A stretch of 63,997 nucleotides of DNA, filler included, from Ionaspis alba (taxonomy: Eukaryota), in NCBI GenBank assembly GCA_964255285.1. It is 3 parts of 3 records of this genome, joined end to end, with 100 filler letters (N's around TTAATTAATTAA, not from the genome) between each part and the next. Parts side by side here need not be neighbours in the genome. Positions count along the whole stretch, not along the records: positions 21,504 to 42,900 come from CAXUUL010000225.1; 2 more parts are not named here. One strand, given 5' to 3'. Below the pieces are notes generated by a model. It was not told where the DNA came from. It worked only from the letters and a program-made list of their open reading frames with translations, and searched no databases. Of this stretch, positions 1 through 63,997 are shown piece by piece; position 1 is the first letter of the stretch; each line of letters opens with the position of its first letter. Made by a program: the position numbers and the translations under genes.

Positions 1-90
1 GGAGGAGGGGGAGGGGGTGCGGGCATGGTAATGCCGTTCGTGTTTCCTAAGAATGTCGACTGTCCGTACAGTGCTCTAATCGCCCAGTAA
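1..90 (+). CDS. Probable 3' end of an upstream gene (Gly-rich tail GGGGGGAGM), partial
   Basis: Frame 1 is open to TAA at 88-90. A possible intron at 28-87 (GTAATG...CTAAT...CAG) sits directly before the stop. Confidence 0.35.
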   Translation, partial: GGGGGGAGMVMPFVFPKNVDCPYSALIAQ

Positions 91-418
91 AATTATACCT
101 GATGTTCTAGCTTGGCGAAGGTGGAAAGCCGCGCTCGAGACAAGCTGCTTTGAGAGGTGTAGTAGCTGAGACTCGCAATTTCTTGGCATCAGTAACATTC
201 AATTCTTGCACGACGGGCCGCAATAATGATCTAACACATGGAGAGATGTCATCGACAATTTACACATGAGCTCCAGAAATGGGTTTATGCTGAAATGCAT
301 TGTATAGTAGTCTATGAACCAGATGCATAATTGATGCCACCCATCAAGTCAAAATACCACCACACTAATGGGTATCTCCGCTAAGGTCCAATTTCCAACA
401 ACGCCGGCGTTCCATCTG

Positions 419-2179
419 TTAAGACGATACCTCGTCAATCGACCTCTTTTTCTTACCTCGATGACCCTCTTCATGTTGCTTCATATGCCGTTGCAAGTGG
501 TCCTTTCTTTGGAACGTCTTCTCGCAGATCTCACATTTTATTCGTGGGCCATCATGATTCTTCCGGTGTTTACTGGCATTGGCGGAGTCTCCTGTCTCAT
601 ACCCACAAATGTCACATTTGTATGTCTTCTCCCCTGTATGCAGTCTCTCATGGCAGTCTGTCAATGACCGAGCGATCAGCCGTGAAGATTCGAATGGTGA
701 CAAGAAGCTTACTCAACGTTGAACGCTGCCTAAACCGCTTGCCGCAGTGAGAGCACTCATACGACTTCTCTCTTGTATGGGTCTGCAAGTGGCTTTCGAA
801 ACTACGTTTATCCTTGAGAAGTCTATCGCATACGTGGCATTGATACGGCCGGTCTATGGGCTGTCAGCTTTTCGTCGTCCATAGTTTTGGTGGAGAAGAG
901 TCATACATCCGGTGTGTATCATTACATGCTCCTTCAAGCTTTGAGGTTGTGAGAAACGGGTAGTGCGTGAGCAGCCGTTCCAAAAGCATAATAGAGAGTT
1001 CAATTTATACGATGAACGCCCTCTGTAGCGACCTTCGCGTTGCCGTGGAGAGAGGTGAACGACCTCGATATGTTCTTGCAACGCTTTGCCATCCTCGCCA
1101 GTAAAAGTGCATGTTGCTTTTGAGTCTTCATCAGTGACCCACTCACATTTCCGATAGAAGTTGTTGCCTTCGATAACACCAATATGGACTGCTGGCGGGG
1201 CTGACTCTTTGGGTACAGGAGATGGCTTAACGAACCGAGCATCGCGAGCTTCGATGGAGAGGTGCTCAGCAGAGATGTGGTTCTGCAGTTGCTCGGGGCT
1301 CATGGGTGCCTTGCTGCAGCTACCCCAGTGGCATTCAACTCCTTGGAATTGGAAAGGGCATTGTACGTAATGCGCTTGCAACTCTCTTTCACTTGTGGCC
1401 ACGAAGTTGCAGCCAAGTTTGAGGCATACGTAGCTGTATTGGGCCGAGGATATCTGGGATCGTTGATGTTCTTGCTGCATATGAGGGATGTATTGGTCCC
1501 AGTCTATAATTTCTCCACATCTCATCGGGCAGTCCTTCTTGGTCTGAGGTATGATATGGTCTTTGTAAACATGTTGACCCATGGACTGCACATCTGGCAA
1601 GGCAACATCGCATTTCCCATCAGTCGACGCCCAAAGACAGGATTTATTTCCAATCTCAAAGTTGTTTACATGGGATCCGTGCTCGGCAAGGTATTGAAGA
1701 TGTTTCCGAGGAGAGCCGAAGAGGCAGATCTGCTTGTGGCAGACCTGGCCAGAACAATTGCCTGTACAATCCCGAGCCACAAGCTCTTCAGCCGGACATA
1801 TTATTTGGGTCTCCTCGGGGCAGTCGTCTGAAGTACAGATTTGTTGCTCGCAGAGAAGAGAATCGCAGGCCGCGTTGGGCACTTGTATGCCAGTCCAGCC
1901 TGACGAAAGTTCCGCCAACGCTTCCGCTGCCAGATGCGGATCTAGAATAGGCACGGAGCCGTTGATTGACGGCGACAAGGTCATTGTTGATCCCGAGGAA
2001 GAAAGTCCATGGTTTGAAGATATAGAAGTGCGGGAGCCTGGGCTCGCAGTCGTGGCAGTCTCGAGGTTTCCATCGACAGCCATGCCTAAGGCGGGGATTG
2101 GTGAGAAAGGATTAAAATCATCCATCGGCCATGAGGGCAAGAGGGTCGAGTAACCCTCATCATTCCAACGGTGTTCCAT
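419..2179 (-). CDS. Multi-C2H2 zinc-finger transcription factor, Zap1/ZafA-like
   Basis: Exons 2179-907, 853-713 and 657-419; introns 854-906 (GTATGA..GCTGAC..TAG) and 658-712 (GTAAGC..GCTGAT..CAG). About 10 fingers, including CxW-type fingers (CLW, CHW, CEW, CFW), HTGEK-type linkers and a TGDSANASKH finger. The ORF-track start at 2257 is a GTG; the first ATG is at 2179. Confidence 0.8.
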
Positions 2180-2663
2180 GATTGTAACTTCCCTCAGACT
2201 CAAGTATGTGAAGTTGGAATAAAAACATTGCGGAGGGGTCGATTTGTGCGTAGGCACTCAATGCTGTAATAATTGTGACATGGGAAGGGTACTCAGATCT
2301 TGGGAGTCTCTGATTGGTCAACATGCATCGCACCTCCCTTCTGCACAAACATCGACAGAGACACCTAGGCTACCCTACAGATTTCTAATTCACGCACTGC
2401 CAGCCGGCTCTAGCTCTGTAGAAGGATTTACTACAATACAGAAGGTCCGGCTATCAGCAGAATAAAGCGACCGTCTCCCACCCAATATACCACCGCACCT
2501 CGCTCGATACTAACCCCACCTTCACTACTTCCAAAACTCTACAATCCTACGAGCCCATCCTTCGTCCTTCGGCTCCAAAACCAAATTCCAACAAACCTCT
2601 CGTCTGAACTTGCTCTTTGACATCCGCAACGGACTCATCTCCGTCTCACCAGCACCCCAAGCC

Positions 2664-3109
2664 ATGGGCAATTGCTTCGGCAAATCATCCTCTCACTCCG
2701 ATACCGAAGCCTTCGCTCAGCCTGGTCGCCGCCTAGACGATACACCCTCCCCCGCGCATTCTACTCCTCCTAAGAACTCCACACGCTCAAAGTTCAGCAG
2801 CCAAGGCCAACCTCTCGGCGGCAGCAGCCCATCACCCGACGTTCTAGAAGCGCGACGCGCGGCTGCGCGAGCTGCTGAGGTATGCTCACCACCTCATACG
2901 ACCTGAACGCTTTCTATGTTTACCTGAGCTGACACTGTTTGATGGTATAGGAGCGAGCAGCGGCTGCCAATAAACCGAAAGGGAAGCTGGGACAGGCGTT
3001 GGCGAAGGAGCGGCAGCAGACAAGGACGAGCACTCTCGGAGAAGCTAGTCGGGAGGAGCGGCGGCGTAGGGATGCAGATCAGGGGACTGAAGCTAGGAAC
3101 TACAACTAG
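2664..3109 (+). CDS. Small lipid-anchored SVIP-like (VCP/Cdc48-interacting motif) protein, 124 aa
   Basis: Exons 2664-2879 and 2951-3109; intron GTATGC..GCTGAC..TAG. The N-terminus MGNCFGK fits myristoylation plus palmitoylation. The spliced sequence RRAAARAAEER matches the VIM consensus R-x5-AA-x2-R. Confidence 0.75.
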
Positions 3110-3306
3110 GTGACGAAGGAGCGTTACGATTCACGTATCATGATTCAGACATGAAATTTGGTGGGAGTCACGATTGCAGGTAGTGCGCGGGAGCCGCTCA
3201 TTTAGCGTATTGGATTCCTGCGAAGGGATATGAGGATTTCAGTGTAGATAGCGCAAGCGTTTAATGGATAAACAGCGCCAGCACAATTCTGTACAGAGAC
3301 AGGTAT

Positions 3307-6300
3307 TTAAACGACATTGTAACGTCCACTAGCAGGTGCTCTGGCATCGCTGTCCGCAGCGGCAATTGTGCCTTCTTTCAGTAGTCGCATGAGCTCTCTC
3401 ATAGCATTGGTAACCACCACTTCCGTGTCGCCCTCCACAAGAATATACAGCTTTGGATTTTCTCCAGCCTGAGGCTCCTTGCCCGTGGCGTAGAAGCTAC
3501 CTTTAGTGGTGATGGAAGTACCTGTCGCTTCGAGAATCTTCGCAACATTGGTACGGTTGGTAACGGCCCAGCGCGCTTTTTCTATGCAATCATTAGCTTT
3601 GATATACTCTGGTAGTGAGGGAAGTGGCATGACTCACGGGGAAAATCGTTGATCTCCAAAGTGGCATGGAAAGCACCAGCATCAGGTCCCTTGTTATCGA
3701 TGGGCACGCCTTGGCGGAGGACACCAGTATTGTTGAGTCGTGTATGGATATTAGCCACAGCTTGACTGACCTTATCGAGAGGGTTTTTGGATGCGCCTCC
3801 AATAGGGACTTCGGTCTTGTGGACTGTGATTTTGCCATCAAGATCAATGCCCTTGGGTACTCCTGCCAAAGGATTAGGCGCCGATGCTGACTGGACTGTC
3901 GATGCGGCTTTGGCAACCAAGTCATCGTCCTTATCTTTCTTGTCTTCTTTCTCGTCGTCTTCACCTTCTTCGCCAGTCTTGAATGTCTTGCGTTCACGAT
4001 TTCGGGCAGCGTCACGCTCCTGATCGAGCCTTTCCAGGCCTTTACCGCCAAACCCAGATCCGCTGACCTTTTCTTTTCCTGACTTGACCTTTTCAACAAA
4101 TCTGTCCACTAGTTTCTGAAGCTCTTCAGGTACGTCTTGTCCACTCTGCCGTAACGCCTTTGCGATATCCAACGAGTACCGTTCTTGATCTTCCGCGATG
4201 AAAGTGACAGCAGTTCCTGTGTTCCCTGCACGACCTGTTCGACCTGCCCGATGAACATAATCCTCGAGATGATTTGGGGCGTCGTAATTGACTACAAGTT
4301 TCAACTGCTTAACATCCAGGCCTCGAGCTGCCACTGACGTGGCAATCATAATGGGTACGACGCCAGCTTTGAAGTCATCGATAGTTGAGTCTCGATCGAT
4401 TTGATCCTTACCGCCATGAATAGACATACAGGGATAACCTTTTCGCATGAGATCTTTCAGAAGTCCATCTGCTGATTCTTGACGATCAACAAAGATCAAT
4501 GCCCGATCATCTTCGTTTTTGTCGTCTTCATAGAGTTTACCGAGCAGTTCCAGCAGTCGAATGAACTTGGTCTCTTCCGATCGAACTTCAACGATCTGGG
4601 TGATCTCGGGTGCGACAACGCTTCGGCCACCAACCACAATTTCGACTGGTTTCGACAGCGTCTTCCGGGCCAACGCTTCCATCTGACGCGGAAAAGTCGC
4701 TGAGAAGAGGACCGTTTGGCGGTCTGGCCTGATGTTCGCGAGAATCTTCATAACTTGAGGCTCGAAGCCCATGTCGAACATCCGATCAGCTTCATCTAAT
4801 ACCACATAAGTCACTCTTCGCAGATTTGTTACTCGTCCCGAATTTGCTGCCAGCAGATCGATCATTCGACCAGGGGTGCAAACGATAACCTCTGCTCCGC
4901 GTTTGAGATCTGCTATTTGATCTTTGATGGGCGCACCTCCATAGGCGCATACCGCTCGAAGATTGAGAGCTTTCAGGAACGGCTTGCACTCCTTGTGTAT
5001 CTGAGTTGCCAACTCTCGAGTCGGCGTCATGATGAGACCAACTGGGCCATCGAGTGTATCAAGCGGCCTTTGATCCTTAATGTGTCTGAACATGGGAAGG
5101 AGAAAAGCGATTGTTTTCCCAGAACCTGTTTTGGCAACGCCGATTACGTCGCGCCCAGACATGATGGACGGAATAGCTTGTGTTTGGATAGCGGACGGTT
5201 TCTCGTATCCGAGCTTTTGAATCACATCAAGAGTTTGAACACCAAGGCCGCATTGTGACCATTTCTGGACAGGTTTGGGCGCATCCACGCCACGAATTTT
5301 GATACCGTCCAGCTCTAACCTCAAATCAGCAACATCCTCTTCCGTCATCTCACTCAATTCTGGAGGCTCGTGATAGAAGCTTTTTCTGAAAGGCTCGTAG
5401 ATCATTTTGGCATGATTGGTTGTAGGCAGGTCTTTCTTCTTGCGCTTGCTTGCCATGGCGAGGATATCATCAGGATCGGCTTCGATGACCTTTAGTTCAA
5501 CGTCGTCATCGCCAAACATTGCCTCAGGCTCTTGAACCTGTGCCTTCTTTATCTTCAAGCTGATCGTTGGGTTTGAGGCATTAGCCGGGTCTGCCATGCT
5601 CGACATGTAAGCATCGAGAGGATCAACTTCTTCGTCGTCCTCTTCTAGATTAACAGTATCTTGTACATCTACAGTGTCTTCCCCGGGATCTTTCATCGCC
5701 GTGTCACCATCAGCCTCAGTTTCCCCGTTAGTCGTGATAGCTTCAGCATCTTCTCCAGTTTGATATGCTAGGTTTTGTGCGTGGAGACGTTCTTCGCGCT
5801 TCTCCGCGGCAGCCCGGGCCGCTGCCGCAGTCTCTTCCTCAGTGCCTGCATCTTGCATGTCGACATCATCGTCATCATCACCCTCGTCATCTTCTTGAAT
5901 ACCGTTAGCCAGTACAGCACCGTCGTTCAAGCCGCCACTCTCGAGGGGTGGGGTAGGTAGCTTTTCTAATTTCTTCCTCGCCCCTTCCTCCTCTCCAAAA
6001 TCAAGTGCACGTTTTGCAGATGGCTTATCATGTTCAAGGCCACCTTTGGCGGCGAGTCCAAATCCACTGACATTGCCGCGAGCTTTAAGGGGTACTGCAG
6101 TATTTGATTCTGTGAGAGTAGTCAGTCAAATATTCGTACGATTTAGAGAGATTTCGTTTACTTCTCAATGTAGTTGCTGAGGCTACTGCATTGTTAGCCT
6201 TCAAACCACTATGCGTAGAGTTCAAGGTAGCGGACGTTTTTGAGATGTCAGGCAAAGCTATATCAGTTCCAAGCTTAGTGATTCCGGTTGAGGCACTGGA

Positions 6301-7155
6301 TGCTTTCTTGACGATAGCCTTAGGATCAAACTTCCCAGCATAGGGGGTGGGAAGAGCGTTTGTATCTGACGATAAATCAGGCAGAGGGGACACCGCTGCC
6401 GCCGGAGATATAGCTGATTTCTTATCTATTTCATCAAGCAAGTTGCGCGCCCCGGCAGCTGACTGTATTTCTTTTTGCTTTTCAGCTGCTTTTTGCTTCT
6501 GCTTCCATGCTTCTAATTTGGCAAGTCGTTCCACTCGCTTCTCCTCATCGCTCTGTCCAATAGGTGTCGTAGGCTTGGATAGCTATGTAGCAGTGAGCGA
6601 CCATATCTGACGACATCAGAACCATTAGTGTAATCAAACTTACCTCGTCTTTACTCTTTGTCACAGTTTTCGGTAGAGCTCGATCCAGGCTGTCTCTCCT
6701 TCTGCCGTTCCGTCGCGAGTCAGTAGATCCATCACGGCGCCGTCGGTCCCGATCACGAGAAATATCTCGCTTCTCACGATGATCTCTATCACGGCTTCTA
6801 CGCCGAGTATCCTTCACAATGTCCCGATCTCTTGATCTTCTTCTTTCTCGAGATCGATCCCGTCGACTTGACCGGTATGAATCACTGTCTCGTCTATCCG
6901 CCGAGCGCTCACGTCGCCGATGGCTGTCTCGATTCTGATATCGACGCTAACATGGATTCGTGTCAGTATCTCCCCGGAATGTGATGAATGGTGATAGCGT
7001 ACCTCCGGACTTCTGGTCCTACTCCTGTGTCTGTGGCTCCGTCCATCATCTCGCCGGCTTCTATCGTAGTAGTCGTCGCCTCGTCTACTCCGTTTAGACG
7101 AGGAATATGAACTGCCTACAGGCGAGGGTGAGCGAGTGTCACCGTGTCGAGCCAT
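3307..7155 (-). CDS. PRP5: Pre-mRNA-processing DEAD-box RNA helicase Prp5 (DDX46)
   Basis: RS/RD-rich N-terminus, DPLD motif, [29 protein letters not shown], and a C-terminal INDFPQKARWAVT KH-like domain. Introns 6947-7002, 6583-6643, 6110-6161 and 3582-3637 restore a continuous frame. Confidence 0.96.
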
Positions 7156-7646
7156 AAGTCCAGGCCAGGTCGGTGAGTACTACTTCAGTATTGAAAGCCT
7201 CAAATTGTTGGAGTACAACCATTCAGCATGAACTAGTTTGAGCTGGTCCAACAATTGCTTTCCCTTGATTAAGTTTGCAAGAAGGAAAAACTGTGAATAA
7301 CCAAAGGGCGGATGTGGAGGAACTGTTGCTAGCCTTCGATATTTGAGGACTGAAAAAGCAGACCCACTAGTCACAGAAGAAGAAGTAAATTCAAATGATC
7401 ATCTCCTCCCTCGATAGTGAATGTGGATAACTACTGCGTAGCCAAAATCCGCGATCCAGCCCTATGACTGTAGCCGCTAGCGTCTCCTGAGTCATCCCGC
7501 TAGCGTTTCCAGCCTCCTGATTTCAGGACCACGCGATCTCGACGAAGCTCTCCCGAAAAGGTTGCCGTTCCATCTCGATAGAGATGAAGCTCAATCATAG
7601 CTCCTAAACCGACCCAACCAACAATTGACATTACAGATTCGCCATT

Positions 7647-8845
7647 ATGAACCATCAATTTGGTCGCAGTGCCTTGCGACTCTATCCAAAGTCACTCCCA
7701 ATCAGTTGTCGCGTCTCCTCTGGTCCCGTCCTCTTCCAACGCGTTTCAGTAGCATATTATACAAAGTCTGGACTCTACAACTTATCAACACGAGAGCAAT
7801 CGAATTCTTCCCCACAGATAAACCTTCGGCGAGACTTTGCCACAAAACCTGTCTCAAGACCAAAAGCGCATACTGGTCGTACCACCAAGTCACCAAGGAA
7901 GAAGAAGTCGGACGTAACGGTATCGATTGGGGAAGGGTCTACTGAGAAAGTGACCGTTAAGGCTAAGAAACCCAAGGCGGCCCCAAAAGCCAAGGCGGAG
8001 TCGAAGGCAAAAGCGAAACCAAAGCCGAAGCCGAAGCCGAAGGCAAAAGCCAAAGCCAAGGCAAAGACAACGCGCAAAGTAGTACGACGAAAGAAGGATA
8101 CTTCGGAGGAAGGACTGGCGAAAGCTGCCGAAGCAAAGAAGAATCTACGTATCCGGAACCTCAAGAAGGCGGCATTGCGGCCTCCCACAACCAAACCGTC
8201 TTCTGCCTTCACGGTCATTAATGCCGAAATCTCCAAAGACGCACATGGTTTGTCCGCAAAGGCCGCATCGGAGAAGTACAAGAACTTGATTCCCGAGGAG
8301 CTCGAGGTAAGCATCACGGAATTCGACATATAGTCTGGCATTTCTGACTAAATTTGTAGCATTACAACCGCATTGCCAACGAAAACAAGCAGGCTAATGA
8401 ACAGGCATACCGTGCATGGATCGTCTCGTTCCCTCCGGACGAGATTCGTAAAGCCAATCTCGCACGCCATATGCTGAAAAGACTGGGTGTGAAAGGCTAC
8501 AATCGCCGCCTTCAAGACGAAAGACAGGTCAAGCGGCCAGTGACGGCACAGAACATGTTCATGAAACAACGGTATTCCACGGGAGACATGCATGGAATGG
8601 CTCTCACTGATGCAACGCGTTTGATTATGAGAGAGTGGAAGGAGCTGCCAGAGACAGAGAAACAGGTGCGTTTGGCTGGCACATGGTGATGTCGTGCAAT
8701 AACTAATGTCAACTTGAAACAGGCCTTCTATGATGAGCAGGCCCGGTCTCGTGAGCGTTATAGCAAGGAATTCGAGGAAGTCTACAATCGACCAAAGCCT
8801 CCGCCGAAAGCCCGTTCACCACCAGCGGCCGCAGCAGCAGCTTGA
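7647..8845 (+). CDS. Mitochondrial HMG-box DNA-packaging protein (Abf2/mtHMG1/HmbB-like)
   Basis: Arg/Ser-rich presequence-like N-terminus, a K/A/P-rich tract, and two HMG-box-like segments (PSSAFTV...YKNLIPEELEHYN; VKRPVTAQNMF...EWKELPETEKQAFY). Introns 8307-8359 and 8666-8722; stop TGA at 8843-8845. Confidence 0.8.
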
Positions 8846-9441
8846 CCGTCGGTACTACCTACCAATATGTGATTGAGTGTAGCTGTTCAATACATGGTTC
8901 ATATTGTTTGTTGAAGATATCAGCCTCCGAGGCCTCGCTACTGGTAAATGGTAGGGTTCTGACTATTATGATATCGGCGAATAGGACATGTGTAAGCCTG
9001 ACACCGTTAGCAGTTGGGTTGTCTTCTTCTCCAGCTTCTCCATCCTGTATATTCCGATAGAGATATCCAAGTGTCGTCCTGGAGGAGTAGCAAAGTATTT
9101 CTTTCTGCTAGATGCTACGTGTATTGTAGTACCTGAATAAAGACGAGGAATACAAGTGTGATTCAATATTTCCCAGAAGTTATCGTGATCCACCCCTCGA
9201 AGGCACGGGGGGCGGAAGAATCGTGGGGAAATTAGTGCAGAGGCAAAAAGCTTGTTCTACGCCACTCGATCGTCTAGGTCACTCGATGCTCTTGAGGCAT
9301 TTCTGTCCACATGTGAAGTCCTTCTTTTATTGAATAGCCTTCAGGTTGAGCTTGACCTGACATGATATAACCAGTCACCTGCCTATAGCTGTACTGAGAC
9401 ACCCCGTGTGCGCTGTTGTCCATGTTTTAGAGCTTTCCAAT

Positions 9442-10454
9442 ATGGTAGAGCCCCATCATCCTTTTGCGCAGTCGTTCGCGACTCGCTATTCCCCTGCAGG
9501 GAACCCTAGACTGGGTTCCCTTCTCACACGCACGCTCGCAAACCAAATATTAACGAAGAGTTTAGGGTTGTTGCCAATCTACACCACGAACCGAAGGTCA
9601 TGCATCTCCATACTCTCCTTCCAACGCACATGGCGACTCATCATCCCGAGCAATCACGTCCATTCCGGCGCCAATCCCGGAAACACATACTCCCCGGACT
9701 TCATCGCAAGTACCAGTCACTCCGCATGGCTCGCGACCTCGAGCTCTCGGCCTTACAGAACAATTCAACCAGCCTTTACGACCGCATGTATGGACCTCGA
9801 AGAAGAAATGTACGCGCAGCGAGTTGGATCGAGAAAGAGAAGAATTCTTTGACACTCGAGTCACGGGAAGAGCGGAGATATGGGCCACGTTGAAGATGGT
9901 CGTGGGATTACTTGCAGAAGGCGATATAGGGACTGCACAAGGTATCCTGGACGCATCAGGCATTACTGTACCCACAGGGGACTTAATAAATGGGGCCTAT
10001 GACGAGGTGGGAAATTTGTATCAGATCCCGGATCATGTGATCAGCGACCCCGTGAATCTCGCTCCTGAGGACACCACGGCTAAGGGGGAGGTTATCGAGA
10101 CGGAAGAGCTGGACGAGGTCGAGGTCGAGCGGCGAAGGGAAGAGAAGGGCAAGTCGGTTCTGAAGAGTGGAGACTTGGTGAAAGTGAAGGCGAGGTTGAG
10201 CGATCGAGGCGGACCTGATGTTGTGGTTGCGCTTTCGAAAGAGGATACCATCAAAGTCCTCATAAGGAAGATCAAGAGTGACGCGGGTGTAAGTGGTTTC
10301 GTCTGCCATCCATCGCCTACGCTGACGTTCCATACAGCTATCCAGTAAAGGAAAACTAAAAATAGCATACTTAGGTAAGATACTTAAAGACAGCGAGACA
10401 CTGCAAGCTCAAGGCTGGCGCGAGGGTCACGTCGTCAATGCACTCGTTCTGTAA
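9442..10454 (+). CDS. Ubiquitin-domain protein, DC-UbP/UBTD1-2 family
   Basis: LDREREEFFDTRVTGRAEIW and ITVPTGDLINGAYDEVGNLY motifs, plus a C-terminal ubiquitin-like domain (IAYLGKILKD...GWREGHVVNALVL). An ATG-only first exon and intron 9445-9565 give an MGCCQS start; second intron 10289-10337. Confidence 0.85.
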
Positions 10455-11292
10455 GAAAATATGAGAGTCATGTTCGGCTCATAGTTCTATACCCTCGCAT
10501 TTGTGTATATGGTGGAGGCGTCTCCGGCGCACATGATTGGACAATGGAGAGGCGCTCTATATGGCATTCTGGGAAGTCTACTCGACATGCATGGCGCTGG
10601 GGGAAAGCTCTTTACGAAAGTGGTCTGTCTTCTTCGATAATGTTTCTTTGAACAAGCAGAGTTTGACAGTAGATTTGATATTCTTGTAATCTATCTGGGT
10701 TGAGAAAATGGTGTGTGATGAACTTATGGCCTTGTATACCGAATCTGTCGACAAAACAGAGCACACGAAAGTGAACCAACCTAATCGCCATTGAGACAGG
10801 AAACACCGAACGTCAATGAGTAGACCGTTCTGATGTAACTGGGCTTGTTGCGCTGATAGGATTCAAATCAAGCTCATAAAATACTTGATTGTACAATTAT
10901 TGTCATCCTTGACCTTGACCGAAAACTAGCGACTAAATACCCGAGGGTTCCTCGGCGAATCTAGCCGGGGGCTGATGGCTGAGGCGGCAGGCAGGGGTTT
11001 TTTGCTATGTGTACCAAGTACGTCTCGGATTCAGCAGTAATTGCTCGAATCTTTCGAGGTACCACGATTAACACCTCATCCCCAAACTTCGAAGCACCAT
11101 GGCTCTACGCTATTACCGGAGACTGACCTTGAATTTGAAGCCCAAACTGGTCAGGTCTGAAAGAACCTAGAAAACTTCAGCGACTTCCTATCTGGATCGC
11201 GACGCTGAACAGTGCCAAGCTGGCTCGTTGCGCACGATCACGGATGAACGAAGTAGACATCGAGAGGCACATACTACTCAGCCAGGCAGCCG

Positions 11293-14200
11293 ATGGTTCG
11301 GGGCGAAGGCATGGCTGCCGATGACTACAGCCCTCGAAATCCATCAACACCTCAATCAATACCTCTGCAAGATCTTTCACGGCCGCCAGATGACCAGAAC
11401 GGAGACGAGGAGTGGCGGCGCAACCGAAATCTGGTCAGCGGAAGAGCAAGGGCATTACTGGGAAACAGACAAGCGTTTTCTGGACGAGTCAATACGGCCG
11501 GGCGGTATGAGCGAGTACTGGCGGGATCACCTCCTGCTGCTGGCGGCAACAGGTTGGACATCCCACACATCACTACACCCAGGAATGCCCATCAACCGGC
11601 CACCTTCTACGATGACGGCGAATTGTCGCCGGTCAATGTTGGGGACTTCCAGGCTGCTATGGGATCGGTTGGCTTGAGCTTCGACAATCCGAGTCCACAG
11701 AATCCACCACATCTTATGACAACAACGCCACTAGGCAGGTCACACCTTGATATAATATCGGAGGACAATCCTTCTCCAACTTCTCATCCCTTAGATAATT
11801 CTACGGAGGACAACGACGATTATTTCTCTCCAACAGAGGATGATAGGTCTCCTTTGACGGACAACCGATTTCTGCAACCCATCAGCGGTTCGCCACATCC
11901 TAGTGCCTATGGTCAGAGACATGACAGACAAAGCCTGCATAGTGCACGATCATCTCCTGGATCGCGGCTAGGAGATGATTTGCCCAATGTTGAGCATGGG
12001 CTACGACCTCCGGGCAGCACCCGTTCGTTGCACAGAATGTCGTCACAGAGCACCAGATCGTTATCCCGGTCACTATCAACTTCTGCAGCGGCGAGTCCCC
12101 TCTCATCTGCAGGATCTATGCTCAGAAAGATGTCCCAAAGAGTGGTGAACTTGAGTAACGAATCCGATATCGTGGAGCAAAGCATTCGAAGACAGCCGTC
12201 TATCAAATTAGCAACTCTTGAAGGGCCACCGTCGTTTCCCGCCATGACTGAATACGCCCATGACGAGCCTATCAAGACTCCTTCGCCTATAGAGAAGGCT
12301 CCACCTCTAGTTGCCGTGGGCAAGCCCATCGACAAGTGGCAACAGCAGCCGAATCCCCTCAAGGGGAAGTCCTTGGGTATATTTTCACCTAATAATCGTA
12401 TACGTCTATGGCTCTGCGAATTCCTGGTGCACCCGGTGACGGAGCCTGTACTTCTCATACTTATCGTCGTGCAGACAGTCCTTCTGGCCATCGATGCTGC
12501 TCCTTCGATGGAATACAATCAGAGGACTGGGAGGTGGGGCTCGTCTTGGACGGATGCTGCGATGCTCGTACTATTCACAATATATTCCTTGGAGATCGTT
12601 GTCAGGGTCATTGTCTCGGGGCTTATAAAGAATGCTGATGATTACAGCACCATAAGGCAGAACCTGGGTTTCAAAAAAGCCGTGTACGAATATGCCATGA
12701 GCGTTCTTGCACCAAACCGCCCTCAGACAACCCAAAAAACTGTGTCGGGGTTCTCTGCTGATACTCATCCTTCCATCTTGCGGTCCTTCACCACGATGCA
12801 GGCGCAGGCAGACCAACCAGGACATTCACGTCAAGCCCAACGTGTACGCTTAGCGCGACGAGCTTTCCTTCGTCACTCTTTCAATCGCCTCGACCTATTG
12901 GCTGTCGTGTCGTTCTGGATCTCGTTTGCTTTGTCATTGCTTACTGTGGAAACGAACAGACACATATATGTATTCAGAATGCTGAGTTGTCTCCGGATCT
13001 TGAGACTCTTGAGTCTCACCAGCGGTACATCTGTAAGCGCTCCGGAATCCAGAACTTTTGTTCATAGTGCTGATCGAAATAGGTCATACTTCGCAGCCTG
13101 AAGAAAGCTGCCCCCTTACTCGTCAACGTGGCTTTTTTGATCGGATTCTTCTGGCTGCTATTCGCCATCATTGGAGTACAAGTATTCAAATCATCTTTTC
13201 GACGGACCTGTGTTTGGTTCGGCGATGAGATCGTAAATGTTACCAACAGGAACCTCTCGGACCCACTGTTCGACCCCATCAAATACCAGCAAAATCTAGC
13301 GCCTGCCAATATCCAGTTCTGTGGCGGACATCTTGATGCAAGGAATGGCACCGAGATGCCATACGTCTTCTCCTATAACCTGAGTCAGAATGTGATAAAC
13401 GGGCACAAGGGCTACCTGTGTCCGAGGAGATCGCTCTGTGTGGAGGACGCAAATCCATACAACGGGACCGTCAACTTTGATAATGTACTTCAGTCATTGC
13501 AAATGGTCTTTGTGATTATGAGCTCAAACACTTTCTCGGATCTGCTTTACTATACGACCGACACTGACTACTTAGTGGCAGCCTTATGTAAGGGCCACAT
13601 GGCACACCGCCGAGAACGACGGCTAATTGCTTGTAGTCTTTGCTTTCGGTATTATCTTCATGAGCTTGTGGTTGATGAACTTGGTGAGCCTGCTTTATTC
13701 TAGAGTCGACACATTGCAGTACTGATGGAAGTAGCTTGTCGCCGTCATCACTTCTTCCTTCCAAGTCATACGTGAAGAGAGTAGAGCGAGCGCTTTCACA
13801 ACAGATGAGCAGTAAGTCATCTCGGACCAGTAGCAACCTTTGTGATACTAAAGAAGTAACAGGCCTATCATTCTTGACGGAGAGGTGCCTAAGAGAAAAA
13901 CACCACTCAAAAGGATGTACGAGAAGACCTACTGGCTGTGGATTGTGGTTATCAGCTATGGGCTAGCCGTGCAATGCCTCCGAAGCGCAAACGCGAGCGA
14001 AGGGAGATTAGTCTTCATCAGTGAGGAATGCTACGACTCTCCTTTTGGATATTGATTAATCCCATTGCAGATCTGACAGAGACGGTCGTTACTCTCGTGC
14101 TAGTGCTTGAAATCTTCCTTCGCTTCATCACTGACTGGAGAAATTTCCACAAAAGCCGACGCAACTGGGTTGATCTTGTTATTGCAGTTGTTACTGCAAT

Positions 14201-17200
14201 AATTCAGTTCCCTCCCATCCATAATTCGGGACAGCCATACAACTGGCTTACCTTCTTTCAAATAGTCCGGATTTATCGGGTGGTCCTTGCAGTCTCTTTG
14301 ACTCGTGACTTAATTGTGGGTTTTCACGCTCAAATGATCAGGCTGATAAGTGCTGACGTCGTGGCTAGATGGTCGTCCTAGGTAACTTCTCTGGTCTGCT
14401 CAACCTAATAGTCTTTGTGTTCTTGATCACTTTCTTAACGGCCATTTTCGCTGTTCAAATTTTCCGAGGAGAATTCCCTCCCGTTGATATCAGTGGTAAC
14501 ACTGTTCGAATCAACTTCAGCAACATATACAATTCTTTTTTGGGCATGTATCAAGTTCTCTCGAGTGAGAATTGGACCATTTTGATGTACAACGCAACTC
14601 AATACGACCTCCAATGGGACACTGGGTGGATGGGAGCAGCTTTCTTCATCATTTGGTTCATCCTTGCCAATTTCATCATCCTAAACATGTTTATTGCTGT
14701 CATTCAGGAGAGCTTCGATGTCACTGAGGATGAGAAACGGCTCCAACAAGTCAAGGCATTTCTTCAGCAAAAGGAACTGGTTGGTTCGGTTCACAGCAAC
14801 TTATCCTTATCAACCATCTTCAAGTTTGGGAGAGACAAAAGCCACAAGGATCCTCTAGACTACGGGCCTGCTACACTGGAAATGTTCAAGGATACAGTTG
14901 TTCGTGACTTCCTAGACGAGCAAATGGAAGCAATGGATAGCCCGGGTGCAGACGGCGAGACCCACGACGGACTTTCAGGTGGCCAGGTTCGACCGGGCTT
15001 CATCTCAATGACATGGAGCAAAATTATGGGTCTTTTTCGAAGTCGAGATCCTAACCCGTTCTATTCTCGGCTCATGTTCTCAAGACCTTATCAGGACCTA
15101 GATCCACGGACCATGGCTCGCGAGATTGTGTCAGCAACCGAACAGAGGAAACTTGCACAACGGCAATACCTTCAGAATCATCCCCGTTATAACGTATCAC
15201 TTTTCATCTTCAAGCCTTCTCATTCTTTCCGAAAATTCTGCCAGAAAATCGTCGGTCCAGGTCGTGGAGCTCAGCGCATCGAGGGCGTCGATCCGGTGAA
15301 GCCAGTCTGGTATGCCTTCTCATTCTTTATCTACGGAAACATCGTAGCTATGGTGTTGCTGGCTTGCATTACAACCCCATTGTTCCAAAGAGAATATTTC
15401 CGAGAACACGGCTATACTATTCGAAATTGGTTTGTGTGGACTGATATGGGCTTTGCCGGTGTCTTCACGATTGAGGCTATCATCAAAATCATCGCAGACG
15501 GTTTCTTCTGGACTCCCAATGCATACTTCAGAGGAACCTGGGGCCTTATCGATGGAATCGTCTTGATAACACTATGGATTAATGTCATCACCTCGCTCGA
15601 TAATTTCGGGAGTGTATCACGAGCCGTTGGAGCTTTTAAGGCTTTGAGAGCACTAAGACTCCTGAATGTCAGCGATAGTGCAAGAAACACCTTTCACTCG
15701 GTTATAGTGCTTGGCGGGTTTAAGGTCATTTCTGTACGTACTGCTTTCCTCGATTTTTCGGAAATCTTCTCATTCTAATACTTCATACAGGCTGCGTTCG
15801 TTTCTCTCAGTCTTCTCTTTCCCTTTGCAATCTATGGAGTAAACCTGTTCAATGGTCAAATGGCACAATGCAACGATACTCTGTCAGGGATCCAGAACCT
15901 TACAGACTGCTCCGGCGAATACCTCAGCTCCCCATTCGGCTGGAACGTCCTGGCGCCTAGACGAGCGGGCAATCCATATTACGATTTCGACAATTTTGGG
16001 GACTCCTTGTTCATTCTCTTTCAGATCGTGTCGCAGGAAGGGTGGGTAGACGTCATGTGGTCAGCAATGTCGGCCACTGGGCGTGAACTACAACCCCAAC
16101 CGTACGCTTCGCAGGGCAATTCCGTCTTTTTCATCATATTCAACTTGCTCGGAGCAGTCTTCGTACTAACACTATTCGTATCTGTGTTTATGCGCAACTA
16201 CACGGAACAAACAGGAGTAGCGTTTTTGACCGCGGAGCAGCGTTCCTGGCTCGAACTGCGAAAACTCTTGCGACAGATTTCACCTTCGAAGAGACCGATG
16301 AACCAGCCGCATGAGAAGTGGAAGACCTGGTGTTACCGGATCGCTGTTAAGAAACATGGAAGATGGCAGAGGACTGTCACTGCCGCCCTCGTGCTCCATC
16401 TTGTCCTACTCATCGTAGAATTCTATCCAGAAGTCCAAGTATGGGAAACAATTAGAGACTTCCTCTTCCTAGCCTTTACGGCCCTCTATGTCGCTAATAT
16501 CGTCATTCGTATTGTGGGTCTCAGCTGGAAACGATTCCGAAGAAGTTCGTGGGATCTCTATTCGGTCCTCTCGGTCACAGGAACGATCATCACCACCATA
16601 CTTGATCTTTCCAGGTTCGGGCCAAACAAGATCTACAGGCAACTCCATAAGCTGTTCTTGGTCTCTATAGCTCTACTACTGATCCCTCGGAACAATCAAC
16701 TCGACCAGCTCTTCAAAACAGCTGCCGCCAGTTTAACGGCCATTGGTAATTTACTAGCGACATGGTTTGTCATATTCCTTGTCTATGCTATAGCCCTGAC
16801 GCAAACACTCGGTCTAACGAGATTCGGATCACAAGCGAAGGCCAATCTCAACTTCCGTGATATTAGCAAAGCTCTCATTCTCTTATTCCGGATGAGCTGC
16901 GGAGAAGGCTGGAACCAGATCATGGAAGACTATGCAACGAGCACGCCACCATTTTGCGTCTCTAATGACAACTTCTACGAAAGTGATTGTGGAAGCGCTG
17001 CATGGGCAAGAGTCTTGCTCATATCGTGGAACATTGTTAGCATGTACATATTTGTCAGCATGTTCGTTTCGTTGATTTTTGAGAGTTTCTCGTATGTGTA
17101 CCAGCGGAGCAGTGGGCTCTCTGTTGTCAAGAGGGAGGAGATTCGGCGATTCAAGCAAGCCTGGGCCACTTTCGATCCAGAAGGCACGGGTTATGTCTCC

Positions 17201-18330
17201 AAGGAGGTGTTTCCGAAATTACTTGGAGTAAGTCAATCTTATCAAGAGGTTGATGCGCAATACTCACCAATTCTGTCCAGGAGCTATCTGGTGTCTTCGA
17301 GATGCGGATCTATGATGGCGAACACACAGTCAATCGCATCCTGGAAGACTGTGCTGTCGACACACGTGGTGCCGATTCACCTGCAGGTGTCGTTCACGGC
17401 ATCAATCTCGCCAGGTTGAATGAACGTTTGAGCAGTATCAACGTCAATGAAATCCGTCGCCGTAGGAACAAACTTGAGATCTTCTCGCAGGAAGTTCTTG
17501 TGTCTGCAGATCCAGACCGAGGCATATCTTTCACCTCCTGTCTTATGATCTTGGCTCATTACAACGTCATCAGCGACAACAAAGCCTTACGGTTGGAAGA
17601 GTTCTTGCGCCGCAGATACCGCTTGCAGCGTGTCGAGGAAGAAGTGAGACGACGAGTGGTGATTGGATTCTTTGACACCCTTTTTTGGTCTCGCCAATTC
17701 CGTCGCCGACAAGAACTTAGGCACTCGGCTCGCATGATGACTATCCCACAATTCGCGGTGCCCGAGATCTTCGTAGACGATCAAGATGGGCCGAGTCCAC
17801 GCGTGGAGCGCTTCGACGATGGCACCCCCGGTGGCATTTCTCCACTTGACACGTCAAGGACTGCTTGGACCTCAGGTCTCGGATCTAGTCCACCCAGTCC
17901 CTCTGCCTTGCGCAGTAGAGGCGAGTCCTTCGGCAGTTCACTTTCGAGATCGGATCGCAGCTATGACGCTTCACCGGTCCTACGACCGAGGAGACCATCG
18001 GATCAGGACGAGGCGGCAAATCCGTTCGCCCTTGATGGAGCTGGTGAGTTATCCCCACATTCACGAAGTCGTGCCAATACATTGGCCTCCGGCGGCGCGC
18101 GCAGTCGGGCCGGTACTGTTGGATCTGGGGCCGTCGCTGCGGCTATGGCCGAAGCCAGTTATTCTCCTGGACATCGTCGGCAGCAGAGTAGCGTTGGTTC
18201 GAGGAACTTTAATGCATTGCAGGTGTTTGATGATTCCGCTTGGGGAGAAAGTATTCGCAGGAGTTTCACGTTGAGAAGGAATGGGACGAGAGGGAGGAGG
18301 CATGGGATGGGGAGTGAAGGGAGAGGATAG
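11293..18330 (+). CDS. CCH1: Plasma-membrane Ca2+ channel subunit Cch1 (four-domain VGCC/NALCN-like)
   Basis: Four 6-TM repeats with S4-like segments. Pore loops SSNTF/SSENW/SQEGW/CGEGW give an N-E-E-E filter. EF-hand-like FDPEGTGYVS. Introns 13033-13082, 13588-13636, 13684-13734, 13812-13862, 14021-14070, 14316-14368, 15734-15790 and 17228-17280. The start may be the ATG at 11311. Confidence 0.96.
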
Positions 18331-18932
18331 GAGGGTATAAGTGGAGTCTGGAGAGGAAGAAGGGGATGGGAAGATTTATATGAATTTCCTTGGTCGAGAT
18401 ACCCCCTTGCATCATAAGGCGTCTTGCTATGAGGGAGCGAAACGGGTTTAAAGCATTGCGGGTGTTTATGGGCTAAGTATCAAGAGGTAGAATGGGATGT
18501 TGATGGCGTGAAAGGACTTGGAGGATAGGGTATATCAAACGTCGGTATCCGTGGTCGTTTTGATTAGTTGTTTGATGTGGTAGACAATTATGACGCTGTA
18601 TTCCTATATACCAATGAAAATCCAAAACGTGCCTTCACACTTCAGCCTCATCTTTGACTTCAGCACCTGTTTGCGCATCACGGTGCCGTTGATGATACAT
18701 TATCTCCCCTTCCGATCGGGATTTGCACTCGGTAATATACGGAATTTGCGTATTTTGGAAGCCAAAATTTAGTGGTGTCGAAAGTCTCCTGCTCAGTTGA
18801 TGGTTATTGTGTTCCCTAGCCAGAGTATCCACATGAAATTGGGCCTAATGACCGATGCGTCGATCTGTGCTTTCGAGGATAGAACACAAATACATATACT
18901 ACAGCTGGTGATATCTGCTTCATTTTAAGACC

Positions 18933-21320
18933 ATGTCATCTCGCGTTTTGCCTCCAAATCCAAGCCTCGTTGCAGTCATTCTGATAACCAAAACACGTTC
19001 GGGAGTCCATCATGTCTTCCATTATCCTCCAAATCCTGGAAAAGACAAACCACACATCAAACTAGACTATGAGGATCAATCAGAAGATTCATCTAGCTCT
19101 AGTGACGACGATAGCAGTGAAAGTTCGTGGGAAGATGAGAAGAGCGATCAGGATGGAGATGCTAGGAGGGACGGAATCGAAATTGGCCCAGATATGGACG
19201 AGTCAGGCTCCGCGTCTCCTGAAAAAATCGATAGAGCTACGTGGGAACGTAGAAAAGCTAGCAGAGAAGGTTTCCTGGGACTTCCGTCGGGATTACAGCA
19301 TTTCTTGTGTCCTTCAAGCGCTAATCACAAGAAGAGGTTCGAATTAAGTATCGATCGTTTAGTGTTCCTTGGATGGCCAGTCTTCTCGAAAGATAATGGA
19401 GAGTGGAGGAGGAAGAAGACGCCGAAAGCGAAGGCGGGATCTGTCGTTGAATCGGTCCTCAGCCCGGAATCCACTATGTCTCACGAATTGGAAGACGGAT
19501 CGAAGGAAACTTCCGCACAGGGAGATGGCAATTTGGGCGAGTCTACCGAGGAAAGCACCGACGTCGAAGATCAATCAGCTACAGAAGCGACGAACATAGG
19601 ACCGGCGATGACTAAGTCCAGAGCCCAGGCTAAAGAGGACGAGACAGGCCAGAAAGATGATGTACAGGAGCTTATGGAGATTCTCAACATGTTCCATGTC
19701 GTCTTCGTGATGAACCCTCCTGCTCTAGAATATCATCTCCGGGTCGACGAAATGTATAAACATGTCGCCAAGAAGTTCTCGAGAGCCTTGAAGTGGGAGC
19801 AGGCTCGCTCGAACTATGTCTTGAACGAAGCTGCCAAAATACGAGAGCTGCAAGCAAAGCACGGTAGTTTTATCAATTCAACTGAATAGAACACATGCTG
19901 ACCATGCACAGAGTCACAACAGCAGATGATCAAGCATTCCTCTCTCGCCCGTGCCATCGCAACGCTCTATACCAGCATCTCTACCTCCCGTATTGCGCAC
20001 ATAACCCTCACCTCGGCCTTGACTTTGTCCCTGCAGATCCCCATCCCAACCTCAACCTCCCTCCTCTCGACGCCTACCGAACCTCAGATGCCAGGACTCT
20101 GGCTCACGACTGCCATCTCCGCTCCGCAAGACGATGAACTCCACACTAACTCCTCCCAATTAGCCTCGCACTTTGCGCTCCTCCTTCTCTCAGACCTATC
20201 CACCATCATATCCGACATAACTAGCAATCCCACCGCTCTCACTGCCCCATTGACACACTACCTGCGCGCCTCAACGCCAACAAAATCCTTCCTCCAAATC
20301 TCCCAAGCTTCTGGCATACCCCTCCCTGATATCCAGTTCCTGGCCTCGCACCTTATCTACTGGCGGCGTGCCCGTGCCATCCCACCACTCCACCACCGCG
20401 ACACCTACATTGTATCCCCTAATGCCGACATGCGACGGCTGAAGTCCGCATCAGCGCAGTACGCCAAGTTATTTCCTGCTTTACCATCTCTTCCCAAAAT
20501 TCTCTCACTGCTATCGACCTCTCCGCGCCCATACTCCACCCTCATCCCAAGCAGTGACCACAAAGCCGCCTACCTCGATATCCTGGCTTGGCTACTTCGT
20601 GGCGGCTGGGTGATGCAGCTGCGGACATTTGCGTGGGTGCGTGTACCGTCGCATGTGAGAAGCGCAGTAGTCAGGCAAATTGAAAAAGAAGCCCACAATG
20701 GCTTCGAAGGCTCCAGCGATCCGATCTCTCCTACAACGAAGTCTATAGCGCATACTGGACCGAATATAAGAACAATTCCTGATCCTGGCGAGCCAGACGT
20801 ACCCACCGGCCAGCTTTCTCCGCCTTCATCGTCTCCTGGTGCTTCCTCGCTGTCCTCTGCCCGCACTGCTATTGCCCTCGATATCCCTGCTGAATCCTCG
20901 GCACTGCCGCCTGTGCTAATTCTTCACCCGACCAAAGCTTCTGGCATCGAGAGTAGATATCTAGCGGCCATTGCGGCCGAAATGGCTGGCTGCGATCCAT
21001 TGGACGGCAGAGATGAGGGTCGAGGAGGTAGGCGGAAGAACGAGGCACTTAGGCGAAAGAGTGATGGCCCGAAGGCGAGGAATCTAGAGGATAGAAGCAA
21101 GACGAAAGATGTGGCGACAGAGAGGAAAGGGAAAAGCGAAAGGCCGGAGGGGGATGTCAGAGATTTGAAGGAAGCATGGGAGAAATGCTTGATTTATTTC
21201 AATGGGGAGCATGCGCTCGAGAAGATTGCCGTTAGGGAGGGCTGGAAGAGGAAGAGAGTTGAGGCGTTGAGGGCTGAGTGGGTGGGAAGAGGTGTGCTTG
21301 TCGAGGCGAGGCATTGGTAG
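18933..21320 (+). CDS. NPR3: Nitrogen permease regulator 3 (SEACIT/GATOR1 subunit)
   Basis: PNPSLVAVILI...VFHYPPNP, HKKRFELSID, MFHVVFVMNPP, LIYWRRARAIPPLH and C-terminal LVEARHW motifs. Intron 19864-19911. Confidence 0.9.
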
Positions 21321-21403
21321 TGTTGAATATCGAAGGTGGTAGATATAGAGTTGAGGGTCTCAATTGAACTATATTTGGGTTGGGAGATCGAATAATAGTG
21401 TGA

Positions 21404-21503
21404 NNNNNNNNNNNNNNNNNNNNNNNNNNNNNNNNNNNNNNNNNNNNTTAATTAATTAANNNNNNNNNNNNNNNNNNNNNNNNNNNNNNNNNNNNNNNNN
21501 NNN
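21404..21503. other. Scaffold gap with artificial six-frame-stop linker (44 N + TTAATTAATTAA + 44 N)
   Basis: Palindromic TTAATTAATTAA at 21448-21459, centred in the N run; the same construct occurs at 42901-43000. Confidence 0.95.
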
Positions 21504-23754
21504 GGGGGGTAGGGAGGAGGGGAAGGCTGAGCTGGAGTTGTTGGTGGCGGTGGTGGGAGAGGATTTGCCGAGGACGAGGCGTTCGAAATCGTCTTCGCCG
21601 ACGCCGTAGGCGGAAGCGCTGAAGGGGTCGTTGGAGGGCTGGACGCTCATAAGATCGGTGGAGTTGTGGCTGTCGAAGCCGTTGGAGGTGCTGGTGGTGG
21701 CCAGGTCGCGGAGTTTGCGGGTCTGCGCGTCTTCGATTTGGGATGAGAGGCTTTTGATGAGGGCCATGTAGGCTTGGAATTGGTGCAGATTGAGCAGGGG
21801 TCCGAGACTGAAGCTCCAGAGGATGGGAAGAACGTCCAGGGCCAGGAAGTCGGCGTCGGCGATGTGGCTGACTTGGGTGAAGACGGCGAGGGCGGCCATA
21901 ATGACGGTTGGTTCTTTGGTTTTGATGGCTTTGAGGAGGGGGACGATCTTTTCTTGGACGGTGTATTTGTCCAGGATGGTGCTGCTGTTGTGGCTAGTGG
22001 GGTTGGTGTTGGGGGTTGAGGAGGAAGAGGAGGCAGGGCCGCCGCAGAGAACGACGAAGGCTTCGAGGCCGCGGACTTTGATGGCCAGACTGCTGGTTTT
22101 GCTGAAGACGGTGGCGATAAGGGGGAAGAGGTCGTTTTTTATCGTGGAGAAGTCGAGAACTGGGAGGATGATAGGGAGGGTGCTGAGGGATTTGTCGACT
22201 AGTGAGTGGGTTGGGGATTCGAGTCCTAGGCGGATGATGGGCAGTATGTCTATAGGTCGTTAGGGTTTGGGCTTGAGAATGGGTGGATGACTACAGGGGT
22301 GACTGACCGTCCTTGAAAGCTTTACCTGAACAGTTCTCTGTGATGAGGGCCATATTCTCCAAGACTATAACCAGACCCGCTTCCTTCGATGTATCTCGTT
22401 CCGTGGATGCCGCCTTGCCTCCAGCCGACAAGAAGACATCTCGTAGGCGAGGAAGCACTTTGTCCGTGAAAGCCCTCTGAGCAGACGGCAATGAGTTGAT
22501 GATCTTGAAAACATTCGCTAATATCAAAGCCAGTAAATCTCGGTCTTTCGTCTCTTCAAGAAGTGCCGGGAGGACTTTTCGATCAAGTACCGACTTCGGG
22601 AACTGGTCTAATATCCTGGGAAGACCACGCATAAATTGAGCTTTTTCGTTCGGGCTTTTGGCTGGTAACGAGTCCATGAACCGAATGGCCGACACAAGGA
22701 TGTTGTCAAAAAATTGAGATTGCTGAAACTCACGCGCATTCATTCGTTGTGCAGGTCTCCTCGTAATTAGGCGAGGCAGCACATCGGTGAGAAGTTGTCT
22801 TGGTAATGGTTTCGCCAAGAGGAAATTGTTGCTGGAGGATGGGACCGTAGACGAAGAAGCAAAGAGCTTTTTGTACGTAGTAATATTGGAATTGGTATGT
22901 ATCGGAGATTCATGAGGTGTGTTGTACAACGCTAGCATTACAAGCCCAAGAGAGAACATATCTGCAGCAGAGGAGATATTGCTGTCCATGACAAAGTCAG
23001 GAGAGCTATAGTCCAGATTCAATTGAACAGTACGTGGCAGTCGAGGATCATAGTACAAAAGCTCGGACAAAGCAATTGGAGCAGTAGAAGATGAGGTAGT
23101 CGACGTGGATATGTCTGGAGGTCCTGAAAAGCCGAGTCCCGATATCTTCCAGTCGGATTTCTGGTTGACATAAATGGCTTCTGGGGTCAGGTTTCCATGG
23201 ACCAAGCCCGCTGACTCATGCAGGAACTCAAGTCCTTTTGCAACTTGCAACAAACCCTTCTGAATCTCCAACTCGTCGATCTCCACTTCTTTCTTATATC
23301 CATCGTCTCCTTCTACCCTGTACCGACCAGACCGTCCCCTGGTACCTCCTGCACGATCGTTATCATCCTGATCCTGAAGTAACCCAGCCAGTGTCGAAGC
23401 TATAGGCTCCGTAGCAAACATAAGTCCTCCATTCCTTGTATCCTCCACCGGCTCAGCCAGCTCGAGAATGTTCGGATGTCGTAGCCTAGCCAGAGAGCTG
23501 GCCTCTTTCTTCAACCTCTCAATCACCTCATCGTGTATTTTACGTCGAGAAGCTCCATTGGATCGGCTTCTGAGCCCGCCGCCTTGGGGTTCCAGAGATT
23601 TGCGGTCGAAAACGAAGATTGACACCACTTTCCCGGTCGACTTCTTCTTCCCGTCGAAGACCTTCCATGCCCCCGCAGTCGAACTTGGGGTTGCTGATAT
23701 AGTATAATTTGTAGAGATATTTGAGGAGAAGGACTTCAAGGCGGAGGTGAACAT
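21504..23754 (-). CDS. SCY1: SCY1-family pseudokinase with HEAT repeats (Scy1/SCYL2-like), 3' end lost in gap
   Basis: LKKEASSLARLRHPNILE, LDELEIQKGL-like, VHGNLTPEAIYVN and DWKISGLGF motifs, with the catalytic HRD and DFG motifs degenerate. Intron 22250-22307. The frame runs into the N gap. Confidence 0.9.
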
Positions 23755-23956
23755 GATTGACAGCTTTCACGTATTTCCGGTGGTTGCCTTTGCCTGGTCT
23801 CACGACACATTCCTCGTCTGGATATCAGGTGCTCAGACAATGGAGAGATGAATAGAACTTTCATACTGTGTAGCCAGCTAGGGACCCCATGGATAATACG
23901 CTCCTCTGTAGGATGTCAGGCAGACACTCAGCGTTGCAAATAAGATCGTGGTTGAA

Positions 23957-24056
23957 NNNNNNNNNNNNNNNNNNNNNNNNNNNNNNNNNNNNNNNNNNNN
24001 NNNNNNNNNNNNNNNNNNNNNNNNNNNNNNNNNNNNNNNNNNNNNNNNNNNNNNNN
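23957..24056. other. 100-N scaffold gap
   Basis: Run of N. It probably hides the start of the aminotransferase gene. Confidence 0.95.
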
Positions 24057-25370
24057 GCAAGACCAAGGCTATCTCAAAAGTTTGGAGCACAATGGCAATG
24101 TCAAAGACTTTACAGCATCCAATCCCAAGAAGAAGCAATTGCCAAACTCCCAGGCCTCAATCCCTCACAGCTCTCTGTCACCAAAACCACCACCCCAAAA
24201 CAGGTCCTCCCGCCTGAAGAACTTGTCTTTGGCCGGGCATTCACAGGTACCATTGGTCCCTCTAAGGCGCAAGACATGAAAAACTGACAAGATAGACCAC
24301 ATGTTGTCCATAGAATGGACGGCGTCAGAAGGCTGGCTACCCCCCCGGATAACACCCTACCAAAATCTCAGTCTCGATCCCGCCACCTGCGTCTTCCACT
24401 ACGCGTTCACCGCTTTCGAGGGCATGAAAGCCTACAAGAACTCCGACGGCCAAGTCCGCCTCTTCCGCCCCGATAAGAACATGGCTCGCCTGAACAAATC
24501 CTCCGCTCGTATCGCCCTTCCCAACTTTGACCCTAACGCCATGATCGACCTGCTCTCGAAATTCGTTTCCATGGAAGAGCGCTTCATTCCCGCGTGAGTC
24601 ATCCTTGCGTCCGGCCTCAATTCACAGAGAAAAGCCCAGAAACTGACAATCTACCCTTTTCTAGCTCTCGCGGCTACTCCCTCTACCTCCGCCCAACCAT
24701 GATCGGTACCCAGCGCACCCTCGGCGTCGGCCCACCTGGCTCCGCCCTCCTCTACGTGATCGCCTCCCCCGTCGGCCCTTACTACCCTACAGGCTTCAAA
24801 GCCGTCTCGCTCGAAGCCACTGACTATGCCGTGCGCGCCTGGCCAGGTGGTGTTGGCGATAAGAAGCTCGGTGCCAACTATGCGCCATGCATTGTACCGC
24901 AAATGGAGGCTGCGAAGCGAGGCTTTCATCAGAACCTGTGGCTGTTTGGGGAAGAAGAGAAAGTAACGGAGGTGGGGACGATGAACTTCTTTGCTGTGTT
25001 GAAGGGGAAGAAAGGCTTAGAGCTGGTGACGGCACCGTTAGACGGGACGATATTGGAGGGCGTTACGAGAGATTCGATATTGGATCTAGCGAGGGAAAGA
25101 CTTGTGCCCGAGGGATGGACAGTCAGTGAGAGGTATGTTACTATGGGGGACTTGGCGAAGGCTTCAGAAGACGGGACGTTGGTTGAGGCGTTTGGAGCGG
25201 GCACGGCAGCAGTGGTTAGTCCTGTGAGGAGAATTGGCTGGAAGGGGAGGCTCGTGGAGTGTGGGTTACGGGAGGATCAAGAGGCGGGAGAGACGACGAA
25301 GAGGATGAAGGAGTGGATTGAGGGCATTCAGTATGGGGATGAGGAGCATCGCTGGAGTGTCAAGGTATGA
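24057..25370 (+). CDS. BAT1: Branched-chain amino acid aminotransferase (class IV PLP), probably mitochondrial; 5' end in gap
   Basis: [46 protein letters not shown] (PLP Lys), [17 protein letters not shown] and [10 protein letters not shown] motifs. Introns 24247-24295 and 24594-24664. Confidence 0.93.
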
Positions 25371-25668
25371 TAGACTTCAGGTTTTTATAGACATAGGATC
25401 CTGGGTAGAGCTTTGATGTCTTTAGAGACGAGCGCTTTGTCACGTGCTCCGGCGTACTTCTATTACACAACGGTTACGTGTAGAGCTGAGACGGATGTCT
25501 TGAATTACCGATGGTGACTTCTGACGCAAAATTACCCGAGATCTTAGAATCGACATTATGTACTTGACTGGGAGACGTGCTGCAGCCCGGTCGTGTTACA
25601 ACCTCTACAGGTGTCCGTCAAATAAGTTGACGATATGTACATTGGATACCTTGCGATATGCATTCCCT

Positions 25669-28182
25669 CTATGATGACCTTGCAAGCTCAATCACCTTAT
25701 CAGCCGCCTCCTCGAAGTCATCAAAGGCATGTAACGGCAATCCGCTCTCAGCAATCTGCTACCAAGTCAGTCCAAGACTCTGTCCTATCATCCAACATGA
25801 CCACTTACCATCTTCTGACCAATCTGCTCATTGGTCCCCCTGAGCCTGACCACAACAGGCAACTTGATCCCTAGATCTTTATATGCAAGCAAAATTCCCT
25901 CGGCAATCATATCACACAGCGTGAGTCCACCAAAGATGTTGACAAAGATAGTCGTCACGCGAGGATCTTTCAAGATGAGGCCAAAGGATTTCTTGACGGT
26001 CTCGCTTGTGGCTTTTCCTCCAGTGTCGAGAAAGTTGGCGCATCGACCACCATGATCATGGATAGCGTCCGTGGTATTCATGGCTAGACCAGCGCCATTA
26101 ACTTTGAGGACAGTCAGCAAATGAACAGAAACTTTGGAGGACGATAGTGGAATACCAAGCGTGCCAATATTCCCATCACCTGCCAATCTAGATCATAAGA
26201 CTTCTTAGCGAGACAACCGGACATGTGGTTTCAGCAAGACAAGGCATACTTTATATACACAATACCGTCCTTCTCCGCTTCGACTTCTTGTGGATCAGCA
26301 TGTTCGAAATCCCTCATCGGCTGTAGATCTTGCTGTCGTTTCCCGCTCCGAAAGGCGGCGTCGTCGAACTGGAAGTCTGCCCCATGAACTGCCCAGCCAC
26401 CTTCTTTCGTTTCCCAGACGCAGATTTTTAGTGTTGATGCTTCCTTTTCTTGGTACAGGCGCATGAGGCCCAAGAGAATGTCTCTCAGTTGTTCATTAAA
26501 CTGCAATTCAGGTTCGAGAGATGCTGCTTCTGTTGCAATGCCTTCGCGGGTGTGCTGATCGGCATTGGGTGGATACGGTACCGCCTTTATCACCTCCACA
26601 TTTGTGCTATCTTGATCCGGAAAATGGGATGCCAGGATCTCAAGGCGTCTAGTCGGTCTTGTCACGCGTATCGTGAACTGAAAGGTCCTGATGGAATGCT
26701 TCGAGATTTCCCGTACTGGAATATCGTAGCTTTTGAGTATGTTAAATGCTTCTGGTTGTGCAATTGAGAGATACCGTTTGCTCGGCTTTGGCGACGATGA
26801 TTGCGGTACAAGTAGTCTGCGGGATGCAGTGTGCATACCTCTTATTTGTGAGAAGTTCTTACTCGGTGAGCGCATATGTCAGTACGGCCCGATGTCTGAT
26901 ATTATCACAACCTACCGCAGGATTTGCACCAATTTGGCCACCCAGTAACTGTTTCATAATGTTGCCAAATTTTGCTGGGTGGTTCGTCATGACAACACCA
27001 GCTTTTTCAAGAGCTCGATACTTGCTCTCCGCAGTCCCTTCGCCCAGGGCTGTGTAAGCACCGGCATGGCCCATGATTCGGCCTGGTGCAACCTGGAAGC
27101 CGGCGACCAGGCCCATGATAGGTCTCAACAAGCTGTTAGCATACTCAATTTTCGACGATTAATTCTTGATATTACTTGGGACTCTTAGTCCTCTGATGGT
27201 AATCCGCAATCCAATCTGCAGCTTCCTCCTCGGCACTTCCTCCCAACTCTCCGACGATGATGATGCCTTTGGTTGCTTCATCTTGCTCAAAGACAGTCAA
27301 GGCATCCACGAAATCTGTTCCTGGAAGGACATCTCCTCCCATACCAATCACAAGGCTTTGACCAACACCTGCTCGAGTCGTGGATGCAACAGTCTCGTAA
27401 CTTAGTGTGCCTGACTTGGCAACGATTCCTACGCTGCCTTTTGTGAAACATGGGATAGGGGGAAATCCAATTCTACATCTGCCTATAGGAGAGATCATGC
27501 CCGGACAGTTGGGACCGACGAGCCTCGATTTGGACTGCGTTCTGAGCATCTGATGAATCTATTGGCTTTAGTAATTGAGGCATTCCATTTCTGGGCATTT
27601 TGACCTCACTCGAAGCTGGTCATGTAGTGGAATGTGCTCCGCCACTGCAACAATCAGGGGTATTTCTGCTGCTACCGCTTCTTCGATAGCTCCGGCTGCC
27701 TGACCTGCGGCGACGTAGACAGCTGTTGCGTCTGGATTGAGCTGTTCCTTGGCCTGAAGAGAGAAAAACTCAGCGCGTCTCCAGAGAAGATCGAGCATGT
27801 TGAACGACTCATTGGTTGTCGTTATCACTCACAGCTCGCATTGATGGGAGAACGGGGAGCCCAAGATGCTCGCCTGTTCTCCCTGGCCTCACGCCACCCA
27901 CAATCTTCGTGCCATATTCTATTGACTGCTTGGCATCAAACGTGGCCTGAAAGGTCTCAGTAGACATTCAAGTGGATCAGAACCAGTATGCTATACCTGC
28001 CTGCCTGTAAACCCCTGGAACACAACTCTCGTGTGAGATCCAATCTTCAAATTCGGGATGGTTTTCTCATTTCGACGTAAACAAGCACCGGTGAAAAACA
28101 GATTCAATTGACGATGACTATAATTGAAGAATATATTACAAGATGTGCTTTGCCTTCTCAACGATAGATGCCGAATTATCAT
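25669..28182 (-). CDS. Fused succinyl-CoA ligase-like protein: alpha subunit + degenerate beta subunit in one gene
   Basis: Alpha motifs: [40 protein letters not shown]. Beta motifs: [42 protein letters not shown]. Introns 27947-27996, 27754-27832, 27559-27609, 27124(or 27133)-27175, 26858-26915, 26188-26248, 26102-26155 and 25756-25808 give one open frame to TAG at 25669-25671. Confidence 0.85.
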
Positions 28183-28667
28183 GGTGTTAAATCAGAATCA
28201 ATTGAGTAGAAAAGATTGTCAGCTTGTTCGTCGAGGCAAATGCAGTATGAAATCACAAAGCAACGCTTGGAAAACAAGAGATATTGGGAGTGAATATCAC
28301 ATTTCTACACAAGACCTCCTCCGATCACGGCTAAATGGGCAAATGCTGATCAACATTCGTCTCCTTCGTTATCCTTGTCGTCCGGCACAGCGGAAACCGA
28401 AAAAAACGTGGGGTTGTCCCCAAAGTCCAGCCCTGCGGCATGAAACGTGGGGGGTGGGGCAGCAGCAACCATCCAGATCCCGCCGTGCCGATCGCTGACA
28501 CTCTGGCTTCCAACACCATCTTACATTCCAGCCTGCCATTTCTCAGCGTAGTGTCGACGCCAGTGTCTCAATCCTCACGAATCCACTATTCCACTCAATC
28601 TTCAATCAAAAAGCCCCACTTCGCACCTTTCATCCCAACCATTCGATACCTTTCATCCAATCCCAAG

Positions 28668-29255
28668 ATGTCGGTAGCAGAGCGCAGACGACAAGGTAAC
28701 AAAGCACCCGCGTACTTGCATACCCGCGACGCACTATACTGGCAATTAACCGCTCCAGATGTCGAGGCATCCCTCGGCGGCCTTTCCCTTTCCTCTTCGT
28801 CGCACAAAACCAAGAAAAAAGTCCCAAAGCAGCAAACTTCGACAATTGCCGACTCCTGGGAAGAGGACGCATCCTCCGATACCGAGACGGAGGACTCTCC
28901 TCGTCCCAACGGCAACGACTTTCCTAGTGCTCCGCCTCCAACGCCGATTTCGCCTACATCAACCACTGCGAGAGCAGGCTGGGGCGAGTTCGAGAATCCC
29001 TATTCTCCTAACGGAGGTGATGGCTTGATGAGCCCTGCCAGACCGAACTTTAGACCTGAGAAGCAGACGGCTGTAGCCGGGAGACTCATTGCTGGGGCAT
29101 TGGGGGTTAGGGCTCCGAAGAAGACAGAGGAGCAGAGACAGTATGATAAGGCTATGAAGGAGAAAGAGATTCGACGACGAGAGAAGGAAAGGGAGGGCAA
29201 GAGGAGGGAGGAGGAGGACGTGCAGAAGGCTAAGGCGGCGATTTGGGATTCTTGA
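28668..29255 (+). CDS. Conserved fungal hypothetical protein with an R3HCC1-like C-terminal motif
   Basis: ATG at 28668 and a probable in-frame intron at 28696-28758. ADSWEE motif, then RPEKQTAVAGRLIAGALGVR followed by a charged coiled coil ending AIWDS. Confidence 0.7.
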   Translation: MSVAERRRQGNKAPAYLHTRDALYWQLTAPDVEASLGGLSLSSSSHKTKKKVPKQQTSTIADSWEEDASSDTETEDSPRPNGNDFPSAPPPTPISPTSTTARAGWGEFENPYSPNGGDGLMSPARPNFRPEKQTAVAGRLIAGALGVRAPKKTEEQRQYDKAMKEKEIRRREKEREGKRREEEDVQKAKAAIWDS

Positions 29256-29544
29256 TTTGTGTTGGTCATTCTTCAGATATTTGTGGATTTTCTCTGGGGT
29301 GGAAATATGTCTTGATTAGGTGGGATTGAATCCTTTAGAATTACTGTTGGAAATTTTGGTATCCTGCTGCCGAGGGATATAGGTCTTTTGTACAACTAGT
29401 TTCCTTCTGGATGTTTTTTACTCTACAGAGACGGTGAATGAGTCAGTTGCCGGTGACACAGACAGGGATATATGCACAGATTTCATGATTCATATAGCCA
29501 TCGATGTTGTGGGTGACCAGGATATTTATTTGCCATTTATCAGA

Positions 29545-29644
29545 NNNNNNNNNNNNNNNNNNNNNNNNNNNNNNNNNNNNNNNNNNNNNNNNNNNNNNNN
29601 NNNNNNNNNNNNNNNNNNNNNNNNNNNNNNNNNNNNNNNNNNNN
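29545..29644. other. 100-N gap flanked by an exact 55-nt duplication
   Basis: 29490-29544 is identical to 29645-29699. Confidence 0.92.
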
Positions 29645-29937
29645 TCATATAGCCATCGATGTTGTGGGTGACCAGGATATTTATTTGCCATTTATCAGAA
29701 ACATGCTGGTCACAAAGATGTCGAGACCAAGCTAGTACTTCCTGTGAGAAGCTTCAAAGATGTGGATACCACTAGGACGCCACGAGCGCCCGCTTCTCCA
29801 CCTGGATAGACGAAAATCTAGAAACCATAGATACTGGTGCAAGCTCTCCGATTTGCGCTCGATCTTCCCAAATATCCTGCGTGGCTGACGATGAACGTGC
29901 CGCCGTCAACGGTGCCTCCTTAGATGTGCAGGCGAGT

Positions 29938-30297
29938 CTAGCAACCTCCAATCTGCTCCTGGTGTACTTCCAAAGTGTCGCCATCTTGCATGTCCAACTA
30001 GAAAAAACAGGAGTCAGCACTGCTAGAACCGAACTTTGCAGGTGGGAGAAGGAGACTTACTGTATCAGGACTGTCTGTCTGGTTCACACGAGCCCCATCG
30101 AACAGAAAGCGCACAGTCTTGGGATCTTTGCCTTGTCGATCACAGAAGGCGTCCATAAGCTTCTTCAAGGCTGTTGTCCGCTTGATTTTGAAGAATACTT
30201 CATTGTTGTTGTCGGTGACTTTGATGTTAAGATGCTCCGATGGAGGCTGATCAGTGGGCTTGTCGGCTGCACCTGGCGACTGATCTTGTTCTGACAT
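29938..30297 (-). CDS. SMT3: SUMO (small ubiquitin-like modifier), 98 aa
   Basis: EHLNIKVTDNNNEVFFKIKRTT, RFLFDG and a C-terminal EQIGG-C. Coding intron 29998-30060; an apparent 5'UTR intron at 30380-30447 (GTACGT..GCTGAC..TAG). Confidence 0.97.
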
Positions 30298-30869
30298 TCT
30301 GGTTGATGTTATGGAGGGGTCTGTGTGAGAAAGACGATGAGACAGCGGTTGTGTCGATGTGGAACGTCAAGGGCGTAATCTATGGGGGGATTTAGGCGTC
30401 AGCTGTCGAAAAGTACAGTAAATAAGATGTGGGGAGGGATGACGTACCTGTGACCGTAGAGTAAAGTGAAGAGATCTAGTCGCTGTTGTGTGAGGCGATC
30501 AGTAGACTTGAACGTAGTGAAGGGAAAGCAAGGCGGATGAGTTCGTGAAGTTTTTTATCGTTGGAAAAGAAAGAGGCTGCGTTGTTGCCCCGCTACGGGG
30601 ACGTTGAAGTCAAAGTCGTCCCACACAAGCGAGGCGGGTAACTTCAAACTCTGCTCTCTGTATGCACTTTGCCACACCAAACATTGAAGCTGAAACTCAA
30701 CTACGACGATTCAGGATGATATGAGACGCTTGGCCATAACTGCAGACTACATTTGGCGTCCTGTCTGGACCATCGACATCGTGTTTCAGGCCGATGAGAA
30801 GATTGATCAGTCGGAAATCAACCGCCCGTCTTCCCAGTGAAAAGGCTCTGTGATGAACATCAGTGTCAA

Positions 30870-31298
30870 ATGATGGTAAAGGTTTTGTCATCTGTCCATG
30901 CAGGACAGGCTCTGATGAGCTATCGTAGGGAGCGCCCAAGGATCTGGATACCGACCCCCCATGTCATCGACTTGCGGTGAGTTGTCTCTACAATCTATAG
31001 TGTCCGACTAACGTCTACAGTGTGCAATTCAAGGTGAGCAGTACTCACCATCGGAGGCATGTTCTGCCATGTTTTGGAGCCTCAGAGAACAACTTGGAGA
31101 GTAAATTCTGACAAATGACCATAAGACTGTCTAGCTAAGAACTCGTATTCAGAGGATAAGTGTAAGGCACAGGTAGATGCACTATACGAATGCTGCAACT
31201 CCTTCTATCAGCAGAAGGGAGATAATGCACAGACCGTCAGCTGCCCAAAAGCTAGTCTTCTGCGGCTTAAGATGAAGCAACGAGCCCAGCGTATATAG
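30870..31298 (+). CDS. CMC4: Mitochondrial IMS twin Cx9C protein Cmc4 (MTCP1/p8 family), absent from ORF track
   Basis: Exons 30870(or 30873)-30875, 30929-30976, 31021-31033 and 31126-31298. Product: MGAPKDLDTDPPCHRLACAIQDCLAKNSYSEDKCKAQVDALYECCNSFYQQKGDNAQTVSCPKASLLRLKMKQRAQRI, with two C-x9-C motifs. Confidence 0.9.
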
Positions 31299-31841
31299 AC
31301 CAAATCTCATGATAAGAATTTGTGTTTTACCTTCCTATGCCAGAATTCCTTATAGCAAGAAGAATACTTGGGAGTTTTCTTCAAAATTTGTAGCAGCGAG
31401 CTTTGCTTTCAAAGCCTTCAAATCTCCAGGAGAGATCTGGTCTGATGTACAGCTGCTGCCATTATCGATCTTAGACGATCGTGAGCACGCAAGGAGATCC
31501 TCAAGGGACCTGAACAAACACCAATATATACTCCAATGTGGAGGTCTGTTCCGAGACTCTAATGATTGCCTGTAAGACATTGTTGAAAAAAGGAAAACTT
31601 TCGTTGTTCAGATTGATGTTAAATTCAAGACGCGCTAAATTTCTCAAATTAGGCGCGCGTTCTGGATGTTGATTGGAAGTGAGCCCCAAGTTCGTTAGCT
31701 GCATGAGAACTCACCTAACCTCAGCAACTCTTATGTGTAAAGTTGGGTAGGCTTTGATGGTATAATCAGCTCTTACATGTGCCGTGCCACCTCAGGATAG
31801 ATCCAGTTTGTCTGGACTGTGTCCCAAGGAGGCGACCAGAA

Positions 31842-34800
31842 ATGGCAAACCGAGCGCGAGTAGGATACATCTCTGAGGTCATAACTTGCAAAGCTGACTG
31901 GATCTCTGCAGCGTACAACAAGAGAGGCGAGCTGGGACAGTCTTCGCGTAAGACTTATAACCATAGTTTACTGTATAGACCATTGCTAAAACACTACGAA
32001 GCATTCTGAGGTTTCCAACGAGTCCAATAGGGACGAAGAATTCGAAGAAGAATCTCGAAGCCCGGAACTTCGTACTGTTGGAGATGTTCAGCGCGCAATC
32101 CACCCTCTCAGAGAGACTGCAGATCGAGTGGGGAAGCAAGTTGAGCAGTTTGCAGAAACGTTAGATCGTCTAAGTAACCGGCCACGACAACATTTGGTGA
32201 AGGAGAGTGGACATGTCCTTCCTCTAGTTCAGGAATACGAGAAAATCGCTGCGGATACTGTGAAGCGTTTAAAGAAGCATCATGAACCAGAGCGGCAGGA
32301 GAAGCTTAAGAAAAGCTGGAAACGAAGGGCACGGGGCTCCAGTGGACGCTCCACACCAATCACCATACATGAAGATGATGATAATCACGAAAGCATTCAT
32401 ACTACAGTCGAAGATCTACAATACTGGGAGCAAGAGCGACAGACTTGGCATCTTCTCGGGCTCATGCTTCAAATCGAGTTTCCGGTTCAGGATTTCGAAC
32501 ACAATATCGACCCAGATCAGCGTCTCATACGACCTAACAAAGATGCGGATCCTCACCGCTTCTCCTCCGAGCAAGTCATATGGAACCACTTTCTGGCGGA
32601 GGACAACGATGCATGGGAACGACATGTAGTGGTCGAATGGTTGAAATCTACCGCGGAAAGCTCTGGGCAGGACATTGATGCTGTGGTTGAACAGCTTGAG
32701 CAAAGCGCTGAGCGAGGGACGAAACTTTGGGCTCATGGATGGTTATACTCTAAAGAAGCAATTAAAGGACAGAAAAGACTTCGGTCTTGGCCACAACCGC
32801 TCGATCCTGACTCTCCTGGTATAGAAACTTCGCTAATGAATACCGAGAAGACGCAAGGTCTAGTCACACAGCTTGATCCTGATGCAGTCACTCGTCAAGG
32901 AAGAACGCTAGAGAAAGAAGACATATCGTTCGAGAGGGCGACGTGGCTAGCGTGCTGGGAGATGGTCAGGCGGGGGAGGAGCTGGCAGTCCATACGTGAA
33001 TGGTGTACGGACCGAGTCGAGGGTTGGAGAGCACTGTCAATGCGTGGGGATCCTCGAGACGACCACAGTGACATAACTGGGATTGGGACGGGAGCCATCA
33101 GTGGTTGTCAGTCGAGATCTTTGTGGCGTCAGATGTGCGCCAAAGCGGCGAAGAAGGGTGGTATCGACGACTATGAGAATGCTGTCTACGGTGTACTTAG
33201 TGGCGACCTACAAAGTGTTGAGAAGGTCATACGTTCCTGGGACGACCACTTGTTCGCCCACTACAATTCCTATTTGATACGCGGCTTCGACTCCTACCTA
33301 AACGTCCGCTACGCCGATCGTATTCCTCAGTTGCTTAGAGACCGACAGAACATATCAGATTCGGCGCCAATATCCGGTACGGAGATCGTGGAGAGGCTCT
33401 GGCATTCAGACGCATTCGAAAAGGAGGCTCGGAGTCCAATGAAAATGCTCCAAGGCAGTCTCATAGGCAAGCGATTCGAAGAGTTCGCCAACAAGCATGG
33501 GCTCAGGTTAGCGCAAGCAGCGAATGCGCACGAAGAATCCAAGATCATGCGAGTGACGGACGCGGACGTGCTAGCCACCAGTGTTACCGCCGATATCACT
33601 CTCAACGACCATAACTTTCTACGAATTCTCACACACATGATCTTCGTCTTTCAAGATCTCGAAACTGACATGACAAAGACGTACGGCCAGGAGAATATAA
33701 TTGTGGCTTACATTGATTATCTCGGCAAGGCTGGCAAACAGCAGCTACTACCACTATATGCATCTCGGCTGTCACCAAGACGAGCCATAGAGTGTATGGC
33801 TAGACAATTGCCCTTCATTACTGACGCCAATGACCGATACACAATTATGGCGCTGATGAAAGAATATAAGATGGACGTTGTGACCATACTCTACACGCAG
33901 CTAATGATGATTATTCTGGATACTCCACCTGATTTCGACAATACCAGAGGATTTCCCCATCCTAGATTCCTCGAACGAAGCAGCGGTCAGAACGGTATCC
34001 GTCCAATAAAGAAAGACTTCATTGGATATCTAGCCTCCCAGGACGAACAGGATCTTATACATGGAATGGAGTGGTATCTGCTACTTGATGGAGAATGGGA
34101 AGCCACAATGACTGCCGGCACCATCGTATACATGCACCTCCTGAGTGAGTCTAAATTTCCGTGTCCGCAGACAATCCTTAGCTGACTAACTTGTAATCAA
34201 GGGACCAGGGGTCTCGCTCCTGCCAGACAGCTGTCAAACGTAGTCAGCTTTCCCACAATTTCGCTCAACAAAACATTACCATTATTTGGGCGTGCTATAG
34301 ATTTATCCACAAGTCAGCCCCCAAGCGAGGACGAGCATGAGCAATCAGGCAACCTACGGCGCAGTACGCGGTCGAGAAGTGTCCAGGTCCAGAATCGTCG
34401 TAGCTCAGTCAGGCGGACAGAGAAGATGCAAAGAGATCTTCTGCTTGCTTCTGCAGAAACATTTCGAGATCTCGAGTGTCTTATGATCGCTCTCGATGCT
34501 TTGGAGGAGTGGAGAGATGTCCAAGATCAAGCACCTTCGTGAGTTGAGATCGCGGATCATTTCATTTTGCATGTTTGCGGGCTTGGGTGTAAGAAGTTAA
34601 CAATCCATGTAGGTCAAAAGAGGCCCGTTTTGCTCGAGACTGGAAGACGAGACTACACAGAGCTCAAAATGCCGTTGATTCTGCAATGCAACCCCTACTA
34701 CATGGCTGGCTTCAAAAGCCTCGAGACGGTATGATACTCTTGCATGTGCCCGAGACTGTTACTGATGTGGTATATGATAGATCACGAAGCTAGAGATCTT

Positions 34801-35112
34801 CAAGCCATCCGAGTTGCTTATCTGCCTGAGGTTGTCCTAGCGTACAATAGCGTGCTCTATTACGGCGGACACAACATCAGTCGCGACATGTTACTGAAGT
34901 GCCTAGATCTGGCTGCTATCGTTGCCGCTGAGGACTCCGAAGTAGCGGAATGCTTCATCGATGCGGGGCGCATGTCGGAGCTTGTGGATGCGATGGCGGT
35001 TGTGAGTAAGAGCATTCTGCGTGCACAAGAGCAGGGGAAGAAATTAGCCAAGAGCAAGAGATTGGATGGACAGACTTTGGCAATCTGGAATCTCAAGACA
35101 GACTCATCTTAG
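31842..35112 (+). CDS. NUP84: Nucleoporin Nup84/Nup107
   Basis: LRETADRVGKQVEQFA, GLVTQLDPDAVTRQ, CWEMVRRG, YENAVYGVLSGD and IRVAYLPEVVLAY motifs. Introns 31860-31911, 31948-32001, 34145-34201, 34539-34612 and 34729-34780. Confidence 0.92.
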
Positions 35113-35438
35113 ATGGCCAATGCTTCACTCATGACACAGAACGGGTATAGAGCTGCATTTGAAGCATTCCCATCCCGCCAAGAGCTCGGGAGTCGTTCAT
35201 GAGGTTTTAGGGGGGCTTCTTATGGTACGTTTGAGGCAGATATTTAGAATTTGTGGCATGTTGGCATTAGTCTGATCGCTGGTATTTATATATCCCGTCT
35301 TCTACATAGCTGCAGCAATTAGAAACTACTTTATCCGGAACGAATGAATTCAACGAAATTTTCAAAAACAAAAATTAAAAAATTGATGACTTTTATATGG
35401 CAACCTCCTATGGGATGCACCCAATATCCTACGTGCCA

Positions 35439-35538
35439 NNNNNNNNNNNNNNNNNNNNNNNNNNNNNNNNNNNNNNNNNNNNNNNNNNNNNNNNNNNNNN
35501 NNNNNNNNNNNNNNNNNNNNNNNNNNNNNNNNNNNNNN
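35439..35538. other. 100-N gap flanked by an exact 55-nt duplication
   Basis: 35384-35438 is identical to 35539-35593. Confidence 0.92.
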
Positions 35539-35890
35539 TGATGACTTTTATATGGCAACCTCCTATGGGATGCACCCAATATCCTACGTGCCACGAACTC
35601 TACTCATCCGCGTCGGTCCATGAATGTTAAAAGGCGTGGCAGCTAGGGGAGGACAACGACCCACATTGGCACGACGGCAAGAAGCATCGGGAGTGTCTGG
35701 CAGCATCCTACTGGCTATGGATCTACGAATCATACCGTTTCTACAATGCATGCTTAGCTCATAAACCCTTGTGTTGATTTGAAGAACAGCTTTGCGTGGC
35801 GCTTAGTTTGTTATGGTGATACATACCAGTTTGTGGCAGATAGTGCGACAGCACAGTTGCTGTCACACAAGCTCTGTAACCTGAATTCTT

Positions 35891-35898
35891 GAGGCTCA
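35891..35898 (+). promoter_or_regulatory. Candidate calcineurin-dependent response element (Crz1 site) upstream of PMC1
   Basis: GAGGCTCA matches the GNGGCKCA consensus, about 1.15 kb upstream of the PMC1 ATG. Several further GNGGC cores lie nearby. PMC1 is an established Crz1 target. Confidence 0.4.
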
Positions 35899-37048
35899 GT
35901 CACCGAGGCAAAAGAGACCAGAATGATAATTAGCTAGAAAAATTGCATTCGAACAACAAGAAACGGTGGAGACGCCATGTGGATCGCCTCTTCACTTCGA
36001 TCTATTCAGACAAAGTTGTGGATCTTAGACGGTTCCTTCCCGTAAGACGTTTACTTGCGGTGTATGCTTGCCGTTTCTCCGCGGTTAGGCTAGGCTGACT
36101 CCAAAAGTCTGAAGTGTGTTGCAGAATGGACCTTAGATGACCTACCGCCAGATCCCGGCTTCGTAGGCTCCTTCTCCTTTTCACGGGCAAATTATATGTA
36201 ATGATTATGTGTGCGCAATCATGGACGGCACATTGTGTTACTAGGATTGGAAGGTAAGCGCAGACACGGAAGCTCGAGGCCCTTTGAAAAAACTCTTGGC
36301 TCATGCCAATGATTGAGGCAGTGCAAAATGCCAAGCTCTCAACCCCAATACGCATCCAAAGGACCCTTCGGGGGGCCCATGACGAGTGCTACTGTAGTGC
36401 TTCACCTTCAAAGATTCTTCACTGTGTGGTACTGCCGGCATTCACCACTATCAGAAGACCGAGGCCCGGGTGAGAGATTCCGGGAATTATGGACAGGCGC
36501 TGAAGATATCGTCAATGGCGATACAGACCGAAGTAAACACTTTCCGTGGGAAACCGCATGGACAAAGAACCTCAGGCTTGTGGATGCTCCCGGGTAAGAG
36601 GGTGTTGGGCAGAAGAAAACCGTGGACAAGCTCTCTGGGTGATACTGGAGCCTCCTTGGCTGTTATCGAAGTATGTCATTCAATCCAGAAAATCCAGTGT
36701 GGAAGGCCATCATTTTCTAGCTGTCATCTGCAGTATCCGTTTGCTAGGTACAATGTTCTAACAGTCGCTATTCGAAGATATAGGAACCACCAACTTGCCA
36801 CCCGGCAGTCGTTCCTTCTATCCGCCTTGATCTGGGCAGTGAGGTAACTGAGAACACCAAACTCTACAAGCCTGCCAAACAACATCCTATGTGGTTCAGG
36901 ACGTGACGGGCTCACTTCAACCCACCTACTCCACGATCACTGTTACAGCAACAGACCTATTGCTGCAGCTTTTCCCTTATCTACAACATCGCTTCATAAT
37001 AGTTCTACATCTTGCGGTCAACGTATTCTGGTTACCACAGAGGATATC

Positions 37049-40000
37049 ATGACCGAACCAGGTCATAATGGTCGAAAGGCGCCGGAACCTCTGGCATCTC
37101 CCCGTCGTCAGCGCGCGCCGACGATAACAATCGATACCTCTGCTGTCAGCCCTCCAATCAATGAAGATGATTCGGTGCCTATGATAGCTCTTCCTGGCTC
37201 TTCATTACCGTCACAATTGGATCACGTCGGCGGCAACACCGACGCCCCTTCCTCCCGGACCGTCCCTCTTCCAGAGGACTCGTCGCCTACTCAACTTCGC
37301 GAGACCCACTCCTTCGAGAGCAAAGAGAGTCGCCCTACATCTCCGCACAATGTGTCGTCTCCCACAACGAAATGGGGTGATAGGAAGCCTCACGACTTCC
37401 TATCAGTACCTACAGCGCGGTCAAGAGGAAATTCGGTCGACTCAGACGATGTAGCTCACTCCCCCACTTCTTATGGCGGTGATACTTACATACCTTCGCC
37501 GACCTCATCCCAAACTGGTGATGCAAGTCCGCGATTAGATACCGCGCGAAGCAACGATAATCTGATTAACGACGAAGAAGCTCTTAAACCGGATCCAGGA
37601 AATGAGCCGGACTTTGAGGTCACTGACAACAAATTCGCCTTCTCTCCCGGTCAACTCAATAAGATATTGAATCCGAAAAGCTTGAGTGCTTTCCATGCAT
37701 TAGGCGGTCTCGGAGGCTTAGAGAAAGGTTTACGCACAGATCGCAATACTGGTCTATCTGTCGACGAGACTACACTTGATGGCACAGTATCATTCGAGGA
37801 CGCGCACGCCAAAGATGAAAATCAAGCGCAAATGAACAATGTGGAAGGGTTGGCCTTGAACAGAACCACTACCTCTAAGACTGTGCCAAAGCAGACCAAC
37901 GAGTCGTTCTTCGATCGAAAACGTATTTTCCGGGACAACCGATTACCAGAAAAGAAAGCCAAGAGCATATTCGAGCTTGCATGGCTAGCTTACAATGACA
38001 AGGTACTCATCCTGCTAACAGTCGCGGCTGTCATATCTCTCGCTCTCGGCATCTATCAATCGATTACCGCAAAGGATGGCGAAGCTCGAGTTCAATGGGT
38101 GGAAGGCGTGGCCATCATGGTCGCCATCATCATCGTTGTCGTGGTCGGTGCTGCAAATGACTGGCAGAAGGAACGGCAGTTCGTCAAGCTCAACAAAAAG
38201 AAGGAAGACAGATCAGTAAAGGTCATACGATCTGGGAAGTCGCGGGAGATCTCGGTGTACGATGTACTTGTTGGGGATGTGATGCATCTCGAACCTGGTG
38301 ATATGATTCCGGTAGACGGGATCTTCATTTCTGGCTTCAATGTCAAATGTGACGAATCTTCAGCAACCGGCGAATCTGACCTACTCAAGAAAACTGGCGC
38401 GGATGAAGTTTTTAGAGCCATCGAAGCCCACGAAAATGTCTCTAAGCTAGACCCCTTCCTGATCTCGGGCGGAAAGGTCAGTGAAGGCGTGGGAACCTTC
38501 CTCGTCACTGCTGTCGGAGTCAACTCGAGTCATGGAAAAACGATGATGTCCCTCCGAGAGGATGCTCAAACCACGCCTCTTCAATCGAAGCTTAATGTTC
38601 TTGCTGAGTATATCGCAAAACTCGGTCTTGGTGCTGGTCTATTCCTCTTCGTGGTCACATTCATTCAATTTTGCGTGAGATTGAACTCAATAGAGGGAGG
38701 ACCCTCCGCTAAAGGACAGGCTTTCCTCAATGTCTTCATCGTGGCCGTCACCATCGTCGTCGTCGCAGTTCCTGAAGGTCTACCACTGGCAGTGACTTTG
38801 GCCCTGGCGTTTGCGACAACGAGGATGTTGAAAGACAACAATCTTGTGCGGCTCCTTCGAGCTTGTGAGACCATGGGGAATGCTACAACTATTTGTTCTG
38901 ACAAGACTGGAACTCTGACTCAAAATAAGATGTCTGTCGTAGCCGGGACAATTGGCACAACTTCTCGATTTGGTGACAAGAAGGCTGAGGCTGGGGCTTC
39001 TCCTACGACACCCACAAAGGCCAGCCATCCGTCATCTCAAACCGATCTCCCGGACGCTGCTACTTCAGATGTCATTTCGTCGCTATGCAAGGAGGCTAGG
39101 GAGCTCTTCAAAGACTCTGTTGTTATCAACTCGACTGCTTTCGAGGGTGATGTCGATGGTGTCGAAGGATTCATTGGTTCCAAAACAGAAACGGCCTTGC
39201 TCAGCTTTGCCCGAACCCACCTTGCCATGGGTGTGCTCAACCAAGAGCGCTCGAATGCGAATGTCATGCAGCAGATACCATTTGATTCTGGTAGGAAATG
39301 TATGGGCACGGCTGTGAAACTGGAGAACGGGAAATGCAGGTTATATGTCAAGGGAGCCTCTGAATTAATGCTGGAGAAGTGCCAACGCTTCATACGTGAT
39401 CCAAACAAAGACCTCGCAGAGACACATCTTACCCAAGAGAATATGGAGACGCTAAATCGGGTTATCACAGCCTACGCCTCTCGGTCCCTTCGGACCATTG
39501 GTTTACTCTACAAGGATTTTGAACAGTGGCCGCCAAAAGGATATCCCACGCAACACGATGATCCAAAACAAGTGGTTTTTGACAAGGTCTTCAAGGACAT
39601 GACCTTTTTCGCAATAGTGGGTATCCAAGATCCACTACGTCCTGGTGTCGCGGACGCCGTGAAAGCTTGTCAGAACGCTGGTGTCGTTGTCCGGATGGTG
39701 ACTGGTGACAATATCTTGACAGCTCGAGCTATTGCTGAGGAATGTGGTATCTACACACCCATTGGCATTGCCATGGAAGGTCCGGTGTTTCGACGGATGA
39801 GCAAGCTCCAGATGAACCAGACCATCCCGAATCTACAAGTATTGGCTAGATCGAGTCCAGATGATAAGAAGACATTGGTCAAGCGGTTGAAGGAGCTTGG
39901 CGAGACAGTGGCGGTGACTGGTAGGCATTTGGGAAGACCTTCCATGATGAGTCGTAGTTAATTTGAATACAGGTGATGGGACGAATGATGCTCCTGCTCT

Positions 40001-41486
40001 CAAGACCGCAGATGTAGGATTTTCAATGGGAATTGCAGGTACAGAAGTTGCCAAGGAAGCCTCAGCTATCATCCTGATGGACGACAACTTTGCTTCTATT
40101 GTCAAAGCCATCATGTGGGGAAGAGCTGTGAACGATTCGGTCAAGAAGTTTCTCCAGGTATTCCATTTTCCGAAGTCTAAGTTTTCTGTCTGCTAACCAA
40201 ACATCTAGTTCCAAATCACGGTCAACATCACTGCTGTGGTTTTGACCTTCATTTCAGCTGTTGGTAGCGGGAACGAAACGTCCGTCTTAACTGCCGTCCA
40301 GCTTCTTTGGGTCAACTTGATCATGGACACCTTCGCCGCTCTTGCCTTAGCCACAGATCCGCCTACACCAAGTATCCTCAACCGGAAACCTGAACCAAAA
40401 TCAGCTCCTCTCATCAATCTCACAATGTGGAAGATGATTATCGGACAATCTATCTTCCAACTAGTGGTCACACTAGTTCTATACTTCGCCGGTGCAAGCA
40501 TCCTATCGTATGATACACAGGAAGAGGTGGACCAGCTCCAGACACTTATCTTCAATACTTTCGTTTGGATGCAAATCTTCAACCAGTACAATTCCCGACG
40601 CCTGGATAACAAATTTAACTTGTTCGAAGGCATATCCAACAACTATTTCTTCATTGGCATACAATTCATCATCGTTGCCGGTCAGGTCCTCATCGTTTTT
40701 GTCGGTGGGGCTGCTTTCTCCGTCCAACGCCTCAACGGACTCCAGTGGGGTATCTCCCTAGTTCTCGGTGCTCTGTCTATGCCCATGGCTATCATCATCC
40801 GCCTGGTACCAGATAGTCTTGTCCGAAAGCTCATACCCGATTTCCTCAAACGCAAAGCAACCCCGGCAGTCTTTGTCTCCGACGAAGAGCGGCAATACGA
40901 GTGGAATCCCGCACTGGAGGAAATCAAAGAAGAGTTGGCGTTCCTAAAGGTTATCCGAGGTGGCCGTATGAACGTCCTCAGATACAGGCTACAGCACCCC
41001 CGCGATTTCCTCCAACGCTCAAGGAGCGCTTCTCGCTCCCGTGCTAGCTCCATTCTCCAGACCCCAACAGGTGAGAGGACGAATGACCACGAAGGTGGTA
41101 GTCCCGCCCCTCCTACACCAGAGTCACGAAGGTCAATGACCCGTCGCCGAGGCCGCTCGCGCTCAAACTCAGCTTTCGGTCCTGCAGCCGCCATGGCTGG
41201 GGTCGTCGCCGGCAGTATCGCCGGCTGGTCACCCATCGACCGTCGAGACGGCGACTCCGCAAGGTTCGCACCAATTGACGGTAGAACCGACCTAGAAGCT
41301 CGTGAAGGCGTTGAGGTGCACCCGGATACAAGACCGGAGGATCCGGTGCTTACAGATCCAGCAGCTGTGGCTGCGTCGGGCACAAAACCTCCCAGCCAGA
41401 CTGTGGAGAATAATCCTGTTACTGCTCAGAATCTGGCTCCTCCGCCTGCGCCTACGACTCATGGGAGTCCTGGTCCGTCGCAGTAG
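37049..41486 (+). CDS. PMC1: Vacuolar P2B-type (PMCA-like) Ca2+-ATPase
   Basis: [31 protein letters not shown] (phospho-Asp), [22 protein letters not shown] and LWVNLIMDT motifs. Introns 39921-39972 and 40158-40208. Confidence 0.96.
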
Positions 41487-42279
41487 TCTGAGATTCCAAC
41501 TTAGAAGTCTGGACGACTTCAAATCCGTCCCTTTCAAGCATATTGTTTTTTATAAGAAACTTTTCTCCCTTCTGTTTTCGAGCGTGCACGGGACCGGCTT
41601 CCTACAGCAAAGCTACCAGCCGTGATGTGCCTCTGTACTACTGAATTTCATTGACTGGCAAGAGCTGGTCTGCATTAGAAGGGATGGGTGGTGCCCTTTC
41701 TCGGGCTTCTAGGCGTTTTGCTATCCGCGCCTCTATCCGAAGCAAGCGATGTGCTGGGCGTTTTGATCCTGTCGTCTTCTCTATCTGGGCAGGAGGCTGT
41801 ACAAAAGCTAGTGTTTAGTGGGTGCTTTGTACATAGAGAGCTTGTGACGATCAGAATACGATTGAGGTACTCACTCATGTTGCGCCTCTTTGCTTATGAT
41901 TTAGCCTGCTTGAACCTTGGAGTCGCCGATTTCTGCGAAGTTGTTGAAGCGTGTCTACTCTGATATCATTTCTAACGCTTGCCAGAGTACCTCATTTGCC
42001 CCTTCGTGTATGCCGTCGATTTGAATTAGGTGGCTGTTCAATGTCCATTGTCCGCGACTCTGGCACACGACAATGCGTCCTCCGCGAGCGCATTTCGACG
42101 ATTTCAGGCATTTACGATCACATATTGAATTTGGTGGCTCTTCACGTGGCTTCGTAATCTCGATCGACCAGGGTGGCCCTGCGAGCTCTGCCGCGTTGAC
42201 TTCCCGCACTCCCAAGTGGAAGACGCGTCCTAACTCGATCGACTTCTACGCGACTACAGAGGCGAGCCACCAACCAAGC

Positions 42280-42900
42280 ATGCCAGACCATAACGCAGAA
42301 GTACGAAAATTCGTTTGCGAAGCCATTGACGAAGCTGAGCCTGCTCGGCTCCGCAAGCTGCTGAAAGATGCGATGGATTGGAATGAGGAAGTTTTCCGGT
42401 GGTTGAAGGGGCAGATGCTTGTCAGCGATAGCTCGGACAAGGGTGATATTGGGGTGGATGATGAAGAGGACGAAGAAGAGGAGGAGGACGAGAAGGTGGA
42501 TAAGGGGAACAAGAAGGACGATGGTGGCAACGCAGCGACGTCTCTAGGACAACTATCTGGCAAGCGCAAACGTCTACGCCCTCGATTTGCCATGTGCGAG
42601 AATTGCGAAGAGGAATTCGACACTGCGCAGAGAAAATCCAAGGACTGCTTCTACCACACCGGTTTGTCAAATCCTCTACACGCCATGATAAGCGGGCTCG
42701 AAGTCCCCGCGCAAGCAAGGGACTTCTGCTTACTATTTCTATGCACAAATAGGCTCTCTAGAGGTTGACGATGACGCCTGGCCCGATCATGACGAATTCA
42801 CACATGGTCCGATTGATACTGAACAGTGGAGGAGAGAACGTCCGGAAGGCTTTATTTGGGATTGTTGCGATGGAGAAGGGGATGCGGAGGGGTGTGAGCG
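42280..42900 (+). CDS. Fungal hypothetical protein with a Cys/His putative zinc-binding C-terminus, truncated by gap
   Basis: Acidic tract and a KRKR basic NLS-like patch, then CENC...CFYHTG...WPDHDE...GFIWDCC...GC after intron 42662-42752. An upstream in-frame ATG at 42073 is also possible. Confidence 0.7.
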
Positions 42901-43000
42901 NNNNNNNNNNNNNNNNNNNNNNNNNNNNNNNNNNNNNNNNNNNNTTAATTAATTAANNNNNNNNNNNNNNNNNNNNNNNNNNNNNNNNNNNNNNNNNNNN
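42901..43000. other. Scaffold gap with artificial TTAATTAATTAA linker
   Basis: 44 N + TTAATTAATTAA (42945-42956) + 44 N. Confidence 0.95.
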
Positions 43001-43551
43001 TAGATAACATGACGGACTGCCCTTGGCTGCATCATCTCGCTGCATGATGGCGTGCTGTAGAATGCGACGAAGATTCATCGAGAACCTGTCATTCTGTAAC
43101 CCCGCACTTGAGCAGAATAAGGTACCTACATGGCAAGAAATCTCTCTTGGTAAACAAAACGGGGGAATAAAAGGAACCCCAGACGGGGTGGTTTTTAGCG
43201 AGCATCACTCAAATCTGGGAGGCCTCGGTAAGAGCGAAGAATTTCTAGCCGAGTCGCTAGCACCCGCCGTGGGTACGGTTACGGGTAAGAAAGCCAATAC
43301 AGAATAAGCCATTTCCATTATTAGTTGACGATTGTGGATCTTAGCTGTTAGTGCCACTGTCGTCGTTGGCGATTCAGTGCCGCCACCACCCATACAGGAT
43401 TAAGATCCTTCGTTCCCGCTGATGAGGGCGGGCAGAATCCAGCGAGTTTTCGTGCTCATACGAAAGTGCATTCGAAGCTTTTCAACAGCACCCCCGGCTC
43501 CGAATTCGCTATCCCTTTCCATGCCCCACTCCCGCCGTTCGAACATTCGCC

Positions 43552-44698
43552 ATGACATCTACTAGCAATCCAGTTCCCGCCTATCTTGCAACCTCGGACG
43601 ATTCCTCACTATACACCAATCGCGAGCTCTACAAAGCTATTGGCTCGGCTCCAAGGAAACTTACTTATTCTCATACTTTACCAATACGCTCGGGACACGC
43701 TTGGGTAGTTCCAGCAGGGCATGTGTGTCGCTTGACAACCCCCGAAGGCCCTCAGGTACCAATGTTCATACCTGATGGATAATTGACTTCCAGCGCGTAT
43801 GATTGAGAGCAGTCTAGGTTGGTGATCTGAACATCTGGTCGCAAAACAATCCTCGAGAACGCTTCTGGGCGAGCCGGACGCGACAGCTTCATCGCAGTCA
43901 TGTGACCACTTTCGATCGATTGTGGAGCTGCTTACCGTACCTACGGCCAATGGTGACGATCATCGGAGACAGTCTAGATGACTACGGGATCGATGAGGTG
44001 GGAGGAAGATGTCACGACCTTCTTGGAACAAGATGCGATCCATACGGTGAGCATGCCCACTCCGATCGAAGTGCGCCAGAATTGGGACGAGAGAAAGGAG
44101 AGATTTCAAATCAAATCAAGTGCTAATAGCGCCGTTAACTGAGCAAGTCAACAAGATGTTGACGGGGAAGGATTTCGACTATCATTGCCATTCGAATCTT
44201 ACCCGAGCAGTCCTTCCTTATGGCCTTGCAGAAAGCGACATTCATGATGTTTTGAATGTCTTCCAGGTGACGGGCCTAAATCGTGATGGCCAATACTTCA
44301 TGTAAGGCTCCGTGAGTAGGACTTCTTCGGTTTACAAATGAACAACATTCTTTCCTTTTTCTTGTTGAAGGAGCTTGCCACCCTAGCCTTGGGGCTTCGA
44401 TGTGCTTCCGTGCTGAGCACACCACAGGGAGACCTCTCCAGCAAGAGCAGGCGACTACTTCGACTTCTTCGCCGAGATCGATATTCTTTGCGCCTTATCA
44501 ACATGTCCAGGTGGCGACCTGTCGAAGTTTGGCTGGGGCGAGGGAGCTGGAGACATGGACATGCTCGGCTGCTGTCGGCCTTTGGGAATTGAGGTCTACG
44601 AGCTAAGCGATAAATCTGTGCTAGAGAAGTGGAAGCCGCCAGAGTGTCCGAAGTACGAGGGATTGCATGGAATTAAAATGCCAGGGTTTCGGAGATAA
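43552..44698 (+). CDS. DUF1989 (urea carboxylase-associated family) metalloprotein
   Basis: EGPQVGDLN, ERFWASRTRQL, HDLLGTRCD, HCHSNL, HDVLNVFQ and ALSTCPGGD motifs. Introns 43756-43817, 44048-44147 and 44302-44427. Confidence 0.88.
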
Positions 44699-45151
44699 CA
44701 ATATGGGAGCGGGAACCACCAATTAGTCAAAAAATATTATCAATCATAAATGGCTGTCTATGCGATGGTGATAATGTCCGTAGTGATAGAGGACGAGACC
44801 CGGAAAGCCGGAATGGCTCCTCTAATATCAATGCCCTGAGCGAAAGTGTGAAATTGATTGGTTATTATCCATGCTCGATGATATTACCTTCAGACTCGAC
44901 GATCATAAATCACTTGTCGGCGTCACTTATCTCCGCAAAATCCATCCTGCTATGTCCGGAATGCGGTTCTCGGACCTGCAGCGGATCGATTTTCCGCGAT
45001 GCTTATCGATTAGGTTGAGGAGCTGAGGATTCTGGCATGACGTCAATTGTGGAAAACATTTATTTACAAAACCACAGGAGCTTATGCTTCTCGTTCGCGA
45101 GCAATCAGTCATTAGAGCACTTTCCAACTAGTTCACAGTACAAGGAGCAAA

Positions 45152-46405
45152 ATGACACGAGTGCTACTTACAGGTGCGCTGGTCCCAGCGATTTAGATAG
45201 CATATCACGCAGAATGATTAATGATTCTCAGGCGGAAGTGGATTCATTGCCGCTCACGTTTTGGATGTCCTTCTGAAGCGTGGTCACTCTGTCGTTACTA
45301 CAGTTCGATCAGAAGCCAAGGCTCAAAAGATTAGAGAGGCCAATGCGAAGTATGGCAAGGAGAAGCTCGATTTTGCTATTGTCGAGGACATTGCGCAATT
45401 AGATGGTATGGACATTCTCGTGAAGAAGCTCTTTATCTACTTATTACTCAACATGCTGATATTCGTGGCAGCTTTTGACAAAGCCATCGTGTCTGACCCT
45501 CCGTTCGAGACCGTCATCCACACTGCTAGTCCCTTCCACTTCAATGTGACGGACGTCCAAAAAGACCTGCTGGATCCAGGTGAGCCTATCTTGCCCCAAC
45601 TCTTGGCCCAATTACACTCGAGGATGCTGATGTTCTCCTAGCGATCAATGGTACAACGGGAATACTTAAAGCTATCAAAAAGAGAGCGCCCACGGTCAAG
45701 AGGGTCGTAATTACATCGTCCTTTGCAGCCATCTTGAGACTCCCACCACCGCCAAAGGAACACGTATACTCAGAAAAGGACTGGAATCCTATCACACCTG
45801 AAGGAGCATTGGAAAATCCGGTCAATGGATACAGAGCTAGCAAAACATTCGCGGAGAGAGCAGCCTGGGAGTTTGTGGAAAAGGAGAAGCCAAATTTCAC
45901 GTTGGCTACAGTGCGTACTGATAGCTCATCCCGAAAGCCAGCTGATGTTTATTAGTGTAACCCGCCTTTTGTCTTCGGACCAATCGTCCACTACCTCAAC
46001 TCACTTGACGCCTTGAACACATCCAATGCTCGCGTACGAGACATTGCTTTCGGGGGATCGAAAGTCCTTACACCCACCGGCACATTTTTATGGATCGACG
46101 TCCGAGATCTGGCCCTTGCTCACGTCCTGGCAGCAGAGATACAGGAAGCAGGCGGCAAGCGATTTTTCTTGACCGCAGGGGAATTCAGCAATAAGGAGGT
46201 CGCCGAGATCATCCGAGACAATTTCCCGGATTTGGCGGCACGTGTGCCTCAGGGCGAGGCTCTCAAGCTAGGAGATTATCCTGAAGGAGGAATGCCTTAT
46301 GGCTATGATAATAGTCGGTCGAAAGGGGTGCTAGGACTGAAATATGGAAGCTTGAAAGACTGCATTGTAGATACCGTTAAGAGCTTGCAGGCTATTGGCG
46401 CTTAA
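45152..46405 (+). CDS. NAD(P)H-dependent aldehyde/methylglyoxal reductase, GRE2/Ari1-like extended SDR
   Basis: VLLTGGSGFIA, VIHTASPF, VVITSSFAA, YRASK and WIDVRDLA motifs. Introns 45174-45231, 45407-45471, 45580-45641 and 45911-45955. Confidence 0.9.
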
Positions 46406-47473
46406 AGAAATTCTGATTCATAGTAAGAGCTGGGTCATAGAGATCATACACCTGCTATGTCTTCTCTGATAACGCAGTATTCGTGATTCCTTGTAATACT
46501 ATGATCTTGTTTCACGTAGAGTGAACTTATGTGGTTGGTCACCTTCTGACCATGCTTCTACTAAGGAGTTCCACACAGAACAGGAACTGTATGAGGATCG
46601 TTGAACTGTTACAGTCCCTGTATTGATTGGGAGAGAGACTCGAGGCACCTTTTACTACTCAAGTGGCCATCACATGTGTATGAAAAAATTAGGAGCTTGA
46701 TGCAATTATCAATTGTCCGGCGGCTGAGACTTTAAAAACATAAGGTCTATCAACTGCTGTTTCTGCATGATGGCGAACCGCGCCACTAGTTGCATACGCT
46801 GTTGCTAAGTAGAAACGACATCCGCTGCCTCGTTCAAAAGCTTGGCGTGTTATTGTTTTACTAGGATCTGCAAATCAGACCTCATTCCACCTATTCACTA
46901 TAATTGCTGGACATGAATGTGAAATGCTTTCAACATGTCGGTAAGAACAGGTAAGCGCTTTAGATCCCTGTATGGAAATGTGCTATATATTACGTATGGC
47001 CAAAACAATGCATCGTTGAATAATTCAGGTCATCTCTGTACTAAATTCCGTCTGCGACATCGATATTGGCTTGGGCATTACCATTATTGTCGGGATGTTG
47101 ATCTAGGCTCTACCGCTATTGCAGAGGCCCAAGAACATGTTCCTATCCACCAGCTTGTCAAAAATGCATCCTTGCTGTGGGCAGTTTTGTTGAAATCCGA
47201 TTGATATTCAAATTGTGAAGTCGCGAGATCTTTGAACCGCGATTCTTTGACCGCGATTCATATTCACTGCTTTGACCCACTTCACTTTGTCTCAGCTCCT
47301 CACTTCCATCAACCCTGATCTTATCCTATCCTTCCTTCCCTACCACTCTACACTCGACTTCCAATTCTTCTTTCAATTAAATACCTCTCATCCTAAACTC
47401 CACATTCAGTTTCTCTCACTGAACTCTCTTTTCTCCTTTGTACACGTCCGTTCAACAAGAGACCCAGATCAAG

Positions 47474-49375
47474 ATGAAGTTCACCATGTTGAACTTCATA
47501 GCAACCATCTTCCTTCTGATGGCTGTCTCTGTGGTTGGTCAGAATCCGATCGTCACTATCCCCGGAGGCAGCATCATTACAGGCTCTGTCGTCAAAGGCG
47601 TTGAAAACTTTCAAGGTATTCCGTTTGGCCAGGACACTGGTGGAGTGAACCGATTTGCACCTCCCAAGCCTGTTATTTTGATCGCTGGCTCTACTATTGA
47701 CGCTACTCAACCGGGTCCGGCTTGCCCTCAGCCCGTGAAATTTCCCGCAGTGACCGGTACCCTTGAGTCTAGTGTCGATTTTCAGTCCGAGAACTGCTTG
47801 AATCTCCGCATTGCGCGTCCAGCTGGTACTCTACCCACCGCCAATCTTCCGGTTATGGTCTACTTCTACGGTGGTGGCTTCATCTCTGGACACATCGATG
47901 ACAAGGTTTATGAACCTGACAACTTTGTCAATCAAGCTGGTGTGAGCGGCTATCCAGTGATCTATGTCGCAATCAATTACCGTCTCTCCAGTAAGCTGTA
48001 TAACTCTTTCCCGCATCCTACATGATGCCATGACTAACATAAAAAATAGTCTTCGGCTTTGCCAACTCTGCGGCGCTTCGTACTCAGAAGTCCTTGAACG
48101 TCGGTCTTCGTGATCAACGTTTAGGCCTCGATTGGGTCAAGGCTCATATTGCTGCTTTCGGTGGCAATCCAAATGCGATCACCATCTTTGGTCAATCGGC
48201 AGGTGCTTCGAGCATCGGTCTACAAGTCACCGCCTTTGGCGGCAAGCAGCCCGTCCCATTCAACAAGGCTATCTTGCAGTCTGGAGCCCCAGGATCAAAT
48301 ATTGGCAGTAGGTCACCTCTTCTACAGTGCGAAATGGCAAAGTCACTAATTGTCTGAAGCGAACAGTGATGTCTCATCTGAAAGATTCGGAAGGGTCGCT
48401 GCTCTCTGTCATTGCGTCAATGGAGACATTGGATCTGCCGCCACACTCAGTTGTATGCGAGATGTTTCTCTCGATATTCTTGCGAGTGTAGAATTGAACT
48501 TCGCCAACCAAACCCGTCCACCGACCGGACACCTTGTCTTGTGAGCTGTTTTCTAATATGCACCGTTTCAGGCAGTTTGCTAAAGGGTTAATAGTGCTCC
48601 TGTGGTGGATGGCGATTTTATCCCTGATGCACCGAGCACTCTGGTTGCCAACGGTCAGTTTGCCAGAGATGTGTCCATCATTCAAGGCTGGAACGAAGAC
48701 GACGGTAGTATCTTCACACCGACCACGATCTTTGACGAAACAGCCATTGCCAGTTTTCTGAGATCCTACACTCCTGGGCTCTCGGATCCTTCTCTCGCTT
48801 CGATTTTCAAGCTCTATCCGCTCAGCGACTTTGCTCCTTTCCCCGCCCAACGCATCGACGCGCAGTATGTCCGTGCGTCTCGTATATTCCGTGACATCGT
48901 CTTCACTTGTCCAGCATTACGATTCGCGGAGGCCATTGTCCAGCGAGGCTCTACAGCGTTTCTCTACCAACTCAATCAGACTGTCTTTACTCCAGACTTT
49001 GCTCAGCAGGGTACTCCTGAATATGGAATCTCCCACTTCTCAGACATTCCTTATGTCTTTGACGAACCGTCAGAAGTGGAAATTTTCGATGTTGGAGCTT
49101 CAGACCGTGATCTTGCCACTCAAATTAGTGGAGCATGGAGCGCCTTCGCTTCTTCTGGCAAGCCATGCTCAAAGGGTAGCCTGAACCTGTGCACCTGGCC
49201 TACTGCATTTGAGAAAGGCGATCCTGTTGTCAAGTCCAGGTACCTGTTACTGGGTAGCAAGAATGCTGGTATACTATACCTCACAGCAAGTCCTTCTCCG
49301 GGGGCCACTGACTCGCAAAAGCTTTGGAACCGTTGCGCTTTTATCGCGGGCATCCAGAACGAACTCCAGGCATGA
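47474..49375 (+). CDS. Secreted type-B carboxylesterase/lipase
   Basis: Signal peptide MKFTMLNFIATIFLLMAVSVVG, then SENCLNL, YGGGF, GQSAG (catalytic Ser), GWNEDDG and GISHFSDI (catalytic His). Introns 47991-48049, 48308-48359 and 48541-48594. Confidence 0.92.
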
Positions 49376-51059
49376 GGAATGCAATACGGGGCTTTAAAAT
49401 TCTAGTGACGAAGGGTGATGGCGAAATTTGTGCTTTTTCCTGCTGGGATGACCTGGCCTTTATACCTGTTATAAAGGGTGTACTCGTAATGCTTTTCTTT
49501 GAAGTTGATGCACTTTGCGCTGCAAGACAAAAGCGATGTCGAGATCTCGGCGGAGTGTACTGCATAGATGCTTCTAGGATGGGTCAATCGACTGCGCAGG
49601 CAGAGGGCCTACCCTAGCTAGTTGTTGCATGCCATTCCATCTTAAATACCTACGGTGCTTGCTGAAACCCTGCCATGATTCTTTGTAGCCGTTCTCTCGA
49701 GTCTCTGGAGAACATGGATTAAGGTGAGATGGCTAGATGGCTGAAGAATTCCATTCAATGTTCGCTTCTTACAGAGGCTGATTTCGTTCAGTGGCCCGCT
49801 GACGTAAACGACACAACTGATATCGGGTGCTAGTTGCTTTGTAAACCTATTGCGACCCACGCCATTTTGCTCCGATGCCCTTCCAATCTCCAAAAGTTTG
49901 AGCTCTTTCCCAAACACATTGATGCAGCTATCTCACGAAGGAATGCCCGAATCGCATTTCTTTCACCTCTCCGGAATCCAAGATATGCCAAATCCCGATT
50001 TCAAGCACTTTTTTTTCTCGACTTTTCTCGTCCTGCTGGCGGCAGCAGCAGCCGCGCGAGAGCCCTATTTCCTCCCTTGAGGTGCCGTCAACCCCAGATA
50101 CTCGCCATTCTCCAATAACGTCGCAGATCGGGAGGCTCACTCATGCTGCCGCAATGAGGAAGTCTGATTTTCTAACGAGCTTCGCCCAAGTTGCTTCAAA
50201 GGCGACTGTACTGACCGAGAATGGTAGAGCGGTGCCCAACCAAAAGCATTTATAGTAAGTAAAACGATGATGACGTGCAAACTGCATTTGCATTCCTATG
50301 TTGCTTGTTCCTCTAGATGGTCCACGCATGTCAGCGAACATGTTATATGGAATTGGTTACTCCCCGTTCTAGAGAGAACTTCATTGGAGCAAGTACTCGC
50401 TTGGTCAACGCGTAGTGTGCTGCCATTTTACTTGCTTCTGCACAAGCGATGGTGGAGAACGACGAGCAAGGGACATTCTAGGCAACGGAAATAGGATGTA
50501 TAATTGACTTGGAATGAGTAGAATAGTACAACATGAACTCCGCTCAGTTAGCAGCACTTCTAAAAGCCAACTATAGGAGTCATGTGGATGTAACATGACC
50601 TCCCGTTCACGTGGTATTGATTTCGTCGTCCCCAGTAGCGCCGGCTTGGCCCTTTATTAGATCTGACTCTAGTAGAGTTCTCGAGTCCTGCGGCCCGAGG
50701 CCTGACACCAATCACACTTCATAGAGTCAGCATTTGTCATAGAATTGTATCTCAGATAGACTGACTATAGATGCCGTTGCGCCCTCATTGTGTTTCATGC
50801 AATATTCGCTACCACAAGACTTGCATGTTTTCATCAATGCTGCATTGCATTCGTGACACTGGGCTTCGTCAGTATCGTGGGTGTGCAGACCTTTCCTAGA
50901 TCCGTTTTCGAAGTATCATACCCGTCGTCCACATCCAATGCAATCACGCTGTATTCGTCAACCATACGATCAGCTTCTGCTCTTGGGCCATCTTGTATGT
51001 TCTGGACAGTTCAGGACCTGTGGAACGCTTCACGCATACATTTTGTCTCCATGCATGGT

Positions 51060-52391
51060 TCAGCCCCACATGCCGCCGCTTCCAGCTCCATTGTACATGT
51101 CTTGAACCAGGCAATCTTCAACGCAAAGACCAAGATGTACCTTAATTCCCATTCGCATCCCACTAGTCCCTTTGTTTGCAATCTTGTCAATCTCGTCGAC
51201 TTTTTCGAAAACGCCAGAATCCTCAATGGGATAGCACGATTCACACCAGAACCGGTTACAGCCTTCACACCATCGATCAACCAGGCAAGAAGTACATCTT
51301 GCTACGAACAAAGAATTTGGGGGTGATGAAGCATCAGATGGAGGCCGCCGAGCCGTAGAAGTCGTAGATGAATGTAACGGAGGCGGTGCAAGTAATGGGA
51401 CCTGTTCAAAATAATCGCCCTGCCTACAGCCAGGCCCTTCTGGAGTCGAGTGGCACACCTCACAGCCTTTAGGGCCGAGTGCAACTGTTGCGATGTGCGG
51501 TTCTAGAAATGCAAAGGATTGGCTCCCTGAAACGTCGGGACCCATTCCACGTTCCAGAATCTTGGGATCGTGTCTAGGGCCTCTGCAAAGCACTGCGTCA
51601 AATGCTATGATACCTTCGCAGGCACGTACGCAAGATGACCATTGACTTAGATGGGAGCGGGTTGGAATCACGGTCCCCGAAGCCTGATACCAAGGGTCGA
51701 CATCCTGTCCGGTGGCCGACAGTAAGGCTTGCTGCGAACGCTGGTTCCATTGCATGCCAATCTGTGCGCCGATAGATGTTGTTACGCCGCTGTTAGAGGC
51801 AAGCATAGAGTCCGGGGAGGTGGGGTAAACGCTTCTCAGGACCTTCACTGTCCCGAAAAGATATATGCCTTTGACTCGAGGAGTTCCTTTTGGTCTGCTT
51901 GGTCTGACGGCATATCGCAAGACCTGCATTAATTTTTTCTCGTTCAGATTTTTGACATTGAGAATCGAAAGAATCTTGACACTAAAAGCTTCATCGCAAA
52001 TAATGTCTCGAAGGACTTCAGTGGGTACTGAAAGCCCATCGAGTATTAGTGTTTGCACATCCTGTAGCACACCCTTCTTCATAAGTGATGAGAAGATTCC
52101 GCGCAGAGGACCACAATAAAAATCTTCCTCTGTTACTGCCTCATCCATGCGCTCACTCCTCCATACTTCGCCTCCTGCATCGATTGGTTCGAATTTGACT
52201 ACACCGCCTTTGGCTGTGGAAAGATCCAGGTAGCGGAACACAAGCGGTGTGTTGTAGATGAGATCGCGAAACGATTTAGAGGTAGCCCCTAATTTCAGTA
52301 AGGTCGAGACTGATAGATACGGGCTGGTTTGATAGAGAATGAGAGTGTTGGTCAGAAGCTCTAGCAGCGATCGGCGCAGTGGTTGAACCAT
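51060..52391 (-). CDS. Conserved fungal protein with F-box-like N-terminus and Cys-rich C-terminus
   Basis: 443-aa ORF. LLELLTN...PYLSVSTLLKLGATSKSFRDLI...FRYLDLS is F-box-like, followed by LRR-like TLILDGL, several CxxC pairs and a GSGGMWG end. Confidence 0.75.
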   Translation of the reverse strand: MVQPLRRSLLELLTNTLILYQTSPYLSVSTLLKLGATSKSFRDLIYNTPLVFRYLDLSTAKGGVVKFEPIDAGGEVWRSERMDEAVTEEDFYCGPLRGIFSSLMKKGVLQDVQTLILDGLSVPTEVLRDIICDEAFSVKILSILNVKNLNEKKLMQVLRYAVRPSRPKGTPRVKGIYLFGTVKVLRSVYPTSPDSMLASNSGVTTSIGAQIGMQWNQRSQQALLSATGQDVDPWYQASGTVIPTRSHLSQWSSCVRACEGIIAFDAVLCRGPRHDPKILERGMGPDVSGSQSFAFLEPHIATVALGPKGCEVCHSTPEGPGCRQGDYFEQVPLLAPPPLHSSTTSTARRPPSDASSPPNSLFVARCTSCLVDRWCEGCNRFWCESCYPIEDSGVFEKVDEIDKIANKGTSGMRMGIKVHLGLCVEDCLVQDMYNGAGSGGMWG

Positions 52392-52755
52392 CCTGATGCC
52401 GTATACAAAGCCCTATCCACCAGTTGGAAGGAGCGAAGGTATTCCACAGCAATAGCTAGATGGCTCACCTTAAGCGAACAATCCTGTGCTAGGGTTCGTG
52501 TAACCAATACTTATCTTCAAACGCCGCCACAAGCGTGAAGCCTCCAGGAACGCGGTAAGTACCTTAAGGCGCCGATACATAATCGCCAAGCTCAGAATAA
52601 CCGACAAGCGCGGTGATGACAAAACGACGGTTTATAAATGGTAGTTTCGAGAAGATGCCTTCCCAAAAGCTGGCAAGAATCGATCTGTGGGCTCTGTTAC
52701 TGAAAAATCATGATCATCGTAAAGCTTTCCTCACCAACTCTTTCCTGCGTCCACC

Positions 52756-55050
52756 ATGACGACTCCCAATTTGGGTCCGCTTCGTTGGACTGCCCAGCTC
52801 GATGTTATTCCATCACATTTGTCCCTGAAGCTTCTAGGAGATAAGATCACACTTCCCCAGTCAGCCCTCGAGCAATTGCTACAGGCTGCCACGGTGACTG
52901 TTGCATCTAATGAACCACAGCGAGGCTACACCAGCACTTTCGACCCATTCAACCCATACTCATTCGAGCCAGAGCGACACGCAAGAGCTCAGGTCTTCGA
53001 AAGGCAACAACACTTACCTCATCCCTTGACATTTCGTCTAGTAAATCCAGCGAGCGGCAATGTCGCATATGCCGGGATCAGAGAATTCTCTGCGCAAGAG
53101 GGTCAGGTCGGAATCAGCCCCTTTCTGCGAGAAGCACTCGGACTTGAGGATATAATCCGCAAGAAGAATGAAGACATCTCTGATGAGCACAAGCCCACTG
53201 TTAAATTGACAGTTCATGTTTGTCAGCTAGCAAAGGGTACCTTTGTTCGTTTTAGACCTCTGGAAGCTGGATATGATCCTCAAGACTGGAAATCATTGTT
53301 GGAACGCCACATGAGAGATACCTTCACCACGTTAACGAAGAATGAAATACTGAACATCCCAGATGGTCAGAAATCCTATCGGTTTTTGATCGACAAGCTA
53401 GCCCCAGAGAATGATGCGATATGCATCATTGATACGGACTTGGAGGTTGAAATAGAACCTTTAAACGAAGAGCAAGCCCGAGAGAGTCTGAAGAGGAAGA
53501 CAGCAAAAGCCCAAAGTTCCCAAGGAATTCCCAATGCAAGCTCGTTAGGGGGCGAACTACATATCGGAAAACCACAAGCTGGTCAAGTCTTGCGAAGTGA
53601 ATACGTGGATTACAGCCTGAAATCATGGGATCGGTCAAAACCCTTGGAAGTGGAGCTTGTTGATACAGAGTCGAGTGGTATGTTAGATCTCTATGTCAAT
53701 CTGTTAACAGCGACTCAACAAGCAAAACCCAGAGAAGATGAGTATGTCTTCGCCGACACTTCGGGCAGACCTCTCAAAAGAGTGCGTATCCACCCTAGTA
53801 ACACTGGGATTGAGATTGCCGAAGCGGCTTACATCTCTGTTCACGGGTACTGCGCTGGATCATCGACTACAGATTCTTCTACCCCGTTGTCATTCTCAAT
53901 TCAGATTTCTTGTACTGATTCCCATGATTCCGGAAACGCCGGCAAATCGAAGCCGACTCAGGAACCACTGTCAAGCCTTGGGGACATACGATGCAACAAT
54001 TGTCGTCAGTGGGTTCCCGAAAGGACGATGATGCTACATGAGAGCTTCTGCTTTCGGAACAATATACTCTGTCCTCAATGTGATGAGGTATTCAAGAAAG
54101 CATCCGTAGAATGGACGGACCACTGGCACTGTCCCCACGACAATTCTCATGGCAACAGTCCCGCTAGCAGGCACAAACACGATAAACTTCTTCATACAGC
54201 GAAAATTTGCACGAGGTGTGGATACGAAGCAAACAATACTCCTGATCTTGCCCATCACAGGACTACAGTCTGCCCAGGAAAGCTGATCTTGTGCCGATTC
54301 TGTCACCTTTTGGTTCCTCAACAAGGACCGGACGATCCAAGTCCGACTGACCCAGAAGTCGTGTTTTCTACTTTAACTCCTCATGAGCTCGTCGACGGTG
54401 CCAGAACAACAGAATGTCATGTCTGTGGCAAGATTATCAGGCTCCGCGATATGTCGACGCACCTGAAGCACCACGATCTTGAACGCTTAGCGCGGTCACC
54501 CCCCCGGTTGTGTAGAAACGTCAATTGCGGCCGAACACTCGACGGTGTAGGTTCGAAAGGGGAGATCAAAAAGGCCAGGTCTAGTACCAACGATATCGGA
54601 CTTTGCGGTACTTGCTATGGACCCCTCTACAACTCGGCATACGACCCAGAGGCCAAGGCACTGACCAAACGACTCGAGAGACGCTATATCTCTCAAATAG
54701 TGTCAGGTTGCGGCAGGGACTGGTGCAGGAACGAGTATTGTAAGACTGGACGAAAACACGTCATGCAGTCGAACGAGACCATTTCAATGAAAGATGCAAT
54801 GGCCATGGCTAAGCCGATCCTCACTCATCTTATGGATCTCACTCGTCCTCTTCATCTCTGTACGGATGAGGCCAGCCAGACAAGGAGGCTTTTGGCGGAG
54901 ATGATCTCCTCTAGAGGAGAAGAGCAGGGATATGACCTTACTTGGACAGTTATTGCGATGGAAGCAGAGTCTGGGGATCTAGAAAAGGCTCAAGCTTGGT
55001 TGAGAACTTGGGCACCTACAAGGGCGGAGACCGCCCAACGAGAATCGTAG
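52756..55050 (+). CDS. UFD1-domain paralogue with TRAF/XAF1-type zinc fingers and an AZUL-like domain
   Basis: 764-aa ORF. GDKITLPQSAL, AGIREFSAQEG and IIDTDLEVEI (UFD1 fold), multiple CxxC..HxxxC fingers, and RYISQIVSGCGRDWCRNEYC (UBE3A AZUL-like). Confidence 0.85.
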   Translation: MTTPNLGPLRWTAQLDVIPSHLSLKLLGDKITLPQSALEQLLQAATVTVASNEPQRGYTSTFDPFNPYSFEPERHARAQVFERQQHLPHPLTFRLVNPASGNVAYAGIREFSAQEGQVGISPFLREALGLEDIIRKKNEDISDEHKPTVKLTVHVCQLAKGTFVRFRPLEAGYDPQDWKSLLERHMRDTFTTLTKNEILNIPDGQKSYRFLIDKLAPENDAICIIDTDLEVEIEPLNEEQARESLKRKTAKAQSSQGIPNASSLGGELHIGKPQAGQVLRSEYVDYSLKSWDRSKPLEVELVDTESSGMLDLYVNLLTATQQAKPREDEYVFADTSGRPLKRVRIHPSNTGIEIAEAAYISVHGYCAGSSTTDSSTPLSFSIQISCTDSHDSGNAGKSKPTQEPLSSLGDIRCNNCRQWVPERTMMLHESFCFRNNILCPQCDEVFKKASVEWTDHWHCPHDNSHGNSPASRHKHDKLLHTAKICTRCGYEANNTPDLAHHRTTVCPGKLILCRFCHLLVPQQGPDDPSPTDPEVVFSTLTPHELVDGARTTECHVCGKIIRLRDMSTHLKHHDLERLARSPPRLCRNVNCGRTLDGVGSKGEIKKARSSTNDIGLCGTCYGPLYNSAYDPEAKALTKRLERRYISQIVSGCGRDWCRNEYCKTGRKHVMQSNETISMKDAMAMAKPILTHLMDLTRPLHLCTDEASQTRRLLAEMISSRGEEQGYDLTWTVIAMEAESGDLEKAQAWLRTWAPTRAETAQRES

Positions 55051-55198
55051 AGCGTTTGTGGGCTGTCATTAGTCTTCATGGAATCCTAGCATTTAATGTT
55101 CAACGACGCCTGATGTGATTTCGATGAAGAATGAGACCTACGATTTTGGTAGCCTCTCGCGATATTGATAATCTGTGATCTAAGCTCCTCCTTATCTA

Positions 55199-56291
55199 TC
55201 AGCTTTTCACCCCGCTGCCCGTCCTTGCTATGAAGTTTCCACTACCTCTGCTCGAAAAGATCCCCATGAGTCCAAATCCAAAGTAGAAGAGCATCAACGG
55301 GTATGCGACCAAAGGTCTCATACTTTTCATCCTGCCTACTGCACAAAACATGCCGCTACTGCTATAAGTACACCATGCCACGGCCGCACTGGTCAGAACA
55401 TAACCCACGGCTGTATCCATCGGAAGCGCAACCCCTACGAAGCTTATCAGCACAAGTGGCAGGAGACAGTATCCCAATACGCTCGTGCTTCGTAAGAGCG
55501 TCAACGTGCCCGCCGGCTCCCCTGGTCCATTCTCATGCATGCTATGGCCCATCACCATTCCCGGAGATGTCATAGAAGGATGCAAGGCATCGAGGACAGG
55601 GTTCGACATGAGAGCGAAGATGTGATGGAGGGAGATTGCGCCGATGAGGGCGAGACCGTAGATATAGCCAAAATGTACCTTACCACTGAAGAGCAGGAAG
55701 GTACCGAAAAGGAGGAAGAAGAGGATGGGACCGAACAGGTCGGAGTCATCCATAATGTGCTGGTCGATGCGCGCCATGGGATTAAGAACTGTGAGGGTCT
55801 GGACGAATTTTAGCCAACGCGTCTGTGATACTCCGCTACTAATGATAATCTTCCACCCAGCACCCTGAATGCGAGAAGGGCACAAAACCCTCCTTGCCAT
55901 GCTCGTAGCTCCAGACAGAAATGCTGACCTTTCCCTTTATATGGCCAAAATTCACCCCCAGCTCCTCTAGAAGCGGTGGCTCCCCATCATAGCCCTCCGT
56001 GCCAAATGCTGCCAACCATCCCGTTCTTAGACCACCATGCTCGCCCATTCTTCCACTAACGCCCTGACTTGACTGTCCAAAATTCGGGGAGGACATGAAG
56101 CCGGTAGGTGCGCCATAGCTCGAGTATGCCGGATTACTTTGTTGTTGCAAGCCTCCACTGTAAGTTGATCCATAACCAGCTTGGGCTGGAGTAGAATGAC
56201 CGGAGACTGGGGCACCGTAGGAAGAAGGATAGAATTGTAGATTTTGTGCGGAGTAGCCAGGTTGCTGTTGTGGAGGGTAGAATTGGGCCAT
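55199..56291 (-). CDS. YIP1: Golgi/ER membrane trafficking protein Yip1 (YIPF5/7)
   Basis: EPPLLEELGVNF, DLFGPILF, HFGYIYG, SVLGYCLLP and LVAYP motifs. Intron 55799-55928. Confidence 0.95.
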
Positions 56292-56794
56292 TGTGGGCCG
56301 AGTGAGGGTGGTTTTGCTCACGGATGAAGAGAAGGGATTGCCTCCGGCTCTAAAATGCTGAGATAGCTCCTAGAATCTCGATTTATAGATTTTTGGAACG
56401 AGCGTACTGTCAGGGGTGGTTGCTGTGTTGTCTATCTGTGATAATGGTTGCAGAGCTATCTGATCATCCAAAACTTCAGAAGGGGGCGACGTGGTCATGG
56501 GAGTAGGCAACCACCATCACCTGCAACACGCGCAAAGGACTCTATTCTACAAGCTATAGATTCATTTCTATTGGGCTCACATCTGAACGATTTCCAGTGT
56601 TTCTACTTCCTTCCAGAGATTAGTTTATGAGACAAGGGAAGACCCAACGGGGACAATAAATCACTGTCCGGTGCTGAAATTGACCCCATACACTCTTGAT
56701 GCTCTATATAGGGTATCTCAGGAGTTCCTTAAACTACAGCAAACCACATATACCCGAACACCTTCAACGCAGCCCATCACACGAGATGGCGTTG

Positions 56795-57746
56795 CTAAGA
56801 TGAAGAATTCTCGCCCAAAAGCCTAGCCAGTAGCACATATGCAATCACAAGCAATCCTCCCACCATGAACTTATTCCTTCGTATCCAGCTTTGTCCGGCA
56901 TCTCTAGCGGCTTGACCTCCCCCAACAACTGCGCCTAAGCCGCCAGTACTTCCACCTAGTCGTCGCCTTAAGGCCGCAGCCTCTGGAGAGCAAGGACTTG
57001 AGGCCGGCGCATCCGGATCTGGGACCAGATTACCAGTCACCAGATCGACTCGATCCTCTTTCATGTATTTCCAGTTCTCCTCGTCAATTTCAGGCCACTC
57101 CGCCTTGAACTTGACACCTCCGTCTCCAGCCTTGATAGCCCCAATTCCCTTTGTAGAAGCATTCAAACCTGGGACAGTCTTATTGCTAGTGCCACCACCC
57201 GTAGAGTTCCACCAGCGGGTTCGCCCCGCAGCCCACCTTCTTTCCGCATCTGTCGCGTGCACACTGCCAGTAGTCATTTCGTCGCTGGTCATGAAGGACA
57301 TGAGTCCGATCAGAATGGTTGAGACTTCCCAGGCCGGATTAAAAGATTTAGGATGAAAGTCTGAGATGCTGAGGCACAGGCGTGTCGATGGTTGAAATCG
57401 TCCGGAAGGAGTGTGCATGCGGATTGCTGGTGGCGCGAAGGGATAATCAGGCGGAAACATGAGTGTTCCCCAATACTGACCGCCTTCATATGGCGTCTTA
57501 GGAGGTCCAGTCAGAATGTAATGCCATCTATTCATACAATTAGCTTAGGCTTGCAGTCAGCCTGGTTGGTTGCTCACTCTAGGATATTTGTTTCTGAGGG
57601 ATGAGCAATGATGTAAGGCGGTGGGTTCTCAGATATAGTCTTGTATTCTCGAGTGAGCTGCTATCGTGTCAGTATGATGGATCACTTTGCAAAGAACAAG
57701 GCAAGAAGAAGCTCCATACCCGTTTATTCGCCGCTCGAGTCGCCAT
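56795..57746 (-). CDS. UBC6: ER tail-anchored E2 ubiquitin-conjugating enzyme Ubc6
   Basis: MATRAANKRLTREY, TPYEGGQY, TPSGRF, RLCLSISDFHP and a C-terminal TM helix. Introns 57658-57719 and 57528-57577. Confidence 0.95.
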
Positions 57747-57995
57747 GCTCGGGTGTGGCAGATAGAGATAATCAGGGTTTTGGGTTAGCCAGGCCTTTCG
57801 ACGATTATCGTCGGCTCAATCTTCAGGGATTCTTTGAGAGATAGGTGTGTTTAGGAATTTGTCAAGCACGGTATTAGAATAAGAAGCATGGTGATTGTCC
57901 TCAAGTAATGGCGTAGGGCTGCCGCAAGCGCTAGTCAATATCGGTGCTCCAAAGCTCGAGTTCCGTCCGTGTGACTGTTCACACGACGAGCTTCG

Positions 57996-59744
57996 ATGGC
58001 CTCGCCTTCAGATACGGAAGACAATGTGAGTAGTGTCTAACAATTCAGTATCCCTTGCCTTCCTAGAACGGTTCCAATAATTGACCTCTTACGACCCCAG
58101 ATCTTCGAGAACCTGCAGAAGCGCATCGATCCAAAGCTTCAGGAGGAAAAAGCCAGAGCTGCCAACGAAAGAGATCGCGGTCAGTATGAAAAGGCTCAGA
58201 AGAGACTAGGAGACCTGGTACGAGGCTGTCCCTGAGCCATCCATACGAATACTTCTTTTGCGGCACTGTAATGCTCACAATTTGTCTAGATCAACACTAA
58301 CTCGACTCTCCCTTGTACCATCTCCTCTATTCGTATTCTCAACGCGAACAACACACGCAGAAACTTCATCGCTCGGATATTTGATCCCATACTCAGTGTC
58401 AACCAAGATCGGCCGTATACCTTAGCGGAAGCTGTACGGGAAGTATCGATAGGTGCCGACAAACTACATAAACTTGGTAGGAGCGCCTTATCTGTACGTT
58501 GCGTCGATCATGTGCTGACACTCGGTACAGATATATTTCATGACCCTATATCACTCTTCATAGATCGACCCTCGAAAACGGACCCGACTTCAACGCCCAC
58601 TGACATCGATGTCTATCTCTCCGTAAAGGAAAAATCTAGAATCTTGCTAAAGACCGGCACAGATGTTGGTAATGCTGAGGGCTCCGCATACGGAAACCTT
58701 TTACTCCGGAACATCTTTGGGGGAGCAGAGACACTGAGTCTCAATGCTTCACTTGGGACGAGAACACGATCGGCCTACCAAGGGAGCTTCGAAGCTCCAA
58801 TTCTCAGCAACCCAGACTTACGATGGGAGTTAGGTGGGTTAGCGAGCACGACACAGAAGACCTGGGCAAGTCACGAAGAAGTGCTGAAAGGAGGATGGGC
58901 GAAACTGCGGTGGATGGCTGCCAGCGGGAGCAAGCACGAGCTCAGTTACAGTGGTGTTTGGAGAGAAATCACGGGACTGGCTGCGAACGCATCGCCCTCC
59001 GTTCGAGCAGATACTGGAGACAGTGTGAAAAGCAGTGTTAGTCACACATGGATCAATGATCGTAGAGACAACCCATTACTTCCCCAACGAGGTTACTACA
59101 CCAAAACCTCCTCTGAGGTTGCTGGTTTTGGACCGTTACAAGGTGATGTGGCCTTTTGGAAGTCCGAGCTAGAGACTCAGGGTGTTGTTCCAATTCCGAT
59201 ACCAGGTGTGGAAGGAGAGAGTGGTGTCATATTTTCTACTGGCCTCCGCGCAGGGCTTTTGTACCCTCTCAGCCTTGGGACAGAGTCAGAGCCTCAACCA
59301 TCGCGGCTGAATGATCGTTTCCAACTCGGAGGACCGACCGATGTCCGAGGATTTCGGTTGTCCGGGCTGGGACCGAGAGACGGCACAGACGCTGTTGGCG
59401 GCGACATCTATGCAGCTGGGAGTGCCAATTTACTCTTACCCCTTCCAAATGTTGGTGCCAACCGGCCTTTCCGGATACAAGCTTTTGTTAACGGCGGCAG
59501 ACTCGTTGCACTGAAGGGACCAGAGAATGAGGGCGGGAATGACAACACTGCTGTGCAGAAACAAGTTTATTCCAGTTTCGCTGAACTGGGAAATGGCTTG
59601 CCGAGCGTGGCTGCGGGACTAGGGCTGGTATATGCTCATCCAGTGGCAAGGTTCGAATTGAACTTTTCATTGCCTTTGTTCCTGCGGAAAGGGGAGGAAG
59701 GTAGAAAAGGCCTTCAGTTTGGAATTGGCATAAACATGCTTTAG
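57996..59744 (+). CDS. SAM50: Mitochondrial outer-membrane beta-barrel insertase Sam50/Tob55 (Omp85 family)
   Basis: KTGTDVGNAEG, LRNIFGGAE, DRFQLGGPTDVRGF, ARFELNF and LQFGIG beta-signal motifs. Introns 58026-58100, 58218-58289 and 58477-58530. Confidence 0.94.
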
Positions 59745-60460
59745 CTGTTGGCGTTGTTAACTATAAAAATGTATATATGGTACTACTGCGCTGGTCATTC
59801 ACTAGAGCATCTGCCTCGGTCGTGCAATCCAATTTTCTACGATAACAGCAAGCTTTGTGAACAGTGCTAGCTCTGATCAGGGTTGTGATTCCACAGAGGC
59901 ATGTTTTCTGTCTTAGAAAAGTTGTGGAGTTGCAGCCTTGCCACTCAACAACATCCTTTGTCGAAGATCCGGCGAAAGCGCACAAGGCAGGCTATAACAA
60001 AGATGATCCTCTGAGCCTCGAGATAAGGCAGCCAATCAGCATTTTCCACAAAGTGCTTGTACACGGCATCAAGTTCTCCTTGTTCGCAGGTCTAGAGACA
60101 CAGACGCATAATAAAGGCATTGCTACTTCTGGCGTTATACGGCCAGAAGGTCATTTGGAGGACGACAATAGGTATGCACTCTGACAACATGCTAGCTTCT
60201 CTCAATTGTCCGGTGTTTTACCCTTCCAACAATGACCTGGTCAGGCGTCTAGTTGTGGGAATGTCAACTTCAAGTCCCTCTTCGACGACACTCTCTTCGG
60301 TGGATCTTATTATGCTTCACGGAAAGACCCATTCATCAGCGACAAGTCGTACTGGCTGTCCCATTTCCCGGTCTGCTTATTTCCCTCTCTCTCTAACCGC
60401 CGAAGAATATCCCAGCCCTCCTCCCGTGGCCCCGCTGTCCTAAACCTGAAATGCAGATAT

Positions 60461-62092
60461 TTATGACCGTTTACCCACTTCGACGTCGTCATCATCAATA
60501 TCATCACCCCATTCGTCAGCACCAGTAATCTTTCTGCTCGCCCAAATCGCACATGCAGTAATCAGGACACCACCTAGGAACCATGCCTCGAACCATCCAT
60601 CAACCCAAATCATATCGTTGCCGCCCAAGTTCTTCAGCTGATCACTGACCACTTGGCCAGGCATAATCCCTCTTAGTAGAAGTGAAACACTGATGACATA
60701 GGTGCCACAAACTTGAGCAACAATCAGCGGTAAATTGGCCTGTGTAGCTTTCAAGAGACTCGGAGTAAATCGAGCGAAGAAGTGAAATGTCTGTAGTACA
60801 GAAGAGAATGAAGCACCCAGCATTACGCCGGATAGCAAGAAAGAGATCTGGCGCAACCAAGCGTCTCGATCGAGGTCGGAATCATAGTGTTCGACCAAGA
60901 TGGCAAGGATATTATTGATCGGATCTGATCCGACAAACGACTTCCCTGAAGACGTCAAATAGCGGCGAAGAGCCGTGATCGACGTTGCCATAATCCGATA
61001 GAGACAGTAGGTCGAGAACAAGTACGACCCGACGAGCAATAATCTTCCAGAGAAGGTCTGTGAGCGGTGCTGCTGGTTCATCCTAGTTACAAAAAGGCTG
61101 TGTTGAGACGACAAAGACGCTCTCATATTCTCTAGGCCGGAAATTTCCATTTCAAGGTTCTTTCTCTCTGTCACACTGGCATTACCACGAATCGATCCCA
61201 TGGCTTTTTGTAGAAAGCTCTCGGTTGGAGCATCATCAATCTTGAGCTGCAAAGCACGTAGTCGAGATCTTTTCATCTGAAGCATGTCGTTCGTCGCATC
61301 AAGACCTGCTTGCTTGCGAGCCAGTGCTTCCTCGGTGACTGGTTTTTGCCTGGCGCCGAAGCTCTGCCAGGGGGCACTCGCGCATGCAAAGCCGGACAAA
61401 AGCGCCATCAAAGATATCCCTATAACACCCACATGTTCCACGACAATGTCAATTGGATGATCGCGACTCGTGGTCTGTTGCTCGCGATGATGTTTTGTCA
61501 GAAAAAGCTGTCCGCTCCACCAGAAAGCCAGTATCCAACAACCAAATGCAAATACTTGCAGTATCCATGCAATCTTCAATCGCCCAGATTCTCGTCCTGT
61601 ATATCTCCATCCAGCTGCTGATATGACAGATTGTATTTCCAATGAAGGAATGATTATTATAAGGAAGATGAGTAATACAAAAACAGCGGCTCGAAGGGCA
61701 AGACCTCTTGCAATTGGATCGACAGTGTTTGATATCTCACAGAGAATCAATTCGGCTAGAACAGCAGCCAGAGAGATTGTTGTAGAGAATGCCAACGCAG
61801 AGAAGCGCTTCACAGGTGATATCGAGGCTTCGTGGGTAGACTTTGGTGGTGACGGCGAGCGCGGGCTGAAAAGGGCATGAGAGAGCTTCGCGCCATTTAA
61901 GCCGTTCTGGATCTGCCTGAGTCTCTCATCGCCAGAGAGTAGTGGGAACAATCTTTGAAAGACTATTGTTGCAACTAGAACGAAAGTGACAATGAACGGT
62001 AAACAAGAGAAAATTATGGCCGTTGAAGCCTGCGGACGACGTTGGAGGTACGAAGGGGCACAGTCATTGCATTTGCTCTGCGGTAATACCAT
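60461..62092 (-). CDS. GPR89/GPHR (Golgi pH regulator; ABA-GPCR-like GTG family) membrane protein
   Basis: Multi-TM 543-aa ORF with LILCEI, VGVIGISLMALLSGFA, a central coiled coil, SDPIN and LIVAQ motifs. Confidence 0.85.
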   Translation of the reverse strand: MVLPQSKCNDCAPSYLQRRPQASTAIIFSCLPFIVTFVLVATIVFQRLFPLLSGDERLRQIQNGLNGAKLSHALFSPRSPSPPKSTHEASISPVKRFSALAFSTTISLAAVLAELILCEISNTVDPIARGLALRAAVFVLLIFLIIIIPSLEIQSVISAAGWRYTGRESGRLKIAWILQVFAFGCWILAFWWSGQLFLTKHHREQQTTSRDHPIDIVVEHVGVIGISLMALLSGFACASAPWQSFGARQKPVTEEALARKQAGLDATNDMLQMKRSRLRALQLKIDDAPTESFLQKAMGSIRGNASVTERKNLEMEISGLENMRASLSSQHSLFVTRMNQQHRSQTFSGRLLLVGSYLFSTYCLYRIMATSITALRRYLTSSGKSFVGSDPINNILAILVEHYDSDLDRDAWLRQISFLLSGVMLGASFSSVLQTFHFFARFTPSLLKATQANLPLIVAQVCGTYVISVSLLLRGIMPGQVVSDQLKNLGGNDMIWVDGWFEAWFLGGVLITACAIWASRKITGADEWGDDIDDDDVEVGKRS

Positions 62093-62544
62093 TAGTACAA
62101 GTTGTAGAGGTCAAGTATGAAATGACTCTGATGTCTTGGTCCCATTGACGCGAATGTTGCAAATTAGACGGTATTGGTTATTTGGGTGCTTTGAACGCAC
62201 GGATGGATGTTAAGGGATAAATGATGGAAGCCAAGCGTAGCTGCAGCATGATGTTCTCCTACGGAGCCAAAGGTGTACGCTTTCGGTATACAACCGCTCA
62301 CAAAAGGGTTCCGCCATCTTTTAGCCGGCTGTAATTATCTACCATAAGAGTGCCTTGTGAGTTGATGAACAGGTTGCAATCCGACCGGTCTCAACAATCC
62401 TACTGTCACTAGAGTAACCATGGGTAATGAACCTTGCTTTCCAAAAATCAATGGTTAGAATATATGGGCAAAAGCCGAGCTTGGGCAACGCCTGGCAAGA
62501 CCGCATCTTAAAAAACAAGTTTGACTCTCCTAAGAGTCTTATTA

Positions 62545-63984
62545 TCATGATCCAGTAGCGAGTCCCCTGGACTGCAACCTCTCCACGTCCTCGTCATCAC
62601 TTGCGTCTGGACTATCAAGAGCGTCTGATTCTGGGCTTCTCATCTCTCCCATCATTGTCTCATCAGGGCTTAGCCCACCAGTAGGGCTAGGGCTTTCGGG
62701 TCCACTCGTGTAGTCGCTCCTCGCGCTGACCGTCTGAGTCAAGGGGCCGCCATCCCCAACATCGCCGTCAGATGATCTTCTCAAGCCTCTATAATCAGGA
62801 AAGGCACTTGGCATGCCGATTGCTTTCGCAACAGCCAAAGCTTCGGATTCGTTGTCATCCTCAGCCAGGGAGTCGGTTTCGATTTTATCAAGTACCTGAC
62901 TTCCCTTTGCTCCACTCCTCTCCAATATGTCCATGTAGGCCCTGCGACTCGGGTCCGCACGGCGTTTCCTCTTTTTCTTTTCTCGTTTCGAAGAGGGTCG
63001 AACGACAATGACGGGGACAGGGGAATTCTGGAGGCAATATTTTGAAACAGAGCCAGGGAGAAGGCCTTGAATTCCACCAAGAGATCTGCCGCGGGTACCG
63101 ACTATAAGGCATGCTGGTTCGTAGATAGCAATCTAAACAGACTCAGCTTGGTCGATTTAGTTGCTAGCGCGATAGTGCATACCATGCGCTGAATGGTCTC
63201 CTGCACCTTCCCAACAGCAAATTCTAAGACAAGGCTGATACTCTTCTCATCGTCCTTGTTCTTGGCCTGGATATGCTCGAGCAACTTGTGAGCTTCCTTT
63301 CTGTACTTTCCTTCCTCAAGACTACTGTCACTGTTGATCTTGCTATCCTTATCGACCACTCTCAAACACACCACCTCATCCCCGTCATCAACCAATTCAT
63401 CGAGTAACCATTCGAGCGCAAACTCGGAATAATCATTCTGGTCAGTGCCGCAGAGGAAGGTACGTGAGCGTTTCGTGTAGCTGTAATGTCGGTGCTTGGA
63501 TTTTAGAGTGAATGAGAAGTCGGTTGCGTCCCGATTATCGAAAGTGTCGAAGGACACTCGACTCTCGTATGTACTGGATATGTCAGTCGGTGATCAGTGC
63601 CGTTCCTCGACTCCGAGGTCATGTTGATCTTGACCACACGGTTCCAATCATAGGTGTAGCAGCTTTCTTCACGAAAGCGGGGAACTCTATCAAGAGCGAA
63701 AACATGGAGAAGAAGCTTAGGACTAAGACTTACGAGGGTGGTGGAGGTGATGATATCCTCCTCTGTGGTTTCAGCCTACTCGGCCTGGAATCGTCAGCGT
63801 GCAATGCTGCTTCCGCATGATGCACGGCAAATTGGACCGAAGGACGTCGTTCAGCTGGGTTTGGCAAGGAGATCTTAGGGATATTGGGCTTGATTATTGT
63901 CAGAGATCCATTCGATGTAGCCGTTGGCAGTTGGGTATTGATAGGTTGTGAAAGTAGCAACGGACTGTCGGACGGTGAGGGCAT
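62545..63984 (-). CDS. Universal stress protein (UspA) domain protein
   Basis: RTFLCGTD, ALEWLLDELVDDGDEVVCLRV and LIVGTRGRSLGGIQGLLPGSVSKYCLQNSPVPVIVVR. Introns 63574-63733 and 63133-63182. Confidence 0.9.
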
Positions 63985-63997
63985 TGAATGGCCGGTT

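Follow-up and report, generated by a model that had tools for sequence, protein, structure and literature searches.

A gene of Ionaspis alba encodes, in one spliced frame, an α′ half and a β′ half related to the two succinyl-CoA synthetase (SCS) subunits and joined by a linker that resembles a mitochondrial presequence. We consider it likely that the product is a composite mitochondrial precursor cleaved by MPP, with the cut predicted at one or both of two linker sites. The precursor would be laid out as presequence, α′, internal presequence-like linker, and β′. The N-terminal leader would drive import into mitochondria and would then be removed by MPP, which would also cut the unfolded chain in the linker, using either R-2 site or both (R351-G/M and R373-Y/L, the slash marking the cut); Icp55 might then trim one further residue. 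This would free a spacer of about 22 residues and leave α′ (about 33 kDa) and β′ (about 34 kDa) as a 1:1 pair. Import, cleavage, the site used, and pairing are steps that we infer from a real fusion, basic leaders, near-invariant R-x-hydrophobic sites, a disordered and acid-poor linker, and a site 2 placed where mature β starts.

The fusion gene and its distribution

The window, by which we mean the whole stretch of DNA that was analysed (63,997 nucleotides, filler included), contains the following features of the gene.

25669..28182, minus strand: whole α′-linker-β′ SCS-like fusion gene, 9 exons, 684 amino acids, inferred start codon
28069..28182, minus strand: N-terminal presequence-like leader, residues 1-38, no D or E, net charge +6
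26916..28068, minus strand: α′ half, exons 1-5, CoA-binding and ligase domains, from Pfam matches in homologues
27066..27068, minus strand: equivalent of the catalytic phosphohistidine, His295 in MGHAGA, invariant in 101/101 rows of alignment A1
26858..26915, minus strand: junction intron, phase 0, 58 nt, inferred splice (GTAGGT ... CTGAC ... AAG)
26828..26848, minus strand: site 1, Q-I-R-G-M-H-T (family pattern Q-[RK]-R-x-hydrophobic-H-T), predicted MPP R-2 cut after Gly352
26777..26827, minus strand: spacer between the sites, basic and acid-poor, variable in sequence and length, from homologue composition
26762..26779, minus strand: site 2, K-R-Y-L-S-I (family pattern Q-[KR]-R-[SNT]-[LI]-Y-[IL]), predicted MPP R-2 cut giving mature β residue 1
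26690..26713, minus strand: short loop in place of about 85 ATP-grasp lid residues (canonical KAQVLAGGRGK region), from alignment with canonical β
25669..26770, minus strand: β′ half, exons 6-9, truncated ATP-grasp, C-terminal ligase domain intact, from structure comparison

The spliced frame is open over 2055 nt, and its product is 60% identical over the full length to the homologue P0010. The α′ halves of homologues match the Pfam families CoA_binding, Ligase_CoA, and Succ_CoA_lig; the catalytic role of the His295 equivalent would be that of the corresponding histidine in SCS. The 32-residue linker peptide opens exon 6 (codons 26857-26762, minus strand) in frame with the α half, and its two arginines are residues 351 (codon 26842-26840) and 373 (codon 26776-26774). 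The junction intron and intron 7 of the gene both end in an AAG acceptor. At the junction the acceptor is tandem, GAG/TAAG/AAC (26858-26862, minus strand), with GAG 4 nt upstream of AAG. Use of GAG would place a TAA stop right behind the α half, retention of the intron also closes the frame, and an α-only product by either route is possible in I. alba.

Two protein searches with linker-containing queries gave 173 matches each, the best 120 of which were listed each time. Among these best 120 of 173 per search, the named full-length matches are mostly 630-710 amino acids long, usually bear the database name SCS α, and come from Penicillium, Aspergillus, Coccidioides, Helotiales, Xylariales, Sordariales, and lichen fungi. 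Metagenome contigs were also scanned by two β C-terminal patterns alone, with the linker unused; 80 loci were kept, 61 with an α-end anchor and 19 without. The His loop, the linker, and the β start stand in one frame with no junction intron in 52/61 anchored loci (45 by pattern and 7 by eye). The remaining 9/61 have an intron at the matching place, and a trial splice kept the frame in each of the six distinct loci for which it gave a result. A single stop-free frame runs from the α CoA motif to the β C-terminal motif in 8/48 loci that hold both ends. Because 52 of the 61 anchored loci cross the junction without an intron, the fusion is, as read from the sequence, real and widespread.

We rejected the idea that the full-length proteins found on short Logan contigs represent spliced mRNA, given the eight genomic loci that are also stop-free. 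Several database models are over-long at 890-1478 amino acids (P0006, P0007, and P0009 of Penicillium; P0239 and P0240 of A. fumigatus), and the three from Penicillium carry an extra PF00755 domain; these models are probably merges with adjacent genes.

The two routes to a stop offered by the junction intron of I. alba, and the presence of a methionine in 160/221 linkers, bear on the idea that two products are made without proteolysis, α through intron retention or the GAG/TAA stop and β from an internal start, with the linker as its own presequence. We regard this as very improbable, since 52/61 loci lack both a junction intron and a stop, 61/221 linkers are free of methionine, and no methionine position is conserved (the best two columns reach 38% and 42%).

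The linker and its two sites

The initial annotation had described the linker as free of acidic residues, rich in R and S, and provided with two R-2/R-3-like sites, and the I. alba peptide agrees with this description in having no D or E, a net charge of +6, and the arginines R351 and R373. No acid-free run in the protein is longer than the one that contains the linker (residues 316-380, 65 amino acids); however, the absence of acidic residues is by itself a weak signal because the folded α domain has a 57-residue acid-free run of its own. Across homologues, D and E together make up 1.4% of the residues between the sites versus 14% in the rest of β, R makes up 20%, and 145/214 spacers are free of acidic residues. 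In 87/99 proteins no 25-mer past residue 45 is more basic than the linker, whose net charge per residue is 0.26 versus 0.18 for the first 30 residues. Judged by composition, the junction stretch is presequence-like, and it is predicted to be disordered. The N-termini of homologues are basic, S/T-rich, and often contain R-x-F-S, the leader being judged by composition alone.

The linker arginines, whose conservation in homologues the initial annotation had raised, are kept, so that the lack of site conservation which it had named as counting against its reading does not hold. The conservation set comprised 236 proteins, of which 223 were anchored for column counts; both arginines are conserved at 0.99 in these 223, a 99% figure that is biased upward because the set came from linker-containing queries, and both are also kept in 61/61 of the anchored loci found through the β C-terminal patterns (by pattern or by eye, duplicates counted). 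In the same 223 proteins the conservation of the site-1 histidine is 0.98 and that of the threonine 0.95, and the spacer is mostly below 0.3. A set of 57 sequences with less than 60% identity over the segment gives 0.98 and 0.98 for the arginines, 1.0 for the histidine, and 0.93 for the threonine. Alignment A1 (101 rows) has the site-1 R in 100/101, H in 101/101, and T in 97/101 rows, and the site-2 R in 100/101. An alignment-free count, for which 226 of the 236 proteins were anchored and 10 were not, recovered both motifs in 214/226 anchored proteins and in 53/55 non-redundant ones. Of the anchored linkers, 218/226 contain the site-1 motif R-x-[FLMIVY]-H-[TS], which matches just once in the 112,666 residues that lie elsewhere; taken by itself, the site-2 motif discriminates less well, with 40 matches outside linkers. 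These motifs are evidently beyond chance and under selection. The distance between the two arginines ranges from 6 to 40 residues (median 23).

In run X1 a second sequence variant covers 26339-27727 at roughly one quarter to one third of the depth, which shows that the sample contains two related strains or haplotypes. Over the linker and site 2 this variant shows four substitutions along with 3 inserted nt (one added residue), and both arginines are intact, one via a synonymous change. We count the retention of both arginines despite the other linker changes in favor of the cleaved precursor.

The two sites differ in origin. Site 2 aligns with QQKRSL/SIHEY, the leader end of the canonical β subunit of the same genome, and the canonical leader has no counterpart of site 1. 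Because the canonical leader ends alike at the aligned place, and because two β intron positions are common to the fusion gene and the canonical β gene of this genome, we take site 2 to descend from the β presequence and site 1 to be an addition. In the beta-part model of P0016, residue 89, two past the invariant R87, aligns to residue 1 of the pig and E. coli β chains, so an R-2 cut there would create the natural β N-terminus; the proposal in the initial annotation that the second site sits where mature SCS β begins (LSI) is thereby sustained.

An AlphaFold2 model of P0010, the closest homologue, was built from the 101-row alignment and has a mean pLDDT of 82 and a pTM of 0.83. Its α half superposes on human and pig SCS α with a Z score of 41 and an rmsd of 1.7 over about 300 residues and ends near residue 342, and residues 349-379 have pLDDT values below 50. 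The invariant R358, H361, and T362 fall inside this predicted disordered stretch, as would be expected for a short recognition motif. The constancy of the site-1 histidine (101/101) and the occurrence of the motif in a lineage that lacks the ATP-grasp lid might instead point to working parts of the mature enzyme, with R-x-hydrophobic-H-T docking in the space of the lost lid or its histidine taking the phosphate of His295. Against this, the segment is below 50 pLDDT in both models (P0010 and P0016), the spacing between it and each folded half differs greatly among members, and the histidine is replaced by tyrosine in several members; we consider such a role decidedly unlikely. The His-Thr of site 1 nonetheless varies less than do the N-terminal sites of the family itself, and this extra tightness may reflect another role. 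MPP may prefer His/Thr at P2′/P3′, a preference for which we found no printed source in the literature searched, including the accessible part of PMC8835746.

Divergent members bear on the cleaved precursor in both directions. The test set consisted of 40 α-β proteins within the 150 best 50%-identity representatives; by pattern, site 1 is present in 29/40 and both strict motifs in 26/40, most misses being near-matches by eye. P0309 of Mycena indigotica has a very short linker in which both R-x-hydrophobic-H sites are still present, which we count in favor of cleavage. P0302 of Hypomontagnella has an acidic linker with no site 1 and just an R-S-L at site 2, and P0465, from an independent assembly, has an identical linker; P0326 of Geopyxis has site 1 and lacks site 2. 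We count the loss of site 1 in P0302 and of site 2 in P0326 against cleavage. P0318 (730 amino acids, three Logan members) has the reverse order, β′-α′, with a basic linker and R-T-F-S-T ahead of α, and the leaders of stand-alone β relatives end in site-2-like motifs; both observations favor the cleaved precursor. P0347 of Trichosporon asahii is a β-α fusion with an acidic linker and no such motif, and related enzymes may thus work uncut. In the α tree the fusions form a clade with a stand-alone Ustilago α, P0347, and P0318 (100/99), apart from canonical α subunits, with inner placements that are unsure owing to long branches. Three basidiomycete proteins are α-β fusions (P0309, P0303, and P0308, from M. 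indigotica, M. chlorophos, and M. filopes, respectively); P0309 and P0303 nest among ascomycete fusions in this tree, and the Mycena fusions may have arisen by horizontal transfer.

The single-chain model of P0010 folds well (pTM as above), so assembly does not require a cut. This confident model, the homology of site 2 to the end of the canonical β presequence, and the absence of one or both sites from P0302, P0326, and P0347 would fit a protein that stays one chain, its linker being either an uncleaved targeting-like stretch that helps import or the relic of an old β presequence. A relic should decay, yet the arginines are near-invariant while the spacer runs from 6 to 40 residues; an import helper accounts for the charge but not for a fixed R-x-hydrophobic-H-T that has one match in 112,666 residues elsewhere, and the canonical β leader offers no counterpart of site 1. 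We find a permanently single chain unlikely and favor cleavage by MPP. Neither the proteomics supplement of PMC10886707 nor the accessible part of that of PMC8699231 lists the P. anserina orthologue (B2AYY5, PODANS_1_12650), and the abstract of PMC7969656 mentions no N-terminomics.

The nucleotide site and the possible reaction

The initial annotation had envisaged a polyprotein cut into α and β subunits of SCS; the fusion, its conserved sites, and the traits of its linker support the polyprotein reading, but the halves are not ordinary SCS subunits, part of the ATP-grasp domain being lost and canonical genes being present elsewhere. The I. alba protein and all eight aligned homologues lack about 85 residues spanning KAQVLAGGRGK of canonical β. 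Compared with canonical β, the fusion β also lacks EINP and the Asp of MDAK, and FGGIVRC is replaced by FGGLT-[LR]-[CG]. Pfam ATP-grasp_2 matches homologues from profile position 93-108 onward only, the motif K.Q[VI]..G is present in 0/236 proteins, and the letters GGRG occur anywhere in 1/236. The β′ model aligns with SCS β chains at Z scores of 24-25 over 278 of 385-393 residues, and only 125-136 residues align with isolated ATP-grasp chains (204-239 residues). The fusion β is thus without the complete ATP-grasp nucleotide site of SCS β, whereas the fusion α has both the CoA site and the phosphohistidine loop of SCS. Separate canonical α and β genes are found in the same genome (L004 and L002). 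Because of the loss of about 85 ATP-grasp residues and the presence of these canonical genes, the fusion product is evidently not the SCS of the Krebs cycle; it is probably a CoA enzyme that works independently of nucleotides. The fusions make up a second fungal SCS-like lineage without the normal nucleotide site. Databases label the gene "succinyl-CoA synthetase subunit alpha," although nucleotide binding of the usual kind would be impossible.

The residues of the CoA side are kept in alignment A1: the histidine, the Glu of GEIGG, and a β Asn are each present in 101/101 rows, and the Tyr of SGTLSYE in 98/101, with roles presumed from those of their E. coli SCS counterparts. The β substrate loop of the fusion differs from that of SCS. 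Given that the CoA/phosphohistidine site is kept and the nucleotide site is gone, and by analogy with SCS chemistry, we tentatively suggest, with somewhat less than even confidence, that the enzyme carries out the CoA-side half reactions alone on some acid, that is, CoA transfer between acids via phosphohistidine or acyl-CoA hydrolysis. The lost nucleotide site points to a so far uncharacterised mitochondrial CoA reaction. A broader picture, which we offer as speculation and consider rather doubtful as a whole, is that filamentous ascomycetes possess a mitochondrial CoA-moving enzyme on an SCS scaffold that is free of a nucleotide site, is cut twice by MPP, and is held at 1:1 with no mixing with the canonical subunits, a design that would have arisen again in reverse order in P0318.

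A sister family consists of stand-alone β proteins in which the ATP-grasp motifs are variously decayed (P0440 and P0409 of Trichoderma and Ophiocordyceps; P0423 and P0436 of Fusarium). P0440 is annotated as joined to a FAS1-like dehydratase (PF13452), and P0409 is similar, possibly hinting at a dicarboxylate-CoA pathway. The genes adjacent to the fusion gene are as follows.

about 24100-25370, plus strand: gene resembling branched-chain aminotransferases, Pfam Aminotran_4, arranged tail-to-tail with the fusion gene
28659-29255, plus strand: divergent gene, no Pfam match, part of a conserved block
about 29900-30260, minus strand: SUMO gene, part of the conserved block
from 31990, plus strand: long ORF, part of the conserved block

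Across 37 related loci the shared neighbors of the fusion gene include the SUMO gene (18/37) and the divergent upstream gene (19/37). We rejected the neighborhood as a clue to the substrate, its shared members being of a housekeeping type and not a pathway cluster. The divergent gene, the SUMO gene, and the long ORF accompany the fusion gene as a conserved block in 13-19 of the 37 loci; the aminotransferase-like gene is absent from the 25 most shared neighbor groups of the related loci.

Comparison with known systems

In alpha fold, catalytic His, CoA motifs, and β C-terminal domain, the fusion is like mitochondrial SCS (human 6G4Q, pig 2FP4, and E. coli 1SCU; L004 and L002 in this genome). 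Mitochondrial SCS, however, has separate subunit genes and a complete ATP-grasp domain, whereas the fusion is one gene whose β has lost the lid and GGRGK. ATP-citrate lyase and the β-α fusions P0367 and P0375 (about 700 amino acids) resemble the fusion in holding both subunit types in one chain; they differ in their β-α order, in being uncleaved, and in having no presequence-like linker, and GGRGK is intact in P0367 and P0375.

The available text of PMC8734313 and PMC8847149 lists a handful of MPP-cleaved composite precursors. Besides Arg5,6, the accessible portions of these papers name Atp25, Etp1, Rsm22-Cox11, SPAC22A12.08c, and rice RPS14, each of which, like the SCS-like protein, is a fusion whose junction resembles a presequence and has an MPP site, either predicted or demonstrated. 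No SCS-like protein was found among the composite precursors listed in the available text of the two papers, and the main text of PMC8734313 contains the string "succin" nowhere. We found no published description of an SCS-like α′-β′ fusion family in a search beyond whose reach most subscription papers lay. The class of mechanism is already known, and the family itself was not found in print and is apparently undescribed. It joins two subunits of one enzyme, with two sites kept over several fungal classes. The Arg5,6 paper, in its available text, leaves open why such tandems persist (PMC8734313), and the natural variants of the SCS-like family (either order, a shrunken linker, a lost site, stand-alone subunits) make it directly testable whether the production of subunits in tandem helps them assemble.

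The closest parallel is Arg5,6 of S. cerevisiae (ARG-6 of N. crassa), which, as far as the accessible text of PMC8734313 extends, likewise has an N-terminal presequence and an internal presequence-like junction with an R-2 motif that fungi conserve. MPP cuts an R-2 site in the internal stretch of Arg5,6, and a second matching motif is left uncut (PMC8734313, available text); this use of one of two motifs we count among the points against the predicted cleavage. The R-3 pattern is attributed to trimming of Y, L, or F by Icp55 in the accessible part of PMC8847149. In Arg5,6 the cut is demonstrated and yields two different enzymes (PMC8734313, available text), whereas in the SCS-like fusion cleavage is predicted and would yield two subunits of one enzyme. 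The residue at P1′ is aromatic in Arg5,6 (RSY) and mostly I, L, or M in the SCS-like fusion, and the spacer of the fusion is flanked by two conserved sites, unlike in Arg5,6. The products of Arg5,6 form a complex (PMC8734313, accessible text), and α′ and β′ would pair in a similar way.
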